A stretch of DNA of 64,000 nt from Nitrososphaerales archaeon (GTDB lineage Archaea; Thermoproteota; Nitrososphaeria; Conexivisphaerales; UBA164): NCBI GenBank assembly GCA_023256355.1, contig JAGDXJ010000053.1, positions 11,957-75,956 of the forward strand, written 5' to 3'. The translations under genes and the position numbers were made by a program. How positions within the stretch are numbered: the stretch's first letter is position 1; the number at the start of each line of letters is the position of its first letter. The notes under the pieces are model-generated. The model saw nothing but the letters and a program-made list of their open reading frames with translations, ran no database searches and was not told the DNA's origin. Shown piece after piece: positions 1 through 64,000 of the stretch.

Positions 1-156
1 AAATTATAAAAGCAAGCAATTTTGATAACTGAAAATTTTCAAAATTCAGTAATAACTTTAGTAATTAAATTTTAAATTACAAAAACAAAAGATAAAAATA
101 AACATTTTAATGGATAAAAATACGTTTAAAATACATCAGCATTTACTGTCGGTTTG

Positions 157-500
157 TTTAAACCTTAACTCCTGCAATTTGTAGGGTATATGCAGGGGTT
201 GATTTTGTTACATCTGTTCACTTCATAATAACCAGATAGTCTTGCTGCAAGGCATTCAAGTATAATCCCTAATATGGTATATATGGATAACTTTTAAAGA
301 ATCAGTTTCTGAGAGGCGTAAAGAGTTACAGGACTGTTTGAAAAGTATTCTTCAATGGATGTTCTGAAATAGTATTCCATGGTTTTCAAGATCAAATCTT
401 ACAGGGGGCAGGTCATTTCTGAAGTTTTAAAGAAAATAAGGGAACTTGATGCCAGACTGGGATATATATTCCCTGCAAAATAGCAGAGTTAAGGTTTAAA
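157..500. repeat. Imperfect inverted repeat (arms about 157-191 and 466-500) bracketing about 274 bp of ORF-free DNA
   Basis: tttaaaccttaact (157-170) is the exact reverse complement of agttaaggtttaaa (487-500). Pairing extends with a 1-nt bulge and a few mismatches to about 30 of 35 positions. Each arm also carries its own small hairpin (cctgca/tgcagg at 171-196, ctgc/gcag at 473-486). Confidence 0.6.
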
Positions 501-652
501 ACAATAAAAACGTTAATAGCTTGGCGCATTTCAAGGTTGTTTTTAAATATTTAATATTATAAACGCGTTATTATTTCAAAAGATTGAATATAATTAAGTT
601 TTGTTAATAAAGTTTTTAAGAACATTGTATAGATAGATAAGTAAGATTGGCC

Positions 653-1213
653 ATGCAAGAAAGATATGAGATAAGGTGGCACGGCAGAGGTGGTCAAGGC
701 GCAGTAACAGCAGGCGTCCTTGTTGCTGAGGCTGCAATATTGGATGGAAAGTATGCGCAAGCATATCCAGAATTTGGCGCAGAAAGAAGAGGAGCCCCGG
801 TTAAAGCATATACAAAGGTTTCTGAAAAACCGATATACTCCAGATCCCCTATAATAAATCCAGACGTTGTAGTGGTTTTAGACCCGAGCATAAATAAATC
901 AATATACCTAGATGGTTTGAAAGAAGGAGGCATGGTTATAATCAACACGTCTAAGAGCAATGAAGAAGTAAAATCGTTAATAGGAAGAAGCGACGTCAAA
1001 ATTGCTGTAGTAGATGCAACACATATAGCTCTTGATGTTCTTAAGTCAGCGATAGTTAATACTGCTATGGTTGGTGCACTTGTAAAGGTTTTACCGTTAG
1101 CTACTCTAGATTCATTAGAAAAAGCGTTACATGAGACGTTCAATAAAAAGATAGCAGACTTAAATTACCAGATAGTTAAAGCATCTTATGAGAAGGTGAA
1201 AACTATAAATTGA
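653..1213 (+). CDS. porG: 2-oxoacid (pyruvate):ferredoxin oxidoreductase, gamma subunit
   Basis: ORF 647-1213 opens with TTG and has an ATG at 653. The N-terminus MQERYEIRWHGRGGQGAVTAG... is typical of POR/VOR gamma subunits. It is the first gene of a gamma-delta-alpha-beta set with overlapping stops and starts. Confidence 0.85.
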   Translation: MQERYEIRWHGRGGQGAVTAGVLVAEAAILDGKYAQAYPEFGAERRGAPVKAYTKVSEKPIYSRSPIINPDVVVVLDPSINKSIYLDGLKEGGMVIINTSKSNEEVKSLIGRSDVKIAVVDATHIALDVLKSAIVNTAMVGALVKVLPLATLDSLEKALHETFNKKIADLNYQIVKASYEKVKTIN

Positions 1214-1533
1214 CGCAGGAAAAACTTTTAGGATGGAAAGAGCTTCCACGTGGAGGATCTATACTTAAACCGGGTAACAGTGAGAGCAGGTACACAGGCG
1301 ACTGGAGAACTTTTAAGCCAGTAATATTGCAAGATAAATGTACTAGATGTTTAAGGTGCTGGATAGTATGTCCTGAACCCGCTATTTATGTAATAGACGA
1401 ACCATATACAACAAAAAGCGGTAGGCAGTTCAAATTTAGTGTGGAAGTTAACTATGATTATTGCAAAGGTTGCGGAATGTGCGTTGAAGAATGTGAGCCT
1501 AAAGCGATAGACTGGATTGAGGAGGAGAAGTAA
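1210..1533 (+). CDS. porD: 2-oxoacid:ferredoxin oxidoreductase, delta subunit (2x[4Fe-4S] ferredoxin-like)
   Basis: 107 aa with two CxxCxxCxxxCP motifs (CTRCLRCWIVCP, CKGCGMCVEECEP). The TTG start overlaps the porG stop. Confidence 0.85.
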   Translation: MTQEKLLGWKELPRGGSILKPGNSESRYTGDWRTFKPVILQDKCTRCLRCWIVCPEPAIYVIDEPYTTKSGRQFKFSVEVNYDYCKGCGMCVEECEPKAIDWIEEEK

Positions 1534-1535
1534 AA

Positions 1536-2741
1536 ATGGAAAGCATGCTTAAAGCTACTTGGAAAAGATTACCTCTAAGTACTAATTTTGCTATAGCGCA
1601 GGCTGTAAAAGATTCTGATGTAGATGTAGTATCAGCTTATCCAATAACACCACAAACCACAGTTGTAGAGAGAATATCAGAGTTTATAGCCAACGGAGAA
1701 CTCAAGGCTGAGATGATACACGTAGAAAGTGAACACAGTGCTATGAGTGCTGCAATAGGCGCAAGCGCACTTGGTGCAAGAGCTTTTACAGCAACAGCTT
1801 CTCAGGGGCTTGAGCTCATGCATGAGCTTCTTCATATAGCTTCTGGCTTAAGGTTACCGATAGTAATGTCGGTTGCCGCAAGGGCGCTTTCTGCACCCAT
1901 AAGTATATGGGGAGATTATACTGATGTAATGAACGTAAGGGATACTTCATGGATAACTCTTATAGCTTCTACGGCACAAGAAGCTTATGATTCAGTAATT
2001 CAGGCTTATAGGATAGCTGAAGATCCAAGGGTCTTTTTGCCTGTGATAGTTGCATACGATGGCTATGCTATGAGTCACACTTATGAACCAGTTTACGTTT
2101 CTGAAAAATCAGATGCTTTTAAGGATTATATACCAAAGAATCCTCAATGGTACACATTAAACCCGGAAAAGCCATTAACGATGGGTTCTATGGCTAGCCC
2201 TGAATGGTATTATGAATTTAAATATCAACAAGTTGTAGCAATGAAGAATGCTTTCGGTGTCGTAAAGGAAGCGGATGAAGAATACGGGAAAAGGTATGAG
2301 CGAAAGTACGGCATAATAGAAGAGGAAGGGGTTGATGGTTCAGACGTAACTTTTGTAACTTATGGCGGAATCTATGGTACCTTAAAGGAAAGCATCGAAG
2401 AGCTAAGGAAGAAAGGAGAACAAATAGGACTAGCAAGAATAAGGCTTTTCAGACCTTTCCCTTCAGAAATAGTAGCTGACCTAGCTGAAAAAACAAAAGC
2501 TTTGGTTGTGCTTGACAGGGCAATTACATTTGGCGTTAATATTTCAGGGCCTGTTGCAAGGGAAATAATCAGCTCTCTTTATGCAAGAGGCATTGAAAGG
2601 AACGTTTACAGCTTTATAATAGGGGTAGGTCAGAGAACAGTAACTGAAAAAGATATAGCAGCTATATACGGAAAGGTAAAAGAAATGCTTGGGTCTCACG
2701 AAAGACAGAAGGAAAGTATTTACTGGGGTGTTAGAGAATGA
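1536..2741 (+). CDS. porA: 2-oxoacid:ferredoxin oxidoreductase, alpha subunit
   Basis: 401 aa. The length, the YPITPQT motif and its position in the operon fit POR alpha. Confidence 0.85.
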   Translation: MESMLKATWKRLPLSTNFAIAQAVKDSDVDVVSAYPITPQTTVVERISEFIANGELKAEMIHVESEHSAMSAAIGASALGARAFTATASQGLELMHELLHIASGLRLPIVMSVAARALSAPISIWGDYTDVMNVRDTSWITLIASTAQEAYDSVIQAYRIAEDPRVFLPVIVAYDGYAMSHTYEPVYVSEKSDAFKDYIPKNPQWYTLNPEKPLTMGSMASPEWYYEFKYQQVVAMKNAFGVVKEADEEYGKRYERKYGIIEEEGVDGSDVTFVTYGGIYGTLKESIEELRKKGEQIGLARIRLFRPFPSEIVADLAEKTKALVVLDRAITFGVNISGPVAREIISSLYARGIERNVYSFIIGVGQRTVTEKDIAAIYGKVKEMLGSHERQKESIYWGVRE

Positions 2742-3691
2742 TGACAAAACCATATTTTAGAACCGTTTATGACGTCCCAAGAGAAGAATATCTAGCCCCT
2801 GGGCACGGGTTATGTGCAGGATGCACTGCTGGCACAATAGTGAAGCTTCTTTTAAAAGTAACCGGACCTAATACCATAGTGGTTAATGCTACGGGTTGTG
2901 TGGAAGTTTCAACTACACCATTCCCTTACACTTCTTGGAAAGTTCCGTGGATACATGTAGCGTTTGAAAATGCAGCAGCCGTTGCTAGCGGAATAGAATC
3001 AGCGATTAAAGTTTTGAAAGCAAAAGGAATAATAGACCCAACAAAAAGAATAAACATAATAGCTTTAGCTGGAGATGGAGGAACCTACGATATAGGATTT
3101 CAGGCATTAAGCGGCATGTTAGAAAGAGGACACAAAGTAATGTATGTACTTTATGATAATGAAGCCTATATGAACACAGGAATTCAGAGAAGCGGTGGAA
3201 CACCAGTATATGCTTGGACTACGACAACTCCAGTCGGTAAAATACTCAAAGGGAAGGTTCAGCAAAAAAAGCCCATAGCCGAAATAGTAGCAGCGCACAG
3301 AATACCCTATGTAGCTACGGCAAATCCGGGATACTTTGCTGACATGATGAATAAATTTAAAAAGGGTCTTGAAGTAGAAGGTCCATCTTTTGTGCACGTA
3401 ATACAACCATGCACGACCGGCTGGAAATTTGATCCGAGATATGGCATAGTTTTAGCTAGACTAGCTACAGAAACTGGTCTTTGGATAAACTGGGAACAAG
3501 AAGAAGGTCAGTTCAGAGTAACAGTCACCGTTCCTAGAAGAAAGCACGTAAAACACTATTTCGAGCTTCAAGGAAGGTTCAGTCATCTTACAGAAGAGGA
3601 GATAGAAGCAATACAAAAAGAAGTAGACCTCGAAGTTGACAGAATAAACAAGCTTGTTGGAAGAACCGTTATAGGTCCTTTGGTAGAATAG
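2738..3691 (+). CDS. porB: 2-oxoacid:ferredoxin oxidoreductase, beta subunit (TPP-binding)
   Basis: 317 aa with GHGLCAGCTAG and GDGGTYDIG (TPP/Fe-S region). Its ATG overlaps the porA TGA. Confidence 0.85.
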   Translation: MMTKPYFRTVYDVPREEYLAPGHGLCAGCTAGTIVKLLLKVTGPNTIVVNATGCVEVSTTPFPYTSWKVPWIHVAFENAAAVASGIESAIKVLKAKGIIDPTKRINIIALAGDGGTYDIGFQALSGMLERGHKVMYVLYDNEAYMNTGIQRSGGTPVYAWTTTTPVGKILKGKVQQKKPIAEIVAAHRIPYVATANPGYFADMMNKFKKGLEVEGPSFVHVIQPCTTGWKFDPRYGIVLARLATETGLWINWEQEEGQFRVTVTVPRRKHVKHYFELQGRFSHLTEEEIEAIQKEVDLEVDRINKLVGRTVIGPLVE

Positions 3692-3698
3692 ACAGCTT

Positions 3699-3709
3699 AT
3701 TTATTTTTT
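3699..3709 (+). terminator. T-rich tract downstream of porB (candidate archaeal intrinsic terminator)
   Basis: The run ttatttatttttt starts 8 nt after the porB stop codon. Oligo-T tracts are the usual archaeal termination signal. Confidence 0.35.
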
Positions 3710-3835
3710 AAGTATCTAATGGTATGTAATAATTTCCAGATAAGAGAAGGATCTAAAAATTATAATTCAGTTTTTAGAGAGACTAAAAGCTTTTCCCTTC
3801 AGTGCGTAGGAGTCAGTATTAAGATTTTGGTCAAG

Positions 3836-3843
3836 TTTATAAT
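3836..3843 (+). promoter_or_regulatory. TATA-like box for the RNase P RNA gene
   Basis: tttataat is centred about 27 nt upstream of the first G of the GC-rich RNA (3867). Confidence 0.4.
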
Positions 3844-3866
3844 TTTCCTGTCATTTAAAATAAAAC

Positions 3867-4168
3867 GGGCGAGCGGCCGGGCGGGTTACGGGGGAGACCT
3901 GAGGAAGCTCCTCCCTTCGTCCACGGGGTTTGGCGCGGCGACGCGCGGCGAGAGATCGCCGGCTCTGGAACAGAAACGACACCCGTGCAGGCAGATGTCT
4001 TTGATGGCAACCAATGGTTGCCGGAGGACGCCTGGTTAAGGGATGAAACGGCCATCCCAAACGAAGAAAGGCCAAAACTGGTCTATGAAACACCCGTGGG
4101 TGAGACCTAGGTTGGCCGCATAGTCAAATCCCGCCTGAACAGAAGGAGGGCTACGAGCCGCACGTCCC
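3867..4168 (+). ncRNA. rnpB: RNase P RNA (archaeal type A-like, about 302 nt)
   Basis: A sharp GC-rich island in AT-rich DNA. The 5' cctgaggaagctcc resembles the P4 strand CUGAGGAAAGUCC. taagggatgaaacgg resembles the GGGUGAAA region. The 3' aacagaaggagggctac resembles ACAGAAnnnGGCUa (the other P4 strand). The 5' gggcgagcggc can pair with the 3' gccgcacgtccc as P1. Confidence 0.8.
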
Positions 4169-4187
4169 ATTTAATTTAAACTAAAAT

Positions 4188-5189
4188 TTATTTTGTGTAA
4201 GATCCATCTTGAATTATCCACCTGTCTGTATGTCTTTTTAAGTTTTGAATGACAGATATTAAAGATCTTGGCATATCGTCCATGTAAACGAATTCAGGAA
4301 GATAAGAAAGCAACTTAAGGGTAAAGCTTTTAATTTCTTCAAAAGTGAGCATGTTATCTGCGCTCAACCTGCTCTGTGAGTACCCTATATGCATGTAAGA
4401 TTTTACCTCAACAAAATGGGGATTACCCATTCTTATGAGTTCTGCTGCCTTTGGAATCTGTTCCAATTTATCATTATAACCCTTTATCAGTGTTATTCTT
4501 ATAACCGTCCTAGTCTTCATCTCGTTCAAGAGTTTTAAAGATTTGATCCACCGTTCCCAAGCATCTTTATACATCGGTCTGTTAATATTAATGAATTCAG
4601 CTTTGTCATAAGCATTCATTGAAAGATAAACCTGTGTAGGAAGCGCATCTTCTTCAATAAGCCGTTTTAGCATTTCCGGTTCCTGACCGTTTGTCACCAG
4701 AAATATACTTTTTGTATTTGGAAGAGATTTTAAATACCGAATCAGTTCTGGTAGCTTCGGATACATAGTAGGCTCACCTGAAAGGGAAATTGAATAATGA
4801 GTTGGCGTTAAAGCGTCCTTTAACCAATCTTTATTTATGTTTGAGTCACCCATAAAGCCTATTAGAAGCTTCTTTCTTTCTTTTTCTAGGTTTTCAACTA
4901 TTTCTGCAGGTTCGTCTATCCAGCCCTCAGGTATTTTTAACATTTTATAAAATTCGTTTGGTCTCCAGCAATATATGCATCTGTTTTCGCAGAAAACTGC
5001 AGTAGGAGTAAACTCCATACACTGATGTGTCTGTATTCCATAGAACTTATTTTTATAACATCCGCTCTTTTTTCTTACAGCCTCTTTTGTCCAGTGACAT
5101 ATTTCGACAGCAGAATGTCCATATATTCCATAATGTGCTCTCTTTAGAGCTTCAGCTGTTTTTGTATCAAGAGTCAGCTTTTCCTCCAT
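4188..5189 (-). CDS. taw1: tRNA 4-demethylwyosine synthase (Taw1/TYW1, radical SAM)
   Basis: 333 aa with the radical-SAM motif CENRCIYCWRP and an upstream Cys cluster (CHWTKE..., CMEF). The length is typical of archaeal Taw1. Confidence 0.8.
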   Translation of the reverse strand: MEEKLTLDTKTAEALKRAHYGIYGHSAVEICHWTKEAVRKKSGCYKNKFYGIQTHQCMEFTPTAVFCENRCIYCWRPNEFYKMLKIPEGWIDEPAEIVENLEKERKKLLIGFMGDSNINKDWLKDALTPTHYSISLSGEPTMYPKLPELIRYLKSLPNTKSIFLVTNGQEPEMLKRLIEEDALPTQVYLSMNAYDKAEFININRPMYKDAWERWIKSLKLLNEMKTRTVIRITLIKGYNDKLEQIPKAAELIRMGNPHFVEVKSYMHIGYSQSRLSADNMLTFEEIKSFTLKLLSYLPEFVYMDDMPRSLISVIQNLKRHTDRWIIQDGSYTK

Positions 5190-5376
5190 CTTTAACTTTC
5201 AATATAAAATTCTAACTTATAAAAGCAATTGAAAAAACGCACGTTTACGTCGCTTGAAAATCATTTAATAAAATGTATAAATGATAAAAATAAGACAGCG
5301 TCTTATCTGCAAATTATTTCATACCCTAAAACACATAGCTGATAAAAGCAAATTAAGCAGATTTTAGCTAAGCTTA

Positions 5377-5520
5377 ATGAAGGGGCATGGTCGTATGCTT
5401 AGTAAAGATCTGATTAAGTGGATCGTTAACACTAAGCTTAAAGGTAAGCTTAAAAACGGAGAAATGACAAACGCATGTATATCTATCAGAAGAGTACAGC
5501 AACTGTACAGCGAAATATAA
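5377..5520 (+). CDS. Speculative 47-codon basic small ORF (MKGHGRMLSKDLIKWIVNTKLKGKLKNGEMTNACISIRRVQQLYSEI)
   Basis: An ATG..TAA ORF below the track cutoff, inside a 440-bp gap. An A/T-rich TATA-like ctgataaaag lies about 30 nt upstream. I recognise no homology. Confidence 0.2.
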   Translation: MKGHGRMLSKDLIKWIVNTKLKGKLKNGEMTNACISIRRVQQLYSEI

Positions 5521-5596
5521 AAAGACAAATATCATACAAGCTTAGAAAGCTATTAAGTCGGTCATTATAATTGATCCTAAATACTATTAAGAGCAA

Positions 5597-5606
5597 TATA
5601 TAAAAA
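5597..5606 (+). promoter_or_regulatory. TATA box for the ACT/UPF0210 operon (leaderless)
   Basis: tatataaaaa is centred about 27 nt upstream of the GTG start at 5628. Confidence 0.4.
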
Positions 5607-5627
5607 TACTGCATTTTATATTGCATT

Positions 5628-5900
5628 GTGGAAAATGCCGTAGTTGTCGTGGTTGGAGCAGATAAGCCGGGCATTGTAGCTGGAATTTCATCAGAATTAG
5701 CCGTGAATAACGTTAACATAGTAGATATTTCTCAAACGGTTCTAAGAGACATATTTGCAATGATAATGCTCGTAGATCTCTCAAAAAGCAACGTTTCTAT
5801 ATCTGAATTAAGAAAAAAGTTGCAGGCTAAAGGGAAAGAACTAAAAGTGGAAGTTCTAGTCTATCACGAAGAAGTGTTCAGATATATGGAGAGGATATAA
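5628..5900 (+). CDS. ACT-domain protein (UPF0237 family)
   Basis: 90 aa. [22 protein letters not shown] is a canonical ACT N-terminus. It is immediately followed by a UPF0210 gene, which is a conserved pairing. Confidence 0.75.
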
Positions 5901-5901
5901 A

Positions 5902-7239
5902 ATGAAGTATTCTGCAGATGAGATTATTGAAGTTGTAAGAATGCTAAGTGAGGAGGACTTGGACATAAGGTCTGTTACGCTAAGCGTAAATACGTTACCA
6001 TTGATTTCAGACAACGTTAAAAGGGTACTTGATAAACTAGATTCTTTAAACCCTATTTTTGATAAATTCTCTTCAGCCGTTGATAAAGCCTCAGAAAAGT
6101 ACGGTATCAGAATAGTAACAAAAAGAGTTGCAGTAACTCCTATACAGTTCTTTTTAGAAGTGTTAAACGAAGAAGACGGATTAAAGATCGCAATAAAACT
6201 GGAAGATCTAGCAGAAACCAATCGAATAGATTACATAGGAGGTTATTCGGCTTTTGCTGAGAGGGGATTTACAAAAGGTTCGTCTTTAGTTATAAACACT
6301 ATGGCTGAAGCAATAAATTCCACAAAAAGGCTTACTGGCATGATAAACGCGGCGTCAACATTTTCAGGGCTGAATTCTGAAGCTGTAAGGCGTTTTGTTG
6401 ATAATATATTTATTATGAAACCCGAAGCATCTGCGAGGGTTGCTATACTTTCTAACGTTCCGCCTGACAGCCCATTTGTACCATCAGCTCATCACGGCAT
6501 TGGAATGCCAGAAATGTCGATAAACGTAGCTGTAAGTGGTCCAGGTGTAATAGAAAAAGCAATCAGAAGGAATTCGCCTTCTACCCTAGAAGAGCTACAT
6601 GAATTGATAAAGAGGACCGCTTTTAAGATAACAAGACTTGGCGAGCTTATAGGGAAAGCGGTATCAGCGGATGTAGGTGTAGAATTCGGTTCCGTCGACC
6701 TTTCTCTTGCGCCGACTCCAAAGATTGGGGACAGCGTTGCAGGGATAATTGAAGCCGCAGGAATAGAAAAAATGGGCGCCCATGGTAGCTTATCAGCTTT
6801 AGCACTTTTGATGGATGCAGTAAAGAAAGGAGGTTCTACAGCAACCTCACATGTAGGAGGTTTAAGTTCAGCATTTATTCCAGTAAGTGAAGACGCCGTT
6901 ATGAGCGAAAGAGCATTAGAAGGCTATGTTGATTTTTATACGTTACTAGCATTGTCTGCAGTATGCAACAGTGGTATAGACATGGTAGGGATAAGCAAAA
7001 AGCAGGGCAAAGACAAAGCAACAGGTTTGATCATGGACGTTCTATCCCTTGGTATAACTTTAAACAAGATTCTTGGAGTTAGAATAATCCCTGTCGATGA
7101 AGAACCGGGTTCAATCATAGATCTTGGAGGGTTGCTTGGTAAAGTTGTAGTTATGAAGCTGAAGGATGCAAGCGTTGAAAGGTTCGTCTCTTTAAATGGT
7201 TTTATTCCAAACAGCATTAAAAGACTAGAGACAGGTTAA
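5902..7239 (+). CDS. UPF0210/DUF711 family protein (conserved, function unknown)
   Basis: 445 aa. Its size, its coupling to the ACT gene and the [28 protein letters not shown]-terminus are typical of UPF0210. Confidence 0.7.
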
Positions 7240-7409
7240 AAAATTCTTTATTCCCCAAGGTAAACTGCTTACGTAAATAGCTAAGAACTTATACATTATT
7301 AATCTATTATAGAATACACTAGCTAAAGCTTTTTACAGTCGAAATAATAATAGCGACCTCAATAGGTCGAAAAAGTTTAAAATTGATAAAAACAGCTAGG
7401 AGATAGTAT

Positions 7410-9056
7410 ATGCCAGTAATTCAGATATTAAGAAATAGACTTGAAAAATTAATACCAAACCATAGCTACGAAGAAATAACAGAAATCCTTCCATATATAG
7501 GGGTAGATATTGAAGAACTTACACAAGATTATGTAAAAATTGAATATTCCCCAAACAGGCCCGATTTTTCAACTGAGTATGGTATAGCTAAAGCATTGAA
7601 GGGTCTGTTCGGCGATGAACTTGGTATAAAGTATTGGACTCCCGAAAATAGCAACATAGAAGTTTATGTAGAAGAAAGCGTTTTAAATGTAAGGCCTTTT
7701 ATATTTATCTTTGCTGCTAAAGGATTGCAGCTTGACGACGAAACTATAAGGCAACTTATTTCAATGCAAGAAGACTTACATGCAGGTTTAGGAAGAGGAA
7801 GAAAAAAGCTGGCTATAGGAATTCATGATATGAATGTTTTAAAATTTCCACTTTTTTATAAAGCAGTAAGCGAAGATTACCGATTTATTCCATTAAATAT
7901 GGATAAAGAAGTAACGGTAAAAGAGATGCTTTTTATCACAGAGCAGGGGCAAAAGTACGGTCATCTTGTAAAGGATAAGTTCCCCGTTATAGTTGATAAG
8001 TCAGGAATAACGCTATCTATGCCGCCAATAATTAACGGGAATTATACAAAAATTACAAACAATACAAAAGACATTTTTGTAGATATTACTGGAAATGATT
8101 ACAGATCGATTAAACTAGCGGCTTCAGTTATAGCTGAAACTTTACATGACATGGGCGGTAAAGTTCTAAAAGGAACAACCGTTTATCCTGATGGCAAAAC
8201 ATTGCAAAGCCCAGACGTTTCTTCATATAAACTCGCAGTAACTTTAGATATAATCAGGAACATGTTAGGGCTTGAACTTAAACCAGAAGAAATAATCCTT
8301 TCTCTCAAGAAAAGCAGGCTTGATGCATCTTATGATAAAGGAAACATTCTCGCTATTGTTCCTCATTATAGAGGAGACATAATGCACCCAGTGGATATAG
8401 CTGAAGAAGTTTTGTTAGGATATGGACTTTTTAATGTAAAGCCAGACCTTGAAATAAAGATAACAAATGGAAAACTTTCTGAGAAAACGAAGCTAGATGA
8501 TCTTATTAGAGCAACTGCTATAGGGCTTGGCTTTACAGAAGTATTAAACCCAATGCTCGTAGCAGAAAGCAACTTAAAACAGATTCTTGGCGAAATTATA
8601 AAGCCTATATTGGTAGAATTTTCAAAGAGTTCGGAACACAATGCTTTGAGACCTTCAGTTTTTCCAGGATGCATCTTTGTACTAGCAACAAACCAGAACG
8701 AATCAATGCCACGGAAGATTTTTGAAATAGGAGATACAGTTCATATAGAAGAAAATAAGATCGTTCAGGAAAAGAAATTTTGTCTTTTAGAAGAAAGGGA
8801 TGAAATAAGTTTGACTGAAATGAAATCTTATTTTGAATCACTCATAAGAAATTTAGATTTAAAAACTGAAAAAACCAATTTTTTAAAGACAAATAAGCCT
8901 TATGCTTTAAGGTGTTTTGATATAAAAATAGACAACATACTAATAGGAGAAACTTTTGAGCTTAACCCTGCTCTTATTCTGGATTTAAAAATAAAGAATC
9001 CGGTTGCGGTTTTAGAGATAAATTTAGAAAAACTTTACAGCTTGGTCCTGGCATAA
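7410..9056 (+). CDS. pheT: Phenylalanine--tRNA ligase beta subunit (archaeal type)
   Basis: 548 aa. The N-terminal B3/B4-like region (YSPNRPDFSTEYGIAKAL) and the length fit archaeal PheRS beta. Confidence 0.85.
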   Translation: MPVIQILRNRLEKLIPNHSYEEITEILPYIGVDIEELTQDYVKIEYSPNRPDFSTEYGIAKALKGLFGDELGIKYWTPENSNIEVYVEESVLNVRPFIFIFAAKGLQLDDETIRQLISMQEDLHAGLGRGRKKLAIGIHDMNVLKFPLFYKAVSEDYRFIPLNMDKEVTVKEMLFITEQGQKYGHLVKDKFPVIVDKSGITLSMPPIINGNYTKITNNTKDIFVDITGNDYRSIKLAASVIAETLHDMGGKVLKGTTVYPDGKTLQSPDVSSYKLAVTLDIIRNMLGLELKPEEIILSLKKSRLDASYDKGNILAIVPHYRGDIMHPVDIAEEVLLGYGLFNVKPDLEIKITNGKLSEKTKLDDLIRATAIGLGFTEVLNPMLVAESNLKQILGEIIKPILVEFSKSSEHNALRPSVFPGCIFVLATNQNESMPRKIFEIGDTVHIEENKIVQEKKFCLLEERDEISLTEMKSYFESLIRNLDLKTEKTNFLKTNKPYALRCFDIKIDNILIGETFELNPALILDLKIKNPVAVLEINLEKLYSLVLA

Positions 9057-9301
9057 CTCACTGCTATGACTTCTATCTCACTAATATATTCATTGCTTAA
9101 AAGATAAGCCTCTAAAGGTTCAGTTCCTCCTTCAGCTTCATCTATTTCTATATCTGCTATTATTGCATTCAGTCCAAAAGCTATGGGTTCAACTTCATAT
9201 CTTACTACCTTATATTTTGTTAAACTTTTTATTATGTCCTCAGGTTTTGTTTCTATGTCTTTAGGCAATATCTTAACCCTTGCTAAAACTTTATTAGGCA
9301 T
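9035..9301 (-). CDS. ef1b: Elongation factor 1-beta (aEF-1beta)
   Basis: 88 aa. VLARVKILPKDIETKPEDI...IAFGLNAIIADIEIDE matches the aEF-1beta fold pattern. It lies downstream of the Zn-ribbon gene, as in many archaea. Confidence 0.85.
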   Translation of the reverse strand: MPNKVLARVKILPKDIETKPEDIIKSLTKYKVVRYEVEPIAFGLNAIIADIEIDEAEGGTEPLEAYLLSNEYISEIEVIAVSYARTKL

Positions 9302-9312
9302 TTAAGTTCACC

Positions 9313-9489
9313 TTAAGGGCCCTCAAAACCGCAGTTATCGCACTTATATGGTCTGTTAAATTCTCTGCATTTTTCACATCTCCAGATAGTTACCTTTCCA
9401 CAATCAGGGCACACAAATTTTGTATATTTCTCATTAGGAGAAATCGGTTTATGACAGCTCGTGCATACCGGTAAACCTCTATGAGCCAT
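9313..9489 (-). CDS. Zn-ribbon protein (COG2888-like, translation-associated), 58 aa
   Basis: Not in the ORF track. My translation is [58 protein letters not shown], with four CxxC pairs. It sits directly upstream of aEF-1beta. Confidence 0.75.
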
Positions 9490-9874
9490 TTCATAGGATT
9501 AGTATTTAGAACGTTTAAAAATGTTTCTCATATTACGGTTTTTCTATGTTCAAAAACAATAATATTTACTGTAAGTTAAATTAGTTAATATTACTAGGAG
9601 TTAAAATCACTAAAGTATCCTTCCCGTATAGGGGGATGAGAAAGGGGATTAATAGCCTCTTGAAAAATGTAACAAAATTATAGGCTTGAGAGAATAATAT
9701 CTGTTGACTGATACGACTTTGTGGAACACAGTATCCCGGCACGAGCTAGTCCCAGTACAGCCTTTATATTAGCTACTGATTTATTTGAAAGAAGCCAAAT
9801 TTGCAGGAAAGGTAGTTACCCAAGATACATGTATAAGCAAAAGCTTAAATTGTATGTCTTGTGTGGTAGATTAG

Positions 9875-11746
9875 ATGAAGATTTTACTGCTCGACACAGA
9901 AAAGTTTGAGTTTAAAACGATTGAGCCAGAAAGTTCAGTTTATGATGAATTTGAAAAAGGTAAATCGGAATCCTTTAGAGACGTCTTAGTGGGTTTCGTT
10001 ACTCTTGAAAAAGGAGACGACGATTCTGTTTTCGATGAAGTGTTAAGTGATATAACTGATTATATGTCAAAAATAGGCAGAAAAGATTTGGTTATTTACC
10101 CTTACGCCCATCTCAGCGATGAACTGTTGCCATCTTCACAAGCTATTAAGCTTTATAATTCCTTAGCCGATTTTCTTAAAAAAAATGGAATAAACGTAAT
10201 AAAAGCACCATTTGGATGGAACAAAAGCTATACTGTTCAGATAAAAGGGCATCCATTGGCTGAAAGCTTGAGAACTTATAAAGCTAAAAAGGGCAAAAAA
10301 GCAGGTTTTACACCTAAAGAAAAGTTTTACAAGTTTTTTGTAATAGACTCAGAAGGCAATGAATATGAAATATTTAAAGATAAGCTCGATGAATACGACG
10401 TTCTTAATAAGAATCCGGCATTAAAAAGGTTCGTTCAAAATGAGTTAATCGGCAAAGAGACTCACAAGGAGGAACCAGCTCACATTAAATATATGAGAAA
10501 GCTTGAGCTTGTTGATTACTGTCCAGAAAGCGATATAGGGCACCTTAAGTGGTTTCCGAAAGGTGTTATGATAAGGGATCTAATACTAGATTATGCTGAG
10601 CAACTCGCTATGAACTGGGGTGCAATAAAAATGCAAAACCCGTTAATATACAGAACAGACGTAGAAGCAATAGCTCTTTTGCAAGGTGAATTTCACGAGA
10701 GAGATTACAAAATTGAAGGAGAAAACATGGTCTTGAGGTTTGCTAGCGATCCTGGAGCTTTCCCTTTTGTTCAGAAAGTAAGTTTGAGTTACAGACAGAT
10801 GCCTTTTAAGGTTTATGAGGAGGCCCAATGTTTTCGTAAAGAACAGAGCGGAGAAGTAGTAGGGCTAATGAGAGTTAGAAGCTTCTTGATGACTGATCAT
10901 CACGCATTTTGCCCAAACGAAGAAATAGCTAGAAAGGAGTACTATGAGCTTTCAAAGCTATTTGCCAAACTAATGAACGACATAATATCAGGAGAACACT
11001 GGGTCCTTGGATTTGAGATTGTTGACGAATATTACGAGAAATACAAAGACCTGTTTAAACAGATTCTTAAGGATATTAAAAAACCCGCGTTCTTCAAGTT
11101 AATGAACCGTATGACCCATTATTATGCTTTTAAGAACGAATTCCAAGCAATATTTCCGGATGGGAACAACCTTCAAATATCTACTGTACAGTGGGATATA
11201 AAAAATGGGGAGAGATTTAACTTAACTTACATGAATGAAGAAGGCAAAAAGACTTTTGTACCCATCATAATACACGCCTCAAGCTTTGGCAGTATAGAAA
11301 GAGCTTTGGCATCCATGCTCGAATCAGCCGCATGGCAAGAAAAAGAAGGAAATGTACCCCTCTTACCATTCTGGCTATCGCCAGAACAAGTAAGGGTGCT
11401 ACCGGTATCCAGTGTAGAACATCTTGAATATGCTGAAAAGATAGCTAACGAACTTGATAAAAAAGGATTCAGAGTCTCTATCGATGATAGAGATATAACA
11501 TTGGGCAAAAAAGTTGCCGAAGCAAAAAGTGACTGGATTCCAGTTCTTGTTGTTGTTGGCGCAAAAGAAGTACAAAGCGGAAAGCTTAATGTTGTAAACA
11601 GGATAGGGTCTAAAATAGGCAAAGAACCCTCAGTAGAAATGAGTGCAGAAGATCTTCTTTCTCTTCTTGATAAGTTACAGGCAGGAATGCCAAAAAGGAA
11701 GCTTTCATTGAACATATATCTTTCTAAAAGACCCAAGTTTATCTAA
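9875..11746 (+). CDS. thrS: Threonine--tRNA ligase with archaeal N-terminal editing domain
   Basis: 623 aa. The N-terminal DTD-like editing domain (MKILLL...YPYAHLS) is followed by a class II core (CFRKEQSGE) and an anticodon-binding domain. Confidence 0.9.
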   Translation: MKILLLDTEKFEFKTIEPESSVYDEFEKGKSESFRDVLVGFVTLEKGDDDSVFDEVLSDITDYMSKIGRKDLVIYPYAHLSDELLPSSQAIKLYNSLADFLKKNGINVIKAPFGWNKSYTVQIKGHPLAESLRTYKAKKGKKAGFTPKEKFYKFFVIDSEGNEYEIFKDKLDEYDVLNKNPALKRFVQNELIGKETHKEEPAHIKYMRKLELVDYCPESDIGHLKWFPKGVMIRDLILDYAEQLAMNWGAIKMQNPLIYRTDVEAIALLQGEFHERDYKIEGENMVLRFASDPGAFPFVQKVSLSYRQMPFKVYEEAQCFRKEQSGEVVGLMRVRSFLMTDHHAFCPNEEIARKEYYELSKLFAKLMNDIISGEHWVLGFEIVDEYYEKYKDLFKQILKDIKKPAFFKLMNRMTHYYAFKNEFQAIFPDGNNLQISTVQWDIKNGERFNLTYMNEEGKKTFVPIIIHASSFGSIERALASMLESAAWQEKEGNVPLLPFWLSPEQVRVLPVSSVEHLEYAEKIANELDKKGFRVSIDDRDITLGKKVAEAKSDWIPVLVVVGAKEVQSGKLNVVNRIGSKIGKEPSVEMSAEDLLSLLDKLQAGMPKRKLSLNIYLSKRPKFI

Positions 11747-11778
11747 AATTTATATTTAGGGCTCTAACTATTTCTTTT

Positions 11779-12483
11779 ATGCTACCTCACATAAATGCTT
11801 TAAACGGTGATATAGCAGAAGATGCTGTTATATCAGGAGATCCAGAAAGAGTTAGACAGCTTTCCTCGCTTTTAGAAGGATCAAAAGAAATCAGCTCAAA
11901 AAAAGGGTATGTTATTTATACTGGAAGATTTGACCATCATTTTGTAACTTTAGCATCACATGGGATAGGTGGGCCGTCAATCTCAACTTTGTTTAAAGAA
12001 CTAAAAGAGCTTGGAGTAAAAAGGATTGTACGGTTCGGCACAACTGGAGCGCTAATTAACCAAATGGAAATAGGAGATGCTGTGGTTGCAACAGGGGCAA
12101 GTTACTCACCTGGTGGGACGATTTATGAGCTTTCCAGTGGCTTAGTTCTGTCACCTTCTCCTGATCTTGGGCTTACATATAATCTTTATAAGAAGTTAAA
12201 AGATAAAAAAATAAGTACATATTTAGGGCAGGTATTTTCTAAAAACGCATTCTATACTTTGGAAGACGTTCTTGAAGTTTATAAAAAGTATAATATAGTT
12301 TCGCTGGAAATGGAATGCGCCACGCTTTTAACGCTTTCACAGATTGAAAACATCAGGTCAGCTTGCGTGTTAATGGTAAGCGATAGCGTTGTCAAAAAAA
12401 CTAAGATGTATACCGCTGATGAGTTAAAGGAATTTGCAATGAACATTGGAAAAGCCATATTAGAAACTCTCGCAGAAAGTTAA
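11779..12483 (+). CDS. Nucleoside phosphorylase (NP-I family, DeoD/Udp/MTAP-like)
   Basis: 234 aa with GDPERV, HGIGGPS and the ECATL motif typical of hexameric PNP/UP enzymes. Confidence 0.7.
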   Translation: MLPHINALNGDIAEDAVISGDPERVRQLSSLLEGSKEISSKKGYVIYTGRFDHHFVTLASHGIGGPSISTLFKELKELGVKRIVRFGTTGALINQMEIGDAVVATGASYSPGGTIYELSSGLVLSPSPDLGLTYNLYKKLKDKKISTYLGQVFSKNAFYTLEDVLEVYKKYNIVSLEMECATLLTLSQIENIRSACVLMVSDSVVKKTKMYTADELKEFAMNIGKAILETLAES

Positions 12484-12749
12484 ATTTCTAAACCAAAACC
12501 CTCTGCAAACTTCGAAAACTTTCTATACTCTGCAAGAAATTTTAAACCTTTTCCTGTTATTATATAAACTTGACCTTCTTCTCCATTAATAAGCTTTACC
12601 ATGCCTTTTCTGTTTAGTTCTTCAAGTATTTCGGTTAGTCTCACATAAGGAACGTTAGACTTTCTTACAAGCTCAGTTACCTTTAATCCATTGTTTGACT
12701 GTTCGAGCGAAATTAACAAATCAGCAATTATCCTGATTCTACTTCTCAT
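12480..12749 (-). CDS. Winged-helix transcriptional regulator (COG3432-like)
   Basis: 89 aa. RSRIRIIADLLISLEQSNNGLKVTELVRKSNVPYVRLTEILEELNRKGMV is a wHTH pattern. Confidence 0.6.
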   Translation of the reverse strand: MRSRIRIIADLLISLEQSNNGLKVTELVRKSNVPYVRLTEILEELNRKGMVKLINGEEGQVYIITGKGLKFLAEYRKFSKFAEGFGLEI

Positions 12750-12750
12750 T

Positions 12751-13245
12751 TCAGCGCACCAGTGAGCTCAGCATTATAAGGTAACCTATAGCCTGAATAA
12801 TATAACCTATAGGTGAGTAATAATCTATGATTTGTATAAATATTGACAAAGAAACCAGGATAAGCCCGGCTCCAACAAGAAGGTTAATTACTCTTTTTGT
12901 TTTTTGGTAATAGATCAGAGTTTCTATCCCGGCGTAAAGTGAAAAGAATATTGCAACAGTACCGCCTGCTACATATGGTATTATTATAAGAGGTGCCAAG
13001 TCTTCCTTTAACTCTTTTATGTGTTCTAATCCTATTATAAGAAAACCTACGGCTTCAAAGTAAAAACCCATATAAGGTATCAGAAAGTCGCTTAGCAGCC
13101 CTATCATGATCAGTAAGAAAGCCACCCCTTCTTTGAGTAGGGTTTTGCTTTCTACCTTTAGGTAACCATAAAAACTCATGAAGGATATTATTGCCGTTGC
13201 AATTATTGAAATGATTAGTGAAATAAGCTCAATTGATGTATACAT
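12751..13245 (-). CDS. Integral membrane protein, function unknown
   Basis: 164 aa with about 5 hydrophobic segments. It lies 1 nt upstream of the wHTH gene on the same strand. Confidence 0.5.
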   Translation of the reverse strand: MYTSIELISLIISIIATAIISFMSFYGYLKVESKTLLKEGVAFLLIMIGLLSDFLIPYMGFYFEAVGFLIIGLEHIKELKEDLAPLIIIPYVAGGTVAIFFSLYAGIETLIYYQKTKRVINLLVGAGLILVSLSIFIQIIDYYSPIGYIIQAIGYLIMLSSLVR

Positions 13246-13675
13246 TGTTTTAATTATTTTAGAAAAAACGGGTAAATAAACGTTTACAGACCATTAATTT
13301 TAATACGAACATTTCAAATTAAAGTATTCTGATTAATCTAGTGATGAACCCACGAACTAGTACAACTTTACAAGGTCACACGAAGCTTTTGATATAGAAA
13401 GGCTTGAGACTCCTGCCATGATCTTCTATAAGGGGTTTCCCAAAAATGAGTTCGTCAATCAGTAATTCTTTGATAATGCTGGAGAGGTGGTGAAAATAAT
13501 TTGGGAAAATAACGCTGTAGAAAGATAGATGAAAACATTATATAAAATATTTATAGTAAATGGTATTGAAATTTTAGTTTTTAAGATACAAAAACTAGTC
13601 GAACCTATATATTTTTATTTAAATGAAACAATAATATCATTTAAATAAAACGCCAATAACATACAAAAAATAGAA

Positions 13676-13750
13676 CGGGCCCGGCGGGATTCGAACCCGC
13701 GGCCTCCGGCTCCGAAGGCCAGCGCTCTATCCTGGCTGAGCTACGGGCCC
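13676..13750 (-). tRNA. tRNA-Arg (anticodon TCG)
   Basis: I folded the reverse complement gggcccgtagctcagccaggatagagcgctggccttcggagccggaggccgcgggttcgaatcccgccgggcccg by hand into a cloverleaf. The anticodon loop is cttcgga (TCG) and the T-loop is ttcgaat. No CCA is encoded. Confidence 0.9.
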
Positions 13751-13751
13751 A

Positions 13752-14726
13752 TTAAGTAAAGTTAAATGGTGGGTAATAAACGCCTTTTTCTGTTATTATT
13801 GCAGTTATTAATTCAGGTGGCGTTATATCAAACGCTGGGTTAAAAGCTTTTATTCCACGTGGAGCTATTCTTTTTCCTTTTATATAAAATATTTCTTCAG
13901 GAGGCCTTTGTTCTATTATTACATCATCAACTTGGCTTTTCAGGTCTAGAGTTGAGCTAGGAAGAGCAACATAAAAAGGTATATTAAAACGCTTAGCAAG
14001 TGTCGCAACTTGAAACGTGCCTATTTTGTTTAGAGTCGTTCCATCTTTTAGAACTCTATCCGCTCCAACAATTACCTTTTTTATGTAACCTTTCATCATA
14101 GTTAACCCTACTGCAGTGTCTGCTATAAGCGTCACATCAAAACCGTCTTTTGCAAGCTCATAGGTTGTAAGCCTAGCACCCTGCATAACAGGCCTCGTTT
14201 CCGTAGCAAATACTTTGATCTTCTTTCCTCTTTCTTTAGCAATTCTCAAAGGCGCAAGCGCAGTACCATAGTCTACTGTGGCAAGGGCTCCTGCATTGCA
14301 GTGTGTAAGAACTGTATCGCCATCATTAAACAACGGTTCGCCTTTTTCTCCTATTCTTCTTGCGTTGTCAAGTTCTTCATTAAATATTTTCGAAGCTTCT
14401 TCCCACGCTTTTACAAAACTTATTTTGTCTTTTGAAGAATTTAAAACCCGGTCCACCGCCCACATCAGATTTATGGCGGTAGGTCTTGCCGTCTTGAGCC
14501 ATTCACCAATCTTTATGTATTCACTTGCATCTTTAACTTTTTTAGCTGAAAGGGCAAGTCCATATGCGGCTACAACACCTATTAAAGGTGCCCCTCTTAC
14601 GACCATCATTTTTATTGCTTTGTACGCATCTTCTACCGAAGAAATTTTGATCCATTTTTCACGTGTAGGAAGAAGTCTCTGATCAAGAACCCAGACTTCT
14701 TCGTTTTCTATTTTTATTGGTCTCAT
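13752..14726 (-). CDS. mtnA: Methylthioribose-1-phosphate isomerase / eIF-2B-like (MtnA, aIF-2BI type)
   Basis: 324 aa. VWVLDQRLLPTRE...VRGAPLIGVVAAYGLAL is the MtnA-type N-terminus. Confidence 0.75.
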   Translation of the reverse strand: MRPIKIENEEVWVLDQRLLPTREKWIKISSVEDAYKAIKMMVVRGAPLIGVVAAYGLALSAKKVKDASEYIKIGEWLKTARPTAINLMWAVDRVLNSSKDKISFVKAWEEASKIFNEELDNARRIGEKGEPLFNDGDTVLTHCNAGALATVDYGTALAPLRIAKERGKKIKVFATETRPVMQGARLTTYELAKDGFDVTLIADTAVGLTMMKGYIKKVIVGADRVLKDGTTLNKIGTFQVATLAKRFNIPFYVALPSSTLDLKSQVDDVIIEQRPPEEIFYIKGKRIAPRGIKAFNPAFDITPPELITAIITEKGVYYPPFNFT

Positions 14727-14795
14727 GCGTAATATTAAATGTCGTGTTTATTTATTTTTTTATTTTAGCACTAAACAATTTCCGTTTCTTTTAAA

Positions 14796-15329
14796 TTATA
14801 AAAGATATATAGTTTCAAAGATTCTTTTAAATGCATCATAAGCTTCATCGTCAAATAGATATACCCTTATCTCTCTTAAAGAATTGCCTTTAAAATTGTT
14901 TAATGCGTCAAAAAAGGCTTTAGCCGAATCTTCATATGGAAACCCATAGGCTCCTGTTGAGATGGCTGGGAAAGCTATACATTTAAGTTTGAGTTCTAAA
15001 GCCTTTTCTAGAGCTGATCTGTAAGCCAGTACCAAGTCATCGTAGCTTCCTTCCCCAAATATGGGTCCCACAGTATGAATAACAAATCTTGCTTTAAGGT
15101 TTCCACCTGAAGTTAAAGCGACTTCACCCCTTTTAAGGGGACCGTGTTTTTTAACAAACTCATCGCTTTCTCTTTGAATAGAATATCCGCCTTTTTTAAC
15201 TATAGCGTAAGCCACCCCGCCACCATGCTTTAAAAAAGAATTTGCCGCATTTACTATAGCATCACAATCAGCATCTGTCAAATCCCCCTTTATCAGTTTC
15301 AAATTAATAGAACCTATTTTTTTCTCCAT
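14796..15329 (-). CDS. Macro-domain protein (ADP-ribose / O-acetyl-ADP-ribose binding or hydrolase)
   Basis: 177 aa with DAIVNAANSFLKHGGGVAYAI and AFPAISTGAYGFP, the macro-domain signatures. Confidence 0.8.
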   Translation of the reverse strand: MEKKIGSINLKLIKGDLTDADCDAIVNAANSFLKHGGGVAYAIVKKGGYSIQRESDEFVKKHGPLKRGEVALTSGGNLKARFVIHTVGPIFGEGSYDDLVLAYRSALEKALELKLKCIAFPAISTGAYGFPYEDSAKAFFDALNNFKGNSLREIRVYLFDDEAYDAFKRIFETIYLL

Positions 15330-15535
15330 AAACCTTATTTTATAATAAAATTATAAAAAGATTCTCAATTCTTCGTTATTTAATTTTAATATTAAGCTAT
15401 GCCTTGCAAAAATAATAAATCATAGGCAACAAGGTTGATTGGTTAAAGCTTTTAAAAGAAAAGCAACACACATTTCGTAAAAAATTGAGCTCAGCACCAA
15501 ATTTTTATATAGAATCTTTCAAACTATTGTGAATA

Positions 15536-18500
15536 ATGGAAGTTCAAAACCCGTTTAAAGACTTTAAAGGTACACAGGATTTGATTTTCAAAAAATGGGA
15601 AACCGCAAGGAAGAATATAGACTCCGAAGATAGACCGTTAGTTACCTTCATAGAAGGTCCCCCAACGATGAACGGCGAACCTCATATCGGCCACGTTAGA
15701 GGGAGAGTAATAAAAGACCTGTTTTACAGGATGGAAGTTTTAAAGGGCAATAAAGTTTTTTTCAGAGCCGGATGGGATACTCAAGGTCTTCCTGTAGAGC
15801 TTGAGGCTGAAAAAGAACTTGGCATATCAGGCAACAAATACCAAGTCCTCAATAAAATAGGAGAAGACAAGCTTGTTGCCAAATGCAAAGAACTTATTCA
15901 TAAATATAACAAGATTTGGAGAGAAGTTGATAGACAGCTTGGGTTAATGTTTGATTACGATAAAGCTTACTGGACCTATAAAGATGAGTATATTGAAAGA
16001 GAATGGAAGATAATAAAGGCAGCTTACGAAAAAGGTTTATTGTATGAAGACTACAGGGTCGTTGCTTACTGTCCAAGTTGTCAGACAAGCTTAAGTAATA
16101 GCGAAGTAGCGCTCGGGTATAAAGAAGAAACAGACCCTAGCATGTATTATAAAGTAAAGTTAACAGATGAAGATCTTTACCTTGTAGTTTGGACCACCAT
16201 GCCATTTACTCTGGTAACAGATGAGGCTGTAGCTGTAAATCCAGATGAAAAGTATCTCATTATAAACGTTAACGGGGAAAGATGGATCGTGGGTTCAACC
16301 GCTTTTAGTTCTTTTATAAAAGATACTGGTATTAAAGCAGAAATTTTAGGAGAAATAAAAGGTAAGGATCTTGAAGGAAAAAGATACATACCAGCTTTGC
16401 GGGACCTCGTATCTGCACAAGATTATATGTTTAACAACAGGCAGGCTTACTATGTGTTTGCAGAGGATTTTGTAGATATAACAACAGGAACAGGTATAGT
16501 GCACTTAAGCCCAGCTAACGGTGAAGAAGACTTTGAAGTTGGCAAAAAAAGAGGTCTTCCTATATTTAATCCAATAGATGATCAGGTTAAGTTTACAGAG
16601 CAGGCAGGGAAGTATTCAGGTCTTTTTGTAAGGGACGCTGATGACATAATAGCTGAAGATCTTAAAAACAAAGGCATGCTTGTAAAATACGGAAAGATTA
16701 AACATACTTATCCCACATGTTGGCGTTCAGGGCATAAACTTGTTTTCTTAGCAAGAAGGGAATATTTTTATGATATCCCTAAGATAGCTGAAAAAGCATA
16801 TGAAGAAGCTTCAAAGGTACAGTACTATTTTGATTCACCAAGAAACAGGTTTCTTGAAATAATAAAAGAAAAGAAACCATGGTGTATAAGCAGAGAAAGG
16901 GTCTGGGGAACACCGCTTCCTATTTGGGTTTGCAAAAATTGTGGTAACAAAATATATCTTTTTGGCCGGGATGAAATAATAAAGAACGCGACAAAACTTC
17001 CTGATGGGCCTAATTTTGAGCTTCACAAGCCTTGGATAGATAGAATTGTAATAAAATGTCCCAAGTGTGGTGGTGAGGCCTACAGAGAACCTTATGTTCT
17101 TGATACATGGCATAACAGTGGCGCAGCACCCTATGCTTCTCTCACTGAAGAGGAATATAAAAGAGTTGTTCCGGTTACATTTTTAACTGAAGGAATAGAT
17201 CAGACTAGAGGTTGGGCTTATACTCTTTTAATGGAAGGCGTTATATTTAACGAAAAATCACCTTACAGAAGTTTTCTTTTTACAGGCCTAATAGTTGATG
17301 AAAAAGGAGAAAAGATGAGCAAAAGCAAAGGCAATGTCGTTTTTGCAAAGGATCTTTTTAACGCTTATCCTTCGGATCTTGTAAGGTTTTACCTTGTATG
17401 GAAGGCTAACCCAGTTGATGTTTTGAGCTTCGACAGAAAGGAAATGATGGAAAGACCATTTCAGGTGTTGAACACTCTTTTCAATCTTCATGTTTATTAT
17501 AAAGTAAATTCTGAATATGATAAGTTTGTATGGGAAGATAAAGAAAAAGGAGAACTCGGCGAAAAGGAATACTGGATACTCGGGTTGCTTCAAAAAGCAA
17601 AAAAGGAATACATTGAAGCATATGAAAAGAAAAAGCTTAATGAAATGGCCCGAATAATGGAGCGCTTCATAATAGAAGACCTTAGTCAGAGGTATGTTCC
17701 TCTTATAAGGAACGAGCTGTGGAATGACAGTGCAGAAACTGAAAAGAGGAGGTTTGGTATATATTGGACTCTTGGTAAGGTTCTTAGAGAACTTGATGTG
17801 CTGTTACACCCTCTTGCACCTTATACAACTGATTACCTTTTCGAAAACGTCTTTGGCGCTAAATGGTCGATACTTAATGAAAGGTTGCCAGCACTTGATG
17901 AGAAATATGTTAACGAAAAGCTGATAGAAAAATACGAAAAAATATGGAATTTAGTTTCTTTAATAAACAGCGCTAGGATGAAGGCTAAAATAAAAAGGCG
18001 CTGGCCCCTCAGTAAAGCTATAGTATACTCGGCTTCAGATCTGCAGGGAGACCTGCTTAGCATCATATCGCAGATAGCAAACATAAAGACGGTTCATTAT
18101 GTAAATAGTTTAAAAGAGCTTCCTGTTGATGTAAAGATAAGGCCGTTAGTAGGCGAACTTGGCAAGCTTTTTAAGAAAGACTCGATTAAAGCGAAGTCAC
18201 TTATTGAGTCATCCCACCCGTTTGAAATAGCCGAATCACTAATGAAAGATGGTCAGGTAACAATTGATGATTTTAAAATACCATACCAAGCAATTGAGGT
18301 TCAATTTTTGCCTAAACCAGGTTATGAAATTGCTTGGGAAAGAGGGCTGCTAGTAGTTATAGATCTGCAGAGAGATAAAAGTTTGATAGAAGAAGGATAT
18401 CTTAAAGACGTTGCAAGACGAGTTCAATATGCAAGAAAAGAAAAAGGATATAACCCAACAGATGTTCTTGAAAAAGCAGAAATATATTCAGATGATGAAG

Positions 18501-18649
18501 AAGTGGTTAACGCGATCGAAAAAAGGTTAGACGAGCTCTCTTTTCTCACAAGGGTTAAAAAGTTTAACGTTTTCTTAGGCAAACCAGAGTCAGGGACTTA
18601 CTTAGAATATGAGCTTGATGAAAAAAAGCTATACATAAGGTTTGAATGA
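15536..18649 (+). CDS. ileS: Isoleucine--tRNA ligase
   Basis: 1037 aa with PPTMNGEPHIGH (HIGH), KMSKSKGN (KMSKS) and a CP1 editing insertion. Confidence 0.9.
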   Translation: MEVQNPFKDFKGTQDLIFKKWETARKNIDSEDRPLVTFIEGPPTMNGEPHIGHVRGRVIKDLFYRMEVLKGNKVFFRAGWDTQGLPVELEAEKELGISGNKYQVLNKIGEDKLVAKCKELIHKYNKIWREVDRQLGLMFDYDKAYWTYKDEYIEREWKIIKAAYEKGLLYEDYRVVAYCPSCQTSLSNSEVALGYKEETDPSMYYKVKLTDEDLYLVVWTTMPFTLVTDEAVAVNPDEKYLIINVNGERWIVGSTAFSSFIKDTGIKAEILGEIKGKDLEGKRYIPALRDLVSAQDYMFNNRQAYYVFAEDFVDITTGTGIVHLSPANGEEDFEVGKKRGLPIFNPIDDQVKFTEQAGKYSGLFVRDADDIIAEDLKNKGMLVKYGKIKHTYPTCWRSGHKLVFLARREYFYDIPKIAEKAYEEASKVQYYFDSPRNRFLEIIKEKKPWCISRERVWGTPLPIWVCKNCGNKIYLFGRDEIIKNATKLPDGPNFELHKPWIDRIVIKCPKCGGEAYREPYVLDTWHNSGAAPYASLTEEEYKRVVPVTFLTEGIDQTRGWAYTLLMEGVIFNEKSPYRSFLFTGLIVDEKGEKMSKSKGNVVFAKDLFNAYPSDLVRFYLVWKANPVDVLSFDRKEMMERPFQVLNTLFNLHVYYKVNSEYDKFVWEDKEKGELGEKEYWILGLLQKAKKEYIEAYEKKKLNEMARIMERFIIEDLSQRYVPLIRNELWNDSAETEKRRFGIYWTLGKVLRELDVLLHPLAPYTTDYLFENVFGAKWSILNERLPALDEKYVNEKLIEKYEKIWNLVSLINSARMKAKIKRRWPLSKAIVYSASDLQGDLLSIISQIANIKTVHYVNSLKELPVDVKIRPLVGELGKLFKKDSIKAKSLIESSHPFEIAESLMKDGQVTIDDFKIPYQAIEVQFLPKPGYEIAWERGLLVVIDLQRDKSLIEEGYLKDVARRVQYARKEKGYNPTDVLEKAEIYSDDEEVVNAIEKRLDELSFLTRVKKFNVFLGKPESGTYLEYELDEKKLYIRFE

Positions 18650-18728
18650 TAATGTAGCTTAAGAATAATCCTTTTTAAGTATTTTAAAATAAAAAGTTTT
18701 TATCTTTAGATTTTTAATAACAGAACAT

Positions 18729-19805
18729 ATGAAATTTTATCTTAAATGTACAAAATGCGGACAAAGATACGACTCAGATTATGCATGGCCTAGGTGCAGC
18801 AAATGCGGTGGTCTGCTTGAGGTTGCATACGATTATAAAAGTATAGAACTTCCTTCAGATTTTAAAACAGCTTTTGTAAAACAGTGGAAATACAGACCAT
18901 TTATGCCGATTAAAAGAAGGCCTGTAACTGCAGGAGAAGGGGGTACTAGGCTGAGAAAAGTCACATCAGTTCCAGATGTTTACCTGAAAATAGAACTCGA
19001 TAACCCAACAAAATCATTTAAGGACAGGGGCTCAACTGTTGAAGTTACTAGAGCGCTCGAGCTAGGTTATCAAAGACTTGTGGTTGCGTCTACAGGAAAC
19101 ATGGCATTATCAGTTTCCGCATACTCTGAAATAGCTGGACTTGAAACCGTTACCTTTGTAGGTTCTGGAGCAAATCAGAATAAAATAGATATGATAAGGA
19201 ACAAAGGTGGAAAGATTATTCAGGTTGAAGGTGATTTTAATGATGCTCTTTTAGAAGCTGAAAAGTTTGCCAAAAAAACGAAATCTTTCTTAGTCGGAGA
19301 CTATCTTTACAGAAAAGAAGGGCAAAAAGGTGTAATATTTGAAGTTATAGACCAGCTTTCCTACAATCCACCAGATTATGTTTTTGTTCCTGTTGGCAAC
19401 GGTACTTTAATTTCAGCTACATATAAAGGGCTGTTTGAATACAAACTTTTTGGTTTAATAGATAAGATGCCAAAGATTATAGGCGTTCAAGCAAAGGGCG
19501 CTGATGCCTTTTATAGGTACTACAAAACAGGAAAGCTAAAGAAAGTAAACATAAAGACTGCTGCTGACGCTATAGCTGTAGGTCTTCCAACATATGCAGA
19601 TCAAGCAAAAGAAGCAGTTAAAGCTACTGGTGGGGACGTTATAACTGTAAGCGAGAAAGAGTTGACAAAAGCTGTCAAAGAAATATACAAACTAGCACAA
19701 GTATGCTCTGAGCTTGGAGGCGCTGCAGCATATGCCGGACTGCTAAAATATGACTTACCAAACGATGCAAAGGCAGTTGCTTTCGTTACCGGCGGAAACA
19801 TCTGA
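18729..19805 (+). CDS. thrC: Threonine synthase (PLP-dependent, with N-terminal Zn ribbon)
   Basis: 358 aa with CTKCGQ...CSKCGG followed by PTKSFKDRGS (PLP lysine). Confidence 0.7.
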   Translation: MKFYLKCTKCGQRYDSDYAWPRCSKCGGLLEVAYDYKSIELPSDFKTAFVKQWKYRPFMPIKRRPVTAGEGGTRLRKVTSVPDVYLKIELDNPTKSFKDRGSTVEVTRALELGYQRLVVASTGNMALSVSAYSEIAGLETVTFVGSGANQNKIDMIRNKGGKIIQVEGDFNDALLEAEKFAKKTKSFLVGDYLYRKEGQKGVIFEVIDQLSYNPPDYVFVPVGNGTLISATYKGLFEYKLFGLIDKMPKIIGVQAKGADAFYRYYKTGKLKKVNIKTAADAIAVGLPTYADQAKEAVKATGGDVITVSEKELTKAVKEIYKLAQVCSELGGAAAYAGLLKYDLPNDAKAVAFVTGGNI

Positions 19806-19819
19806 TTTTAAGGTTTAAA

Positions 19820-21049
19820 TTAAGTTAAAAATTTCTTTATTTGATTTACTAGATCTTCTTTAGTTATTTCAAATTCCTGCCTAGTCTTCATTTCCTTAAT
19901 TTTTAATATGCCTCTTGAAAATTCACTTGGAAGTACAAGCACAACAAGAGAAGCGCCATTTCTTTCCGCTTCTGAAAGCTGTTCATTTAATCGGTTCTTA
20001 TGAGCGAGATCGCTTCTAAAACCTTCATCCCTTAGCTTTTCTGTAATTTTAAAAGCTTCTGATTTAAGTTCATTGACGTAACCCACATATATCAATGGCT
20101 CAGTTTCTTGGTTCAGTTGAGAAGCTAAGAGAAGCCTATCTACACCACCAGCTACCCCTAGAGCTTTAAGATCGTCTCTTCCAAACAATACAGGCAAAGA
20201 ATCATAACCTCCTCCTCCAGCTATTGCACCTAAATCTAAGCTTCCTTCGTCATAGGCTTCAAACACTATATCTGTATAATAATCAAGGCCCCTTACTATT
20301 TTGAAGTTTAGGTTGACTGGAACATTGAGAGCCTTAAGCAGATCTCGGACCTTTAAGAGGTCTGGGTTGATATATTTTTTTATAACTTCCGAATTTTCAT
20401 TGGCTTTTGAAACTTCAAGAACATTTCTTATAAGACCCCGCGAATAGCCCTTTTCTTCATATTCCAAAACAATCTCCTCTTCGCTCTTTTTACCGAGTTT
20501 ATCGATGGCCCTTAGAAGGTCCACGCTGAATTTTTCTCCAGCTATATCCTTGATAGCAGCTTCGACAGTTCGTCTGTCGCTTATAAAAATTATAGGTTTT
20601 TTAACCCCGGAACTTTTTAACATTCTATATGTAAATGAAAGAACCTCGGCATATGATTCAGGGGTTTTATCCCCATAAACTTCTAGATCCCATTGATAAA
20701 ACCACCTGTATCTTCCTTTTTGTGGTTCATCGTATCTCCACATGCTTGCAAAAGCCCCAAGCTTAATCGGAAGAGGAATATCCCTTCTTTCACATATATA
20801 CCTTGTTATTCCAACCGTTAAGTCAAATCTAAGTCCAAGATCTCTACCGGATTTATCTTTAAATGCGTATATTTCGTTTATTATTTCTTCTCCGCCCTTT
20901 GCCTCGAGTGTTTCTAAAAATTCCAGTGAAGACGGTTCCATCAGTTTTACATTATAAGACCTAGAAAGCGTAACAAAGTTTTCGCGTATCTTTTCTAACT
21001 TGTCATAAACCTCTGGATCATAATCCCTTAATCCTCTAGGTATTTTCAT
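19820..21049 (-). CDS. hisS: Histidine--tRNA ligase (class II), with an atypical GGGGYD signature
   Basis: 409 aa with RGLRDY, WRYDEPQKGRYRWFYQ (motif 2), VRGLDYYT, GVAGGVDRL (motif 3) and a C-terminal anticodon-binding domain. Confidence 0.8.
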   Translation of the reverse strand: MKIPRGLRDYDPEVYDKLEKIRENFVTLSRSYNVKLMEPSSLEFLETLEAKGGEEIINEIYAFKDKSGRDLGLRFDLTVGITRYICERRDIPLPIKLGAFASMWRYDEPQKGRYRWFYQWDLEVYGDKTPESYAEVLSFTYRMLKSSGVKKPIIFISDRRTVEAAIKDIAGEKFSVDLLRAIDKLGKKSEEEIVLEYEEKGYSRGLIRNVLEVSKANENSEVIKKYINPDLLKVRDLLKALNVPVNLNFKIVRGLDYYTDIVFEAYDEGSLDLGAIAGGGGYDSLPVLFGRDDLKALGVAGGVDRLLLASQLNQETEPLIYVGYVNELKSEAFKITEKLRDEGFRSDLAHKNRLNEQLSEAERNGASLVVLVLPSEFSRGILKIKEMKTRQEFEITKEDLVNQIKKFLT

Positions 21050-21134
21050 AAATCATCACCTAACCTGTTTATTAGCTGGTTTTTTAGTATATTTAACCTT
21101 AAGGTCTTAACATTTGACATAAATGCATCAAAAA

Positions 21135-22097
21135 TTAATCTTTTTTCTGTCCTATAGAGCTCAGCTCTGCTAGTAACGCTGAAAGCTGTATATCAGGATG
21201 TGCACCCTGTATAAGCCTAAAGTCATATTCTGCAAATATTTTAGCTACACGAGCAAGATCAACGTCTTTCCTACCGTTAATGGCTGAAAACATCATCTTA
21301 AGTATATCAGTTTCAGGTAACCCATAGATCATTATTAGCTTATAAAGTATCTCCCGTGCTTTCTTAAAATCTCCGGAAATTGCAGCTTCTACCATGCTGC
21401 TAATATCGCTTTCTCTAGTTATAGTAATTGTTGCCCTTACGTTTTCTACGTTTACTTCGCCAAGGGCTGCCGCTTCCTGAAGGTGGTTTATTGCTTTTCT
21501 CATATCACCTTCACTTATCTGATATATTAACTTCAAAGCGTCAACGCTACACTTAACCTTTTCATTATTACAAATGAACTGTAGCCTTTTTATAACAGAT
21601 TCTTCATCAAGCCTCCTAAACCTAAATATGGCGCATCTGCTCTGTATGGGTTCTATTATATTGCTTGAAACGTTAGCTATTATTATGAATCTTGAATTAG
21701 CTGAAGATTCTTCCATGATTCTTCTTAAAGCTGTCTGGGCATCAGAAGTCATTTCATCGGCTTCATCAAGTATTATTATTCTGTATGGTATGCCTGCTGA
21801 TTTGTCTACAAACCTAGTAAAGTTCTTTATCGTCGTCCTTACAGTGTCTATCCCTCTTGTATCTGAAGCATTAAGCTCAAGAGTATAGTTTCTCCAGTTT
21901 TCTCCAAGTATCTCTCTCGCCAAACAGAAAGCAACCGTAGTTTTTCCTGTGCCTGGCGGTCCAGCAAACAAAAGGTGAGGCATATCTTCGGGCTTTTTTA
22001 GAAATCCTTTTAATCTCTCCACTATCTCTTCTTGGTCTTCGACTTCATCAAGCTTTTGAGGTCTGTATTTTTCAACCCACATTATTTCCTTTATCAT
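21135..22097 (-). CDS. rfcS: Replication factor C small subunit
   Basis: 320 aa with WVEKYRP, GPPGTGKTT, DEAD and SRC motifs. Confidence 0.9.
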   Translation of the reverse strand: MIKEIMWVEKYRPQKLDEVEDQEEIVERLKGFLKKPEDMPHLLFAGPPGTGKTTVAFCLAREILGENWRNYTLELNASDTRGIDTVRTTIKNFTRFVDKSAGIPYRIIILDEADEMTSDAQTALRRIMEESSANSRFIIIANVSSNIIEPIQSRCAIFRFRRLDEESVIKRLQFICNNEKVKCSVDALKLIYQISEGDMRKAINHLQEAAALGEVNVENVRATITITRESDISSMVEAAISGDFKKAREILYKLIMIYGLPETDILKMMFSAINGRKDVDLARVAKIFAEYDFRLIQGAHPDIQLSALLAELSSIGQKKD

Positions 22098-22593
22098 GTA
22101 TTTTTCCCCTTCTTACCTCCATTATATGTGGTAGAATTTCCATAAATACCTTTAACCCTTCTTCTACAGCATTAGGCGATCCTGGTAACGAAACTATTAT
22201 AGAATCATTGATTAACCCAACGCTCATGTTTCCAAGCAATCCATGAGGTCCTATTTTTTGATAGCTCCTTCTTCTGAACTCTTCAGATATTCCAAAAATA
22301 AGCTTTTCAGAAATTTTAAAGACTATCTCGTCTGTAAAATCTGTTTTTGATGGGCCTGTCCCTCCAATTAGAAGGATTATATCTGGTTTAAAATTAAATA
22401 ATATAGAAGTTAAAGATTCTGTTATTGCCAGCTTGTCATCTGGTACTAAAGATCTGCAACAAACTTTATATCCCGAATTCCTTATCATCGCTGAAGCCAG
22501 TAGTCCACTTTTATCTACGACCGTTTCAGAATAAAATCTTGAAGTGCTAACTGTTATTATTCCAAAGTAATATATATCTGCAAACTCACTCAA
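22072..22593 (-). CDS. moaB: Molybdenum cofactor biosynthesis protein B (MoaB/MogA family)
   Basis: 173 aa with GGTGPSKTD and LPGSPNA motifs. Its 3' end overlaps the rfcS start. Confidence 0.75.
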   Translation of the reverse strand: MSEFADIYYFGIITVSTSRFYSETVVDKSGLLASAMIRNSGYKVCCRSLVPDDKLAITESLTSILFNFKPDIILLIGGTGPSKTDFTDEIVFKISEKLIFGISEEFRRRSYQKIGPHGLLGNMSVGLINDSIIVSLPGSPNAVEEGLKVFMEILPHIMEVRRGKIHDKGNNVG

Positions 22594-22641
22594 TTTGCAA
22601 TAATAATTTAATGAGCTTTTATAAAAGTTTGTACCTTTAGG

Positions 22642-23085
22642 TTAAACTGTCGAACCATCCTTGATTTTTTTAATAACCTTTATGTTCCTTATTTCAGTAT
22701 AAGGATACTGCCCGTTTTTATCTTTCTCATATTTTTTAACCATGTCCCATATGTTGAGAAGAGCAACTGAAACCCCATAAAGTGCCTCCATTTCTACACC
22801 AGTTTTTGCTTCTGCTTTAACTGTAACAGTAACTTCTACACCATCTTCCCTTAGCTCACACTGTGCTTCTGTATACTCAATAGGTATTGTGTGGCAGAAA
22901 GCTATAGCGCGCGTAGTATCTTTGACTGCTTCTATAGCTTTTAATTCTGCAACTGAAAGCGGATCACCCTTTTCTATTTTATGTTCTTTTATTCTTAAAA
23001 TTGATTCTTTTGATAATTTTATGAAACCATTAGCAATAGCTGTTCTTTCAATTACCTTTTTTTGAGCTATATCTATGCTTTTCAT
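22642..23085 (-). CDS. moaC: Cyclic pyranopterin monophosphate synthase MoaC
   Basis: The likely start is the internal Met (MKSIDIAQKK...). KGDPLSVAELKAIEAVKDT and EMEALYGVSVALLNIWDM are MoaC signatures. Confidence 0.8.
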   Translation of the reverse strand: MKSIDIAQKKVIERTAIANGFIKLSKESILRIKEHKIEKGDPLSVAELKAIEAVKDTTRAIAFCHTIPIEYTEAQCELREDGVEVTVTVKAEAKTGVEMEALYGVSVALLNIWDMVKKYEKDKNGQYPYTEIRNIKVIKKIKDGSTV

Positions 23086-23180
23086 TATAATTTTAACTTT
23101 ATAGATATCAAAATAATAAACTGTACGTTCATTTTTCGATAAGGTAATAAATAAAAGCACCTGTGAGAAAAGATATTGGG

Positions 23181-24929
23181 ATGGAAACTTTAGATTACGA
23201 TGTCGCTATAGTTGGAACAGGACTCGCAGGGCTTCGAACAGCTATTGAGATATTGAGAAGGGATAAGGGCAAACTAGGTTTAAGGGTAGCTGTAATTTCT
23301 AAGATTTACCTTATGAGAAGCCATTCTGTATCAGCAGAAGGGGGGACTTCTGCTGTTTTGTACCCTGAAGAAGGTGATAGTTTTGAACTGATGGCTTGGG
23401 ATACTATAAAGGGTAGCGATTTCTTGGCTGATCAGGATGCTGTGTGGAGGTTCGTTCACATAGCAACTCAAGAAATAAGGCTTATAGAAAGATGGGGGGT
23501 ACCTTGGAACAGGCGGGATGACGGAAGGATAGAGCAAAGGTGGTTTGGGGGTTTAAGTTTTCCACGAGCAACTTATGCTCAGGACAAGACAGGCTTCTTT
23601 GAAATGAGAGCTCTTTATGATACTTTATTAAAGTATGAAAACTGGGACAGATTCGATGAAAATTTTGTTACCTCAATCGTAATTGAAAATAATGAATTTA
23701 AAGGTTTTACAGCAATAGACCTTAAAACAGGTAACTTTAGGTATTTTAGGGCTAAGGCAGGAGTTATAGCTACAGGAGGGGCAGGTCAGCTTTACAGGAT
23801 CACGTCTATGGCAGCTAGTTCTACGGGTGATGGATTTGGGCTCGCCTATAACGCCGGTTTACCGCTTAAAGATATGGAGTTTGTACAGTTCCATCCAACA
23901 GGATTAGTGCCGAGAGGGATACTTATTACAGAGGCCGCAAGAGGGGAAGGCGCTTACCTTGTAAATAAAGACGGTGAAAGGTTTATGAAAAGATATGCTC
24001 CAAGCAAAATGGAACTTGCTCCTAGGGATATAGTTTCTAGGGCTATAATGAAAGAAATAATGGAAGGAAGAGGCGTATATGATGATAAAAGTGGGCTTTA
24101 TCATGTATGGCTAGACATGCGACACCTTGGAAAAGAAAGGATAGAAGAAAGGCTTCCTTTCATAAGGGAGATAGGCCTTAAATATTTAGGAATAGACATC
24201 GTAAATCAACCGCTTCCAATAAGACCAACGGTGCACTATAATATGGGTGGAATTCATGTTGATATAGACGGTAAAGTTCTTAACGCCAGCGGGTCGCCTG
24301 TTAAAGGACTTTGGGCAGCAGGAGAGGCTGCATGTGTAAGCATACATGGCTCGAACAGACTAGGTTCGAACGGAACAAACGATTGCCTTGTATATGGCTA
24401 TATAGTTGGTAACGATGTTTATAATTACATTGAAAAAGAAAGACCAGCTTCTCCAAACCTCAGCCAGAATATTCTACTGGGTGAAGAAGACAGAATATTC
24501 GGAAAAATTTTGGGTAAAGAAAGCGGCGGAGAAGACGTGTATCAAATAAAGGATGAACTTAAAGATACAATGGAAAAGTATGTACATGTATACAGAACAG
24601 GTTCAGATTTGGAAAAAGCAGTAATTAAAATAAAGGAACTGAAAGAAAGATATAAGTACATAAAGCTGAGTGATAAAAGCAGGACGTTTAATTATAATTT
24701 AGAACATGCGCTTGAACTAGGTTTTATGCTAGATCAGGCAGAAGTAATAGCTCGTGGAGCTCTCCTTAGGACTGAAAGCAGAGGTGCCCACGCGCGTCTT
24801 GACTACCCTAACAGGGACGATGCAAACTGGCTCAAGCACACGATTGCTTTAAAGGGAGCCGAAGGTCCGTTATTTTCTTATATACCTGTAAAGATCACTA
24901 TGTGGAAACCTGTTGCGAGGGTGTATTAA
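23181..24929 (+). CDS. sdhA: Succinate dehydrogenase/fumarate reductase flavoprotein subunit
   Basis: DVAIVGTGLAGL (FAD) and RSHSVSAEGG (the His for covalent FAD). The ATG at 23181 lies about 27 nt downstream of the TATA-like aataaataaaag. Confidence 0.9.
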   Translation: METLDYDVAIVGTGLAGLRTAIEILRRDKGKLGLRVAVISKIYLMRSHSVSAEGGTSAVLYPEEGDSFELMAWDTIKGSDFLADQDAVWRFVHIATQEIRLIERWGVPWNRRDDGRIEQRWFGGLSFPRATYAQDKTGFFEMRALYDTLLKYENWDRFDENFVTSIVIENNEFKGFTAIDLKTGNFRYFRAKAGVIATGGAGQLYRITSMAASSTGDGFGLAYNAGLPLKDMEFVQFHPTGLVPRGILITEAARGEGAYLVNKDGERFMKRYAPSKMELAPRDIVSRAIMKEIMEGRGVYDDKSGLYHVWLDMRHLGKERIEERLPFIREIGLKYLGIDIVNQPLPIRPTVHYNMGGIHVDIDGKVLNASGSPVKGLWAAGEAACVSIHGSNRLGSNGTNDCLVYGYIVGNDVYNYIEKERPASPNLSQNILLGEEDRIFGKILGKESGGEDVYQIKDELKDTMEKYVHVYRTGSDLEKAVIKIKELKERYKYIKLSDKSRTFNYNLEHALELGFMLDQAEVIARGALLRTESRGAHARLDYPNRDDANWLKHTIALKGAEGPLFSYIPVKITMWKPVARVY

Positions 24930-24931
24930 AA

Positions 24932-25738
24932 ATGAAGGTTAGAATAAGAAGGTTTGATGGGCAAAAGGAATGGTGGCAGGATTACGAAATCGATGCCAAG
25001 CCTTCTGACACCGTCCTCGATATTCTTAATAGGATAAGGGAAAAACATGACCATACTCTTGCATTCAGACAATCTTGTCAGATGGGATCCTGCGGATCCT
25101 GCGGAATGGTAATAAACGGTTTGCCAGCACTTGCGTGTCAGACACGAATAGGTGAACTCAAGACAGAAAGCATAAGGCTCGAACCACTTTATAATTATAA
25201 AGTAATTAAAGATCTTGTTGTTGACCTTACAGACTTTGTAAACAAACACAGAAGTGTTAAACCATGGATGATAAGAAAGAACCCGGAAGAACTAGAGGAG
25301 GCGTCTATGGAATTTCAAGTAACACCGGATCAAAACCTTACTTTTGTTCAGTTTGATTACTGTATAATGTGCGGAGTCTGTCTCGCAGCATGTCCAACTG
25401 TAGCCATAGATCCATTATTCTTAGGACCTCAAGCACTGGGTCAGGCTTATAGGTACATTGCTGATCCAAGAGATGAAGGTTTTGAAGAGAGAATTGAAGT
25501 TTTAGATGATTCACACGGAGTCTGGAGATGTCATTTTGCAGGAGCATGTAGCTACGTTTGTCCAAAGGGCGTCGACCCAGCAAAAGCAATACAATATTTA
25601 AAGAAAGAGATACTTAAATACAGGTTGCTTCATAAAAAGAAGGCGTCTGTGAAACCTGCTGAACTCGTTCAAAAGGCTCCACCTGCAAATGCACCTAAGC
25701 CTCCGCCTTTTGATTTTAAAATAGAAGGTGGCGAATGA
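24932..25738 (+). CDS. sdhB: Succinate dehydrogenase iron-sulfur subunit
   Basis: CQMGSCGSCG ([2Fe-2S]) and CIMCGVCLAACP / C...CSYVCP clusters. The start is MKVRIRRF, right after the sdhA stop. It has a Pro-rich C-terminal tail. Confidence 0.9.
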   Translation: MKVRIRRFDGQKEWWQDYEIDAKPSDTVLDILNRIREKHDHTLAFRQSCQMGSCGSCGMVINGLPALACQTRIGELKTESIRLEPLYNYKVIKDLVVDLTDFVNKHRSVKPWMIRKNPEELEEASMEFQVTPDQNLTFVQFDYCIMCGVCLAACPTVAIDPLFLGPQALGQAYRYIADPRDEGFEERIEVLDDSHGVWRCHFAGACSYVCPKGVDPAKAIQYLKKEILKYRLLHKKKASVKPAELVQKAPPANAPKPPPFDFKIEGGE

Positions 25739-26205
25739 AGATGGACAGAGAAAAAGAAGAAAAAAGGTATAAGTCAGGCCTTTTGAGAAGTCTTTGGCCA
25801 TACAATTTTAACGTAGAAAGATACACGTATACTCTTCACAGAATAACAGGTGTAATATTAATTCTTTATCTTATTGCTCATGTTTTTGAAATCTATCATT
25901 TAGCTTTAGGCCCTGCTGCTTGGCAACAAACAATGGCTTTGCTTGGTAGCCTTGGTATATGGGAAAAAATAGGGCTCTGGATAATAGCTGGTTCTGCACT
26001 GTACCATGGTGCTAACGGTTTAAGATTGATTCTTAATGAAGCTTTTGGAATACTGCTTGGAAAACCTGTACTTCCAGAGTATCCTTATACACCAACGTCA
26101 CTAAGCAGGAACCAAAAAATTGCAATATACGTTATAGTGTTGATAGTAGAGGCTCTTTGGATATGGGCTGGAATTTACCTTTTGTGGGGGCTCGGTATAA
26201 TCTGA
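25735..26205 (+). CDS. sdhC: Succinate dehydrogenase membrane anchor (cytochrome b-like) subunit C
   Basis: 156 aa with three hydrophobic helices and conserved His residues (LHRITG, AHVFE), in the operon position. Confidence 0.65.
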   Translation: MKMDREKEEKRYKSGLLRSLWPYNFNVERYTYTLHRITGVILILYLIAHVFEIYHLALGPAAWQQTMALLGSLGIWEKIGLWIIAGSALYHGANGLRLILNEAFGILLGKPVLPEYPYTPTSLSRNQKIAIYVIVLIVEALWIWAGIYLLWGLGII

Positions 26206-26215
26206 GGTGAAAAAA

Positions 26216-26569
26216 ATGCCAAGCAAATACAGCCTTTTAAAGGAATCGTGGAACATGATACTGATGTATGCTCTGGCTTTAATAATGGTATTTGTACTAA
26301 CTTTCCACTTGTTACTTGTAAGCCCACTAACCGGAAAAACCTTTGAGCAAGTACTTAATTATTCATACGTTCTTCATAATCTCACATATTACAGGATAGT
26401 TTTTGGATTGTTGCTTTATGCTGCGGTGATACACGGGCTTAATGGGCTCAGAGTTGTCCTTATAGAATGGCTACATGTTAAGAGATTTCAGTGGATAATT
26501 AACACAATAATAGTAATACTTATGGCTGTTCTTCTTGCGGTCGGAACATATACTTTAATCGCAATTTAA
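26216..26569 (+). CDS. sdhD: Succinate dehydrogenase membrane anchor subunit D
   Basis: The ORF opens with GTG at 26207. The ATG at 26216 lies 5 nt after the SD-like gaggtga. There are three TM helices. Confidence 0.6.
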   Translation: MPSKYSLLKESWNMILMYALALIMVFVLTFHLLLVSPLTGKTFEQVLNYSYVLHNLTYYRIVFGLLLYAAVIHGLNGLRVVLIEWLHVKRFQWIINTIIVILMAVLLAVGTYTLIAI

Positions 26570-26640
26570 TTTTTTACTAGTGTTTCATAAAAAAGTCAAT
26601 TACCATTAATTTTTTAAACGTCGGAAGCGTTTGTTAAGTC

Positions 26641-27744
26641 ATGGTAGATCTGCTGGAGTACGAAGGAAAAAGCATATTCAAGGAGTATGGAATACCAGTT
26701 CCGGAATTTGCAGTTGTTTCAGATGAAAAAGACATACCTGATTTTAATGAAAAGATGGTCATAAAAGCACAGGTCCCTACCGGAGGAAGGGGTAAAAGAG
26801 GCGGGGTAAGGATAGTAAATAACAGAGAAGAAGCTATCAAAGCTATGAAAGAAATAAAAAACATAGACTTTGATGGATACAGGGCTGAAAAATTTATTCT
26901 TGAAAAAGCATATAATATTAGAAAGGAACTTTATATCAGCGTAACGCTCGACAGAAGTGCGGAGATGCCTGTAGTATTGGCATCGGCTGAAGGCGGAGTT
27001 GATATAAACTCGGTTCCTCAGGAAAAAATATACAAGAAACCGATAAACCCATTTGTTGGCGTAACTGAGTACTCTAAAAGGGAACTATCAAAATTTCTTA
27101 ATCTAACAGCAGAGCAGGCGCAGGAAATGGGAAAAATTCTGTCAGGTCTGTATAACATATATGATCGATTAGATGCATCACTGGCTGAAATAAACCCGTT
27201 AGGTTTGACAGACAATGGTCTTATAGCGCTTGATTCAAAAATAACTGTAGAAGATGACGCCCTATTCAGGCACAAAGATATACCCATAAGGTATTTCGGG
27301 CTAGATGAAATAGAACTAGAAGCAAAGAAAAAAGGACTATCATTTGTAAAACTTGAAGGCGATATAGGGATAATAGCTAATGGAGCTGGTCTTAACATGG
27401 CAACTATAGATCTTATAGCTCAGGCAGGGGGTAAGCCAGCGAACTTTTTTGATCTTGGAGGCACTGATGATCCGGAAAAAGTAATTCAGGCAATAGAGCT
27501 CGCTTCAAAGGTAACAAACAAGGTTCTTTTCATAAATATATTTGGAGGGGTAACTAGGTGTGACACAGTAGCAAGAGGTGTAGTACAGGCTATTAATGAA
27601 CTAAAGCCAAAGTTCAAGCTCGTAGTAAGAATAAGAGGGGCAAACGAAGAAGAAGGAAGAAAAATACTTTTAGAAAATAAAATAGAATCAATGCTTAACT
27701 TGGACGAAGCTGTAGAACGTGTAGTTAAGCTTGCCGGTGAATAA
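26641..27744 (+). CDS. sucC: Succinyl-CoA ligase (ADP-forming) beta subunit
   Basis: 367 aa. The ATP-grasp N-terminus (LLEYEGKSIFKEYGIPVP, GGRGKRGGV) is followed by GIIANGAGLNMAT. Confidence 0.9.
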   Translation: MVDLLEYEGKSIFKEYGIPVPEFAVVSDEKDIPDFNEKMVIKAQVPTGGRGKRGGVRIVNNREEAIKAMKEIKNIDFDGYRAEKFILEKAYNIRKELYISVTLDRSAEMPVVLASAEGGVDINSVPQEKIYKKPINPFVGVTEYSKRELSKFLNLTAEQAQEMGKILSGLYNIYDRLDASLAEINPLGLTDNGLIALDSKITVEDDALFRHKDIPIRYFGLDEIELEAKKKGLSFVKLEGDIGIIANGAGLNMATIDLIAQAGGKPANFFDLGGTDDPEKVIQAIELASKVTNKVLFINIFGGVTRCDTVARGVVQAINELKPKFKLVVRIRGANEEEGRKILLENKIESMLNLDEAVERVVKLAGE

Positions 27745-27747
27745 AAA

Positions 27748-28626
27748 ATGGCCATAATAGTTACAGAAAAAGGTTTACCAGTTATTGTTCAGGGTATAAC
27801 AGGCCATCAAGGAAGCTTTCACGCGTCCCAGATGAAAGCATTTGGGACAAATATAGTAGGTGGTGTAACTCCAGGAAAAGGTGGCACAAACATCAACGGC
27901 ATACCAGTTTTTGACTCTGTAAAGGATGCGGTAAAAGAAACAGGGGCAAAAGCATCTGTAGTTTTTGTTCCCGCACCATATGCGCCCGATGCTGTGATAG
28001 AAGCCATAGATTCAGGCATAAAAATTATAGTGATAATAACAGAACACATACCTTTCCATGACATGACGAAACTGAAACTCTACGCTAAGCTCATGGGGGC
28101 AAAATTAGTTGGCCCGAATGGTCCTGGGATAACTTCTGTAGGCATAGCTAAATTAGGCATAATGCCAAATTCCATTTTTAAGCCAGGTCCAATTGGAGTT
28201 GTCTCTAGAAGCGGAACTCTAACCTATGAAATAGTAAACACAATCAGTGAAGCCGGTCTAGGTGAAACTACTGTCATAGGAATAGGCGGCGATCAGGTTG
28301 TAGGTACAACTATGCAGGAGGCTGTCAGGATGTTTCAACAAGACGAATCGACTAAAGCTATAGTCGTTGTAGGCGAAATAGGAGGGACAGCTGAAGAAGA
28401 GACAGCCGAAATAATAAGAAAAGAAGTGAGCAAACCTGTAATCGCTTTTATTGCTGGAAGATATGCACCTCCGGGAAAAAGGATGGGACATGCCGGTGCA
28501 ATAATAACAGGTAACAAAGGCACTGCTCAGAGCAAAATAAATGCTTTCCAAGAAGCTGGTGTAAAGGTGGCATCTAGACCCTCTGAAATTCCCGTACTTA
28601 TAAGACAAAAATTGCAAAGCCTCTAG
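27748..28626 (+). CDS. sucD: Succinyl-CoA ligase alpha subunit
   Basis: 292 aa with VQGITGHQG, SRSGTLTYE and GHAGAII (the phosphohistidine). Confidence 0.9.
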   Translation: MAIIVTEKGLPVIVQGITGHQGSFHASQMKAFGTNIVGGVTPGKGGTNINGIPVFDSVKDAVKETGAKASVVFVPAPYAPDAVIEAIDSGIKIIVIITEHIPFHDMTKLKLYAKLMGAKLVGPNGPGITSVGIAKLGIMPNSIFKPGPIGVVSRSGTLTYEIVNTISEAGLGETTVIGIGGDQVVGTTMQEAVRMFQQDESTKAIVVVGEIGGTAEEETAEIIRKEVSKPVIAFIAGRYAPPGKRMGHAGAIITGNKGTAQSKINAFQEAGVKVASRPSEIPVLIRQKLQSL

Positions 28627-28667
28627 AGAAACTTATTTAACATGGTTTTTATTAAATAAAAATTAAG

Positions 28668-29894
28668 ATGGACGTAAAAATAGCTCTTATTGGAAAGACA
28701 AATGCAGGAAAAACTACAATATTTAACACTGTAACTGGGAAGAATGAACCTATAGGTAACTATATGTTTACAACTCAAAATCCGGTATCTGGTACGACTT
28801 ATGTGACATCTCCTTGCGTACATAAAGAATTTGGTGTAATAGATAATCCAATAAACTCAAAATGTATTGAAGGATGGAGATATATACCTATAGAAATAAC
28901 GGATCTACCAGGTTTGATAAAGGGCGCAAGCTATGGGAAGGGTCTTGGCACTCGGTTTTTATCTGAAGCTATGAAGGCTGATGCTTTTATTCATGTTATA
29001 GATGCATCAGGTAGTATAGATGAAGATGGAAGAATAGCTGAGCCTGGAACAGGCGATCCATTTAGGGATTATCAAGAAATAGAAGGAGAAATAGTCCAGT
29101 GGTACAAAAACCTATTAGAAAACAACTTAGATAAAATACTAAAAAAGATAGAAACAACCAAGAATGAGCAGGAAGCTGTAAACATAGTTTATGAGACTCT
29201 TGCAGGCGTAAAAATAACAAAACTTCATATTATTCAGGCGCTTGAAGATATGGGGATAAGTGTATACGAATTCAGAAGCATGACCGACGAAAAAATTTGG
29301 CGTTTAGCTGCTCTGCTTCGTGATATTTCAAAACCTACTTTGATAGTAGCCAATAAAATGGATATACCAGCAGCCGATAGCGGTTTTAAGTACCTTAAAG
29401 ATAAGATTAAAGATAAGATAATAGTGCCTGTAAGTGCTAACCTCGAATTGTTGCTTAAAAGAGCTGAACAAAAAGGTACAGTTAGGTATAATCCAGCTGA
29501 AGAGAATTTCTTAGTTATAGACAGTTCTAATTTAACCAAGGACGAAAAAAAGGCTATAGATTTCTTTAACAAGTTTCTGATAAGAGAAATGATGCGTGCT
29601 GGCACGCAGTTTGCCTTAAACGTTGCCGTTTTTAAACTTCTTAGGATGAACGTAGTATATCCAGTTGCAGATCCCAAAAAGCTTTCAGACAAGAAAGGTA
29701 ACGTGCTTCCTGACGCTTATCTAGTGCCCGATGGAAGCACTGTAAAAGACCTCGCCGAAATCATTCATAGTGAGCTTGCGGTTGGGTTGCTTTACGCTAT
29801 AGATGTTAGAACAGGACTTAGGCTTCCACCAACATATCGTATCAAAGATAGGGATGTACTGCATCTGGTTTCTGCAACTAGAAAATCTAAATAG
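28668..29894 (+). CDS. OBG-family GTPase (YchF/Ygr210-like) with C-terminal TGS domain
   Basis: 408 aa with GKTNAGKTT (G1), DLPGL (G3) and NKMD (G4), plus a C-terminal TGS-like RIKDRDVLHLV. Confidence 0.75.
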   Translation: MDVKIALIGKTNAGKTTIFNTVTGKNEPIGNYMFTTQNPVSGTTYVTSPCVHKEFGVIDNPINSKCIEGWRYIPIEITDLPGLIKGASYGKGLGTRFLSEAMKADAFIHVIDASGSIDEDGRIAEPGTGDPFRDYQEIEGEIVQWYKNLLENNLDKILKKIETTKNEQEAVNIVYETLAGVKITKLHIIQALEDMGISVYEFRSMTDEKIWRLAALLRDISKPTLIVANKMDIPAADSGFKYLKDKIKDKIIVPVSANLELLLKRAEQKGTVRYNPAEENFLVIDSSNLTKDEKKAIDFFNKFLIREMMRAGTQFALNVAVFKLLRMNVVYPVADPKKLSDKKGNVLPDAYLVPDGSTVKDLAEIIHSELAVGLLYAIDVRTGLRLPPTYRIKDRDVLHLVSATRKSK

Positions 29895-29929
29895 CAAACA
29901 TTATAATCTCTCTCTCCTTTTTTATTAAC

Positions 29930-30157
29930 ATGGAAAGCGAGCTATCTTATGCACAAGTATACAGAATATTTAAAAAAAGTGGAGCTGAAAGGGTTAGCGA
30001 TGAAGCCGTAAGAGAACTTGCAAGATTTTTTCAAATTTATGGAGAAAAAATAGCAAAACAGGCTAATGAATTGGCGAATCATGCAGGAAGAAAAACGATT
30101 AAAGCATCAGATGTAAGACTTGCAATAAAAAATATAATAAATATCGACTTAGATTAG
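29930..30157 (+). CDS. Archaeal histone (histone-fold protein)
   Basis: 75 aa. RIFKKSGAERVSDEAVRELARFF...AGRKTIKASDVRLAIK matches the HMf-type histone fold. Confidence 0.85.
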   Translation: MESELSYAQVYRIFKKSGAERVSDEAVRELARFFQIYGEKIAKQANELANHAGRKTIKASDVRLAIKNIINIDLD

Positions 30158-30172
30158 CTAAAATAACAAAGT

Positions 30173-30229
30173 TTATGAAGACTGTTGCTGGCCTTCCTTC
30201 TTTTCTTCAGATTTCTTCTTCTTGGCCAT
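30173..30229 (-). CDS. Speculative 18-codon Lys/Glu-rich micro-ORF (MAKKKKSEEKKEGQQQSS)
   Basis: The ATG is preceded by the SD-like gaggtga with about 6 nt spacing. It sits inside an 8-bp inverted repeat (tgaagact/agtcttca). I recognise no homology. Confidence 0.15.
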   Translation of the reverse strand: MAKKKKSEEKKEGQQQSS

Positions 30230-30320
30230 TAGTCTTCACCTCGTAAGTTATTATATTCATTTCTTATATTTTAGCTTTTCTTATTATCAAATATAAATAA
30301 GTATTAAGACGCTAAATTTT

Positions 30321-31598
30321 TTAATTAACTGTTATCCATTCAGTGCTTTCTTTATCGAGGTTAAGAAATGCATAGCAACCACAATTTTTTATACTGGGTA
30401 CCCCAACGCTCCAAACCCCCTTGTAAATCAGGTCTATTCTTTCTTTTCCACCTCCTAAGAAAAAGTATTCCGGTACATCTTCAATAATTAACCTATCTGA
30501 AATAGATGGAACAGTTGGTATCGAGCCTACAGTAGGTGCAAGGTGCCTGGTCTTCAGAAGTTTTTTTACTGTATATTGTTCAGGCATCCCAGACGTTTTG
30601 AACATGTAGTACGCGTTATACAATAAAAAGTTTGATCCCTCAATGGTTAAATATGAAGGGTTGCTTAATAACCTGACATTCTGAGAAGAGTAAAGGTCTT
30701 TTGCAATCTTATAGCTAACAGGTTTTTGGGGTAATGCCTTCCCGGTAGAATCAGCATAGCCTGGGATTATAACTTTTAATATCCTTTTTGGCAATACTGA
30801 TAGCAACTCTGAAACCTTTTTATAGCCTTCAAGCGGTGATATGCCATTTTTTATATAAGCTAAAGAGTCAACTACATTCCCAAGGAAAAAGACACCGTCA
30901 GGCTTGATTGCTTTTAAAGAATCAAAGAAGTGTTCTACTTTGTTTGAACCGATCATAAGGTCACTTACCAGTGCTATCTTTCCTTTTATTTTTTTCCTTT
31001 TTACTTCTGGAAATTCAACATCTTCAAAATCTATCACGGAAAAATCTTCCGGGTTAATTTTTAGCGCCACGCATGATCCAGGTACGATTTCATCAAAAAT
31101 CCTTTTAGTAAAAACCTTTAATCTAAATACTCCTTTTCCATCATCAGCAAGTATTTCGTAATTATCGTTACTAATTTTTTGTACTATGAGGGCAAACCCC
31201 CAAGTTTCATCTTTACCTTTGCTTTTTATGTAATTTATATTAAAAAGGGGTATTTTGTTCGGTCTTTTTAGCCAAAGTTCTTTCATTTTTTTAAGCCTGT
31301 CGTTTAGCATTATGTTTAACTCTTCATATGTTGAAACTTGTATGCCATCTGAAAGAGATCTTTCAGTACTTATTATTAAATTTGTTTTGTCTATTTCAAG
31401 GTTTAGCCCAAAACTCTCTATATCTTTAAGAGTTATAGTGAAGTTGTTTGGTTCATATTCTTTTTTCTTTCTAATAGCTTCAATAACCCGTGGTATGAGT
31501 TCAGGTTGATCTTCCAAAACTTTAACTAGATCAGGATGAATCTGAAAACCTTCATTCAACGCCGTTATTATCAAATCTTTTATTTCAATCGATGACAT
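30321..31598 (-). CDS. DNA polymerase D small subunit (DP1)-like protein with degenerate phosphoesterase motifs
   Basis: 425 aa. It has a DP1-like N-terminal helical domain, a central OB-like region and a C-terminal calcineurin/Mre11-like domain that is collinear with DP1 (LLKTRHLAPTVGSIPTVP is conserved). The positions I recall as metal ligands read DLM, GN, GYAD, YN and GGGK where canonical DP1 has DxH, GD, GNHD, HG and GHxH. Confidence 0.7.
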   Translation of the reverse strand: MSSIEIKDLIITALNEGFQIHPDLVKVLEDQPELIPRVIEAIRKKKEYEPNNFTITLKDIESFGLNLEIDKTNLIISTERSLSDGIQVSTYEELNIMLNDRLKKMKELWLKRPNKIPLFNINYIKSKGKDETWGFALIVQKISNDNYEILADDGKGVFRLKVFTKRIFDEIVPGSCVALKINPEDFSVIDFEDVEFPEVKRKKIKGKIALVSDLMIGSNKVEHFFDSLKAIKPDGVFFLGNVVDSLAYIKNGISPLEGYKKVSELLSVLPKRILKVIIPGYADSTGKALPQKPVSYKIAKDLYSSQNVRLLSNPSYLTIEGSNFLLYNAYYMFKTSGMPEQYTVKKLLKTRHLAPTVGSIPTVPSISDRLIIEDVPEYFFLGGGKERIDLIYKGVWSVGVPSIKNCGCYAFLNLDKESTEWITVN

Positions 31599-31646
31599 AT
31601 GCCGTAGATATTAACGCTTAAATATTTTAATATTTAAGTTAAGGCA

Positions 31647-32651
31647 ATGAGCGTAAGGTTAGCTCTTTATATGCAGGACAAACACCCTATAAGGGACGAA
31701 ATAGAATATTCGAAATATGCAGAACAAAACGGTTTTGAAGCTGTATGGTTTGCTGAATCGAGGCTTGCAAGGGATGCAATAGTTCCCATGGCTGCTGTAG
31801 CTGCGAATACACAAAAGATTAAAGTAGCCAGCGGTGTTGTAAACAACTGGACGAGGAACGTCGGTCTTATGGCTGCAACTTTTAATACGCTTTACGAGTT
31901 AGCGCCTGAAAGAGTTATCCTGGGAATTGGCGCATGGTGGGAACCCTTGGCGTCAAAGGTTGGCGTCAAGAGGGAAAAACCTCTTAAAGCCATGAGGGAA
32001 TACGTAACTGTTCTTAAGAAGCTGTTTAACATGGAACGCGTTACGTACCATGGCGAGTTTGTTAACGTATCAGATATAGAGCTTGATGTTGTATACGGTC
32101 CAAGGACGCCCAGAAATGTTCCCATATATATAGGAGCAACAGGCTTCGATATGCTTGAGCTGGCTGGAGAGATAGGGGACGGTATCTTGCTGAATTATCT
32201 TGTTTCCCCCGAGTATAACAGAAAAGCAATTGAAAGCATAAAGAAAGGAGCCCAGAAAGCAAAAAGAAAGCTTGAAGAAATAGACAGGCCGCAGCTAGTA
32301 GTTGTATCGATGGATCTTGATGAAGATAAAGCAATAGATAGAGCAAAAACCCTTGTTTCTATGTATCTTGGACAACAGCCCCACATAATGAAGGCAAGCG
32401 GTGTTCCAGAAAGCCTAATAGAGGACGTTAAAAAGGCACTAGGAGGATGGCCTGCAGAGCCAGGAGGGCTTGAGAGGGCAAAAGCTATAATACCTGATAA
32501 TATTGTTAAAATGCTGACAGCTACTGGCACTCCAGATCAAGTTAGAAAAAAAGTACGTGAATACATAGACTCAGGAGCTACATGCCCAGTCATGTATCCT
32601 CTTGGCGACGACGTAAAAATGATGATAAGGGAAATGGCAAAAGGTTATTAA
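31647..32651 (+). CDS. LLM-class (luciferase-like) F420/flavin-dependent oxidoreductase
   Basis: 334 aa. The TIM-barrel LLM pattern ([23 protein letters not shown]) is Mer-like. Confidence 0.65.
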
Positions 32652-32697
32652 AATATAAAGATAGACTAATATTCAACTTTTTTATTTCATTTGTTAA

Positions 32698-32970
32698 ATG
32701 AAAAAGTCTGACGTTATAATACTTTTGGGATTTATATTTATACTAGTTGGTTTTGTAACTTTTGTTTTTGCTGGCATGCTTTATGCTTCTAACCAATCAT
32801 CAGGATACGCTTTCTCATTTTTCATTTTTCCGTTTCCAGTTATATTTATTGGGGGAAAACCGGCATACCTTGTGTCGGTAACTACAGAAATTATGTTTAT
32901 AATATTCATCATCTTTTTCATAATATATGTTTTATACATGATATCGGCTATAAGAGAGCTAAAAAAATAA
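32698..32970 (+). CDS. Small integral membrane protein (DUF131-like)
   Basis: 90 aa with two or three hydrophobic segments. No further assignment is possible. Confidence 0.45.
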   Translation: MKKSDVIILLGFIFILVGFVTFVFAGMLYASNQSSGYAFSFFIFPFPVIFIGGKPAYLVSVTTEIMFIIFIIFFIIYVLYMISAIRELKK

Positions 32971-33019
32971 ACTGTTTGCGATTTTAGTATAAAAGTTTTA
33001 AAAAATCTTATAAGCATCA

Positions 33020-33625
33020 ATGTCTTTTTTAAATTTGATGATAGAAGTAGGTAAACCCGCTCCAGATTTTACTGCAAAAGCGTTCTTTCCTAGCGAGAAA
33101 AAAATAAGGCAGCTAAAGCTGAGTGATTATAAAGGGAAATGGGTAGTTCTGACTTTCCATCCAGGAGATTTTACTTTTGTATGCGCTACCGATCTTGAAG
33201 CGTTTCAGGCGTATTACGACAAATTCAAAGCGCTTAACACTGAAATTTTGGCGATAAGCGAGGATTCCATATACTCTCACAAGGTTTGGTGGGAAACGAG
33301 TCCAAGGGTAAAGAAGGTTATGTATCCTCTTGTAGAGGACATACGTAAAGACATAGCCACAGTTTATGGTTTTCTGAATACTGACACAGGAATGACGAAA
33401 AGAGGTACAGTTATAATAGACCCTGATGGAACAGTTCAATACATATCAGTCTTTAACGATAGACTAGGGAAAGATGTAAGACACGTACTTAACGCTTTGA
33501 AAGGATTAAAGTACATATATGAACACCCAGCAAAGCCTGAAGAGTTTGATATAATTCCTGCTAACTGGGAGGAAGGACAGCCGGTAATAAAAATCAGAGT
33601 ACCGGACGACATAGGAAAACTGTAA
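33020..33625 (+). CDS. Peroxiredoxin (AhpC/Prx1-type, single Cys)
   Basis: 201 aa with FHPGDFTFVCATD (peroxidatic Cys). There is no second Cys, and the usual C-terminal VCPANW reads IIPANW. Confidence 0.8.
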   Translation: MSFLNLMIEVGKPAPDFTAKAFFPSEKKIRQLKLSDYKGKWVVLTFHPGDFTFVCATDLEAFQAYYDKFKALNTEILAISEDSIYSHKVWWETSPRVKKVMYPLVEDIRKDIATVYGFLNTDTGMTKRGTVIIDPDGTVQYISVFNDRLGKDVRHVLNALKGLKYIYEHPAKPEEFDIIPANWEEGQPVIKIRVPDDIGKL

Positions 33626-33667
33626 ATTTATTTTTAAATATCTTTTTTTATTTATTTATAGCTCACA

Positions 33668-34726
33668 ATGCTATGGTTAATATATACTACTGGGGAGTGT
33701 AATCTTAAATGTTCGTACTGTGGTGGATCTTTTGACCCCAATGTGGTTCCTTGGAGCGTCAAGTATGATCTGAAAGCGCTTAAAGAAAAAATAGAATCTG
33801 ATCCAGAAGCTGTTATAATATTTTATGGAGGAGAACCCTTGCTTAATTCAAGTTTTATAATGAACGTGATGGATAGAATCAACGCTAAAAGGTTTGGCGT
33901 TCAAACAAACGGGATCAATATCCAAAATCTTCCACAAAGCTATTGGAAAAACATGAGCGTAGTCCTGCTTTCTATAGATGGAAAAAAACAGACTACGGAT
34001 AGGTTTAGAGGAAGGGGAACTTACGATACTGTTTTGAAAAACTTTAAGATGCTGAATTCGATCGGGATAGAAAAAATTATAGCTAGAATGACGGTGACCC
34101 AGTATACCGATATATATGAAGATGTTATGCACCTTTTTTCTATAGGCTTTAAGTACGTTCACTGGCAGCTTAACGCCGTATGGAGCAAAAGATGGAACAT
34201 AAAGAGCTGGGCTGAAAGTTCTTATATACCGGGCATAAAAAGGCTCAGAAAAAAATTTTTGAACGATGCTTCGAAAGGTAAAGTTTTGGGCATCATTCCT
34301 TTTTTAGGCATACTTTCAGCACATTATTTTGAAGGCTATAAAGGTCCGCCATGTGGCGCAGGCTACAGATCGGTTTCAATAACAACAGATGGTAGGGTAC
34401 TTGCCTGCCCTATAGCAGTTTTTGAAAAATGGGCCGAACTGGGAAGCATTAATAAAGGGTTTTTACTAAAAGAAATAGAAATTCCGGCAATGTGTAAAAC
34501 ATGCAAATACTTTAGATACTGTGGAGGTAGATGTTTGTACTCTTTAATGGAAGGCAAAAATCTATGGCAATCGCTTTATTATGATCTTGATGAAATTACA
34601 AGAAAAACTATAGAAGAAGTTATTTATATGACAAAGTATTTAGATCGTTACATAAAAAGCGGGATTTTAAACAAGGATTTATTTAAATACGATCCAACGC
34701 TGGATTCCACTGAAGTCATACCCTAA
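33668..34726 (+). CDS. Radical SAM / SPASM-domain enzyme (archaeal putative peptide- or protein-modifying family)
   Basis: 352 aa. CNLKCSYCGG is at residues 11-18. The C-terminal auxiliary-cluster region reads PPCGAG...ACP...CKTCKYFRYCGGRC. Confidence 0.7.
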   Translation: MLWLIYTTGECNLKCSYCGGSFDPNVVPWSVKYDLKALKEKIESDPEAVIIFYGGEPLLNSSFIMNVMDRINAKRFGVQTNGINIQNLPQSYWKNMSVVLLSIDGKKQTTDRFRGRGTYDTVLKNFKMLNSIGIEKIIARMTVTQYTDIYEDVMHLFSIGFKYVHWQLNAVWSKRWNIKSWAESSYIPGIKRLRKKFLNDASKGKVLGIIPFLGILSAHYFEGYKGPPCGAGYRSVSITTDGRVLACPIAVFEKWAELGSINKGFLLKEIEIPAMCKTCKYFRYCGGRCLYSLMEGKNLWQSLYYDLDEITRKTIEEVIYMTKYLDRYIKSGILNKDLFKYDPTLDSTEVIP

Positions 34727-35646
34727 CCATATAGAACCCCTTGTATCAAAAACGGTAAAATGACGGTTGCATCACCGTGTATTGTCACATGTTTTCCACG
34801 AGGTTTTATTTTTCCCCATGATATTGCCTCCTTTGTAAGCGCGCCGCTAAGGCTTCCATCGTATTCGTAGGCAGTTGTAACGTAAACTGCTATCTCAAGT
34901 CCATCCCTAAATTGTGACCACCATATTGCATGATGCTTTGAGATTCCTCCGCCAATTATAAGTGCCCCTAGCTTTTTATGAGAATATATAAAATCAGAGA
35001 TAAGCTGTTCATCCTCAAGAACATCTATCAAAAAATCCCTATGTGATTGCTTATAAAGCCAAAGTTGATAGCCAACAGCTCCGTCAGTTATCCCTGGCAC
35101 TACTACAGGTATCTGATTTTTAAAAGCCCAATAGAGAAAGGAGGACTCGTTATTTATCATCTTTCCTATATCCCATACAAGTTTGTAAGTTGAAGTTTTT
35201 TTGGTTTGAGAATATTCTGAGTTCAAAAGCTCTTGCATCTTTTTTTCTATTAACGGGCCATAATTTTCTAAGGGGATAAATACATTTCCTAGCCTATGTA
35301 TTCCCATTTTTCTTAGTTTTACATCGTCTTCAAAATATGAACCTTTATAGTAATCTGAAAAGCTTCTAGCTATATCATGATCTAGTGCTCCACAGGTTGT
35401 TATTATAAGGTCAAATTTTTTTAATTTTATTAGCTGCGTTATCACCCCTCTAAGTCCAGTCGCTATTATATCAGCCGGGAACGTCAAGATTTTTCCATAA
35501 TCTCCTTTAAAAAGTTCTTTTAGATAGTCCAAAGCTTCACCCATCTCTCTACCTGAGAATCCTCCTGCTCTGGACATCTTTTCCAGCAAACTGAACGGAA
35601 CGTCGTTTTTTTCAAGAACTATATCTTTAACAGGTTCCCTTTGCAT
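34723..35646 (-). CDS. dys: Deoxyhypusine synthase
   Basis: 307 aa. The pattern of the DHS family is present (GFSGREMGEA, TTCGALDHD, GGGISKHH). Confidence 0.85.
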   Translation of the reverse strand: MQREPVKDIVLEKNDVPFSLLEKMSRAGGFSGREMGEALDYLKELFKGDYGKILTFPADIIATGLRGVITQLIKLKKFDLIITTCGALDHDIARSFSDYYKGSYFEDDVKLRKMGIHRLGNVFIPLENYGPLIEKKMQELLNSEYSQTKKTSTYKLVWDIGKMINNESSFLYWAFKNQIPVVVPGITDGAVGYQLWLYKQSHRDFLIDVLEDEQLISDFIYSHKKLGALIIGGGISKHHAIWWSQFRDGLEIAVYVTTAYEYDGSLSGALTKEAISWGKIKPRGKHVTIHGDATVILPFLIQGVLYG

Positions 35647-35818
35647 ATGATAACTTTGCTAATTATTTACATATTAATGTAACGTTTGTTATGATTTTTA
35701 TAGATTTTCACGCTTTGGTAAATTATGTATTACATAGTAAAAGGCTTAGATAAAGTAAAAGAATTTACAATTGGAAATCTCTAAAAAGTTTATAAACGAC
35801 AACCATATGAGCGTTATT

Positions 35819-35986
35819 ATGCCTATAGCTGATCCAGTTAAAAGGCAGATAGCAGTTCAAAGAAAGTTGATGCATAAAATATGTATGAAGTGCGGAGCTA
35901 AAAATCCAATTTCTGCAGTAAGATGCAGAAAGTGTGGGAGTAAAGCTCTAAGGCTTCAGAACAGAGAATTAGGAGCTAAGAAGTAA
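35819..35986 (+). CDS. rpl40e: 50S ribosomal protein L40e
   Basis: The internal start gives MPIADPVKRQIAVQRKLMHKICMKCGAKNPISAVRCRKCGSKALRLQ, which is the L40e Zn-ribbon pattern. Confidence 0.85.
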   Translation: MPIADPVKRQIAVQRKLMHKICMKCGAKNPISAVRCRKCGSKALRLQNRELGAKK

Positions 35987-35994
35987 AGTGCTAA

Positions 35995-36069
35995 GGGCCG
36001 GTGGTGTAGCTTGGTCAGCACACCGCCTTGACGCGGCGGAGGTCGCCGGTTCGAATCCGGCCCGGCCCA
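35995..36069 (+). tRNA. tRNA-Val (anticodon GAC)
   Basis: gggccggtggtgtagcttggtcagcacaccgccttgacgcggcggaggtcgccggttcgaatccggcccggccca folds into a cloverleaf. The anticodon loop is ttgacgc (GAC). No CCA is encoded. Confidence 0.9.
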
Positions 36070-36071
36070 CT

Positions 36072-38030
36072 TTAATAATAGCGGAGAAAAACGATGCTGC
36101 AAAAAGAATAGCGTTTGCCCTTGATCGTTCTTATAAAAAGCTTTCCTTTGATGGAATCCCAGTTTATACAGGTTTATGGAATTCTATAAAGATTTATGTA
36201 ATACCAGCAAGGGGACATCTTTATACTTTAAAAACAGACGTCGGAGACCTGAGTCTATTTCCTGTCTTAGACGTTGAATGGGTTCCAGTAGCAGATGACA
36301 AGTACGTTACAAAACTTTTGGATGTAATAAAAAAGTTCATCAAAGAAGCATCAGAAATTATTATAGCGTGTGACTATGACATTGAAGGTGAAACCATAGG
36401 ATATAACATAGTAAAGTATAACGGAGGTTTTGAAAAGATCGTTAAAAGGGCTAAGTTTTCGACATTAACGGTAGAAGAGTTAAAGCAAAGCTTTAACAGT
36501 CTTTTGACGCGAGAAAAATGGCTTATGGCCGATGCAGGGAGAACAAGACACTATATTGATTTTATATGGGGTATAAGCCTTTCCCGCCTTTTAATGAATG
36601 AAGTAAGGCAGGGCACAGGTAAAAGATTAAGTCTGAGCATAGGCAGGGTACAGGGTCCTACTTTGATTGAAATTTATAACAGGGAATCAGAAATAAATTC
36701 ATATGTACCAAAACCATACTGGAAGTTTAAAGCCATAGGCGAACTTAGGGGTCAAGAATTTGAACTTTCAGGCCCAAGCTTAAAAAGCGTGGATGAAGTT
36801 GAAAGAGCAAAAAAATTAAAGGGAAAATATGGGAAAGTTGTATTTTTTGATAAAGATATCGAAGAAATCAAACCTCCTTACCCTTTTAATCTCTCAGACC
36901 TACAAAAAGAAGCGTACAGACTTTTTGGAATTCAACCTTGGGAATCGCTTTCAATTTTGGAGAAATTGTATCTAAGGGCTCTTATATCTTATCCTAGAAC
37001 GAGTTCTCAGAAATTGCCACCTACAATAAATTACAGATCTATACTTTCAAAACTCGGGCAAAGATATAAAGAAGCAGGAAACGTCTCAAGGCCTCATCCT
37101 GTAGAGGGACCAATAGATGACCCCGCGCATCCTGCAATATACCCAACAGGTGAACTGCAACCTTTGACAGGCAGCGAGTATAAGCTTTATGATCTTGTTG
37201 CAAGAAGATTCATAAGTTCTTTTTACAGGAACGTTAGAGTTGCAAAAAAGTACATGAAAGTCAAAGCAGATGGTTTTGACTTAGAAGCTGATGGAGCTGC
37301 CGTGATCGATAAGGGATGGCTGGAAGTTTATCCTTTCAGGGAAATAAGGGAGAAAAGCATACCGGATGCTGCTGTTGGTGAAGAAGTCCTGATAAAAGAT
37401 GTTAATGTAGAACTAACTTTTACTAAACCTCCTTCAAGGTACACCCCATCTAGTCTCCTAGAATGGATGGAGACTAACGAAATAGGTACAAAGGCTACAC
37501 GGGCTGACATTATAAAAACGCTCTACAAAAGAGGATACATAAGGGGCAACAGGATAGAAATAACAGAGTTAGGATTTAGCGTAGCTAGATACTTTAGTTT
37601 TTCTCAAATAATAACTCTCGAGATGACAAGAAAGCTTGAGAAATCTTTGGAGAACATTGAATTTGGAAAAACTTATCCCGGTGAGATACTTAACGAGAGC
37701 GCAAGGTTTCTAATAGAAGAATTAAAAAATGCTAAATACTCAGAAGAGATGGTGGAACTTACAAAAAAGTACTTAGCCGCTGGAACCGGCCAATCATTGG
37801 GAAAATGTCCAGTATGCGGCAAAGGAGATTTGGTACTGCATATATCGCAGGCAGGGAAGAGATATTTAAAATGCAATGTATGCGGAGCATCGGCTCCGCT
37901 TCCAAGAAAAGGAAAGCTCGTATCTGCAAAGAAAAGCTGTAGCTATTGCGGATGGCCATTAATAAAAAGAGGTGGTTGGGTGTTTTGTCCAAATCCGAAT
38001 TGCCCAAGCAGCAAGCTAAAAAATGCCTAG
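36072..38030 (+). CDS. topA: DNA topoisomerase type IA (Topo III-like) with C-terminal Zn ribbons; start codon unresolved
   Basis: The TOPRIM domain LIIAEKNDAAKRIA begins 3 nt after the tRNA. SIGRVQGPTL and ISYPRTSS (catalytic Tyr) are present, with C-terminal CPVCG...CNVCG, CSYCG...CPNPNC. The only in-frame ATG/GTG/TTG upstream of the TOPRIM Glu is GTG at 35988, before the tRNA. Confidence 0.8.
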   Translation, partial: LIIAEKNDAAKRIAFALDRSYKKLSFDGIPVYTGLWNSIKIYVIPARGHLYTLKTDVGDLSLFPVLDVEWVPVADDKYVTKLLDVIKKFIKEASEIIIACDYDIEGETIGYNIVKYNGGFEKIVKRAKFSTLTVEELKQSFNSLLTREKWLMADAGRTRHYIDFIWGISLSRLLMNEVRQGTGKRLSLSIGRVQGPTLIEIYNRESEINSYVPKPYWKFKAIGELRGQEFELSGPSLKSVDEVERAKKLKGKYGKVVFFDKDIEEIKPPYPFNLSDLQKEAYRLFGIQPWESLSILEKLYLRALISYPRTSSQKLPPTINYRSILSKLGQRYKEAGNVSRPHPVEGPIDDPAHPAIYPTGELQPLTGSEYKLYDLVARRFISSFYRNVRVAKKYMKVKADGFDLEADGAAVIDKGWLEVYPFREIREKSIPDAAVGEEVLIKDVNVELTFTKPPSRYTPSSLLEWMETNEIGTKATRADIIKTLYKRGYIRGNRIEITELGFSVARYFSFSQIITLEMTRKLEKSLENIEFGKTYPGEILNESARFLIEELKNAKYSEEMVELTKKYLAAGTGQSLGKCPVCGKGDLVLHISQAGKRYLKCNVCGASAPLPRKGKLVSAKKSCSYCGWPLIKRGGWVFCPNPNCPSSKLKNA

Positions 38031-38254
38031 TTTGTGGATCTTATTCTGAAGAAGGGTTACTGTGTTTTAAACACAGAACAGCTGCAAAGAGTCTAACTGA
38101 AGGTTATAAATACTGGAAGGAAGCTTTTAACATATCTTTTAATGAATATTTAAAAGAAGTAAGAAAAAGGTCTGAAACGGGAACCTGGGTTAAAGAGATA
38201 ATTGATTATGTTATCACTTCTAACGATTTTAATATACTTTTAGAGACCGGTTAA
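37946..38254 (+). CDS. Hypothetical Cys/His-containing protein overlapping the topoisomerase 3' end
   Basis: A 102-aa ORF in a different frame from topA. The core is KKCLVCGS...LLCFKHR followed by a helical region. An internal TTG after the SD-like gaggtgg is an alternative start. Confidence 0.4.
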   Translation: MRMAINKKRWLGVLSKSELPKQQAKKCLVCGSYSEEGLLCFKHRTAAKSLTEGYKYWKEAFNISFNEYLKEVRKRSETGTWVKEIIDYVITSNDFNILLETG

Positions 38255-38345
38255 CCTATTTATAAATCTACCATACATCAATAAAAATTTATTATAATTT
38301 ATAAATATAAAGTTTATATTTGAGCTTATTTTTATTTATTCTGAT

Positions 38346-39755
38346 ATGAGATCTAAAAAAGCTATAAGCAAATACTTAGTAGCAATAATAATAATTGTAA
38401 TAATAATTGCAGGAATAGCAGGGTATTCATACTATCTTACAATAACAACACCAAAACCTGTTACCCTCAATGTAGTAGTAGTTTCGGGTTGGAACGACAA
38501 AACAGTAGAAATGGCGGCAAAGGATTTTGAAGCTATTCATCCAAACGTTCATTTTAACTTCATAGAGACTACATTCTCAAACGTTCTTCAAAGAGAAATA
38601 GTCGCAGAATCTCAAGGTAACGCCTCCTCATATGATATATTTACCTGGAGTCCTACAATGTCTGGCGCTATAGCTCCATATGTTACGCCTTTAGGACCTC
38701 TTATATCACAGTATAATTATAACATTTCGAATATACCTACTGCGTTCTTATCTTTTGGCGGAGAGTTTTATAATCTTTCAACAAAGCAAACAGAAATAAT
38801 AGGCTTACCTCTAGACCTTAGCGTTTTAATTCTATTTTACAGAACAGATATATTTGGAAACTCAACGCTTGCGCACGAATTTCAAGCACAGTACGGAGTA
38901 CCGTTTAATCCAAGCGAATGGACGAACTGGACTGAAGTTGTTTGGGCAGCGCAATTCATACAGCAACATCATGCTGCGCAATATGGAATAATCGTTGACG
39001 ATAATCCAAGTCACGGGTTAATAGATACTTACCCAGCTATATTTTACTGGTGGTACATGAAAAATTCAACACTTAATGGTGGCACAAAAGGGGGTCTGCC
39101 TCCGTTTAACATTCTTTTTACGCCTCAGCTAAAACCATCATTTAACAATTCTGCAGGCGTAGAAGCTTTAGTGACATTAAAGCAATTGGTACAATACGAG
39201 CCTGCACCAAATGTTCTGATAGTTGACTACAGCCACCTTCAGTCTTTGTTTGGATCAGGTCAGGCAGGCATGGAAATAGGATGGTCAGGCTTTTACGATT
39301 CGTTTAACAACCCATCTAATTATCCGGCTGTAGCTGGAAAGATTTCAATGGCGCTACTTCCAGGAGGTTATGCTGAAGCTGGGGGTTCATTCTTAGGTAT
39401 AGCTAAATATTCAGCCCATAAAGCACTAGCTTTTCAGTTCCTAGAATTTATTACTTCAGACAAAGAAGCCGCAAGTTTATACTATAGAGGAGGATTCCCA
39501 CCTGATGAACTTGGTGCTATAAGACTAATAGCCAGCAACAGTACATATTCAAAAGAGTGGTCCTTCTACACAAAGGCAGCTCAAGTAGCATATGCTAATC
39601 CACCAGCATTGCCGATAACATCTTCTGAATTGATGCCCGTTTTGAACCATCAGATATACAATTACATAACAGGCGTAACAAACGACCCGTATACAGCTCT
39701 TAACACAGCCGCTTCACAGTGGGCAACATATATAAATCAGTACATTTCAAAATAA
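38346..39755 (+). CDS. ABC transporter substrate-binding protein (carbohydrate-type), membrane-anchored
   Basis: 469 aa with an N-terminal TM anchor. It is an extracellular solute-binding family 1-like protein directly upstream of the permease. Confidence 0.7.
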   Translation: MRSKKAISKYLVAIIIIVIIIAGIAGYSYYLTITTPKPVTLNVVVVSGWNDKTVEMAAKDFEAIHPNVHFNFIETTFSNVLQREIVAESQGNASSYDIFTWSPTMSGAIAPYVTPLGPLISQYNYNISNIPTAFLSFGGEFYNLSTKQTEIIGLPLDLSVLILFYRTDIFGNSTLAHEFQAQYGVPFNPSEWTNWTEVVWAAQFIQQHHAAQYGIIVDDNPSHGLIDTYPAIFYWWYMKNSTLNGGTKGGLPPFNILFTPQLKPSFNNSAGVEALVTLKQLVQYEPAPNVLIVDYSHLQSLFGSGQAGMEIGWSGFYDSFNNPSNYPAVAGKISMALLPGGYAEAGGSFLGIAKYSAHKALAFQFLEFITSDKEAASLYYRGGFPPDELGAIRLIASNSTYSKEWSFYTKAAQVAYANPPALPITSSELMPVLNHQIYNYITGVTNDPYTALNTAASQWATYINQYISK

Positions 39756-39758
39756 CGC

Positions 39759-41540
39759 ATGTCTAACTGGAGTTACAGGAACGCAGCTTTAATATTAGCT
39801 TTACCGTTTATTATTTATTTGGTTATTTTTACCCTTTATCCTATAATTTATTCAATAATTCTAAGCTTTTCAAAAGTAGGCCTATTGTACAATTTTGCTG
39901 GTTTAGTTGGTCTAGAAAATTACATGCTGCTTTTTAAAAATCCGTTTTTTCTTAAAACGTTTATCAACACTCTTATATTTGCATTTTCAGTAACAGCAGT
40001 TGACATTGTATTTTCTATATTATTAGCCCTCTCAATAGAAAGGATATCCCGCGGTAAGTCAGTTTTTACCACATTTTTAACTTCACCTTTAATGCTACCA
40101 GCAGTTGTTGTAGCAATAGTATGGGAAATAATAATGGATCCGTTTGTAGGTCCTATTGATTATTTTTTGAGATTACTACATTTCTCAACTATAGGATGGT
40201 TAGCCGATCCACACGTTATGCTGCTTTCTTTAATAATAATAACAATATGGCAAACAACCCCATTTGCTTTCTTGCTTGTGCTTGCCGGTGTGCAGGCAAT
40301 TCCCCCGCAACTAAAAGAAGCTGCGATGGTTGACGGGCTTTCAACATCAGATATGTTTACTCAGGTTACCATGCCGATAATACTGCCCTCTGTAGTAGTA
40401 GCTGTTCTGATGACTCTTATTACAGCTTTTAGAACTTTCGACGTAATTTTTGTTATAGATTCAGGTGGCTTTAACCCCAGCAACGCTCTTCTAGTATATT
40501 ATGCCTATATCTATGCTTTTGTCCCAGGTTACCAAGGGATAGCAATGGCTTCAATTGTTATTTTGGCAGGCATATCTACAGTTTTAGGTATACTTTTCAT
40601 AAAAGCTATGGGGCTTGAAAACAGACTTGGGTTAGAAGCAAAAAAGAAAGAAAGACATCTTAAGCTCAGGATTTCTTTCCCCTCATTTAATATCAGGCCA
40701 GAAATCTCATTGGTGCTGGCATACCTGATTTTAATTTTAAGCGCTGCATTTGCATTCTTTCCAATAATCTGGACTTTACTAACCTCTATGCATTATTCTG
40801 GAATAGTCATGAGTTTGCTTCCTCATCATCCAATACAAGGGCTTATAAAGAACTTTTCTATGGCTCTTTCCCAAGGAGCACCTTACCTAATAGTAAGCCT
40901 TGTAGTAGCGCCTGTAGTAGCAGCGTTAACAATAATATTAGCAGCACCAGCAGCTTATTCAATAGCTAGGTTTAAACTAGGAGGAACAAAACTGCTTGCT
41001 TGGGCATTATACCTTTATACTGTTCCGTCTATGGTATATCTTGTCCCAATATATACGCTGATAACAAAATTGGGTCTTACGAATACTTGGTGGGCTTTAA
41101 TGCTTATATATCCAATTTTTACACTTCCGCTTTCTGTTTGGATATTGACAGGTTTCTATAATGATGTACCTAAAGAAATAGACGAATCAGCTCTTATTGA
41201 CGGAAAATCAAGAATTGATGCATTTTTTGACATAATTTTACCCATTATAAGACCAGCACTCGCTGTGGCAGCTTTCTTTGCAATACTATCAAGCTATACA
41301 GAATTCATGTTTGCGCTTACACTTGGCAGAACGCCATATCTATTTAACTTTCCACCAACCGGTTCAGAAACTGCAACTGTTTTTGTAGCCTCAGCGCTTG
41401 TCTATGGTTCTGGCGAAGTAGTAAACTATGGTATGCTTGCAGCTGCAGGATTGCTCGTATCTATTCCTGTAATAATAATTTCAGCGTTTTTACAAAAATA
41501 TATAATTAAGGGGTTATGGGTTGGAGGGCTGAAGGGTTAG
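39759..41540 (+). CDS. Fused ABC transporter permease (two MalF/MalG-like domains in one polypeptide)
   Basis: 593 aa with two EAA loops (EAAMVDGLSTSDMFTQVTMPIILPS and ESALIDGKSRIDAFFDIILPIIRPA). Confidence 0.75.
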   Translation: MSNWSYRNAALILALPFIIYLVIFTLYPIIYSIILSFSKVGLLYNFAGLVGLENYMLLFKNPFFLKTFINTLIFAFSVTAVDIVFSILLALSIERISRGKSVFTTFLTSPLMLPAVVVAIVWEIIMDPFVGPIDYFLRLLHFSTIGWLADPHVMLLSLIIITIWQTTPFAFLLVLAGVQAIPPQLKEAAMVDGLSTSDMFTQVTMPIILPSVVVAVLMTLITAFRTFDVIFVIDSGGFNPSNALLVYYAYIYAFVPGYQGIAMASIVILAGISTVLGILFIKAMGLENRLGLEAKKKERHLKLRISFPSFNIRPEISLVLAYLILILSAAFAFFPIIWTLLTSMHYSGIVMSLLPHHPIQGLIKNFSMALSQGAPYLIVSLVVAPVVAALTIILAAPAAYSIARFKLGGTKLLAWALYLYTVPSMVYLVPIYTLITKLGLTNTWWALMLIYPIFTLPLSVWILTGFYNDVPKEIDESALIDGKSRIDAFFDIILPIIRPALAVAAFFAILSSYTEFMFALTLGRTPYLFNFPPTGSETATVFVASALVYGSGEVVNYGMLAAAGLLVSIPVIIISAFLQKYIIKGLWVGGLKG

Positions 41541-42570
41541 GATAAACGAGTTTTCCTTCTTTAAAAACCAAAAATTTGGATATTTTTAATTTTATATCTT
41601 CTCCAACATTTACTTTTATTTCTGGCGAAGTTTTTATCTTAATTTCCTGGCCATCTACAATTGCTGTAACAATGCTTTCTGAACCAAGAGGTTCTATTAC
41701 CAATACTTTACCAGAAAGCTGTCCTTCTTCCGAGATCTTAATATTTTCGGGCCTTATGCCTACCTTTATTTCGCCTTCAGAATCTATATAAGCTTCAATT
41801 TCTCCGTTAAGTAACTTTATTTTGCCTTTCTCTGCAACACCTGATATCATGTTGATTGGTGGCGAACCTATAAAACCAGCAACAAACTCATTTGCTGGAT
41901 ATTCGTAAAGATTAAGGGGGTTATCGTACTGCTGAACAAGGCCTTCGTGAATAACAGCTATCCTGTCTGCCAAAGCCATAGCTTCCGACTGGTCATGAGT
42001 AACATATACAGTTGTTATCTTCAGATCTTTCTGCAGTTTCTTTAAAAAAGTTCTTGTTGTTATTCTTACCTTTGCATCTAAATTGCTTAAAGGCTCATCT
42101 AACAGGAAAAGCTGTGGTCTCCTTACAAGCGCTCTTGCAAGCGCCACCCTCTGTTGCTGTCCTCCGCTAAGCTGCCTCGGATATCTATCTAGCAATCCTT
42201 CTATTTCTAGCAATCCAGCTATTTCCCTAACTTTCTTCTCAATCTCGTCACTTTTTATTTTTCTTGTTTGCAAAGGCAGAGCGATATTCTCGAAAACAGT
42301 TTTATGAGGATATAAAGCATAATTCTGGAAAACCATTGCTACGTTTCTCTCACGTGGTGTAAGATCGTCAACTATTTTTTCTCCAATTTTTACATGGCCT
42401 TTATCCTGAACTTCAAGACCAGCTATTATTCTTAACAGTGTCGTTTTTCCAGATCCTGAAGGACCAAGAAGAACAACAAATTCACCCTCTTCAACTCTAA
42501 GATTTACACCTTTAAGTACTTGTACTTTGCCAAACGATTTCCATATATCAACCAGCTCTAAAGTTGGCAT
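41506..42570 (-). CDS. ABC transporter ATP-binding protein (MalK/UgpC-like)
   Basis: 354 aa with GPSGSGKTT, LSGGQQQRVALARAL and LLDEPLS, plus a C-terminal regulatory/TOBE-like domain. Confidence 0.85.
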   Translation of the reverse strand: MPTLELVDIWKSFGKVQVLKGVNLRVEEGEFVVLLGPSGSGKTTLLRIIAGLEVQDKGHVKIGEKIVDDLTPRERNVAMVFQNYALYPHKTVFENIALPLQTRKIKSDEIEKKVREIAGLLEIEGLLDRYPRQLSGGQQQRVALARALVRRPQLFLLDEPLSNLDAKVRITTRTFLKKLQKDLKITTVYVTHDQSEAMALADRIAVIHEGLVQQYDNPLNLYEYPANEFVAGFIGSPPINMISGVAEKGKIKLLNGEIEAYIDSEGEIKVGIRPENIKISEEGQLSGKVLVIEPLGSESIVTAIVDGQEIKIKTSPEIKVNVGEDIKLKISKFLVFKEGKLVYPNPSALQPITP

Positions 42571-42749
42571 TTATAGTGTAGAATATATTTTATACCTTTT
42601 ATAACCATTACGGGGTAGATTTTTAAACAAAGGATTTTATTGGGGCATTTAAAAAATTGGCTTTATGCATTAAATCTAAAACCGTTTTAGCGTTTATAGC
42701 ATTAAAAATGGGAAAGGGTTTTTTAATAACAGATTAAAATTAGAAAACA

Positions 42750-43142
42750 ATGCCTAGAGAGAGCAAGGAAGACGATCTGATAAGCCTTGTTTATAAGCTT
42801 GTAATTGAAAGCGGCGACAAAGGTATTCTTCAGAGTGAACTTTGGAAAAAGTTAAACCTTACTAGCAGGGATGGATCTAGGATAGCTACAAGGCTAGAAA
42901 AAAGAAAGCTGATCAGAAGAGAAAAAGTGTTAGAAGATGGTAGATGGACCTACAGAATAAAACCGCTTCTTATACCCTTAAACGTCGAAAGCATAGCGGA
43001 TGCCCCGTGCATTACATGTCCCCTGTTTTCAAAATGCTACGATGAAGGAGAAATTTCTCCAAGGACCTGTACTAAGATAGAAAGGTGGGTAATGTCTGAA
43101 TATCAACAACACCTTGTTTCGGTGAGGAAAAATGAGACCTGA
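42750..43142 (+). CDS. tfeB: TFE-beta / RPC34-like winged-helix protein with C-terminal 4-Cys cluster
   Basis: 130 aa. The wH region (GILQSELWKKLNLTSRDGSRIATRLEKRKLIRRE) is followed by CITCPLFSKC...C (4 Cys), as in crenarchaeal TFEbeta. Confidence 0.55.
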   Translation: MPRESKEDDLISLVYKLVIESGDKGILQSELWKKLNLTSRDGSRIATRLEKRKLIRREKVLEDGRWTYRIKPLLIPLNVESIADAPCITCPLFSKCYDEGEISPRTCTKIERWVMSEYQQHLVSVRKNET

Positions 43143-43716
43143 AGATGCGAAGAGAGATCATTACCGAAAGATGGCCAAAAGGGCCGGTTATGTTAGTAGG
43201 GCTGCATTTAAAATAAAAGAGTTAGATAAAAAGTATGGAATATTTAAAACCGGTCAAAGGGTTCTCGATCTAGGGGCTTCTCCAGGTGGATGGTCTCAAA
43301 TGGTTTCAAAAGTCGTTGGGCCAGAGGGGGAAGTATATGCAGTAGATAAGAGACCCCTTAAAATCGAATCAGAAAACGTTAAGTTTATACAAATAGATAT
43401 AATAAACGACAAAATCGATTTAAGCGATTTTGACGTAGTAATCTCCGACCTTGCTCCGAACGTTTCAGGAGTTTGGGAGCATGATCAGTACGTACAGATA
43501 CAGCTAGCTAAAAGAGCATTAGAAATAGCAGAGTCAACCTTAAGAAGAGGGGGTAACTTCGTTTGCAAGATCTTTGACGGTGAAGGTGTAAACGATATTG
43601 TAAATAGAGCCAGAAGGGAGTTTGGATTTGTAAAGCTTACAAAACCTAAAGCGAGCCGAAAAGAAAGCAGCGAACTTTATCTTGTTTGTAAAAATTATTT
43701 AAGGAGGAGTTTCTAA
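43132..43716 (+). CDS. rlmE: 23S rRNA (uridine-2'-O)-methyltransferase RlmE/FtsJ
   Basis: 194 aa with YVSRAAFKIKELD, DLGASPGGWSQ and DLAPNVSG. Confidence 0.85.
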   Translation: MRPEDAKRDHYRKMAKRAGYVSRAAFKIKELDKKYGIFKTGQRVLDLGASPGGWSQMVSKVVGPEGEVYAVDKRPLKIESENVKFIQIDIINDKIDLSDFDVVISDLAPNVSGVWEHDQYVQIQLAKRALEIAESTLRRGGNFVCKIFDGEGVNDIVNRARREFGFVKLTKPKASRKESSELYLVCKNYLRRSF

Positions 43717-43728
43717 GTATCTAGCTGT

Positions 43729-45060
43729 ATGGACGAGTATGAGTTTGCAAAAGAAAAATACGAAAAAGTGTTTGACCTATTAGAAGAGCACCATAGATGG
43801 TTTTCTGAGGCTTTAACTCTTATAGCATCAGAAAACGTTCCAAGCGAAGCTGTCAAAGAGGCAATTATTACCGATTTTATGTCCAGGTATGCTGAAGGCT
43901 GGCCAGGTGACAGAGTTTATGCAGGATGTAAATATATAGATCAAGTAGAGCTTACGGCCATTGAGCTGGGCAAAAAGCTATTTGAAGCAGAACATGTAGA
44001 TGTTAGGCCCATAGCAGGTGTTACTGCAAACCTTTCTGTTTACACCGCTTTCACGGAGCCGGGTGATACCATAGTATCTTTGGCAATACCTAACGGAGGT
44101 CATATAACTTACGGCAAAAAAGAACTGGGCGGAACTGCAGGAGCTGTAAGAGGGCTTAACGTTGAAAACTTTCCTTTTGATCCGGAAGAGATGAACATAG
44201 ACATAGATAAGACTAAAACTATGATTGAAAAGTTAAAAAGCGTCGGGAAAAAACCAAAAATGGTTGTATTTGGAGGCTCACTTTTCTTATTTCCGCATCC
44301 CATTAAGGATCTTGCACCATATTTAAAATCAGAAGGCATATCTATAATGTTCGATGGCGCCCATGTACTCGGGCTTATAGCAGGTGGCGAATTTCAACAA
44401 CCCCTAAAAGAGGGAGCAGACGTTATGACGGGAAGCACACACAAAACGTTGCCGGGTCCCCAGGGAGGAATAATAGCGAGTTTTGATATATATGCAGAAA
44501 AATTGAAGAGCGCCGTATTTCCTAGCAATGTATCTAATCATCACCTACATCACGTTGCGGGAAAAGCCATAGCTTTCGCTGAGATGCTGGCTTTTGGAAA
44601 ACAATACGCTAAAGATGTTATTAGAAACGCTCAAAAATTAGCAGAAGCGCTAGCAGAAAAGGGGTTTAAAGTGCTTGGTGAGAAACATGGATACACAAAA
44701 TCTCATCAAGTAGTGATAGATGTGTGGGATTTCGGTGGTGGGGGAGTTGTTGAGAAAGAGCTCGAAGAAGCTAACATAATAGTAAACAGAAACCTGATTC
44801 CGGGTGACATCAAATCAGGAAAGCATTTTAAGAATCCAAGCGGGATAAGAATGGGCGTTCAAGAAATAACTAGGCTTGGAATGGGACCTTCTGAAATGAA
44901 AGAAATTGCAGAATTGCTTTACAGAGTTATAATAAAGAAAGAGGATAAAGCTGAAAGTAAGAAAAAGGTAAAAGAGCTAAAAACACAGTTCTCAAAAGTC
45001 AAATATGCATTTGAAAGCAAAAGAGACGCATATGAATATATAAAAATAAGGTTAAAATAA
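43729..45060 (+). CDS. glyA: Serine hydroxymethyltransferase
   Basis: 443 aa with LIASENVPS and GSTHKTLPGPQGG (PLP lysine). Confidence 0.9.
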   Translation: MDEYEFAKEKYEKVFDLLEEHHRWFSEALTLIASENVPSEAVKEAIITDFMSRYAEGWPGDRVYAGCKYIDQVELTAIELGKKLFEAEHVDVRPIAGVTANLSVYTAFTEPGDTIVSLAIPNGGHITYGKKELGGTAGAVRGLNVENFPFDPEEMNIDIDKTKTMIEKLKSVGKKPKMVVFGGSLFLFPHPIKDLAPYLKSEGISIMFDGAHVLGLIAGGEFQQPLKEGADVMTGSTHKTLPGPQGGIIASFDIYAEKLKSAVFPSNVSNHHLHHVAGKAIAFAEMLAFGKQYAKDVIRNAQKLAEALAEKGFKVLGEKHGYTKSHQVVIDVWDFGGGGVVEKELEEANIIVNRNLIPGDIKSGKHFKNPSGIRMGVQEITRLGMGPSEMKEIAELLYRVIIKKEDKAESKKKVKELKTQFSKVKYAFESKRDAYEYIKIRLK

Positions 45061-45077
45061 AAATTAAACCAAGTTAT

Positions 45078-45140
45078 AGCGATGATGATCTAGGCTGAGC
45101 TCTGAGGCCACAATGAAGAGAAAGCCCGCGTCTGATTTTT
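45078..45140 (+). ncRNA. C/D box sRNA (2'-O-methylation guide)
   Basis: C box atgatga (45082-45088), 13-nt spacer, D' ctga (45102-45105), 7-nt loop, C' atgaaga (45113-45119), 12-nt spacer, D ctga (45132-45135). It lies in the glyA-trpS intergenic region and is followed by TTTTT. Confidence 0.7.
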
Positions 45141-45294
45141 ATAACAATAAAAAGTGCGGTTTACTTCTCATATAATTTTTTAAAAAGATAAAAAGTTCAA
45201 AATTGAGCTATTTAGAAAGTTTTAAAATCTAATCTTTTTAGAAGTACAACTTTTAAGAAAAGGTTATCATTAGTTTATATAACTACTATTAGAC

Positions 45295-46413
45295 TTGAGC
45301 ACAGTAAGCCCTTGGGGAGATTTTGGAATAAAGGATTATTCTAAGTTAATACATGACTTTGGAATAACACCCTTAAATGAAAGTTTTGAAGAATTACAAG
45401 ATAACAAATACTATAGAAGAGGCATGCTGGTGGGTCATAGGGATCTTGACAAGTTTCTCTCAGAAGCAAAAGCAGGCAAGACTGTCGCTATACTTTCCGG
45501 TATAAAGCCTAGCGGGATATTCCATATAGGAAGCATGATAACAGCAGAACAGATGATCTATTTTCAGAAAAAATATTCAAAAACTCTTCTTTTTTATTCT
45601 ATAGCAGATCTTGAAGCTTATGTGGATAATGGGCAGAGCCTAGATAAAAGCGATGAAATCGCTGTATATAATGTTGCAGACATGCTAGCTCTTGGAATGG
45701 ATCCAGATAGAGCTATCACTTATAAACAATCATCTGCGCTTGCAGTTTCTGATCTTGCTTTTATATTTTCTGATGACGTAACGTTTAACATGCTAGTCGA
45801 CATATATGGAGAAAGAAAAATTTCTCTTTATTTTGCAGCTTTGATTCAAGCTGGAGATATATTTCTGCCCGAAACTAAGCCGTTCAATGGTCCAAAACCC
45901 GTTCTTGTTCCAGTGGGCGCAGACCAAGATCCTCATTTAAGGCTAGCTAGAGATTTGGCCACAAAGCACAGAGATGACCTGCATCTCATACCACCTTCAG
46001 CTGTATATCATAAACTTGTACGCTCTCTAACAGGCGAAGATAAGATGTCAAAAAGGTCTCCGCAATCAATGATAACACTTTCTGATAAAAAAGAAGATCT
46101 AAGACAAAAGATAATGAATGCGTTTACTGGGGGGCGCGCGACGATTAAAGAACAGAAAGAACTTGGAGGGGAGCCGGAAAAATGTCCGGTTTTTGATCTT
46201 TATATATACTTTGCAAAAGATGACAAGCAGATAAAAGAAGTTTATGATGAATGTAGAAAAGGTATAAGGATGTGTGGGGAATGCAAAAACGAAGCTTATG
46301 GGATTGTCAACAATTTTATAGAAGATCATCAAGCAAAAAGAAGTAGCTTGATAAGTGAAGCTAAGGCTTTGCTGAACAACGGCGATTTATCGGTTCTTAA
46401 AAGACCGGTATAA
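45295..46413 (+). CDS. trpS: Tryptophan--tRNA ligase with C-x22-C-x6-C-x2-C motif
   Basis: 372 aa with a TTG start, the HIGH-like GIFHIGS, KMSKRS, and a Cys motif at 46183-46284. Confidence 0.8.
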   Translation: MSTVSPWGDFGIKDYSKLIHDFGITPLNESFEELQDNKYYRRGMLVGHRDLDKFLSEAKAGKTVAILSGIKPSGIFHIGSMITAEQMIYFQKKYSKTLLFYSIADLEAYVDNGQSLDKSDEIAVYNVADMLALGMDPDRAITYKQSSALAVSDLAFIFSDDVTFNMLVDIYGERKISLYFAALIQAGDIFLPETKPFNGPKPVLVPVGADQDPHLRLARDLATKHRDDLHLIPPSAVYHKLVRSLTGEDKMSKRSPQSMITLSDKKEDLRQKIMNAFTGGRATIKEQKELGGEPEKCPVFDLYIYFAKDDKQIKEVYDECRKGIRMCGECKNEAYGIVNNFIEDHQAKRSSLISEAKALLNNGDLSVLKRPV

Positions 46414-46498
46414 ACATATAGCTATGTCATCAAAAAAATGAAATATGTTTTTGTTAAAAGTTAACCTTTATATTGACGTGTTTAAAAGATTCTGAAAG

Positions 46499-48007
46499 AT
46501 GGGAGATATAGCTTTGCATCCACTGGAAAAGAGGTTCCTTAAATCTCTGCTTAAATTAGGGGAAAGCACGTTGGAACAAATAGCCAAAGATGCAGGGCTC
46601 TCTTTAGATCAGGCAAGAAGAGTTGTAGAATGGCTTAAGGAAAAAAAGCTTGTAGAAGTTAAGATAAATGAAAGACAAATAGTGATGCTTGGCGAAAACG
46701 GAAAAAAGGCCATAATAGAAGGTACCCCAGAAGCCAAACTTTTAAACGAAACCATAAAAAGAGGAAAGTTAAGCCTAGAAGAAGCAAAGGAACTTTTAGG
46801 TAATGAAGCAGGGGTTGCGCTTGGGATCGCGATGAAAAAGAATCTTATAAAAATTTCTCAGGGTATGATTATTCCGCTAACAGATAAGCCTTTAAAGACA
46901 GCTGACATTTACCAAGTTCTGGCCAGAATTTTAAACGGGCCCGTTTTTGTGGAAAAATTAAACAAGGAAGAGATTATGGAGCTTGAAGACCTTAAAAAGA
47001 GGCCTAATTTCGTTAAATTTTTAACAGAAAAAGAAACGATGGTCAAGATAGCAGAAGGTGTAAGTATAGATCCAAAAATGTTAGAAAGCGAAGAAACAAC
47101 AACACTTTCATCGCGTATTTTAGTAAGTGGTAAGTGGAAAGAGTTAAAGTTCTCAGACATAGATCTTTCACAGCCAGTTCCTTCAGTATTTCCTGCAAGG
47201 ATGCATCCTTTGTCTGAGCTTATAAATCTTATAAAGGAAATTATGGAGAGCCTCGGTTTTACAGAGATTGAAGGTCCGGTCATAAGATCTTCGTTTTGGA
47301 ACTTCGATGTTCTATTTACTCCTCAGGATCATCCCGCTAGGGACATGCATGACACATTTTACATAAAAGACGTTAAACTTGAAGAAGCGGATAAGGATCT
47401 TGTAAATAGAGTTAAGAACGTTCATGAAAATGGATGGATCACTGGTTCAACAGGTTGGGGATACGTCTGGGATCAAAACGCTGCTTGGAAGGCGCTTTTA
47501 AGGACACATACAACAACCATTACTGCAGAGGCCATATACAAAGGAATGAAAGGAAGAATCTTTACTGTTGGTAGAGTATTTAGAAACGAAAAACCCGATT
47601 TTAAACACCTGGTTGAGCTTCACCAGCTTGATGCAATAGTTATTGAAGAAGAAGCAAGCATAAGAAAGCTCATGGGTTTCCTTACAGTCTTTTATAAAAA
47701 ACTAGGGTTTGAAAAAATAAAGTTTTGGCCTACTTTCTTTCCTTACACTGAACCTTCTATGCAATCGATGATTTATTCTGAAAAGCTTAAAGACTGGATA
47801 GAGCTTTGCGGAATGGGAATTTTCAGACCAGAAGTAACCAAACCGTTGGGATACGAGGGTCCAGTGTTGGCGTGGGGTATGGGTTTAGAAAGGCTTGCTA
47901 TGTTGATTTACGATGTAGAAAACATAAGGGATTTTTATGAAAACAGGCTTAATTTCTTAAGAAATTATAAAAGTATAAACCTTAAGCTTAAAGGTCCAAT
48001 TCTTTAA
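46499..48007 (+). CDS. pheS: Phenylalanine--tRNA ligase alpha subunit
   Basis: 502 aa. N-terminal wH repeats are followed by a class II core (FTPQDHPARDMHDTFY, FRNE, GMGLERL). Confidence 0.9.
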   Translation: MGDIALHPLEKRFLKSLLKLGESTLEQIAKDAGLSLDQARRVVEWLKEKKLVEVKINERQIVMLGENGKKAIIEGTPEAKLLNETIKRGKLSLEEAKELLGNEAGVALGIAMKKNLIKISQGMIIPLTDKPLKTADIYQVLARILNGPVFVEKLNKEEIMELEDLKKRPNFVKFLTEKETMVKIAEGVSIDPKMLESEETTTLSSRILVSGKWKELKFSDIDLSQPVPSVFPARMHPLSELINLIKEIMESLGFTEIEGPVIRSSFWNFDVLFTPQDHPARDMHDTFYIKDVKLEEADKDLVNRVKNVHENGWITGSTGWGYVWDQNAAWKALLRTHTTTITAEAIYKGMKGRIFTVGRVFRNEKPDFKHLVELHQLDAIVIEEEASIRKLMGFLTVFYKKLGFEKIKFWPTFFPYTEPSMQSMIYSEKLKDWIELCGMGIFRPEVTKPLGYEGPVLAWGMGLERLAMLIYDVENIRDFYENRLNFLRNYKSINLKLKGPIL

Positions 48008-48011
48008 TCAT

Positions 48012-49109
48012 TTATGTAAAATCAGAATGCATCATTTTTATGTCCGTTTCACTTATATTTTCTTTTTCAGCCACATAGTGTATAAAGCTCTCTAAGAAAA
48101 ACAGGGTTCTTAGCTCAAAAGCAGAGTATTTGGGATCTTGTGGAAAATAACTGCTTCTGAGCCCTTTTAGCTTAAATATCTGTCTCCCTGGGATTACCAG
48201 AGTAAGGTCTGAAACCTTTGAAAGTCTTGAGTCCTGAAAAGATGTCACAGTAGCAACCTTAGCTCCCTTAGTTTTTGCTTTTTCTGCCAAATTAGCAAAA
48301 AATTCAGAAGCTGATCCAGAAATTATAAACACAAGGTCATCTCGTCTTACAGCGACGCTTCCTTTATCAAGCCAAAAATTAACTGGTCTTTCAGCATTAC
48401 CCTTAGAAAGGTGTCTTAGTCTTGTAGAGAAAAATCTTCCAACTATTCCACTAAGTCCTTCTCCTAAAACAGTTGTCTTTTGTTTTGCATACTCTGACGC
48501 CTTTGGTAAAATTTCATAAAGCCGTTCATAATAATCTGATGGCGGTTCGAACTCCTTTATCAAAGCTACTAGCTTTCTGTATGATTCGATTAACTCTTGC
48601 CCTCTTATATATGATACAATGGATAAGAGGAATAGCAGAGATCGTAGCTCGAAAAGCGTTCCGAGAGGCGTCAAAGGTGCTGTAGAAGTTCCAAGAAGAT
48701 TGTTCACGAAATAATCAGTTTCTTTCCACTTTCTGGCTCCCGGGATCAAGATTATTTTATCTGAAATTGCTGCAAGAGGACTGGCTTGGTCGCTAGTTAA
48801 TGAAATTATAAAAGATCCACCTTCTTTTGCTACTTTAGCAACTTCTATTGTATATTGAGTAGATCCGCTTCCAGATATGGCGACAAGCAAATCACATGGT
48901 CCAAATACATATGGAACATCATTCGGGCCGAAAGTTTGATCCACACCTATATTTCTCAAAAATTTGACAAACGCATCAGCTACGTCGCCTGATCTTCCGG
49001 TTCCAAAAACTATAACTCTTTTTGAATTTGTTATCCTGCCGATGATCCATTGTAGATCTTCATTCGGTTCATACGTAGAAACACTCTCAACTAACCTTGT
49101 ATAGCTCAC
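48012..49109 (-). CDS. Tandem SIS-domain sugar-phosphate isomerase/binding protein
   Basis: 365 aa with two SIS-like halves (VFGTGRSGDVA...AISGSGST and VLGEGLSG...ISGSASE). Confidence 0.55.
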   Translation of the reverse strand: MSYTRLVESVSTYEPNEDLQWIIGRITNSKRVIVFGTGRSGDVADAFVKFLRNIGVDQTFGPNDVPYVFGPCDLLVAISGSGSTQYTIEVAKVAKEGGSFIISLTSDQASPLAAISDKIILIPGARKWKETDYFVNNLLGTSTAPLTPLGTLFELRSLLFLLSIVSYIRGQELIESYRKLVALIKEFEPPSDYYERLYEILPKASEYAKQKTTVLGEGLSGIVGRFFSTRLRHLSKGNAERPVNFWLDKGSVAVRRDDLVFIISGSASEFFANLAEKAKTKGAKVATVTSFQDSRLSKVSDLTLVIPGRQIFKLKGLRSSYFPQDPKYSAFELRTLFFLESFIHYVAEKENISETDIKMMHSDFT

Positions 49110-49242
49110 GACATACAGTCAAACATTCTTAAATATAAATTAAAACCGTATACTAAATTTTGAGCTTTTTGTTATCAAAAATTATTAAAGCTAAAAAAGT
49201 TTATTTATTTAAGAACTTAAAATATATCTAAATAAAAAGTAT

Positions 49243-49938
49243 TCAATAAAGGGCAAAAAACAACTTTCTCCAAACAAAAACATCAATGTGCAGCTGATCT
49301 ATTCCGGATTTTTTTGAAATCTCTCTCCAAACCTTAAGAGCACAGTCAACTTTCGTTTGCCCTTTTATAAGTTTCAAGCTTTTTGTAACTTTTAATACTC
49401 TGTTATCTAAGGGGATCGGTATTTGGTTTGGAATCTTAGCATGAATTCCTTCTGTTATTAACCCATAATGGAACATTTTACACGCGAAAGAAATTGTTTT
49501 CTGATATGAGGTTCCGTAAATTTTTAAAAGATCTTCATAGAGTTTTCCAAGATCTTTTTTATAGTTTTCTAGATTTAATGATAAAACATCCTCTCTATTT
49601 TTTAGAAGATAAAGCCTTTTTAATTTAGCATTCCTGGCAAGTTCTCTATTTTTAAGTATAAACTCCTCTATGCTTCTATATGGGTCTGAATGCTTTATTT
49701 CAAAAGTTGAAAGCGCATTCCAATATATTTCGCCACTGGTTTTAAGTCGATAAGCAACCACGCTTGCGGCAATTATAAAGTTATAAAAACATTTTTCATC
49801 GCATTTTAGCCTAATCTTTTTTAACGCTTCTAACTGAGGATCGTTCAGTTCAAGCTCATAATAATAATCGAGTTCTAATGACCTTAAAAAATAAGAAATT
49901 AAATTCACATTTTCGTTATCTATTTTACATTTTTCCAT
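49243..49938 (-). CDS. N-glycosylase/DNA lyase (AGOG, archaeal 8-oxoguanine glycosylase)
   Basis: 231 aa with SVVAYRLKTSGEIYW, KTISFACKMFHYG (Lys), IPIPLDNRVLKVT (Asp) and GIDQLHIDVFVW, which match the AGOG pattern as I recall it. Confidence 0.7.
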   Translation of the reverse strand: MEKCKIDNENVNLISYFLRSLELDYYYELELNDPQLEALKKIRLKCDEKCFYNFIIAASVVAYRLKTSGEIYWNALSTFEIKHSDPYRSIEEFILKNRELARNAKLKRLYLLKNREDVLSLNLENYKKDLGKLYEDLLKIYGTSYQKTISFACKMFHYGLITEGIHAKIPNQIPIPLDNRVLKVTKSLKLIKGQTKVDCALKVWREISKKSGIDQLHIDVFVWRKLFFALY

Positions 49939-49940
49939 TT

Positions 49941-51473
49941 TTAATATGTTGGATAAACTTTAAGCAGCATACCTTCTACAAGTACAGGCAATTTCCTTTC
50001 AGCTATAGTTATAGCATCAGAAAGTTTGGAACTTCTTTCTGCATATATCTCTAAAAGCGGATCGTTCTTGTTGACTTTATACCCTTGTTTTTGATAAAGA
50101 ACAACACCTGCACCCTTATCGAGAGGTGCTCCAGCGGCTCTTGAGATCTCAACTATAGCTTCATTATCCACAGCGGTTACATAGCCGTCTGTTTCAGCCT
50201 TTATTATATGTCTATAACTTCCAACAGGAAGATCGTCTGGTTTTATGTTTGGATTTCCGCCTTGTGCCTCGATTATTTCTTTCATTTTTTGGTAAGTTTT
50301 ACCTTTCATTATCATATCCATTGCCGCTTCATATCCTTGCCCTTTTTGGACAACACCGGTAGCTTCTAGAAGTATTCCTGCAAGAGATGCTGACTTTGAA
50401 AGTAAACTCATGCTTGCCTGTGATGGATTTATTAATGCTGATAACGCTTCTCTTGCTTCAAGGGCTGGGCCGACAGCTCTTCCTATTGGTTGACCTCCGT
50501 AGGTTATGCCTGATCTAACACTAGCTCCAAGACTTTTTCCAAGTTCGTAAAAATCTTTTGCAAGTCTTTCAGCTTCTGAAATGTCGTTAAGCTTCGTTCC
50601 TTTTCCAACAGGCAGATCTAGGGCTATTACCTTTGCTCCAACAGCTAACTTTTTTGCAAGAACGCTCGCCATCATTAACCCTCTAGGGTTTATCCTTAAT
50701 GGGTTCTCGATCTTAATTAGATAGTCATCAGCTGGAGCAAGGTTTAAAGTGCCTCCCCATACTATGCAACCATGTGTCTTTGTTACTATTGATTTTATTT
50801 CATTCAGTGTGAACTTAACGTTTGCAAGCACAGACATTGTATCAGCGGTGCCAGAGGGGCTAGTTATCGCGCTGCTGCTTGTTTTTGGTATATAAAGATC
50901 AGTCAAAGCTACCGTAGGAACTATCAACAAAGTGACTTTATTTCCAGGCACACCCCCAATGGAATGCTTATCTACAGTAAAGCCAGGAAGATCTAACTTT
51001 TCACCGCTTTCAACCATTGCAAGAGTAAGTGTTTTTATTTCTTCAAGATCCAATCCAACATAGTTTATTGCAAATATAAACTCTGCTATTTCAAGATCAC
51101 TAAGCTCATTATCAACAAGATCTTTTATGATTTCTTTTATCTCGTTTTCAGAAAGCTTTTCTCCTTTAACTTTTTTTCTTATATATTCAACTGCAAGAGG
51201 TGTCTGCTCGTACTGCACGTTAATATTATCACCATCTTTTATGTCTAAAGCTTCTGAAAGGTCTTCGTATATGCCGATTATTCCTTTGGGCACCAAGCTC
51301 TTTGTGGTTTCAACTATACAAGTGGATGATTTTGAGTCAGAAATAACCTTCACTCTGTCGTTAAGTTCTATTCCAATTTTTTGGGCGTCCTCCTCGTTGA
51401 TTATTACGGATCTTTTACCAGCTTTTACATCTATTATTTTGGCTTTAAGTTCCACGTTAAAAAGCAATATCAA
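49941..51473 (-). CDS. deoA: AMP phosphorylase (archaeal thymidine-phosphorylase family, DeoA-type)
   Basis: 510 aa. It carries the extra N-terminal domain characteristic of AMP phosphorylases, followed by HSIGGVPGNK and SSSAITSPSGTADT. Confidence 0.8.
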   Translation of the reverse strand: MILLFNVELKAKIIDVKAGKRSVIINEEDAQKIGIELNDRVKVISDSKSSTCIVETTKSLVPKGIIGIYEDLSEALDIKDGDNINVQYEQTPLAVEYIRKKVKGEKLSENEIKEIIKDLVDNELSDLEIAEFIFAINYVGLDLEEIKTLTLAMVESGEKLDLPGFTVDKHSIGGVPGNKVTLLIVPTVALTDLYIPKTSSSAITSPSGTADTMSVLANVKFTLNEIKSIVTKTHGCIVWGGTLNLAPADDYLIKIENPLRINPRGLMMASVLAKKLAVGAKVIALDLPVGKGTKLNDISEAERLAKDFYELGKSLGASVRSGITYGGQPIGRAVGPALEAREALSALINPSQASMSLLSKSASLAGILLEATGVVQKGQGYEAAMDMIMKGKTYQKMKEIIEAQGGNPNIKPDDLPVGSYRHIIKAETDGYVTAVDNEAIVEISRAAGAPLDKGAGVVLYQKQGYKVNKNDPLLEIYAERSSKLSDAITIAERKLPVLVEGMLLKVYPTY

Positions 51474-51515
51474 CGATAGTATTAAAGCTTTAAGCTTAAA
51501 ACATTAAGCGTTACT

Positions 51516-53660
51516 ATGCTGTTTGAAGATGCGCTAAATATAAGAAAGAAAACAGACGTCGACCCTCAGGTCGATATTGAAATAAAGGACAAGTTTTATT
51601 CTATAAACGAACCGATATTTACCAAAAAAGACTTTATAAATTACGCTGAGCTCAGAGAATATCTACTTAAGCTAGTAAGCGAATCATACGGAGGTCATAA
51701 TTCCACTTATTATGATCCGCTTAAAGGTACAAAGATTAATTCAATTTTTTCAGATTATTTTGGGCAGTGGGAATCAGATTTTATTTATTTTGTTAAAGAC
51801 ATAAAGAATCCTAAAGTTGAGCCTCCTAAAGGTAACGGTTATATTGTTTTTGATATAACAAGCAGGTTCATAATCAGGTTTGTGGATGCTAAAGCACCAG
51901 TTGCTGTAGCAAGTAGCAAATTAGCCGACATTATGAATTTAAAATCGAACTCTTTGCCTGTTAAAATAGGCACATCATTTTACAGGCTATATTTTTCTGA
52001 AAACGTTAAAGCTCCCATTTTCTTTGACGGTAACACGGCTTCTTACGAACAAAAAGGGAAGGTTGTAAGTTTTGGCGAACTTCTACTTCCATTAAATTCA
52101 TGCTCTGATATTTTCGGACAGAGTTGCAAAAATAGCGTACAGAAATTTAACGAGGCTTTAGAAGAAGCAAGAACAACGGGATACTTAAGCCCATACTTTT
52201 CTTTTCCAAGATCGATTTTTAAAATTAAAATGCTTGATGAAGAAAGAATTGAACTAAGCGATACATCTATTCAGACATTAATAAATTCCTCCGTGCCTTT
52301 TGTCATTGAAAAAGAAAAAAACAGTATAAGGCTTATGGATGTTGAAGACGAAAGGACGAAAGCCATTTTGTACATAGCAAAAAGGGGCCTTGGAGGCATA
52401 AACGTATATGAACCTTACAGGGGAACTTTTAAGGTTTACATTAGAGTAGACAAAGATCTTCATGAACTTAGCAAATATGACGGAGTTCTTGCTTCTAAGA
52501 GTCTTGCAACTAACGCAACTAACTCGGGTTTAAGATTAAGGTTATGTGAAAATTGTAGCAGGACTACGCCTTTTAGAAAATGTGAAAGATGTGGATCAAA
52601 AACAGTTGAAATATATTATTGCAAAAGATGCGGTATATATACAAAAGAAAAAATTTGTCCCAAATGTGGCTCAAAAACATCAGAATCTTATATAACTGAT
52701 TTAAATTTGAATGAAAGCTTAAGTTACCTCGCTAGCAGGCTAAACATAACAGGCTTACGAAACCCAACGCTTCCTAAAAATTTATTTAACGAACCAGAAC
52801 TTCCAGATAAGCTTGTACTAAGGCAAAAAAATTCATTGTTAACAAGCAAATACGGAATTATATTGACGCCAATTAAGATGCAGGCCGGAAATATAAGCGG
52901 AAGCGAAATTGAAATGCCTGCTAAGTATGAACCTCTTATTAAGGAGATTAAATCTTTTATTTATGAAGAGTTAGTTAATGTCTACGGTAAAGAGACAGAT
53001 ATTGAGAATATAGGATCCAGTATAATTATTTTTAACAAACCCCTTAATGCCGGAATTGAGCTTAAGATAAAAGGTTACAGACAGGGTAACGAAGCTATAG
53101 TGAATCCTAACGTGCTAGAATTTGCAGGTCTAGGCGTCATTGATAACCAAGCATATTTTGCTTTAAGTGAAGATGCGGCATTAAACTGCGTATGTCCAAA
53201 GGGTAAAGGAATTATCATTTATAGGTCAGCTGAAAACGTCGATCTTTATCCTGTTAAATTAGATTATATGAGAACCCCAATATACCAGCAAAGCATAGCT
53301 GAAATAATAAAAGGCGCTATAAATTTACTTTCAAACACATATCCTGATGTCTTAAACGAAAGAGATTCAATTTCATTGATAAAGAAAGTTGAAGATATGT
53401 TTGTCAGGCAATCTTATATTTGCGAAAAGTGTGGCAAAAAGCTTAAGGTTCCTACGTTAAATATGCGATGTCCCGTATGCGGTTCAAAGTTAAGGCCAAG
53501 GTTTACCTCTTCTGATTTAAACAATTTTATTTTACAATTAAATGCTCTCACAGAGAACTTTCAGGCTTCTCCATACAAAGAGATAATCGAAATATATGTT
53601 AACAGTATAAAAAACATCTTTAGAACTTCGAGCCAGATGAGCATAGGAGATTTCTGGTAA
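51516..53660 (+). CDS. DNA polymerase D large subunit (DP2)-like protein, shortened and lacking the acidic catalytic motif
   Basis: 714 aa. Tandem Zn ribbons are at C344-C384 (CENC..CERCG..CKRCG..CPKCG). EPELPDKLVLRQKNS resembles DP2 EPLEKGLLRAKN. The C-terminal CEKCGKKLKVPTLNMRCPVCGSKL resembles DP2 CxKCNxKFRRPPLxGKCPxCGGK. The tail ends SIGDFW. There is no NCDGDED-like motif. Confidence 0.5.
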   Translation: MLFEDALNIRKKTDVDPQVDIEIKDKFYSINEPIFTKKDFINYAELREYLLKLVSESYGGHNSTYYDPLKGTKINSIFSDYFGQWESDFIYFVKDIKNPKVEPPKGNGYIVFDITSRFIIRFVDAKAPVAVASSKLADIMNLKSNSLPVKIGTSFYRLYFSENVKAPIFFDGNTASYEQKGKVVSFGELLLPLNSCSDIFGQSCKNSVQKFNEALEEARTTGYLSPYFSFPRSIFKIKMLDEERIELSDTSIQTLINSSVPFVIEKEKNSIRLMDVEDERTKAILYIAKRGLGGINVYEPYRGTFKVYIRVDKDLHELSKYDGVLASKSLATNATNSGLRLRLCENCSRTTPFRKCERCGSKTVEIYYCKRCGIYTKEKICPKCGSKTSESYITDLNLNESLSYLASRLNITGLRNPTLPKNLFNEPELPDKLVLRQKNSLLTSKYGIILTPIKMQAGNISGSEIEMPAKYEPLIKEIKSFIYEELVNVYGKETDIENIGSSIIIFNKPLNAGIELKIKGYRQGNEAIVNPNVLEFAGLGVIDNQAYFALSEDAALNCVCPKGKGIIIYRSAENVDLYPVKLDYMRTPIYQQSIAEIIKGAINLLSNTYPDVLNERDSISLIKKVEDMFVRQSYICEKCGKKLKVPTLNMRCPVCGSKLRPRFTSSDLNNFILQLNALTENFQASPYKEIIEIYVNSIKNIFRTSSQMSIGDFW

Positions 53661-53662
53661 TA

Positions 53663-54022
53663 TTAGAAATAAAAAAAGTCTAGCACAACATTTTGGGACT
53701 TTATATAGGGTTTTCCATTTCTGTTTATTATACTGGCTTTACCATGCGCCGCAACAGCGTAAGCTTTCTTTTCCCCCTCGTAAATATCCATGTTAATTAT
53801 AAAATTGCCTGTTTTTATGTCTAATATTTTTTCTCTTTGTACTATTCTAAAATTTTCTTTATGTGGTATTTCTTTTGTAATAAAATCTAGCAGTTCTTTC
53901 TTTAACCTGTTCTCAAACGAAGTATTTTTCTTTGATTTAAAAAACCCGTATACTTCTTTATCAATAGTAATTACCTTTAAGTCCTTGGGTTTGTCTTCAT
54001 CATTTGAAATTTTATTTGACAT
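53663..54022 (-). CDS. Hypothetical protein
   Basis: A 119-aa ORF with no recognisable motif. It converges on the DP2-like gene, with 2 nt between the stop codons. Confidence 0.4.
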   Translation of the reverse strand: MSNKISNDEDKPKDLKVITIDKEVYGFFKSKKNTSFENRLKKELLDFITKEIPHKENFRIVQREKILDIKTGNFIINMDIYEGEKKAYAVAAHGKASIINRNGKPYIKSQNVVLDFFYF

Positions 54023-54121
54023 TTATTATTAAAAAATAAATTTATAAAATATTATAAACATATCCCAAAAATAAAAAGCTACAGGAAAAATTATTAAACG
54101 ATCTCGTACAATCAACTGCTG

Positions 54122-55030
54122 TTGAAAGAATTAAACACATACTTTTTCGGCATATTTCCAAGATCGGAAAAGCTGATAGATATAACCCGTAAAAAGCAAA
54201 ATTACCATGAAGATCTAATACAAGAATCTCTAAAAATAATTGAGTATCAGAAATCCAAGAGCTTTAAAATTATAAGCGATCCGCAGATCACGTGGGAAGA
54301 CATGTTCAGACCCTTAGCTTTATCTGCAGAAGGCATAACCGTCAATGGTTTGAACCGATATTTTGAGACGAATACGTTTTATAAGGTGCCAGTGATTCGC
54401 GCAAAACCTTCAGTTAAAGAAGGCATACTCAAAAAGTATCTCGCAACAGGGGCAGAGCTCATATCTTTTCCAGATCCGTTTACTTTTTCATGCTTAAGTA
54501 AAGATGAGTTTTATGGGGATAAAGAAAAGTTCATAGAAGGTATAGGCAACCTTATTGCTACATTTGCTTCACAAATCAGTAAAGAGGGATACCGATATCT
54601 AATCCTAAAAGGACCATCTTACGGCAACTGTGAATTCAGAAATTATGAAAAAAGCATAAAAGACGCACTTTCTGTTATTAAAGCCTCATTTAAAGGAAAA
54701 GTTATTATTCACATTTACTTTTATAGAAATTTAAACGCGTTAAACTTTTTAGCATCTTCTCCAGTTGATGGTATAGGTGTTGACATGTATTCATTTAAAA
54801 CAGACGATATTAAAAATTTAGTAAATAATGGTAAAGAACTCGCTTTAGGAATTATAAATGGATTTAACACCAAAATGGAAAATGAAGATCATATAATAAA
54901 CGTCATAAGAAGCTTAAACTTTAACGGACCATTGTACATAACAAATAACGTGGACTTCGAATTTTTGCCGCAGAAATTTGCTTTAAAAAAGGTAGATTTG
55001 ATTTCTAAAATAGCTGGTGAGATTTCATGA
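54122..55030 (+). CDS. MetE N-terminal-domain-like protein (split cobalamin-independent methionine synthase)
   Basis: 302 aa with a TTG start. It is a UROD/MetE-like barrel, translationally coupled to the catalytic MetE-like gene. Confidence 0.6.
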   Translation: MKELNTYFFGIFPRSEKLIDITRKKQNYHEDLIQESLKIIEYQKSKSFKIISDPQITWEDMFRPLALSAEGITVNGLNRYFETNTFYKVPVIRAKPSVKEGILKKYLATGAELISFPDPFTFSCLSKDEFYGDKEKFIEGIGNLIATFASQISKEGYRYLILKGPSYGNCEFRNYEKSIKDALSVIKASFKGKVIIHIYFYRNLNALNFLASSPVDGIGVDMYSFKTDDIKNLVNNGKELALGIINGFNTKMENEDHIINVIRSLNFNGPLYITNNVDFEFLPQKFALKKVDLISKIAGEIS

Positions 55031-56031
55031 GCCTGTTTAAAACTCAGGAAATAGGAAGCTTAAAAAAGCCAAGCTGGCTGCTTGAGTACTTAAAAACGAG
55101 CACATCAGAAGAGGATAAAAAGGCAGCCCTTGACGATGCATCATTTATAAATTTAAAAATGCTCGAGCACATAGGTTTAGACTTTGTCTATGACGGAGAA
55201 GCAAGAAGGATTGAAATGTACGAGCTTCCGGCAAAGTTTATACGTGGATTTGAGTTTGTTGGAAGGGTTAGGTCATGGGATAATAAATATTATAAAAAAG
55301 CTAGGATCGTCGACAGAGTATCATTTGAAAAAAACTATCATTTAGAAGAATTCATTTTTGTAAAAGAATACGCCATAAAGACACCCAAGGTTCCAGTTAC
55401 GGGAGCTTATACCCTAATGGATTGGTCTTATAACGAATACTATAATTCAAGAGAAGATCTAGCTATGGATTTAGCAAAACAGATAATAAACAGAATATTA
55501 AAAGAACTCGAAAATGCAGGGATGAAAGTTGTGCAAATAGATGAGCCAGCAGCTACAACGCATCCAGCTGAAATGGAATTGTTCGTAAAAATATTTAATG
55601 AACAAGTTAAAGGCTTGAATGCTAAGATAAATACTCACATATGTTATAGTGGAGACGAGTATTCAAGCCTCATGCCGGTAATTCCAGATTTAAAGGCAAA
55701 ACACTTTGCTCTGGAATTTGCAAACAGGGATTCCATGAACCTTGGAGTTGACGATGCGGCAAGGCCAGGCTACAGGGCTCTGAAGGCATTCAGAGAATAT
55801 GCTAGCGATAGAGAAATAGGCCTTGGAGTATTGGATGTTCACTCCGATTATGTAGAACCGCCAGAACTGGTTAGGGATAGAATATTATATGCAGTTAAAA
55901 TATTAGGCGACCCGTCCAAAATTTACGTTAATCCTGATTGTGGGCTCAGAACAAGAAAAAGAGAAATAGCCTTTGCAAAGCTAAAAAACATGATTAAAGG
56001 AGTAAGGCTTGCAGAAGCAGCTATAAGATGA
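55027..56031 (+). CDS. metE: Cobalamin-independent methionine synthase catalytic-domain protein (MetE-like)
   Basis: 334 aa with GSLKKPSWL, VQIDEPA, HICYS and NPDCGLRTR (Zn ligands). Confidence 0.8.
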   Translation: MSLFKTQEIGSLKKPSWLLEYLKTSTSEEDKKAALDDASFINLKMLEHIGLDFVYDGEARRIEMYELPAKFIRGFEFVGRVRSWDNKYYKKARIVDRVSFEKNYHLEEFIFVKEYAIKTPKVPVTGAYTLMDWSYNEYYNSREDLAMDLAKQIINRILKELENAGMKVVQIDEPAATTHPAEMELFVKIFNEQVKGLNAKINTHICYSGDEYSSLMPVIPDLKAKHFALEFANRDSMNLGVDDAARPGYRALKAFREYASDREIGLGVLDVHSDYVEPPELVRDRILYAVKILGDPSKIYVNPDCGLRTRKREIAFAKLKNMIKGVRLAEAAIR

Positions 56032-56708
56032 AAGTTACTTTTATACTTGCAGAAGCCGCGCTTGAACCTATACCATCATCTCTCAGGAAAGACCCTCGAA
56101 TAGTAAATTCTTGTAAAAAATTAGGAAAAAAGCCCGATAGATGTCTACTTGATAAATCGCTTCATTATTGGGCCATGGATAGATTAAGAGATAAAGAAAA
56201 AAGGGGAAGACCTGATATAACATATCACGTTATGTTGGATGTAACCTCATCGCCGCTTTATAAAAGCGGGTTGCTTGATTTTTTCGTTCACACTTATAAT
56301 GACTATGTAATTAAGGTCGGAAATAGCGTTAGACCACCGCATGCTTATGTAAGATTTGAAGGTTTAATTTTGGATTTATTTGAGAAAAAAATTATAAAAG
56401 ACGTTAACGGCAAAGTATTGCTAGAATTAAAACGCGGGAAAGTTAAGGATATTTTAAACGAAATAGGGATAAGTTCAGCTGTAGGGTTTGAAGTTGATGG
56501 AGAACTGGTTACCTATGAACACGCAGCTAAACAGATAATTTCTGGGCAAAGGGTTTTCATAGTTGGAGGGTTTTCTACAGGTGATTTTTCGATAGAAACA
56601 TCTTCGATTTTTGTTAAAAGGTTTTCATTAGCCCGTGAGATGCTTGAGGCTGATACCGTAACCTGTAGATTAATTTATGAAATAGAAAAAGTTCTTTTTA
56701 CAAAATAA
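56028..56708 (+). CDS. nep1: Ribosomal RNA small subunit methyltransferase Nep1 (EMG1)
   Basis: 226 aa. FILAEAALEPIP and KRGRPDITYHVML match the Nep1 SPOUT pattern. Confidence 0.75.
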   Translation: MKVTFILAEAALEPIPSSLRKDPRIVNSCKKLGKKPDRCLLDKSLHYWAMDRLRDKEKRGRPDITYHVMLDVTSSPLYKSGLLDFFVHTYNDYVIKVGNSVRPPHAYVRFEGLILDLFEKKIIKDVNGKVLLELKRGKVKDILNEIGISSAVGFEVDGELVTYEHAAKQIISGQRVFIVGGFSTGDFSIETSSIFVKRFSLAREMLEADTVTCRLIYEIEKVLFTK

Positions 56709-56789
56709 GATAACAATTCTTTATCTTTCAAGTTTTCGGTAAAGTTTTTAAATAGTACAATTTATAATACCATAGTTAGGTGGTGTAAC

Positions 56790-58457
56790 ATGTCTACTGT
56801 TCAAACTCCTTATGGTCCAATCTTAGTCCTGAAGGAAGGAACTACAGAGACAAAAGGTTATGATGCTATAAGAAACAACATAGAAGCTGCTTTAGTAATT
56901 ACGGAAATCATAAAATCATCGCTTGGCCCAAGAGGAATGGATAAAATGCTAGTAGATACTCTAGGCGATGTAACGATAACTAACGATGGGGCAACAATGC
57001 TTAAACAGCTTGACGTACAGCATCCAGCAGCAAAGATACTTGTAGAGATAGCAAAAGCTACCGATTCTGAAGTTGGGGATGGAACAACTTCGGCGGTCGT
57101 TTTTGCTGGTAAACTATTAGAAGAAGCGAGGAAGCTTCTTGATAAAAACGTTCACCCAACAAACATAGTTGATGGTTACCAGTTCGCTTCTAAAAAAGCC
57201 TTAGAAAGGCTTTACCAGATAGCCATAAAAATATCCCCAGAGGACAAAGAATGGCTCCTAAAGCTTGCAAAAACTAGCATGAGATCAAAGATAATAGCAG
57301 AAGAGTCGGACTATCTTGCAAACTTAGTAATAGAAGCTGTATTCCAAGTTGCAGAAAAGAGAGATGACAAAACATACAAGGTCGATGTTGACAACATCTC
57401 TGTTTTAAAGAAACAGGGAGGATCGATGGCTGATTCTTCTCTTGTAAAAGGCATAATAGTTGACAAAGAAGTAGTTCACAGCGGTATGCCAAAGACTGTA
57501 AAGAACGCAAAGATTGCTCTCCTGAACGCTCCTCTTGAGATAGAAAAGACAGAGTACAGCGCGGAAATAAGGATAAGCGACCCATCAAAGATGAAAGCTT
57601 TCTTGGATCAGGAAGCTGTAATGCTCAAGCAGATGGTTGATAAAATAAAGGAAGTTGGTGCTAACGTAGTTTTTTGCCAGAAAGGCATAGACGATCTTGC
57701 CCAGCATTACTTGGCTAAAGCAGGAATACTTGCTGTAAGAAGGGTTAAGGAAAGCGACATGGGAAGGCTTGCAAAAGCTACAGGTGGAAGGATAGTTACG
57801 AACATAGAAGACCTCACGCCTGCCGACTTAGGGCACGCTGAAATAGTTGAAGAAAGAAAAGTTGAGGAAGATAAGTGGGTTTTTGTAGAAGGATGCAAGA
57901 ACCCGAAGGCAGTAAGCGTTTTAATAAGGGGTGGAAGCCAGAGGGTTGTAGATGAAGCTGAAAGGTCTATCCATGATGCTATAATGGTAACAAAGGATGT
58001 GCTTGAAAATCCCTTAGTGGTTGCAGGCGGTGGAGCGCCTGAAGAAGAAATGGCTCAATACATCAGGGAAGAAGCAAAGAAGATGCCAGGCAGAGAGCAG
58101 CTAGCGGCGCTTGCTTATGCTGATGCTCTAGAGAACGCCATTCCATTAACCTTGGCGGAAAATGCAGGAATGGATCCGCTTGACGTACAAGTTCAGCTCA
58201 GAGCGGCTCATTCAAAAGGAAATATATGGTACGGTGTTGACGCTTACAGCAACAAAGTTGAGGATATGTACAAGTTAGGCGTCTTTGAGCCAGCTATAGT
58301 GAAAGAGCAAGTTGTGAAAGCCGCAACAGAAGCTGCTACAATGATACTTAGAATTGACGATGTAATAGCAGCCAAGTTATCCAAGCCTCCGGCAGGAGGC
58401 CCGGGTGGTAAGCCACCTGGTGGAGAAGAAGGCTCTACGCCAAACTTACCAGAATAA
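56790..58457 (+). CDS. ths: Thermosome subunit (group II chaperonin)
   Basis: 555 aa with SLGPRGMDKML, ITNDGATML, GDGTTS and VAGGGAPE. The SD-like aggtggtg precedes the ATG. Confidence 0.95.
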   Translation: MSTVQTPYGPILVLKEGTTETKGYDAIRNNIEAALVITEIIKSSLGPRGMDKMLVDTLGDVTITNDGATMLKQLDVQHPAAKILVEIAKATDSEVGDGTTSAVVFAGKLLEEARKLLDKNVHPTNIVDGYQFASKKALERLYQIAIKISPEDKEWLLKLAKTSMRSKIIAEESDYLANLVIEAVFQVAEKRDDKTYKVDVDNISVLKKQGGSMADSSLVKGIIVDKEVVHSGMPKTVKNAKIALLNAPLEIEKTEYSAEIRISDPSKMKAFLDQEAVMLKQMVDKIKEVGANVVFCQKGIDDLAQHYLAKAGILAVRRVKESDMGRLAKATGGRIVTNIEDLTPADLGHAEIVEERKVEEDKWVFVEGCKNPKAVSVLIRGGSQRVVDEAERSIHDAIMVTKDVLENPLVVAGGGAPEEEMAQYIREEAKKMPGREQLAALAYADALENAIPLTLAENAGMDPLDVQVQLRAAHSKGNIWYGVDAYSNKVEDMYKLGVFEPAIVKEQVVKAATEAATMILRIDDVIAAKLSKPPAGGPGGKPPGGEEGSTPNLPE

Positions 58458-58472
58458 GAAAAAATCTTTAAT

Positions 58473-59150
58473 CTACAGTTCTTTTAATTTTTCTTTTGAA
58501 TAATTTATCAGAAAAGATATTTCTTCAAAAGCTTTTGACGCGTCTTCATCTTTTACAACTATTAGCGTATCCGTGTAAGTGCTAGAAGTATCTTCTATGT
58601 TTATTCCGGCTGAGCTGATAAATCTATAAATAAGCTCTATACAGCCAGGCGTGTTAAGTATTTCTCCAGGGCTATGAATAACTATGAGCGTAAGCCCGTC
58701 TTTTATTTCGAGAAGTTGCAACCTGTATTTAGAAAAGTGCTTTAACGCTTCCGTTTTTGATAACCCATATGTGACTAAAGTAAGGGCATTTGCAGTTTTA
58801 GATAAATGTATAATCTTATCAGATATTTTCATACTACTTTCTATTATCTCCTCAGCTTTATCATTCTTAAAGACCATCTTTAGCGCGTCTGTTATTATAG
58901 TAACATTGCTCTTGGAAAGAACTTTAAAAGAATCAAGCTCTTCATACTTTTTGAATGTCCTGTACCTTTTAAGGGCAGATACCACAGCTTCGTCAGTAAC
59001 TCTGATACCTTGCTTTTCAAGACGTTTTTTTATTATGCGTGCAAGCGCGCTCAAGTTAGCGTAGCCAAGTACAAGAGATTGCTCATATGAAATATTAGAA
59101 GATACTATAGAATGGACCAATTTTGTTATTGATTGACCATTTTTGGCCAT
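58473..59150 (-). CDS. ACT-domain protein with N-terminal HTH-like region (putative amino-acid-responsive regulator)
   Basis: The likely start is MAKNGQS (59150). The C-terminal LTLIVIHSPGEILNTPGCIELIYRFISSAGINIEDTSS is ACT-like. It is divergent from argG. Confidence 0.5.
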   Translation of the reverse strand: MAKNGQSITKLVHSIVSSNISYEQSLVLGYANLSALARIIKKRLEKQGIRVTDEAVVSALKRYRTFKKYEELDSFKVLSKSNVTIITDALKMVFKNDKAEEIIESSMKISDKIIHLSKTANALTLVTYGLSKTEALKHFSKYRLQLLEIKDGLTLIVIHSPGEILNTPGCIELIYRFISSAGINIEDTSSTYTDTLIVVKDEDASKAFEEISFLINYSKEKLKEL

Positions 59151-59215
59151 TAAATTACCCATTACTATAAATAATGACCAAAAAGTATAAAAGCTTTGCC
59201 AATTTGGTTTTTTGT

Positions 59216-60415
59216 ATGGGAAAAACAGTATTAGCATATTCAGGAGGACTTGACACTACGACATGTATAGCTTGGATAAAAGAAAAATATGGAAACGAAG
59301 TTATAACTGTAACAGTAGATGTGGGTCAGCAGGAAGATTTTAAAGAGATCGAAGAAAGAGCTTACAAAGCTGGGGCTATAAAACACTACTTTGTGGATGC
59401 TAAAGATGAGTTCGCTAACGAATTTATTTCAGTGGCAATAAAGGCCAACGCAATGTATGAAAAGAAATATCCGTTGAGCACATCCTTAGCAAGACCGCTG
59501 ATAGCAAAAAAAGCAGCAGAAATTGCGAAGATGGAGAATGCCGATTCTGTAGCTCATGGAAGTACGGGGAAAGGAAACGATCAGGTCAGGTTCGATGTTA
59601 CTTTAAGAGCACTTTATCCAGGCGTTAAAATAATAGCGCCCGTAAGGGAATGGAATATGAGCAGAGACGAAGAACTCAAATACCTTTTGAGCAAAGGCAT
59701 ACCTTATAAAGCGTCTAGGAGTGAATTCAGCGTTGATGAAAATCTTTGGGGTAGATCTATTGAAAGTGGAAGACTTGAAGATCCGTATTTTGAACCGCCC
59801 GAAGAAGCTTTTGCATGGACTGTTTCTCCTGAAAAAGCGCCCGATAAGCCAGAATACCTAGAAATAGGGTTCAAAAAAGGCGTTCCAGAGTCACTCAATG
59901 GAGAAAAAATGAAGCTTTCTGATATGATCAAACTTCTTAATAAGACAGCTGGTAGGAACGGCGTCGGAAGAATAGATCATATAGAAGACAGAGTAGTCGG
60001 CATTAAATCCCGCGAGGTTTATGAAACACCAGCAGCTCTTGTGCTTATAGAAGCACATCAGGAAATAGAAAAATTGACTCTGCCCAAAACTGTACTTAGG
60101 TTTAAACCATACATAGAAGAACAGTGGTCATACATGATATACGATGGTTTATGGGCCGATCCTTTAAGGAATGCTCTTGAAGCTTTTATAAACGAGACTC
60201 AAAAAAACGTTGAAGGTGAAATAAGATTAAAACTGTTTAAAGGTGGCGTCAGAGTTGTAGGCAGGAAGTCAGACAAATCTCTGTACAAACATGAACTTTC
60301 AACATACTCATCAGCATCAACTTTTGATCAGAAACAGGCGTTAGGCTTTATAAATCTCTTTGCTTTGCAAACTCTGGTTTATAGAGAGGTTAATCAAGAT
60401 GACAGATATACTTAG
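59216..60415 (+). CDS. argG: Argininosuccinate synthase
   Basis: The start MGKTVLAYSGGLDTT is the PP-loop. AHGSTGKGNDQVRF is also present. Confidence 0.9.
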   Translation: MGKTVLAYSGGLDTTTCIAWIKEKYGNEVITVTVDVGQQEDFKEIEERAYKAGAIKHYFVDAKDEFANEFISVAIKANAMYEKKYPLSTSLARPLIAKKAAEIAKMENADSVAHGSTGKGNDQVRFDVTLRALYPGVKIIAPVREWNMSRDEELKYLLSKGIPYKASRSEFSVDENLWGRSIESGRLEDPYFEPPEEAFAWTVSPEKAPDKPEYLEIGFKKGVPESLNGEKMKLSDMIKLLNKTAGRNGVGRIDHIEDRVVGIKSREVYETPAALVLIEAHQEIEKLTLPKTVLRFKPYIEEQWSYMIYDGLWADPLRNALEAFINETQKNVEGEIRLKLFKGGVRVVGRKSDKSLYKHELSTYSSASTFDQKQALGFINLFALQTLVYREVNQDDRYT

Positions 60416-61832
60416 AGGAAAACGGCTCGAACCGATGGACGATCTGGCTCTTAAAATAACTTCATCTGTAGATGCTGATAAAAGGATCCAAAAAGCTGTA
60501 GTATACGTAAATATGGCGCACGTTCTGGCGCTTTATAATGCCAGAGCAATAGCAAAAGAAGACATGACAAAAATAATGAAAGCATTGAGCGAAGATCTGG
60601 GGGGCTTTCCAATAGATTATAAATACGAAGACGTTCATATGAGTTTAGAGCAAGATTTAAGTTCCAAAATAGGTGAGGTAGCTGGTCACATAGGGCTTGC
60701 AAAGAGTAGAAATGATCAGGTGGCAACAGCAATAAGGCTCGAACTTAAAGAAGAACTTTTATCAACAATGGAATCTTTAGAAGCTTTAATAGAAAGTATT
60801 TTAAATACAGCGTCTGAAAATACAAAAACTTTCTTTGTAACTTTTACGCATTTACAACCTGCTCAGGCAAGTACTGGAGCTCACTGGCTACTTTCTTATG
60901 CATGGGCTTTTCTTAGAGACTTAGAACGCTTAAAACTTGCTTATGTAATGACCGATATGAGCCCTATGGGGGCCGGTGCAAACGCAGGTTCTCTTATTCC
61001 AATAGATAGGTACGAAGAAGCTGATATGCTTGGTTTTTCTGGTTTAATAGAAAACACTATAGATGCCGTGTCAACAAGAGATTTTATATTTGATGTGCTC
61101 TATGGAATAGCCAGCATTTCCTTAAACCTATCTAAACTATGCGCTGATGTAATAGTTTTTATGTCTCTGGGAATCTTGGACCTCGAAGATAGATTTGTTT
61201 CTACAAGCAGCATAATGCCACAAAAAAGAAATCCGGCTGTTGCAGAAATAGTAAGAGCCAAAAGTGCCGTTTTGATTTCAAACCTACTTGGAGCTATGGG
61301 AATAGTGAGGGGGCTTAATTCTTCTTATAACCTTGACCTTCAAGAGATAACGCCAAGGTTATGGTCCTCTATAGATGAGATTTTGACGATAATAAAGGTG
61401 ATGTCAGATATGGTAATGGGTATCAGATTTAACGAAGAAAAAGCCAAAGAGCTCGCGGTAAAAGGTTTTGTAACAGCAAGCGATCTTGCTGAGTTCATAT
61501 CGTTAAAGTTTGGTGTACCATTTAGAGAGGCACACCATATAGTTGGTGAAGCAGTTAAAAGATCAGAAGAAGGTGCACAACTAATTCCCACTTTGATCGA
61601 GCTACTTCAACAAAGGGGTCTGAACACAGATACTTCAGAGTTCAATCAAGTAATTGATCCTGTAGCTTCAGTTGATAAAAAAGTAACTGTGGGAGGTCCT
61701 CATCCGAAAGAAAGCTTTAGACAGATAAACTTGATAAATTTAAGGGTAAAAGAATTCGAAGATTTTATAAGCTTATCCAAGAGAAAGATTGAAAAAACTT
61801 ATCAGATGATGATTAATAAGGGGTGGTATTAA
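60399..61832 (+). CDS. argH: Argininosuccinate lyase
   Basis: The start is MTDILRG, after the SD-like gagaggt. SRNDQVAT and SSIMPQKRNP are the fumarate-lyase signatures. Confidence 0.9.
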   Translation: MTDILRGKRLEPMDDLALKITSSVDADKRIQKAVVYVNMAHVLALYNARAIAKEDMTKIMKALSEDLGGFPIDYKYEDVHMSLEQDLSSKIGEVAGHIGLAKSRNDQVATAIRLELKEELLSTMESLEALIESILNTASENTKTFFVTFTHLQPAQASTGAHWLLSYAWAFLRDLERLKLAYVMTDMSPMGAGANAGSLIPIDRYEEADMLGFSGLIENTIDAVSTRDFIFDVLYGIASISLNLSKLCADVIVFMSLGILDLEDRFVSTSSIMPQKRNPAVAEIVRAKSAVLISNLLGAMGIVRGLNSSYNLDLQEITPRLWSSIDEILTIIKVMSDMVMGIRFNEEKAKELAVKGFVTASDLAEFISLKFGVPFREAHHIVGEAVKRSEEGAQLIPTLIELLQQRGLNTDTSEFNQVIDPVASVDKKVTVGGPHPKESFRQINLINLRVKEFEDFISLSKRKIEKTYQMMINKGWY

Positions 61833-61833
61833 A

Positions 61834-62013
61834 ATGCCTCTTAAAGCAAAATGTAAAGAATGCGGCGCGGATATAGAAATACCAGACGACGCTTTGCCAG
61901 GCGAAATAGTTAGCTGCCCTGACTGTGGCCTCGAATATGAGATAGTTTCAATACAGGCTGGAAAAGTGGAGCTTAAGCTGGCTGAAGATATAGGGGAAGA
62001 CTGGGGAGAATAA
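61834..62013 (+). CDS. lysW: Amino-group carrier protein LysW
   Basis: Not in the ORF track. My translation is MPLKAKCKECGADIEIPDDALPGEIVSCPDCGLEYEIVSIQAGKVELKLAEDIGEDWGE, a Zn ribbon with the diagnostic C-terminal EDWGE. Confidence 0.9.
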   Translation: MPLKAKCKECGADIEIPDDALPGEIVSCPDCGLEYEIVSIQAGKVELKLAEDIGEDWGE

Positions 62014-62020
62014 GAAACAA

Positions 62021-62878
62021 ATGCCTGATGTTACAATAATATTCGACAGGCTTAGATGGGAAGAAAAAGAGCTTTTCGAGAAAGGCAAAGAACTAGGGCT
62101 AGATATAAACATGATCGATGTAAAAAGCGAGCCTAGAGAGCTTACAAACTTTAACAAGGATCCTCAGATAGCAGAGATAGTTTTGCAAAGAACCATAAGT
62201 CATTACAGGGGTTTATATTATTCAGCTATACTTGAAAATTATGGATACACAGTGATAAATTCCTTCATAACCTCCTTGTTATGCGGTAATAAACTGCTTA
62301 CTACGCTTCTCCTTGCAAAAAACGGTATACCTACACCAAAAACCTATGCAGCTTTTTCAATGGAATCTGCATTAAAAGTTATCGATAAGCTAGGGTACCC
62401 TGCGGTTATTAAACCTATAGTGGGTAGTTGGGGGAGAATGATAGCAAAAATAAACGATAAAGAACAGGCCGAATCGATTTTAGAAACGAGAGAGATGCTC
62501 ACAGATCCTCAGCAACAAATTTATTATATACAGGAATACGTAAAAAGACCTCCAAGGGACATAAGGGGGATAGTGGTGAATGGAAAAGTGGTGACCGCAA
62601 TATACAGATATCAACCTGAAGATGACTGGAGAACAAACATAGCAAGAGGAGGAAAAGCAGAACAGATAAAGATAGATGGAGAACTAGAGGAACTGATGAT
62701 AAAGGCTTCAAACGTTGTTAATGCAAAAATAGTCGGAGTTGATGCGATGGAAACCGATAACGGCTATGTTATTCATGAGCTAAACAACAACTTAGAATTT
62801 CATGGAGCTTTTCAAGCCACAGGTATGGATATAGCTAAAGAAATAATGGCTTTTGTAAAAGAGCTGGTGAAAAACTAA
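62021..62878 (+). CDS. lysX: LysW--alpha-aminoadipate/glutamate ligase (LysX/ArgX, ATP-grasp RimK family)
   Basis: 285 aa. It has an ATP-grasp fold (GYPAVIKPIVGSWGR, WRTNIARGG) and lies directly after lysW. Confidence 0.85.
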   Translation: MPDVTIIFDRLRWEEKELFEKGKELGLDINMIDVKSEPRELTNFNKDPQIAEIVLQRTISHYRGLYYSAILENYGYTVINSFITSLLCGNKLLTTLLLAKNGIPTPKTYAAFSMESALKVIDKLGYPAVIKPIVGSWGRMIAKINDKEQAESILETREMLTDPQQQIYYIQEYVKRPPRDIRGIVVNGKVVTAIYRYQPEDDWRTNIARGGKAEQIKIDGELEELMIKASNVVNAKIVGVDAMETDNGYVIHELNNNLEFHGAFQATGMDIAKEIMAFVKELVKN

Positions 62879-63928
62879 ATGGTAAAAGTTTCAATAGTTG
62901 GAGCTTCGGGTTATGTTGGAGGAGAACTTGTAAGAATTCTTGTAAGACATCCAAGCGTCGAACTCGTATCACTTTCTTCAAGACAGTACGCAGGCGAGTA
63001 TGTTCACAAAGCCCATCCAAACCTAAAAGGCATATTAAACATGAGGTTTACTGGCGAAGATCCAGCTACTGCGGCTTCAAAAGCTGATCTTGTTTTTCTT
63101 GCATTGCCTCATAAAGCTTCTGTGAAGGTTGTCCCTGAAATAATAAAATTGGGGGTAAAAATAGTTGACATGAGCGCGGATTTTAGGTTAAAAGATCCAG
63201 AGCAGTATAAAATATGGTATAACTATGAACATCCATACCCTGACCTTCTTCAAAAATTTGTATATGGTTTACCTGAGTTGCACCGGGATGAATTAAAGGG
63301 AGCCAATTATGTCTCAGCACCAGGCTGTATGGCAACGGCTTCGATAATAAGTCTAGCTCCTCTTTATAAATACATTAGCGATTTTCCATTAATAGTTGAT
63401 GCTAAGATAGGATCTTCAGGAGCAGGCGGGAAACCTTCACTTTCTACGCATTATTCTGAAAGATATGGCGTTATAAGGCCCTATAAACCGGCTGGACACA
63501 GACATGCCGCGGAAATAGAGCAAGAAATAAGCAGGTTGGCCGGCAAAACGGTAAAAGTTGGGATGAGCGCACATGCCGTAAACATCGTAAGGGGCATACT
63601 TACGACATCACACATCTTAACAAATGAACAAATAACTCTTCAGGAACTTTGGAAAGCATACAGAGAATTTTATAAAAACGAACCCTTTGTAAGGTTTATG
63701 ATGGATAAGACAGGGGTTTACAGGTATCCAGACCCCAAAGTAGTAATAGGATCTAACTTCGCAGATGTTGGTTTCGATGTAGACCCGCATTCAGGCAGAA
63801 TAGTTGCGCTTGGCGCTATAGACAACTTGATAAAAGGTGCGGCAGGCAGCGCGGTACAATCGATGAACCTTATGCTAGGTTTTGATGAAAAACTTGGTCT
63901 GGATGTTCCTGCAATACATCCGGTGTAA
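62879..63928 (+). CDS. lysY: LysW-aminoadipyl/glutamyl-phosphate reductase (LysY/ArgC)
   Basis: 349 aa with VGASGYVGGEL and SAPGCMATA (catalytic Cys). Confidence 0.9.
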   Translation: MVKVSIVGASGYVGGELVRILVRHPSVELVSLSSRQYAGEYVHKAHPNLKGILNMRFTGEDPATAASKADLVFLALPHKASVKVVPEIIKLGVKIVDMSADFRLKDPEQYKIWYNYEHPYPDLLQKFVYGLPELHRDELKGANYVSAPGCMATASIISLAPLYKYISDFPLIVDAKIGSSGAGGKPSLSTHYSERYGVIRPYKPAGHRHAAEIEQEISRLAGKTVKVGMSAHAVNIVRGILTTSHILTNEQITLQELWKAYREFYKNEPFVRFMMDKTGVYRYPDPKVVIGSNFADVGFDVDPHSGRIVALGAIDNLIKGAAGSAVQSMNLMLGFDEKLGLDVPAIHPV

Positions 63929-63934
63929 TTTTAA

Positions 63935-64000
63935 ATGTCCGAGATCACTGTTATAAAAATTGGAGGAAGCCTGATTTCAGAAGGAGCATACATAAAAGTT
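63935..64000 (+). CDS. lysZ: LysW-aminoadipate/glutamate kinase (LysZ/ArgB), 5' fragment truncated by the window end
   Basis: MSEITVIKIGGSLISEGAYIKV is an amino-acid kinase N-terminus, in the expected cluster position. Confidence 0.7.
   Translation, partial: MSEITVIKIGGSLISEGAYIKV

Follow-up and report, generated by a model that had tools for sequence, protein, structure and literature searches.

Outside Crenarchaeota, most archaea have PolD as their main replicase, and the inactive B-subunits found in all eukaryotic replicative polymerases descend from its small subunit. Proofreading by the P. abyssi enzyme is abolished by the substitution H451A, which removes the histidine of the GNHD motif, the proton donor (PMC6355029). 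The interface between the small (DP1) and large (DP2) subunits, made up of the Zn-III finger and the C-terminal helices, has also been conserved in eukaryotic polymerases (PMC6355029). Gins51 binds DP1, DP1 binds PriS, and DP2 binds PriL, the C-terminal PIP box (cPIP) being essential for primase binding and also binding PCNA (PMC8096248).

An inactivated DP1 without an active DP2 was reported in a group named Nitrososphaera_GB_GCA_002499005-like, the same group as is described here (Kazlauskas et al., 2020, NAR 48:10142; PMC7544198). The published group comprised three genomes only, and the conclusions were called premature; it reportedly has no PolB bearing a C-terminal domain, its DP2-like protein without active site is shown in Supplementary Fig. 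S16 as NAY82641, and its tree placement near eukaryotic B-subunits was ascribed to high divergence (PMC7544198). The related thermophilic Nitrosocaldus is also devoid of DP2 (PMC7544198). The Aenigmarchaeota GCA_002789635-like and Heimdallarchaeota B3/LC3 groups are defined by an inactive DP1, no active DP2, or co-occurring PolBs with C-terminal Zn-binding motifs (PMC7544198). Unlike the Nitrososphaeria group, which reportedly has none, they possess a PolB with its own C-terminal Zn-binding domain (groups B6, B10), so that DP1 activity is dispensable there. A literature search for other relevant work on Conexivisphaera polymerases or on inactive PolD/DP1 found only PMC7544198.

The dead DP1-like/DP2-like pair analysed here has been known since 2020 and is not new. 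What is added to the published account is the evidence of purifying selection, the spread over eight genomes, the retention of the PIP box and Zn fingers, and the existence of further DP2-like families without the catalytic motif. The material examined comprised the window, i.e., the whole 64-kb stretch of DNA analysed, and up to 10 kb on either side of each orthologous gene.

Identity and fold of the DP1-like protein

The DP1-like gene occupies positions 30321..31598 on the minus strand of the window, as an ORF of 425 aa with an ATG start, and encodes a homolog of the PolD small subunit whose phosphodiesterase (PDE) site appears dead. An earlier note on this DNA had described the product as collinear with archaeal DP1, and profile, sequence and structure searches agree. 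The NCBIfam model NF003118 aligned with residues 5-395 (E=2.9e-31; positions 4-437 of 481), Pfam PF04042 ('DNA polymerase alpha/epsilon subunit B') matched with E=4.5e-12, and phmmer returned E-values of about 1e-16 against the DP1 structures of T. kodakarensis and P. abyssi. The AlphaFold2 (AF2) model reached a pLDDT of 89, and its best PDB match in Foldseek was P. abyssi DP1 (TM 0.71, E=4e-27), followed by human Pol delta p50 and by the B-subunits of Pol epsilon and Pol alpha (TM 0.58-0.69). Homology to DP1 is far above chance level, and by homology and fold the protein is a DP1, with an N-terminal domain, an OB fold and a calcineurin-like PDE domain in collinear arrangement.

The match to the family models is nonetheless far from that of an equivalog: NF003118 scored 109 bits where its cutoff is 445, and the other NCBIfam DP1 models 49-82 bits where theirs are 425-993. 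PF04042 was the sole match of the protein in the Pfam search, with no match to Metallophos (PF00149). All members of the DP1-like clade share this pattern of PF04042 without PF00149, whereas PF00149 was matched by all of the remaining 71 DP1 matches.

The N-terminal alpha/beta domain (residues 1-62; 31413..31598, minus strand), delimited by the AF2 secondary structure (block pLDDT 71-86), includes the strongly conserved ALNEGFQIHPDL, a block invariant in the orthologs. The EGFQIHPDL portion of this domain occurs also in the P0007-9 DP1 group. At the other end, the protein is shorter downstream of motif V, the canonical NSGxWQxQTxYQ...PxPG segment being absent.

Loss of the phosphodiesterase active site

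The PDE motifs were compared through a phmmer/PDB alignment, a 15-sequence MAFFT alignment and a 70-sequence MAFFT alignment, and coordinates, all on the minus strand, were verified by translation. Six of the seven metal ligands, as well as the catalytic His, proved to be replaced in these three independent alignments, D213 being the only one retained of the canonical set (D, H, D, N, H, H, H). Motif I, canonically SDLHIGS, reads SDLMIGS (S212-D-L-M215-I-G-S; 30945..30965), with the Asp kept and the ligand His changed to Met215, while in motif II the canonical GDxVD is replaced by GNVVD (G240-N241-V-V-D; 30867..30881), the bridging Asp having become Asn241; both remnants were recovered in all three alignments. 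The phmmer/PDB and 15-sequence alignments place PGYAD (P279-G-Y281-A282-D; 30750..30764) on the canonical PGNHD of motif III, with Asn changed to Tyr281 and the catalytic His to Ala282, which occupies the position of P. abyssi H451. Motif IV, canonically Y-H-G, is represented by Y327-N328-A329 (30612..30620) in both MAFFT alignments, its His replaced by Asn328, and motif V, canonically GHxH, by GGGK (G382-G-G-K385; 30444..30455) in all three, both His being gone.

The substitutions that the earlier note had listed for motifs I, II, III and V were thus found where it had put them. For motif IV, the note was right about the loss of the His and wrong about its placement: the canonical HG aligns with N328-A329 rather than with Y327-N328, Y327 being the conserved preceding Tyr. 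Its observation of a conserved RHLAP segment also held (residues 351-355; 30534..30548, 70-sequence alignment and translation); this is a motif of the DP1/B-subunit family lying outside the five PDE motifs, and the 70-sequence alignment shows no variation at its R, H, A and P.

Across orthologs, the residues found in place of the six ligands are Met/Leu, Asn, Tyr/His/Pro, Asn, Gly and Lys/Arg/Ser. In motif III, what replaces the canonical residues differs between orthologs (Y/H/P and A/T/F/L/E), and one ortholog, P0006, retains the motif IV His. As a functional-equivalog test, the five canonical PDE motifs (DxH, GD, GNHD, H, GHxH) are represented by DLM, GN, GYAD, N and GGGK, and the DP1-like protein is predicted to be unable to hold the two catalytic metals, hence not to be an exonuclease. 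Compared with canonical DP1 (P. abyssi 5IHE/6HMF; T. kodakarensis 6KNB), it has the same architecture, RHLAP and a DP2 partner with Zn-III and C-terminal domain, but differs in the missing ligands and catalytic His, in scoring below the equivalog cutoff and in being shorter after motif V.

The comparison with the decay of eukaryotic B-subunits made in the earlier note is apt, since they come directly after DP1 among the structural matches. Pol delta p50, Pol epsilon p59/Dpb2 and Pol alpha p70 likewise combine a DP1-derived OB fold with an inactivated PDE and match PF04042, the same features as found in the DP1-like protein, and theirs is an architectural role. The difference lies in the partner, which in the window is a dead DP2 rather than a PolB that carries a C-terminal domain. 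The inactivation seems to have occurred independently of the eukaryotic B-subunits, because the closest sequence relatives of the DP1-like protein are archaeal DP1s.

The DP2-like partner

The degenerate DP2-like gene noticed earlier some 20 kb away was confirmed at 51516..53660 on the plus strand, on which all its features below lie. It encodes a shortened, apparently polymerase-dead homolog of the PolD large subunit, matched by NCBIfam DP2 models at residues 336-448 and 628-713 and by PDB DP2 sequences; at 714 aa against about 1138 aa in canonical DP2, about 40% of the length is lost. Profile alignment by hhalign paired residues 334-708 with canonical DP2 639-1137 at a probability of 99.4%; this alignment was used in place of a fold search, for which the AF2 model (mean pLDDT 45, with only the Zn-I/II and Zn-III/C-terminal regions at 72-84) was too poor. 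Residues 1-333 gave no hhalign profile match to canonical DP2; homology of this N-terminal half is not claimed, collinear vestiges being suggested by MAFFT only (RFxxRF vs GFRLRYGR; FGEL..LP vs FGDF..LVP).

The Zn-I/Zn-II module extends from C344 to C384 (52545..52667) and contains eight Cys arranged as four CxxC pairs, which are invariant between the orthologs and canonical DP2; the AF2 blocks of residues 341-390 have a pLDDT of mostly 77-84, with one block at 59. The catalytic stretch of DPBB-2 survives as the remnant GLGVIDNQAYFALSEDAALN (53127..53186), against the canonical RRxCDGDEDxVxLxxDxLLN, and alignment, hhalign and translation all indicate that the acidic triad is lost. DGDED has become I/L-D-N-Q-A, with DNQAY invariant in orthologs down to 49% identity. 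Of the catalytic features of the PolD holoenzyme, DGDED is replaced by IDNQA, and the protein falls short of the about 1100-1300 aa of a full two-barrel core.

The C-terminal portion is better preserved. Residues 628-713 match the DP2 C-terminus (Zn-III and helical bundle), as expected of a holoenzyme partner. The Zn-III finger (C636, C639, C652, C655; 53421..53480), identified from PDB DP2 matches, alignment and translation, carries a docking loop K-L-K-V-P against the canonical KxRRxP; in the most distant ortholog the loop reads L-R-L-S-L-P. All 12 Zn-finger Cys are retained and invariant. The protein ends in a PIP box, QMSIGDFW (residues 707-714; 53634..53657; alignment and translation), which follows the pattern Qxx[IL]xxF[WMV] and shares an unvarying Q707 and F713 with the C-termini of canonical DP2 (KQxxLAxF[MV]), as in a cPIP. 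Several other short DP2-like families without DGDED were recovered by HMM search; they retain the Zn Cys, and most have a C-terminus resembling a PIP box.

Distribution and selection

A scan of a genome collection found the DP1-like gene in eight species-level Nitrososphaeria/Conexivisphaerales genomes. The motif substitutions are common to all six 90%-identity ortholog clusters (6/6), down to 58% identity, and to these eight independent genomes, and hence they are not sequencing errors. Both the DP1-like and the DP2-like gene are present in at least one further assembly of the clade, JAGDXK01 at its most divergent end. The window protein is 92% identical to NAY82623.1 (P0080) and 80% to a UBA160 protein (contig DAXX01000018), both of them named members of the published group, and NAY82641 comes 18 accession numbers after NAY82623. 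Sequence closeness, the inactive DP1 and the DP2-like protein without active motif place the locus in the inactivated-DP1 group called Nitrososphaera_GB_GCA_002499005-like, with which it shares the same inactivated motifs and the same DP2-like protein without active site, and from which it differs in nothing essential.

Both genes are under purifying selection, which the earlier note had proposed to check for DP1-like in related genomes, and are not decaying. The dN/dS ratio, unusable where amino-acid identity was 85% or lower owing to saturated synonymous sites, was 0.14 for DP1-like (dS=0.28), against 0.03-0.12 for six adjoining genes, and 0.12 and 0.06 for DP2-like. ORFs are intact across the eight species (DP1-like 423-426 aa, DP2-like 705-714 aa), large invariant blocks remain in both proteins, and gene order around each gene is conserved even where distant comparisons have saturated synonymous sites. 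At the largest distance, identity is 58% for DP1-like and 49% for DP2-like, against 73-94% for housekeeping neighbours; this faster evolution than that of most neighbours fits a relaxed constraint.

Genomic context

The DP1-like and DP2-like genes lie about 20 kb apart in the window, and no replication-gene operon surrounds either of them at the loci examined. No PolB gene was found in the 64-kb window or adjoining DP1-like or DP2-like at any locus examined. Upstream of DP2-like, with one other gene intervening, an AGOG 8-oxoguanine glycosylase gene lies on the opposite strand; this order is conserved.

Possible roles of the inactive pair

The pair is probably best understood as a PolD in which both subunits have become non-catalytic, most likely kept as a non-catalytic hub of the replisome. 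The 'inactive scaffold' foreseen in the earlier note gains support from the ligand loss combined with purifying selection. Selection would preserve the interaction modules, namely the DP2 Zn-III finger and helical bundle, the Zn-I/II module and the DP1 N-terminal domain. The Zn-III finger and C-terminal helical bundle would dock into the DP1 OB/PDE groove, as in PolD, and we infer a heterodimer that may bridge GINS/CMG (via DP1), primase (PriS, PriL) and PCNA (via the PIP box), leaving DNA synthesis and proofreading to a family-B polymerase. Its eukaryotic parallels would be the B-subunits and the half of Pol epsilon that is non-catalytic. Points that count against it are the weakened Zn-III docking loop, the faster evolution relative to most neighbours and the separation of the genes by ~20 kb without a replication operon.

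A narrower proposal, possible though unlikely, is that the dead pair acts in trans on a PolB without its own C-terminal domain, tethering it to PCNA, primase and CMG in a split, eukaryotic-like architecture. It would be a special case of the scaffold, and it draws on the eukaryotic B-subunits being the next-best structural matches after DP1, on the retention in DP2-like of the parts that eukaryotic catalytic subunits took from DP2 (Zn finger, C-terminal helices and C-terminal hydrophobic motif), and on the reported lack of a PolB with C-terminal domain in the group (PMC7544198), which means that any coupling would have to occur in trans; the want of a PolB in the window or adjoining either gene at the loci examined speaks against it. 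The specific version in which the pair forms a 'B-subunit plus CTD' module that stands on its own and recruits such a PolB is a shade more doubtful; if true, the intermediate proposed between PolD and the eukaryotic replicases would have in it a living split-gene analogue, independently arisen in thermophilic Nitrososphaeria. PIP boxes are present in many repair proteins. With similarly low probability, the pair might have been neofunctionalised outside bulk replication, as a PCNA-bound repair or recombination adaptor or as a DNA-binding factor acting through the OB fold and Zn fingers: purifying selection demonstrates some function that nothing links to replication, the PIP box of DP2-like would suit such a role, and the AGOG gene lies near DP2-like in conserved order. 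Its strand and the intervening gene mean, however, that there is no operon, and the modules retained are those known to bind the replisome in PolD (PMC6355029, PMC8096248).

The remaining explanations are less credible. It is improbable that the two genes are extra, degenerating paralogs beside a canonical PolD elsewhere in the genome, given that the group is stated to be without active DP2, as is the related Nitrosocaldus without any DP2 (PMC7544198), and that dN/dS values of 0.12-0.14 and a length that has stayed stable across deep divergence oppose decay. That they are functionless, pseudogene-like relics heading for deletion is most improbable: the catalytic residues are gone in both proteins and both evolve faster than most neighbours, but intact ORFs in eight species, dN/dS of 0.06-0.14 and large invariant blocks contradict it. 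Equally hard to credit is a nuclease and/or polymerase still active through a non-canonical site, for which one could cite the remaining D213 and D283 and the motif IV His of P0006; against it stand the replacement of six of seven ligands, the loss of the DP2 acidic triad and the variation of the motif III replacements among orthologs, which argues that no new conserved chemistry has arisen there.

A free-living archaeal lineage that still has the two PolD subunits, their active sites both dead, amounts to a natural experiment, which could show which non-catalytic jobs of PolD are indispensable (such as helicase, primase and clamp bridging) and how the eukaryotic arrangement may have originated. 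The selection, the wider spread and the retained PIP box and Zn fingers provide concrete hypotheses for biochemistry.

Upstream sequences

The 10-mer TTAAGCGTTA has exactly two occurrences in the window, just upstream of DP1-like and of DP2-like. It was considered as a shared regulatory element and rejected in view of the different spacing to the ATG (13 nt vs 2 nt), the overlap with a TATA-like sequence and the partial conservation in orthologous loci; it is treated here as a promoter-like similarity.

DP1-like protein: homology and active site

The 425-aa product of 30321-31598 (-) is homologous to DP1, the small subunit of PolD. PF04042 (DNA polymerase alpha/epsilon subunit B) was its sole Pfam match (E = 4.5e-12), with no Metallophos match in the same search, and the NCBIfam DP1 equivalog models spanned nearly the entire protein (NF003118, residues 5-395, E = 2.9e-31), albeit scoring 109 bits where the curated cutoff is 445. 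A phmmer search of PDB sequences retrieved Thermococcus kodakarensis and Pyrococcus abyssi DP1 (E ~1e-16), followed by human Pol delta p50. From an alignment of 70 sequences, AlphaFold2 gave a confident model (pLDDT 89, pTM 0.79); its top PDB structural match was P. abyssi DP1 (TM 0.71, E = 4e-27), and the B-subunits of human and yeast Pol delta, epsilon, zeta and alpha came next. Collinearity with DP1 (N-terminal domain, OB fold and phosphodiesterase, PDE, domain), proposed in an earlier note on this DNA, is borne out by profile, sequence and structural matches.

Five PDE motifs hold the two catalytic metals in active DP1. They were located by phmmer against solved DP1s and by MAFFT alignments of 15 and 70 sequences, all three in agreement, and coordinates were verified by translation. 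Canonical SDLHIGS (motif I) reads S212-D-L-M215-I-G-S, GDxVD (II) reads G240-N241-V-V-D, PGNHD (III) reads P279-G-Y281-A282-D, YHG (IV) reads Y327-N328-A329, and GHxH (V) reads G382-G-G-K385. Only D213 is kept among the seven metal ligands of the fold (D, H, D, N, H, H, H). In motif III the histidine acts as proton donor, and its exchange in H451A gives the exonuclease-dead P. abyssi enzyme in standard use (PMC6355029); the protein carries alanine at the position of H451. The earlier note was correct that all five motifs are substituted, and its register needs amending only in motif IV, where the canonical HG aligns with N328-A329 rather than Y327-N328. The RHLAP segment it described as kept, a DP1- and B-subunit-specific motif outside the PDE motifs, is present at 351-355, with R, H, A and P invariant in the 70-sequence alignment.

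Distribution and selection

Among 5.8 billion proteins, the close relatives formed six 90%-identity clusters (58-91% identity, 423-426 aa), all with PF04042 only; beyond them, identity falls to 30% or less, reaching canonical DP1s that all also carry PF00149. The loss pattern of the PDE motifs is common to all orthologs, and the two replaced residues of motif III are free to differ between them (Y/H/P and A/T/F/L/E), as expected if no chemistry is conserved there. When each GTDB species was represented by a single genome, the scan recovered the gene from eight species-level MAGs, which belong to Nitrososphaeria/Conexivisphaerales, always with an LLM-class oxidoreductase to one side and with a histone and a GTPase to the other. 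The gene is under purifying selection, with a dN/dS (Nei-Gojobori) of 0.14 between the window and orthologous locus L005 (dS = 0.28), the only unsaturated pair; six neighbouring genes gave 0.03-0.12, and it evolves quicker than five of these six. Shared losses and this dN/dS show neither sequencing error nor decay.

The DP1 group most closely related to the dead clade (P0007-P0009, 439-451 aa, 25-29% identity) has the N-terminal EGFQIHPDL in common with it. Motifs I, II, IV and V are retained there, but GEDD/GECD stands in place of GNHD, which removes the metal-ligand Asn as well as the catalytic His; the group may represent an intermediate with partial inactivation. At locus L006 (3473-4813), the P0009 gene has orc1/cdc6 and a radA-like gene in its vicinity.

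The putative DP2-like partner

A degenerate DP2-like gene, also reported earlier, is indeed present at 51516-53660 (+), and its 714-aa product is, by sequence, a DP2 of reduced length. Two stretches are matched by NCBIfam DP2 models and PDB DP2 chains: the Zn-I/II region (residues 336-448) and the segment running from Zn-III to the C-terminus (628-713). Profile-profile comparison aligned residues 334-708 with canonical DP2 positions 639-1137 (99.4% probability), the N-terminal 333 residues giving no match; the AlphaFold2 model was poor (pLDDT 45). None of the 12 zinc-finger cysteines differs from canonical DP2. The catalytic RRxCDGDEDxV is replaced by GLGVIDNQAYF, in which DNQAY is unchanged even in orthologs at 49% identity, and the C-terminus, QMSIGDFW, is a PIP box of textbook form that lines up with the C-terminal PIP (cPIP) of canonical DP2, KQxxLAxF[MV]. 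The dN/dS values (0.12 and 0.06) lie within the neighbour-gene range, gene order is conserved in orthologous loci, and both genes occur in the most divergent assembly, JAGDXK01.

Exhaustive HMM searching yielded several more short DP2-like families (685-829 aa) and one of 1060 aa, all metagenomic (P0119, P0120, P0123, P0124, P0130, P0132, P0136, P0157, P0161, P0205). All lack DGDED and keep the zinc-finger cysteines, and most have a PIP-like C-terminus, so loss of the DP2 catalytic motif looks recurrent.

Relation to published work and proposed role

The dead DP1/DP2 group is already known, having been published in 2020 from three genomes, for which the authors held any conclusion premature; Nitrosocaldus was reported without DP2 (PMC7544198). 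NAY82623.1, in the cluster nearest the window protein, is 92% identical to it, and the UBA160 copy 80%. Our literature search found no further paper on inactive archaeal DP1. The present additions are incremental: eight species for the DP1-like group versus three genomes, quantitative evidence for purifying selection on both genes, retention of the PIP box and all Zn ligands, and the additional DP2-like families without DGDED.

In PolD, DP2 Zn-III and the C-terminal helices dock on the DP1 OB/PDE groove, an interface that eukaryotic polymerases have preserved (PMC6355029). [quoted passage not shown] With the modules responsible for these contacts kept and both catalytic centres gone, a catalytically dead PolD heterodimer retained as a replisome hub is the best-supported explanation; complex formation, partners and a replication role are predicted, and DNA synthesis and proofreading would presumably be left to a family-B polymerase. 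The inactive scaffold proposed earlier for the DP1-like protein is supported by ligand loss and purifying selection, its role being predicted. Against a hub stand the weakened Zn-III basic loop (KLKVP versus canonical KxRRxP), the fast evolution of both proteins, and the fact that their genes are unlinked and neither lies in an operon with replication genes. Alternatively, though this seems unlikely, the pair could form an independent B-subunit/CTD module that serves a PolB without its own C-terminal domain, which would make it the counterpart, in split form, of eukaryotic polymerase architecture. Canonical PolD and PolBs were not found within the 64-kb window, and the claim that the group has no active PolD pair rests on the 2020 paper (PMC7544198).

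Other features of the window

Further loci for genome maintenance and information processing, namely the RFC small subunit gene (21135-22097, -), an archaeal histone gene convergent with the DP1-like gene (29930-30157, +), an AGOG 8-oxoguanine glycosylase gene one gene upstream of DP2-like (49243-49938, -) and the archaeal RNase P RNA (3869-4165, +), share no operon with either PolD relic. In the gap that separates the end of DP1-like from the histone gene lies an unannotated, lysine-rich 18-aa micro-ORF (MAKKKKSEEKKEGQQQSS; 30173-30229, -) with its own TATA-like box AAAGCTAAAATATAAGAA and Shine-Dalgarno-like ACGAGGTGAAGA. Called as a gene in no locus table, it is nearly unchanged, with synonymous changes, in loci whose DP1-like is only 58-85% identical; loci L005 and L009 have a longer GTG-start variant.

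The 10-mer TTAAGCGTTA occurs exactly twice in the 64 kb, 13 nt upstream of the DP1-like start codon (31612-31621, -) and 2 nt upstream of that of DP2-like (51504-51513, +). Partly conserved in orthologous loci, it may be a promoter element common to the two genes or a chance likeness of AT-rich promoters. TTTAAGC lies ~26 nt ahead of both ATGs, a position that suggests leaderless transcripts. Finally, a tRNA-Val gene (35995-36070, +) overlaps the 5' end of a mechanically listed 680-aa type IA topoisomerase ORF with a GTG start (35988-38030, +); since its orthologs are annotated with 651-653 aa, translation probably begins ~29 codons downstream.

Follow-up and report, generated by a model that had tools for sequence, protein, structure and literature searches.

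An apparently inactivated, shortened homologue of the PolD large subunit DP2 in a Nitrososphaerales archaeon

The DP2-like gene and its modules

The window, that is, the whole 64-kb stretch of DNA (64,000 nucleotides) analysed here, contains at 51,516–53,660 of the forward strand an ATG-to-stop open reading frame of 714 amino acids that fills exactly this interval. Its product is a homologue of DP2, the large subunit of PolD, and the similarity is far above chance. The NCBIfam DP2 equivalog NF003103 matches residues 336–448 (model positions 625–741, E=1.1e-19), and TIGR00354 matches residues 628–713 (model positions 1008–1096, 1096 being the model end; E=1.9e-8). Their scores, 69.7 bits against a cut-off of 1269 and 32.4 against 702, lie below the curated full-length thresholds and reach about 5% of them. 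The Pfam model PF24844 scores 17.5 against a cut-off of 24.3, and PF03833 and PF24846 do not match the protein. P. abyssi DP2 (6hms_B) is found with E=1.5e-6 from the single sequence and with 5.6e-11 from the family profile. In hhalign the family pairs with canonical DP2 over residues 334–708 against 639–1137 (probability 99.4, E=2.5e-21). The extended profile in global mode gives E=3.1e-36, and the collinear stretch joins residues 334–714 with DP2 639–1138. The preliminary description had read the 714-residue frame as a shortened DP2 lacking about 350–500 residues of the core. The frame is confirmed, the profile, PDB and hhalign similarity is significant, and the protein falls about 425 residues short of the ~1140 of canonical DP2.

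The overall DP2 fold appears to be retained, judging from the AlphaFold (AF2) model (pLDDT 75.4, pTM 0.69). With an alignment of 7 close sequences the model was unusable (pLDDT 43); pLDDT reached ~75 after addition of P0043 and P0045, the two deeper lineages of the family, together with P0044, P0042 and two canonical DP2 C-terminal fragments. For this model the 8 top-ranking Foldseek matches in the PDB belong without exception to DP2 (E=1.9e-22 to 8.6e-13, probability 1.00, query-normalised TM 0.32–0.45) and include 5ijl, a DP2 structure without the C-terminal domain; the next matches are RNAP beta' at E ~3e-3. The label 'Nop10', which JGI gives to close homologues, is a zinc-ribbon artefact. 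PF04135 (Nop10) scores 19.4 bits against a cut-off of 27.2 and NF009623 scores 21.5 against 68, and the similarity is confined to the zinc ribbon at residues 365–390 of the 714-residue protein, Nop10 itself being ~55–60 residues long.

The Zn-I/Zn-II module (52,545–52,667, forward strand) consists of four CxxC pairs, C344/347, C356/359, C369/372 and C381/384, and all eight cysteines are invariant across the extended family (27–92% identity). Counting Zn-III, all 12 zinc-binding cysteines are kept; they are invariant, and the DP2 zinc fingers align with them. Further along, EPELPDKLVLRQKNS (residues 426–440; 52,791–52,835, forward strand) is aligned by phmmer, hmmsearch and hhalign with the conserved DP2 segment PEPLEKGLLRAKN, and its residues E428, K432, L435 and R436 do not vary within the extended family.

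The Zn-III module CEKCGKKLKVPTLNMRCPVCGSKL (residues 636–659; 53,421–53,492, forward strand) aligns with P. abyssi DP2 1123–1142; its four cysteines (C636, C639, C652 and C655), K638 and P646 are invariant. A C-terminal helical bundle follows (53,493–53,627, forward strand), with helices at 665–680 and 686–704 in the AF2 model; here TIGR00354 aligns to its model end and hhalign to the C-terminus. The protein ends with a PIP-like peptide, QMSIGDFW (53,634–53,657, forward strand), a candidate counterpart of cPIP that lies opposite KQPTLAQFV, the C-terminus of canonical DP2, in the alignments. Q707, S709 and F713 are invariant in all members, including the 27–29%-identical P0043 and P0045. The equivalent peptide of T. 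kodakarensis, KGISLDEFFGS, binds PriL and PCNA. This conserved PIP box is absent from the preliminary description. By sequence, the C-terminal DP1-binding domain (alpha1-Zn-alpha2-alpha3) and the terminal cPIP are retained. In PolD the Zn-III module docks on DP1. Its DP1-contacting KxRRxP loop reads KLKVPT here, with RR changed to K-V, and PolD R1122 aligns to Ile. The C-terminal domain has the lowest dN/dS in the gene (0.01–0.05), and this conservation points to a retained DP1–DP2 interaction module.

The N-terminal half (residues 1–335; 51,516–52,520, forward strand) is family-specific, and no profile method detects DP2 similarity in it. Pfam at E<=10 on six family members gives nothing for these residues, hhalign against canonical DP2 N-termini gives no significant match, and the N-terminal profile, run exhaustively with HMMER against 1.84 billion proteins, returns family members only. 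The collinear hhalign matches (146–157 against DP2 309–320, 209–229 against 460–481, 226–239 against 306–319) are non-significant, and the global hhalign path through residues 1–335 is forced and meaningless. Residues 110–310 are modelled at pLDDT ~80–90, and dN/dS of this half is 0.09–0.18. Five motif matches to DP2 had been proposed from the sequence. The three later ones, namely the four CxxC pairs from C344 to C384, EPELPDKLVLRQKNS and the C-terminal Zn module with its helical tail, stand. The two N-terminal ones do not: DVDPQVDIEI lies where no profile method finds DP2, and GLGGINVYEPYRGTFKVYIR (292–311) lacks profile support as the first double-psi barrel, the hairpin of this barrel (GGFRLRYGR) having its weak candidates, none of them significant, elsewhere, at 146–157 or 226–239.

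The catalytic loop and the partner DP1-like gene

MAFFT and hhalign agree in placing HAAKRRNCDGDED opposite L534–A546, i.e. LEFAGLGVIDNQA (53,115–53,153, forward strand), within the site at about residues 534–548 where loss of the acidic triad had been proposed. Opposite the catalytic D-x-D-x-D of NCDGDED stand I542/N544/A546, positions that are L/N/G in P0043 and R/N/L in P0045; no alignment contains an intact triad. The KRR motif preceding the triad aligns to AGL, and the second double-psi barrel is partly deleted. The best explanation is that the protein can probably no longer polymerise DNA.

It is highly improbable that the protein still works as a polymerase or nucleotidyl-transferase with a non-canonical active site. 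N544 and D553 near the old loop are invariant, the loop region is under purifying selection (dN/dS 0.04–0.19) and the fold seems to be kept, all of which would suit such an enzyme. However, the loss of the three metal-binding Asp and of KRR is common to all family members, the conserved barrel segment GGxMDAPL downstream of the loop is deleted in every one of them, the KH-like PIRxxGGT motif is not detected in the DP2-like protein, and the only Asp of the loop, D543, is replaced by F or N in P0043 and P0045.

A gene for an inactivated DP1 homologue (PolD small subunit/B-subunit, 425 residues) lies 20 kb away at 30,321–31,598 of the reverse strand. PF04042 matches it above the cut-off (E=4.5e-12), the DP1 NCBIfam models match it in part, and T. 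kodakarensis DP1 (6knb_A) is found with E=1.6e-16. Erosion has reached each of the five phosphoesterase motifs (SDLHIGS to SDLMIGS, GDVVDG to GNVVDS, GNHDA to GYADS, YHG to YNA, GHVH to GGGK), as the preliminary description had noticed, and the N-terminal domain aligns with canonical DP1N. The DP1-like and DP2-like genes co-occur in the same MAGs (ACP5LF_01450/01565, ACP5LW_02010/02310, NAY82623/NAY82641). P0053–55 are DP1s of similar divergence in which only motif III is degenerate (GE[DC]D); their assemblies and samples differ from those of P0045 and P0043, and no link was found that would make them the DP1 partners of these deeper lineages. The central reading of the preliminary description, an inactivated DP2 together with an eroded DP1, is supported in each of its testable parts.

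Distribution, selection and earlier reports

Full-length intact frames are present in 7 GTDB species, namely those of WYER01, DAXX01/UBA160, JAVBJD01, JAWDMM01, CAYFFZ01, JBMFIC01 and JAGDXK01, and in the deeper lineages P0043 and P0045, and a profile word-index search returned no further family members. Only a few thermoacidophilic lineages of Nitrososphaerota (Conexivisphaerales-like) carry the family. The window protein is 91% identical to the representative of the 90% cluster P0002, which holds NAY82641.1, and 71% identical to its counterpart in UBA160 (GCA_002499005), where synteny is conserved; it is an orthologue of both.

The gene is not a pseudogene, because dN/dS is about 0.1 overall (about 0.05–0.15, and ~0.1 in every region) and still lower in the C-terminal domain. 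Catalysis is lost, the deletions are large and the gene evolves faster than its neighbours, as would be expected of a decaying, functionless relic; but the 8 orthologous DNA copies contain no frameshift or stop codon, and the protein is conserved over its full length even where identity drops to 27%, its Cys and PIP residues being invariant. Conservation and dN/dS already refute the relic in effect, and its probability is close to nil.

AMP phosphorylase adjoins the DP2-like gene in all three lineages. At the same depth it is 59–69% identical versus 27–28% for the DP2-like protein, which evolves much faster. The neighbours of both the DP1-like and the DP2-like gene are housekeeping genes unrelated to replication, and the neighbourhoods give no functional clue. 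An AGOG glycosylase lies two genes upstream of the DP2-like gene. One could suppose that the dead pair was exapted outside replication, e.g. as a zinc-ribbon factor that binds nucleic acids and only re-uses the old fold, with a part in repair, transcription or RNA metabolism. The rapid divergence, the location away from replication genes, the glycosylase and the N-terminal half without detected relatives fit this explanation, and similar zinc ribbons occur in Nop10, RpoP and Spt4. However, the most constrained parts are PolD-specific replisome contacts (Zn-III with the helical bundle, and cPIP), the DP1-like protein is co-retained together with its DP1N domain, and nothing links the DP2-like gene to another pathway. 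We consider exaptation unlikely.

An inactive form of DP2 was already known from Kazlauskas, Krupovic & Venclovas 2020 (NAR 48:10142; PMC7544198), in whose Fig. S16 NAY82641 is aligned as inactive DP2; this publication is absent from the preliminary description. Fig. 7 and Figs S15–S16 of that paper present a group labelled 'Nitrososphaera_GB_GCA_002499005-like' with inactive DP1 that 'lacks the active DP2', and for this group the paper reports no PolB that carries a C-terminal domain of the DP2 type. The authors call conclusions premature with 3 MAGs. The window gene belongs to the same family as the DP2 of this group, and NAY82623 is the counterpart of the DP1-like gene. As far as these figures and the accompanying statements go, the DP2-like form was briefly noted in 2020 and has been unstudied beyond one supplementary alignment. 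The present analysis adds 7 GTDB species and two deeper lineages, purifying selection, the retained cPIP and Zn modules, a map of the deleted segments and a usable structural model.

Canonical PolD is present in most Nitrososphaerota, our view is limited to 64 kb of the genome, and the related genomes, being MAGs, may have gaps. A normal, active PolD might be encoded elsewhere in the genome, with the gene described here as its fragmentary or degenerate paralogue. This is quite improbable, since a group without active DP2 is reported in the figures cited above, the two subunits have lost activity jointly, three lineages share the orthologous locus, and every DP1 homologue found with high identity to the copy in the window is an inactivated one. 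The closest canonical DP2s, P0010 and P0046, come from unrelated contigs and do not address presence in the same genome.

A possible scaffold in a PolB-driven replisome

The protein resembles canonical DP2 (P. abyssi 6T8H/6HMS/5IJL; T. kodakarensis 6KNB) in its collinear C-terminal half with Zn-I/II, Zn-III, helical bundle and terminal PIP, as well as in fold. It differs in being ~425 residues shorter, without the Asp triad, KRR and GGxMDAPL, and in having first 335 residues that sequence comparison does not recognise. Aenigmarchaeota and the Heimdall B3/LC3 groups are alike in having lost the DP1 nuclease motifs and in missing an active DP2; they have, however, a PolB whose zinc C-terminal domain is of the DP2 type and can assume the binding of DP1, whereas no such PolB is reported for the present group, in which this domain is still part of the dead DP2. 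Nitrosocaldus and Crenarchaeota are, like the present group, thermophilic TACK lineages replicating without active PolD. However, they deleted both PolD genes, while the window lineage keeps both, inactive but constrained.

We suggest, as the moderately probable explanation, that the gene is a degenerate DP2 orthologue kept as part of a non-catalytic DP1'–DP2' scaffold in a PolB-driven replisome. DP1N is known to bind Gins51C and PolD to stimulate CMG, while PolB does not bind GINS. The two subunits would still form a heterodimer via Zn-III and the helical bundle, and this heterodimer would act as a non-catalytic adaptor, with DNA synthesis carried out by one or more family B polymerases. The N-terminal domain of DP1' may hold GINS/CMG, and the C-terminal peptide of DP2' may bind primase PriL and/or PCNA. 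The remaining basic clamp residues may still contact DNA. Purifying selection is strongest in the C-terminal DP1-docking domain, and the residues of the Zn modules and of the PIP peptide are invariant.

Such an arrangement would have its eukaryotic analogue in Pol epsilon, in the non-catalytic half together with Dpb2. In Pol epsilon (C-terminal half/Dpb2) and Pol alpha (p180-CTD/p70/PriL), too, a dead polymerase module and a dead DP1-derived B-subunit serve replisome architecture, and PolD has homologous counterparts of the eukaryotic CTD/B-subunit interface and of the terminal hydrophobic motif that binds PriL. The eukaryotic dead module, however, has a PolB fold and is fused to an active PolB, whereas here it is a standalone dead double-psi-barrel DP2; the analogy of function is one that we infer.

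Several observations speak against the scaffold. The DP1-contacting RR of the Zn-III loop and R1122 are changed, the two genes are far apart among neighbours that are not replication genes, and DP2' evolves much faster than its AMP phosphorylase neighbour. Moreover, at least one relative can do without a PolD scaffold, Nitrosocaldus having lost both subunits.

A stronger form of the scaffold proposal can be put forward only tentatively, and we regard it as rather doubtful. Here dead DP1'–DP2' would be the obligatory structural core of the PolB-driven replisome, tethering CMG (through DP1N and GINS) as well as primase and PCNA (through the terminal peptide of DP2'), and it might dock a PolB that lacks the C-terminal domain non-covalently. 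If true, this would represent, among archaea, a living analogue of the replicase switch from PolD to PolB, or an intermediate of it that became frozen; on this proposal that switch gave the eukaryotic combination of a PolB catalytic subunit, a DP2-type C-terminal domain and a dead DP1.

PolD is the ancestral archaeal replicase, and its C-terminal domain and small subunit persist, non-catalytic, in every eukaryotic replicative polymerase. A lineage in which both PolD subunits are kept, apparently dead, under purifying selection offers a natural test of the catalysis-independent functions of PolD, such as the bridging of GINS, primase and PCNA and the stimulation of CMG. With two proteins, defined peptides and known partners, the case is tractable, and it bears on how the polymerase of a replisome may be exchanged without loss of architecture.

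Identity of the shortened DP2 homologue

The gene for DP2', a shortened homologue of the PolD large subunit, occupies window positions 51516-53660 (+) as an ATG-to-stop ORF of 714 aa, without interruption, as the preliminary description stated. The start is credible, because the N-terminal MLFEDAL... is common to all orthologues. The protein is 3 aa longer than its closest relatives (711 aa) through a small insertion at aa 329-333 (~nt 52500-52514, SLATNATNSG against S---PATNSG), located in a low-confidence linker ahead of the zinc module Zn-I. The window is archaeal chromosome with two tRNAs, several aminoacyl-tRNA synthetases, a thermosome and ~37% GC, and this context is confirmed by the archaeal RNase P RNA at 3869-4165 (+; RF00373, 205 bits). 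Elsewhere in it, the mechanical ORF of a type IA topoisomerase (Toprim + Topoisom_bac, 35988-38030, +) begins at GTG and overlaps with its 5' end the tRNA-Val gene at 35995-36070 (+). Toprim similarity sets in only at aa 28, and the gene must therefore truly begin further downstream.

DP2' is identified as DP2 in its C-terminal half by sequence and over the whole chain by predicted fold, and the proposed likeness is significant at profile level. NCBIfam DP2 equivalogs match in two collinear pieces, NF003103 (E=1.1e-19, aa 336-448 against model 625-741) and TIGR00354 (E=1.9e-8, aa 628-713 against the final 89 model positions), with full-protein scores at ~5% of the curated cut-offs. DP2 chains of known structure, from P. 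abyssi and T. kodakarensis, are matched by phmmer (E=1.5e-6) and by the family profile (E=5.6e-11). Profile-profile comparison with canonical ~1140-aa DP2s aligns aa 334-708 with DP2 639-1137 (probability 99.4, E=2.5e-21). An AlphaFold model from an alignment of 7 close sequences was unusable (pLDDT 43); with distant family members added, pLDDT rose to 75.4 with pTM 0.69. The best eight Foldseek matches of this model in the PDB are all DP2 chains (E 1.9e-22 to 8.6e-13, probability 1.00, 681-912 columns aligned), among them 5IJL, a structure without the C-terminal domain; the next matches, RNA-polymerase beta' subunits, have E ~3e-3.

Aa 1-335 have no sequence relative outside the family by hhalign, Pfam or exhaustive HMMER (1.84 billion representatives), hence two DP2 motif matches formerly proposed for this region are unsupported. 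A first-barrel hairpin at 292-311 was rejected; the best candidates, non-significant, lie at 146-157 or 226-239.

Lost active site and conserved putative interaction regions

Judged by its sequence, DP2' is a dead polymerase. MAFFT and hhalign both place HAAKRRNCDGDED opposite L534-A546 (LEFAGLGVIDNQA), with the three catalytic Asp replaced by I542, N544 and A546, in line with the acidic motif described as absent, and KRR by A-G-L. The triad positions read L/N/G and R/N/L in the two deepest family members. Residual non-canonical catalysis is extremely improbable; the sole Asp of the loop, D543, is not conserved. The strongly conserved GGxMDAPL, which follows the catalytic loop in DP2, is deleted, and the C-terminal half lacks two further blocks. 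In total DP2' is about 425 residues short of canonical DP2, which bears out the reported shortening of the core.

The zinc modules persist. Four CxxC pairs from C344 to C384 and the C-terminal CxxC...CxxC at aa 636-655 were found as described, and all 12 zinc-ligand cysteines are conserved without exception, even in relatives of 27% identity. The segment EPELPDKLVLRQKNS was likewise located, at aa 426-440; E428, K432, L435 and R436 of this PEPLEKGLLRAKN-like segment are invariant in the family. The PolD Zn-III loop KxRRxP, which contacts DP1, corresponds to KLKVPT, retaining K638, K642 (K or R) and P646 without the RR pair. The extreme C-terminus is also invariant (Q707-x-S709-[IL]-x-[DE]-F713-(W)) and lies opposite the canonical DP2 terminus in the alignment; it is the counterpart of the T. 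kodakarensis PCNA/primase-binding peptide (cPIP) KGISLDEFFGS, which binds PriL and PCNA.

DP2' is encoded by a functional gene. None of eight orthologous DNA copies has a stop or a frameshift. Nei-Gojobori dN/dS amounts to 0.05-0.15 over the full gene, 0.09-0.18 in its N-terminal half and 0.04-0.19 near the dead site; the minimum, 0.01-0.05, falls in the Zn-III/C-terminal domain. Constraint is strongest on the DP1-docking domain and cPIP. A relic without function is contradicted by these values and is barely credible.

Distribution and locus

The close family comprises 7 GTDB species genomes, every one a Nitrososphaeria or Conexivisphaerales MAG (UBA160 and EvPrim.Bin21 among them), with fully conserved local synteny. 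Exhaustive search yielded two deeper lineages. P0045, of 715 aa, is from a Nitrososphaerota MAG and recurs on many contigs; P0043 has 685 aa. Both share 27-29% identity with DP2' of the window. AMP phosphorylase (49941-51473, -; Glycos_trans_3N/Glycos_transf_3/PYNP_C) lies divergently upstream of DP2' across a 42-bp AT-rich spacer (51474-51515). The pairing is kept in all three lineages, hence the locus is orthologous throughout. At the same depth DP2' is 27-28% identical whereas AMP phosphorylase is 59% and 69%, so that DP2' diverges much faster.

Antisense within the AMP phosphorylase gene, a 126-aa ORF (51127-51507, +) is seemingly conserved in related loci; it is most likely a shadow ORF, kept only through constraint on the opposite strand. 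Convergent to DP2' and 2 bp past its stop lies a 119-aa ORF (53663-54022, -) with no match in Pfam, NCBIfam or PDB. It is kept in 7/7 close genomes (55-92% identity), and a homologue (29% identical, pairwise E=4e-6) adjoins P0043 at 2719-3066 (-) of its locus, L011, in the same position and orientation; the P0045 lineage has none within 10 kb. The ORF may encode a functional partner or merely reflect old synteny. Two adjacent overlapping genes at 54122-56031 (+), the first with Meth_synt_1 and the second with Meth_synt_2 + Meth_synt_1, look like a split cobalamin-independent methionine synthase (MetE-like).

The DP1' partner and a proposed role

DP1', a homologue of the PolD small subunit (DP1/B-subunit), is encoded at 30321-31598 (-; PF04042 E=4.5e-12; T. 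kodakarensis DP1 E=1.6e-16). Its erosion, noticed in the preliminary description, extends to 5/5 phosphoesterase motifs (DxH to DxM, GD to GN, GNH to GYA, H to N, GHxH to GGGK), and a DP1N-like N-terminal domain is still present. Close homologues (58-91% identical, without a Metallophos match) are encoded in the same MAGs as DP2' (ACP5LF_01450/01565, ACP5LW_02010/02310, NAY82623/NAY82641). The dead nuclease and DP2' are paired in the same genomes, and both are retained. A separate small DP1 clade (P0053, P0054 and P0055; 439-451 aa, 25-29% identical to DP1') retains motifs I, II, IV and V, with motif III changed from GNH to GE[DC]D; in locus L012 it lies near Cdc6/Orc1 and RadA. These proteins could be partly inactivated DP1 and perhaps partner the deeper DP2' lineages; their assemblies and samples are other than those of P0045 and P0043.

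Published work on PolD establishes that DP1N binds Gins51C and that PolD stimulates CMG, whereas GINS is not bound by PolB. It also establishes that the cPIP of DP2 tethers primase, then PCNA. With slightly better than even confidence, we infer that DP1'-DP2' is kept as a non-catalytic adaptor, which would be analogous to the inactive half of Pol epsilon with Dpb2. PolB would drive the replisome, and DP1'-DP2' would persist inside it without catalysis. Not every lineage needs a scaffold of this kind, since Nitrosocaldus has entirely lost both PolD subunits. Exaptation of the dead pair to a role outside replication is unlikely. That DP2' is a paralogue alongside an intact PolD elsewhere in the genome is highly improbable, and the literature, which reports no active DP2 for this group of MAGs, speaks against it.

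The cluster containing NAY82641.1 has a representative 91% identical to DP2', and DP2 homologues of its group, NAY82641 included, are aligned with the active site marked in Fig. S16 of Kazlauskas et al. 2020 (PMC7544198), hence DP2' is a rediscovery of a documented, functionally unexplored form. It is known in the literature as far as this one supplementary alignment; that paper judges conclusions on the inactive group premature. The core interpretation proposed before, a shortened DP2 homologue that keeps its zinc modules and C-terminal tail but has lost the acidic motif, is supported; the DP1-DP2 interaction module is putatively retained, judging by conservation, and the mechanism is a proposal. 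Added to the prior record are a wider family, selection evidence, the conserved PIP peptide, a deletion map and a usable model, which together make DP2' an appealing subject for the study of how replisomes evolve.
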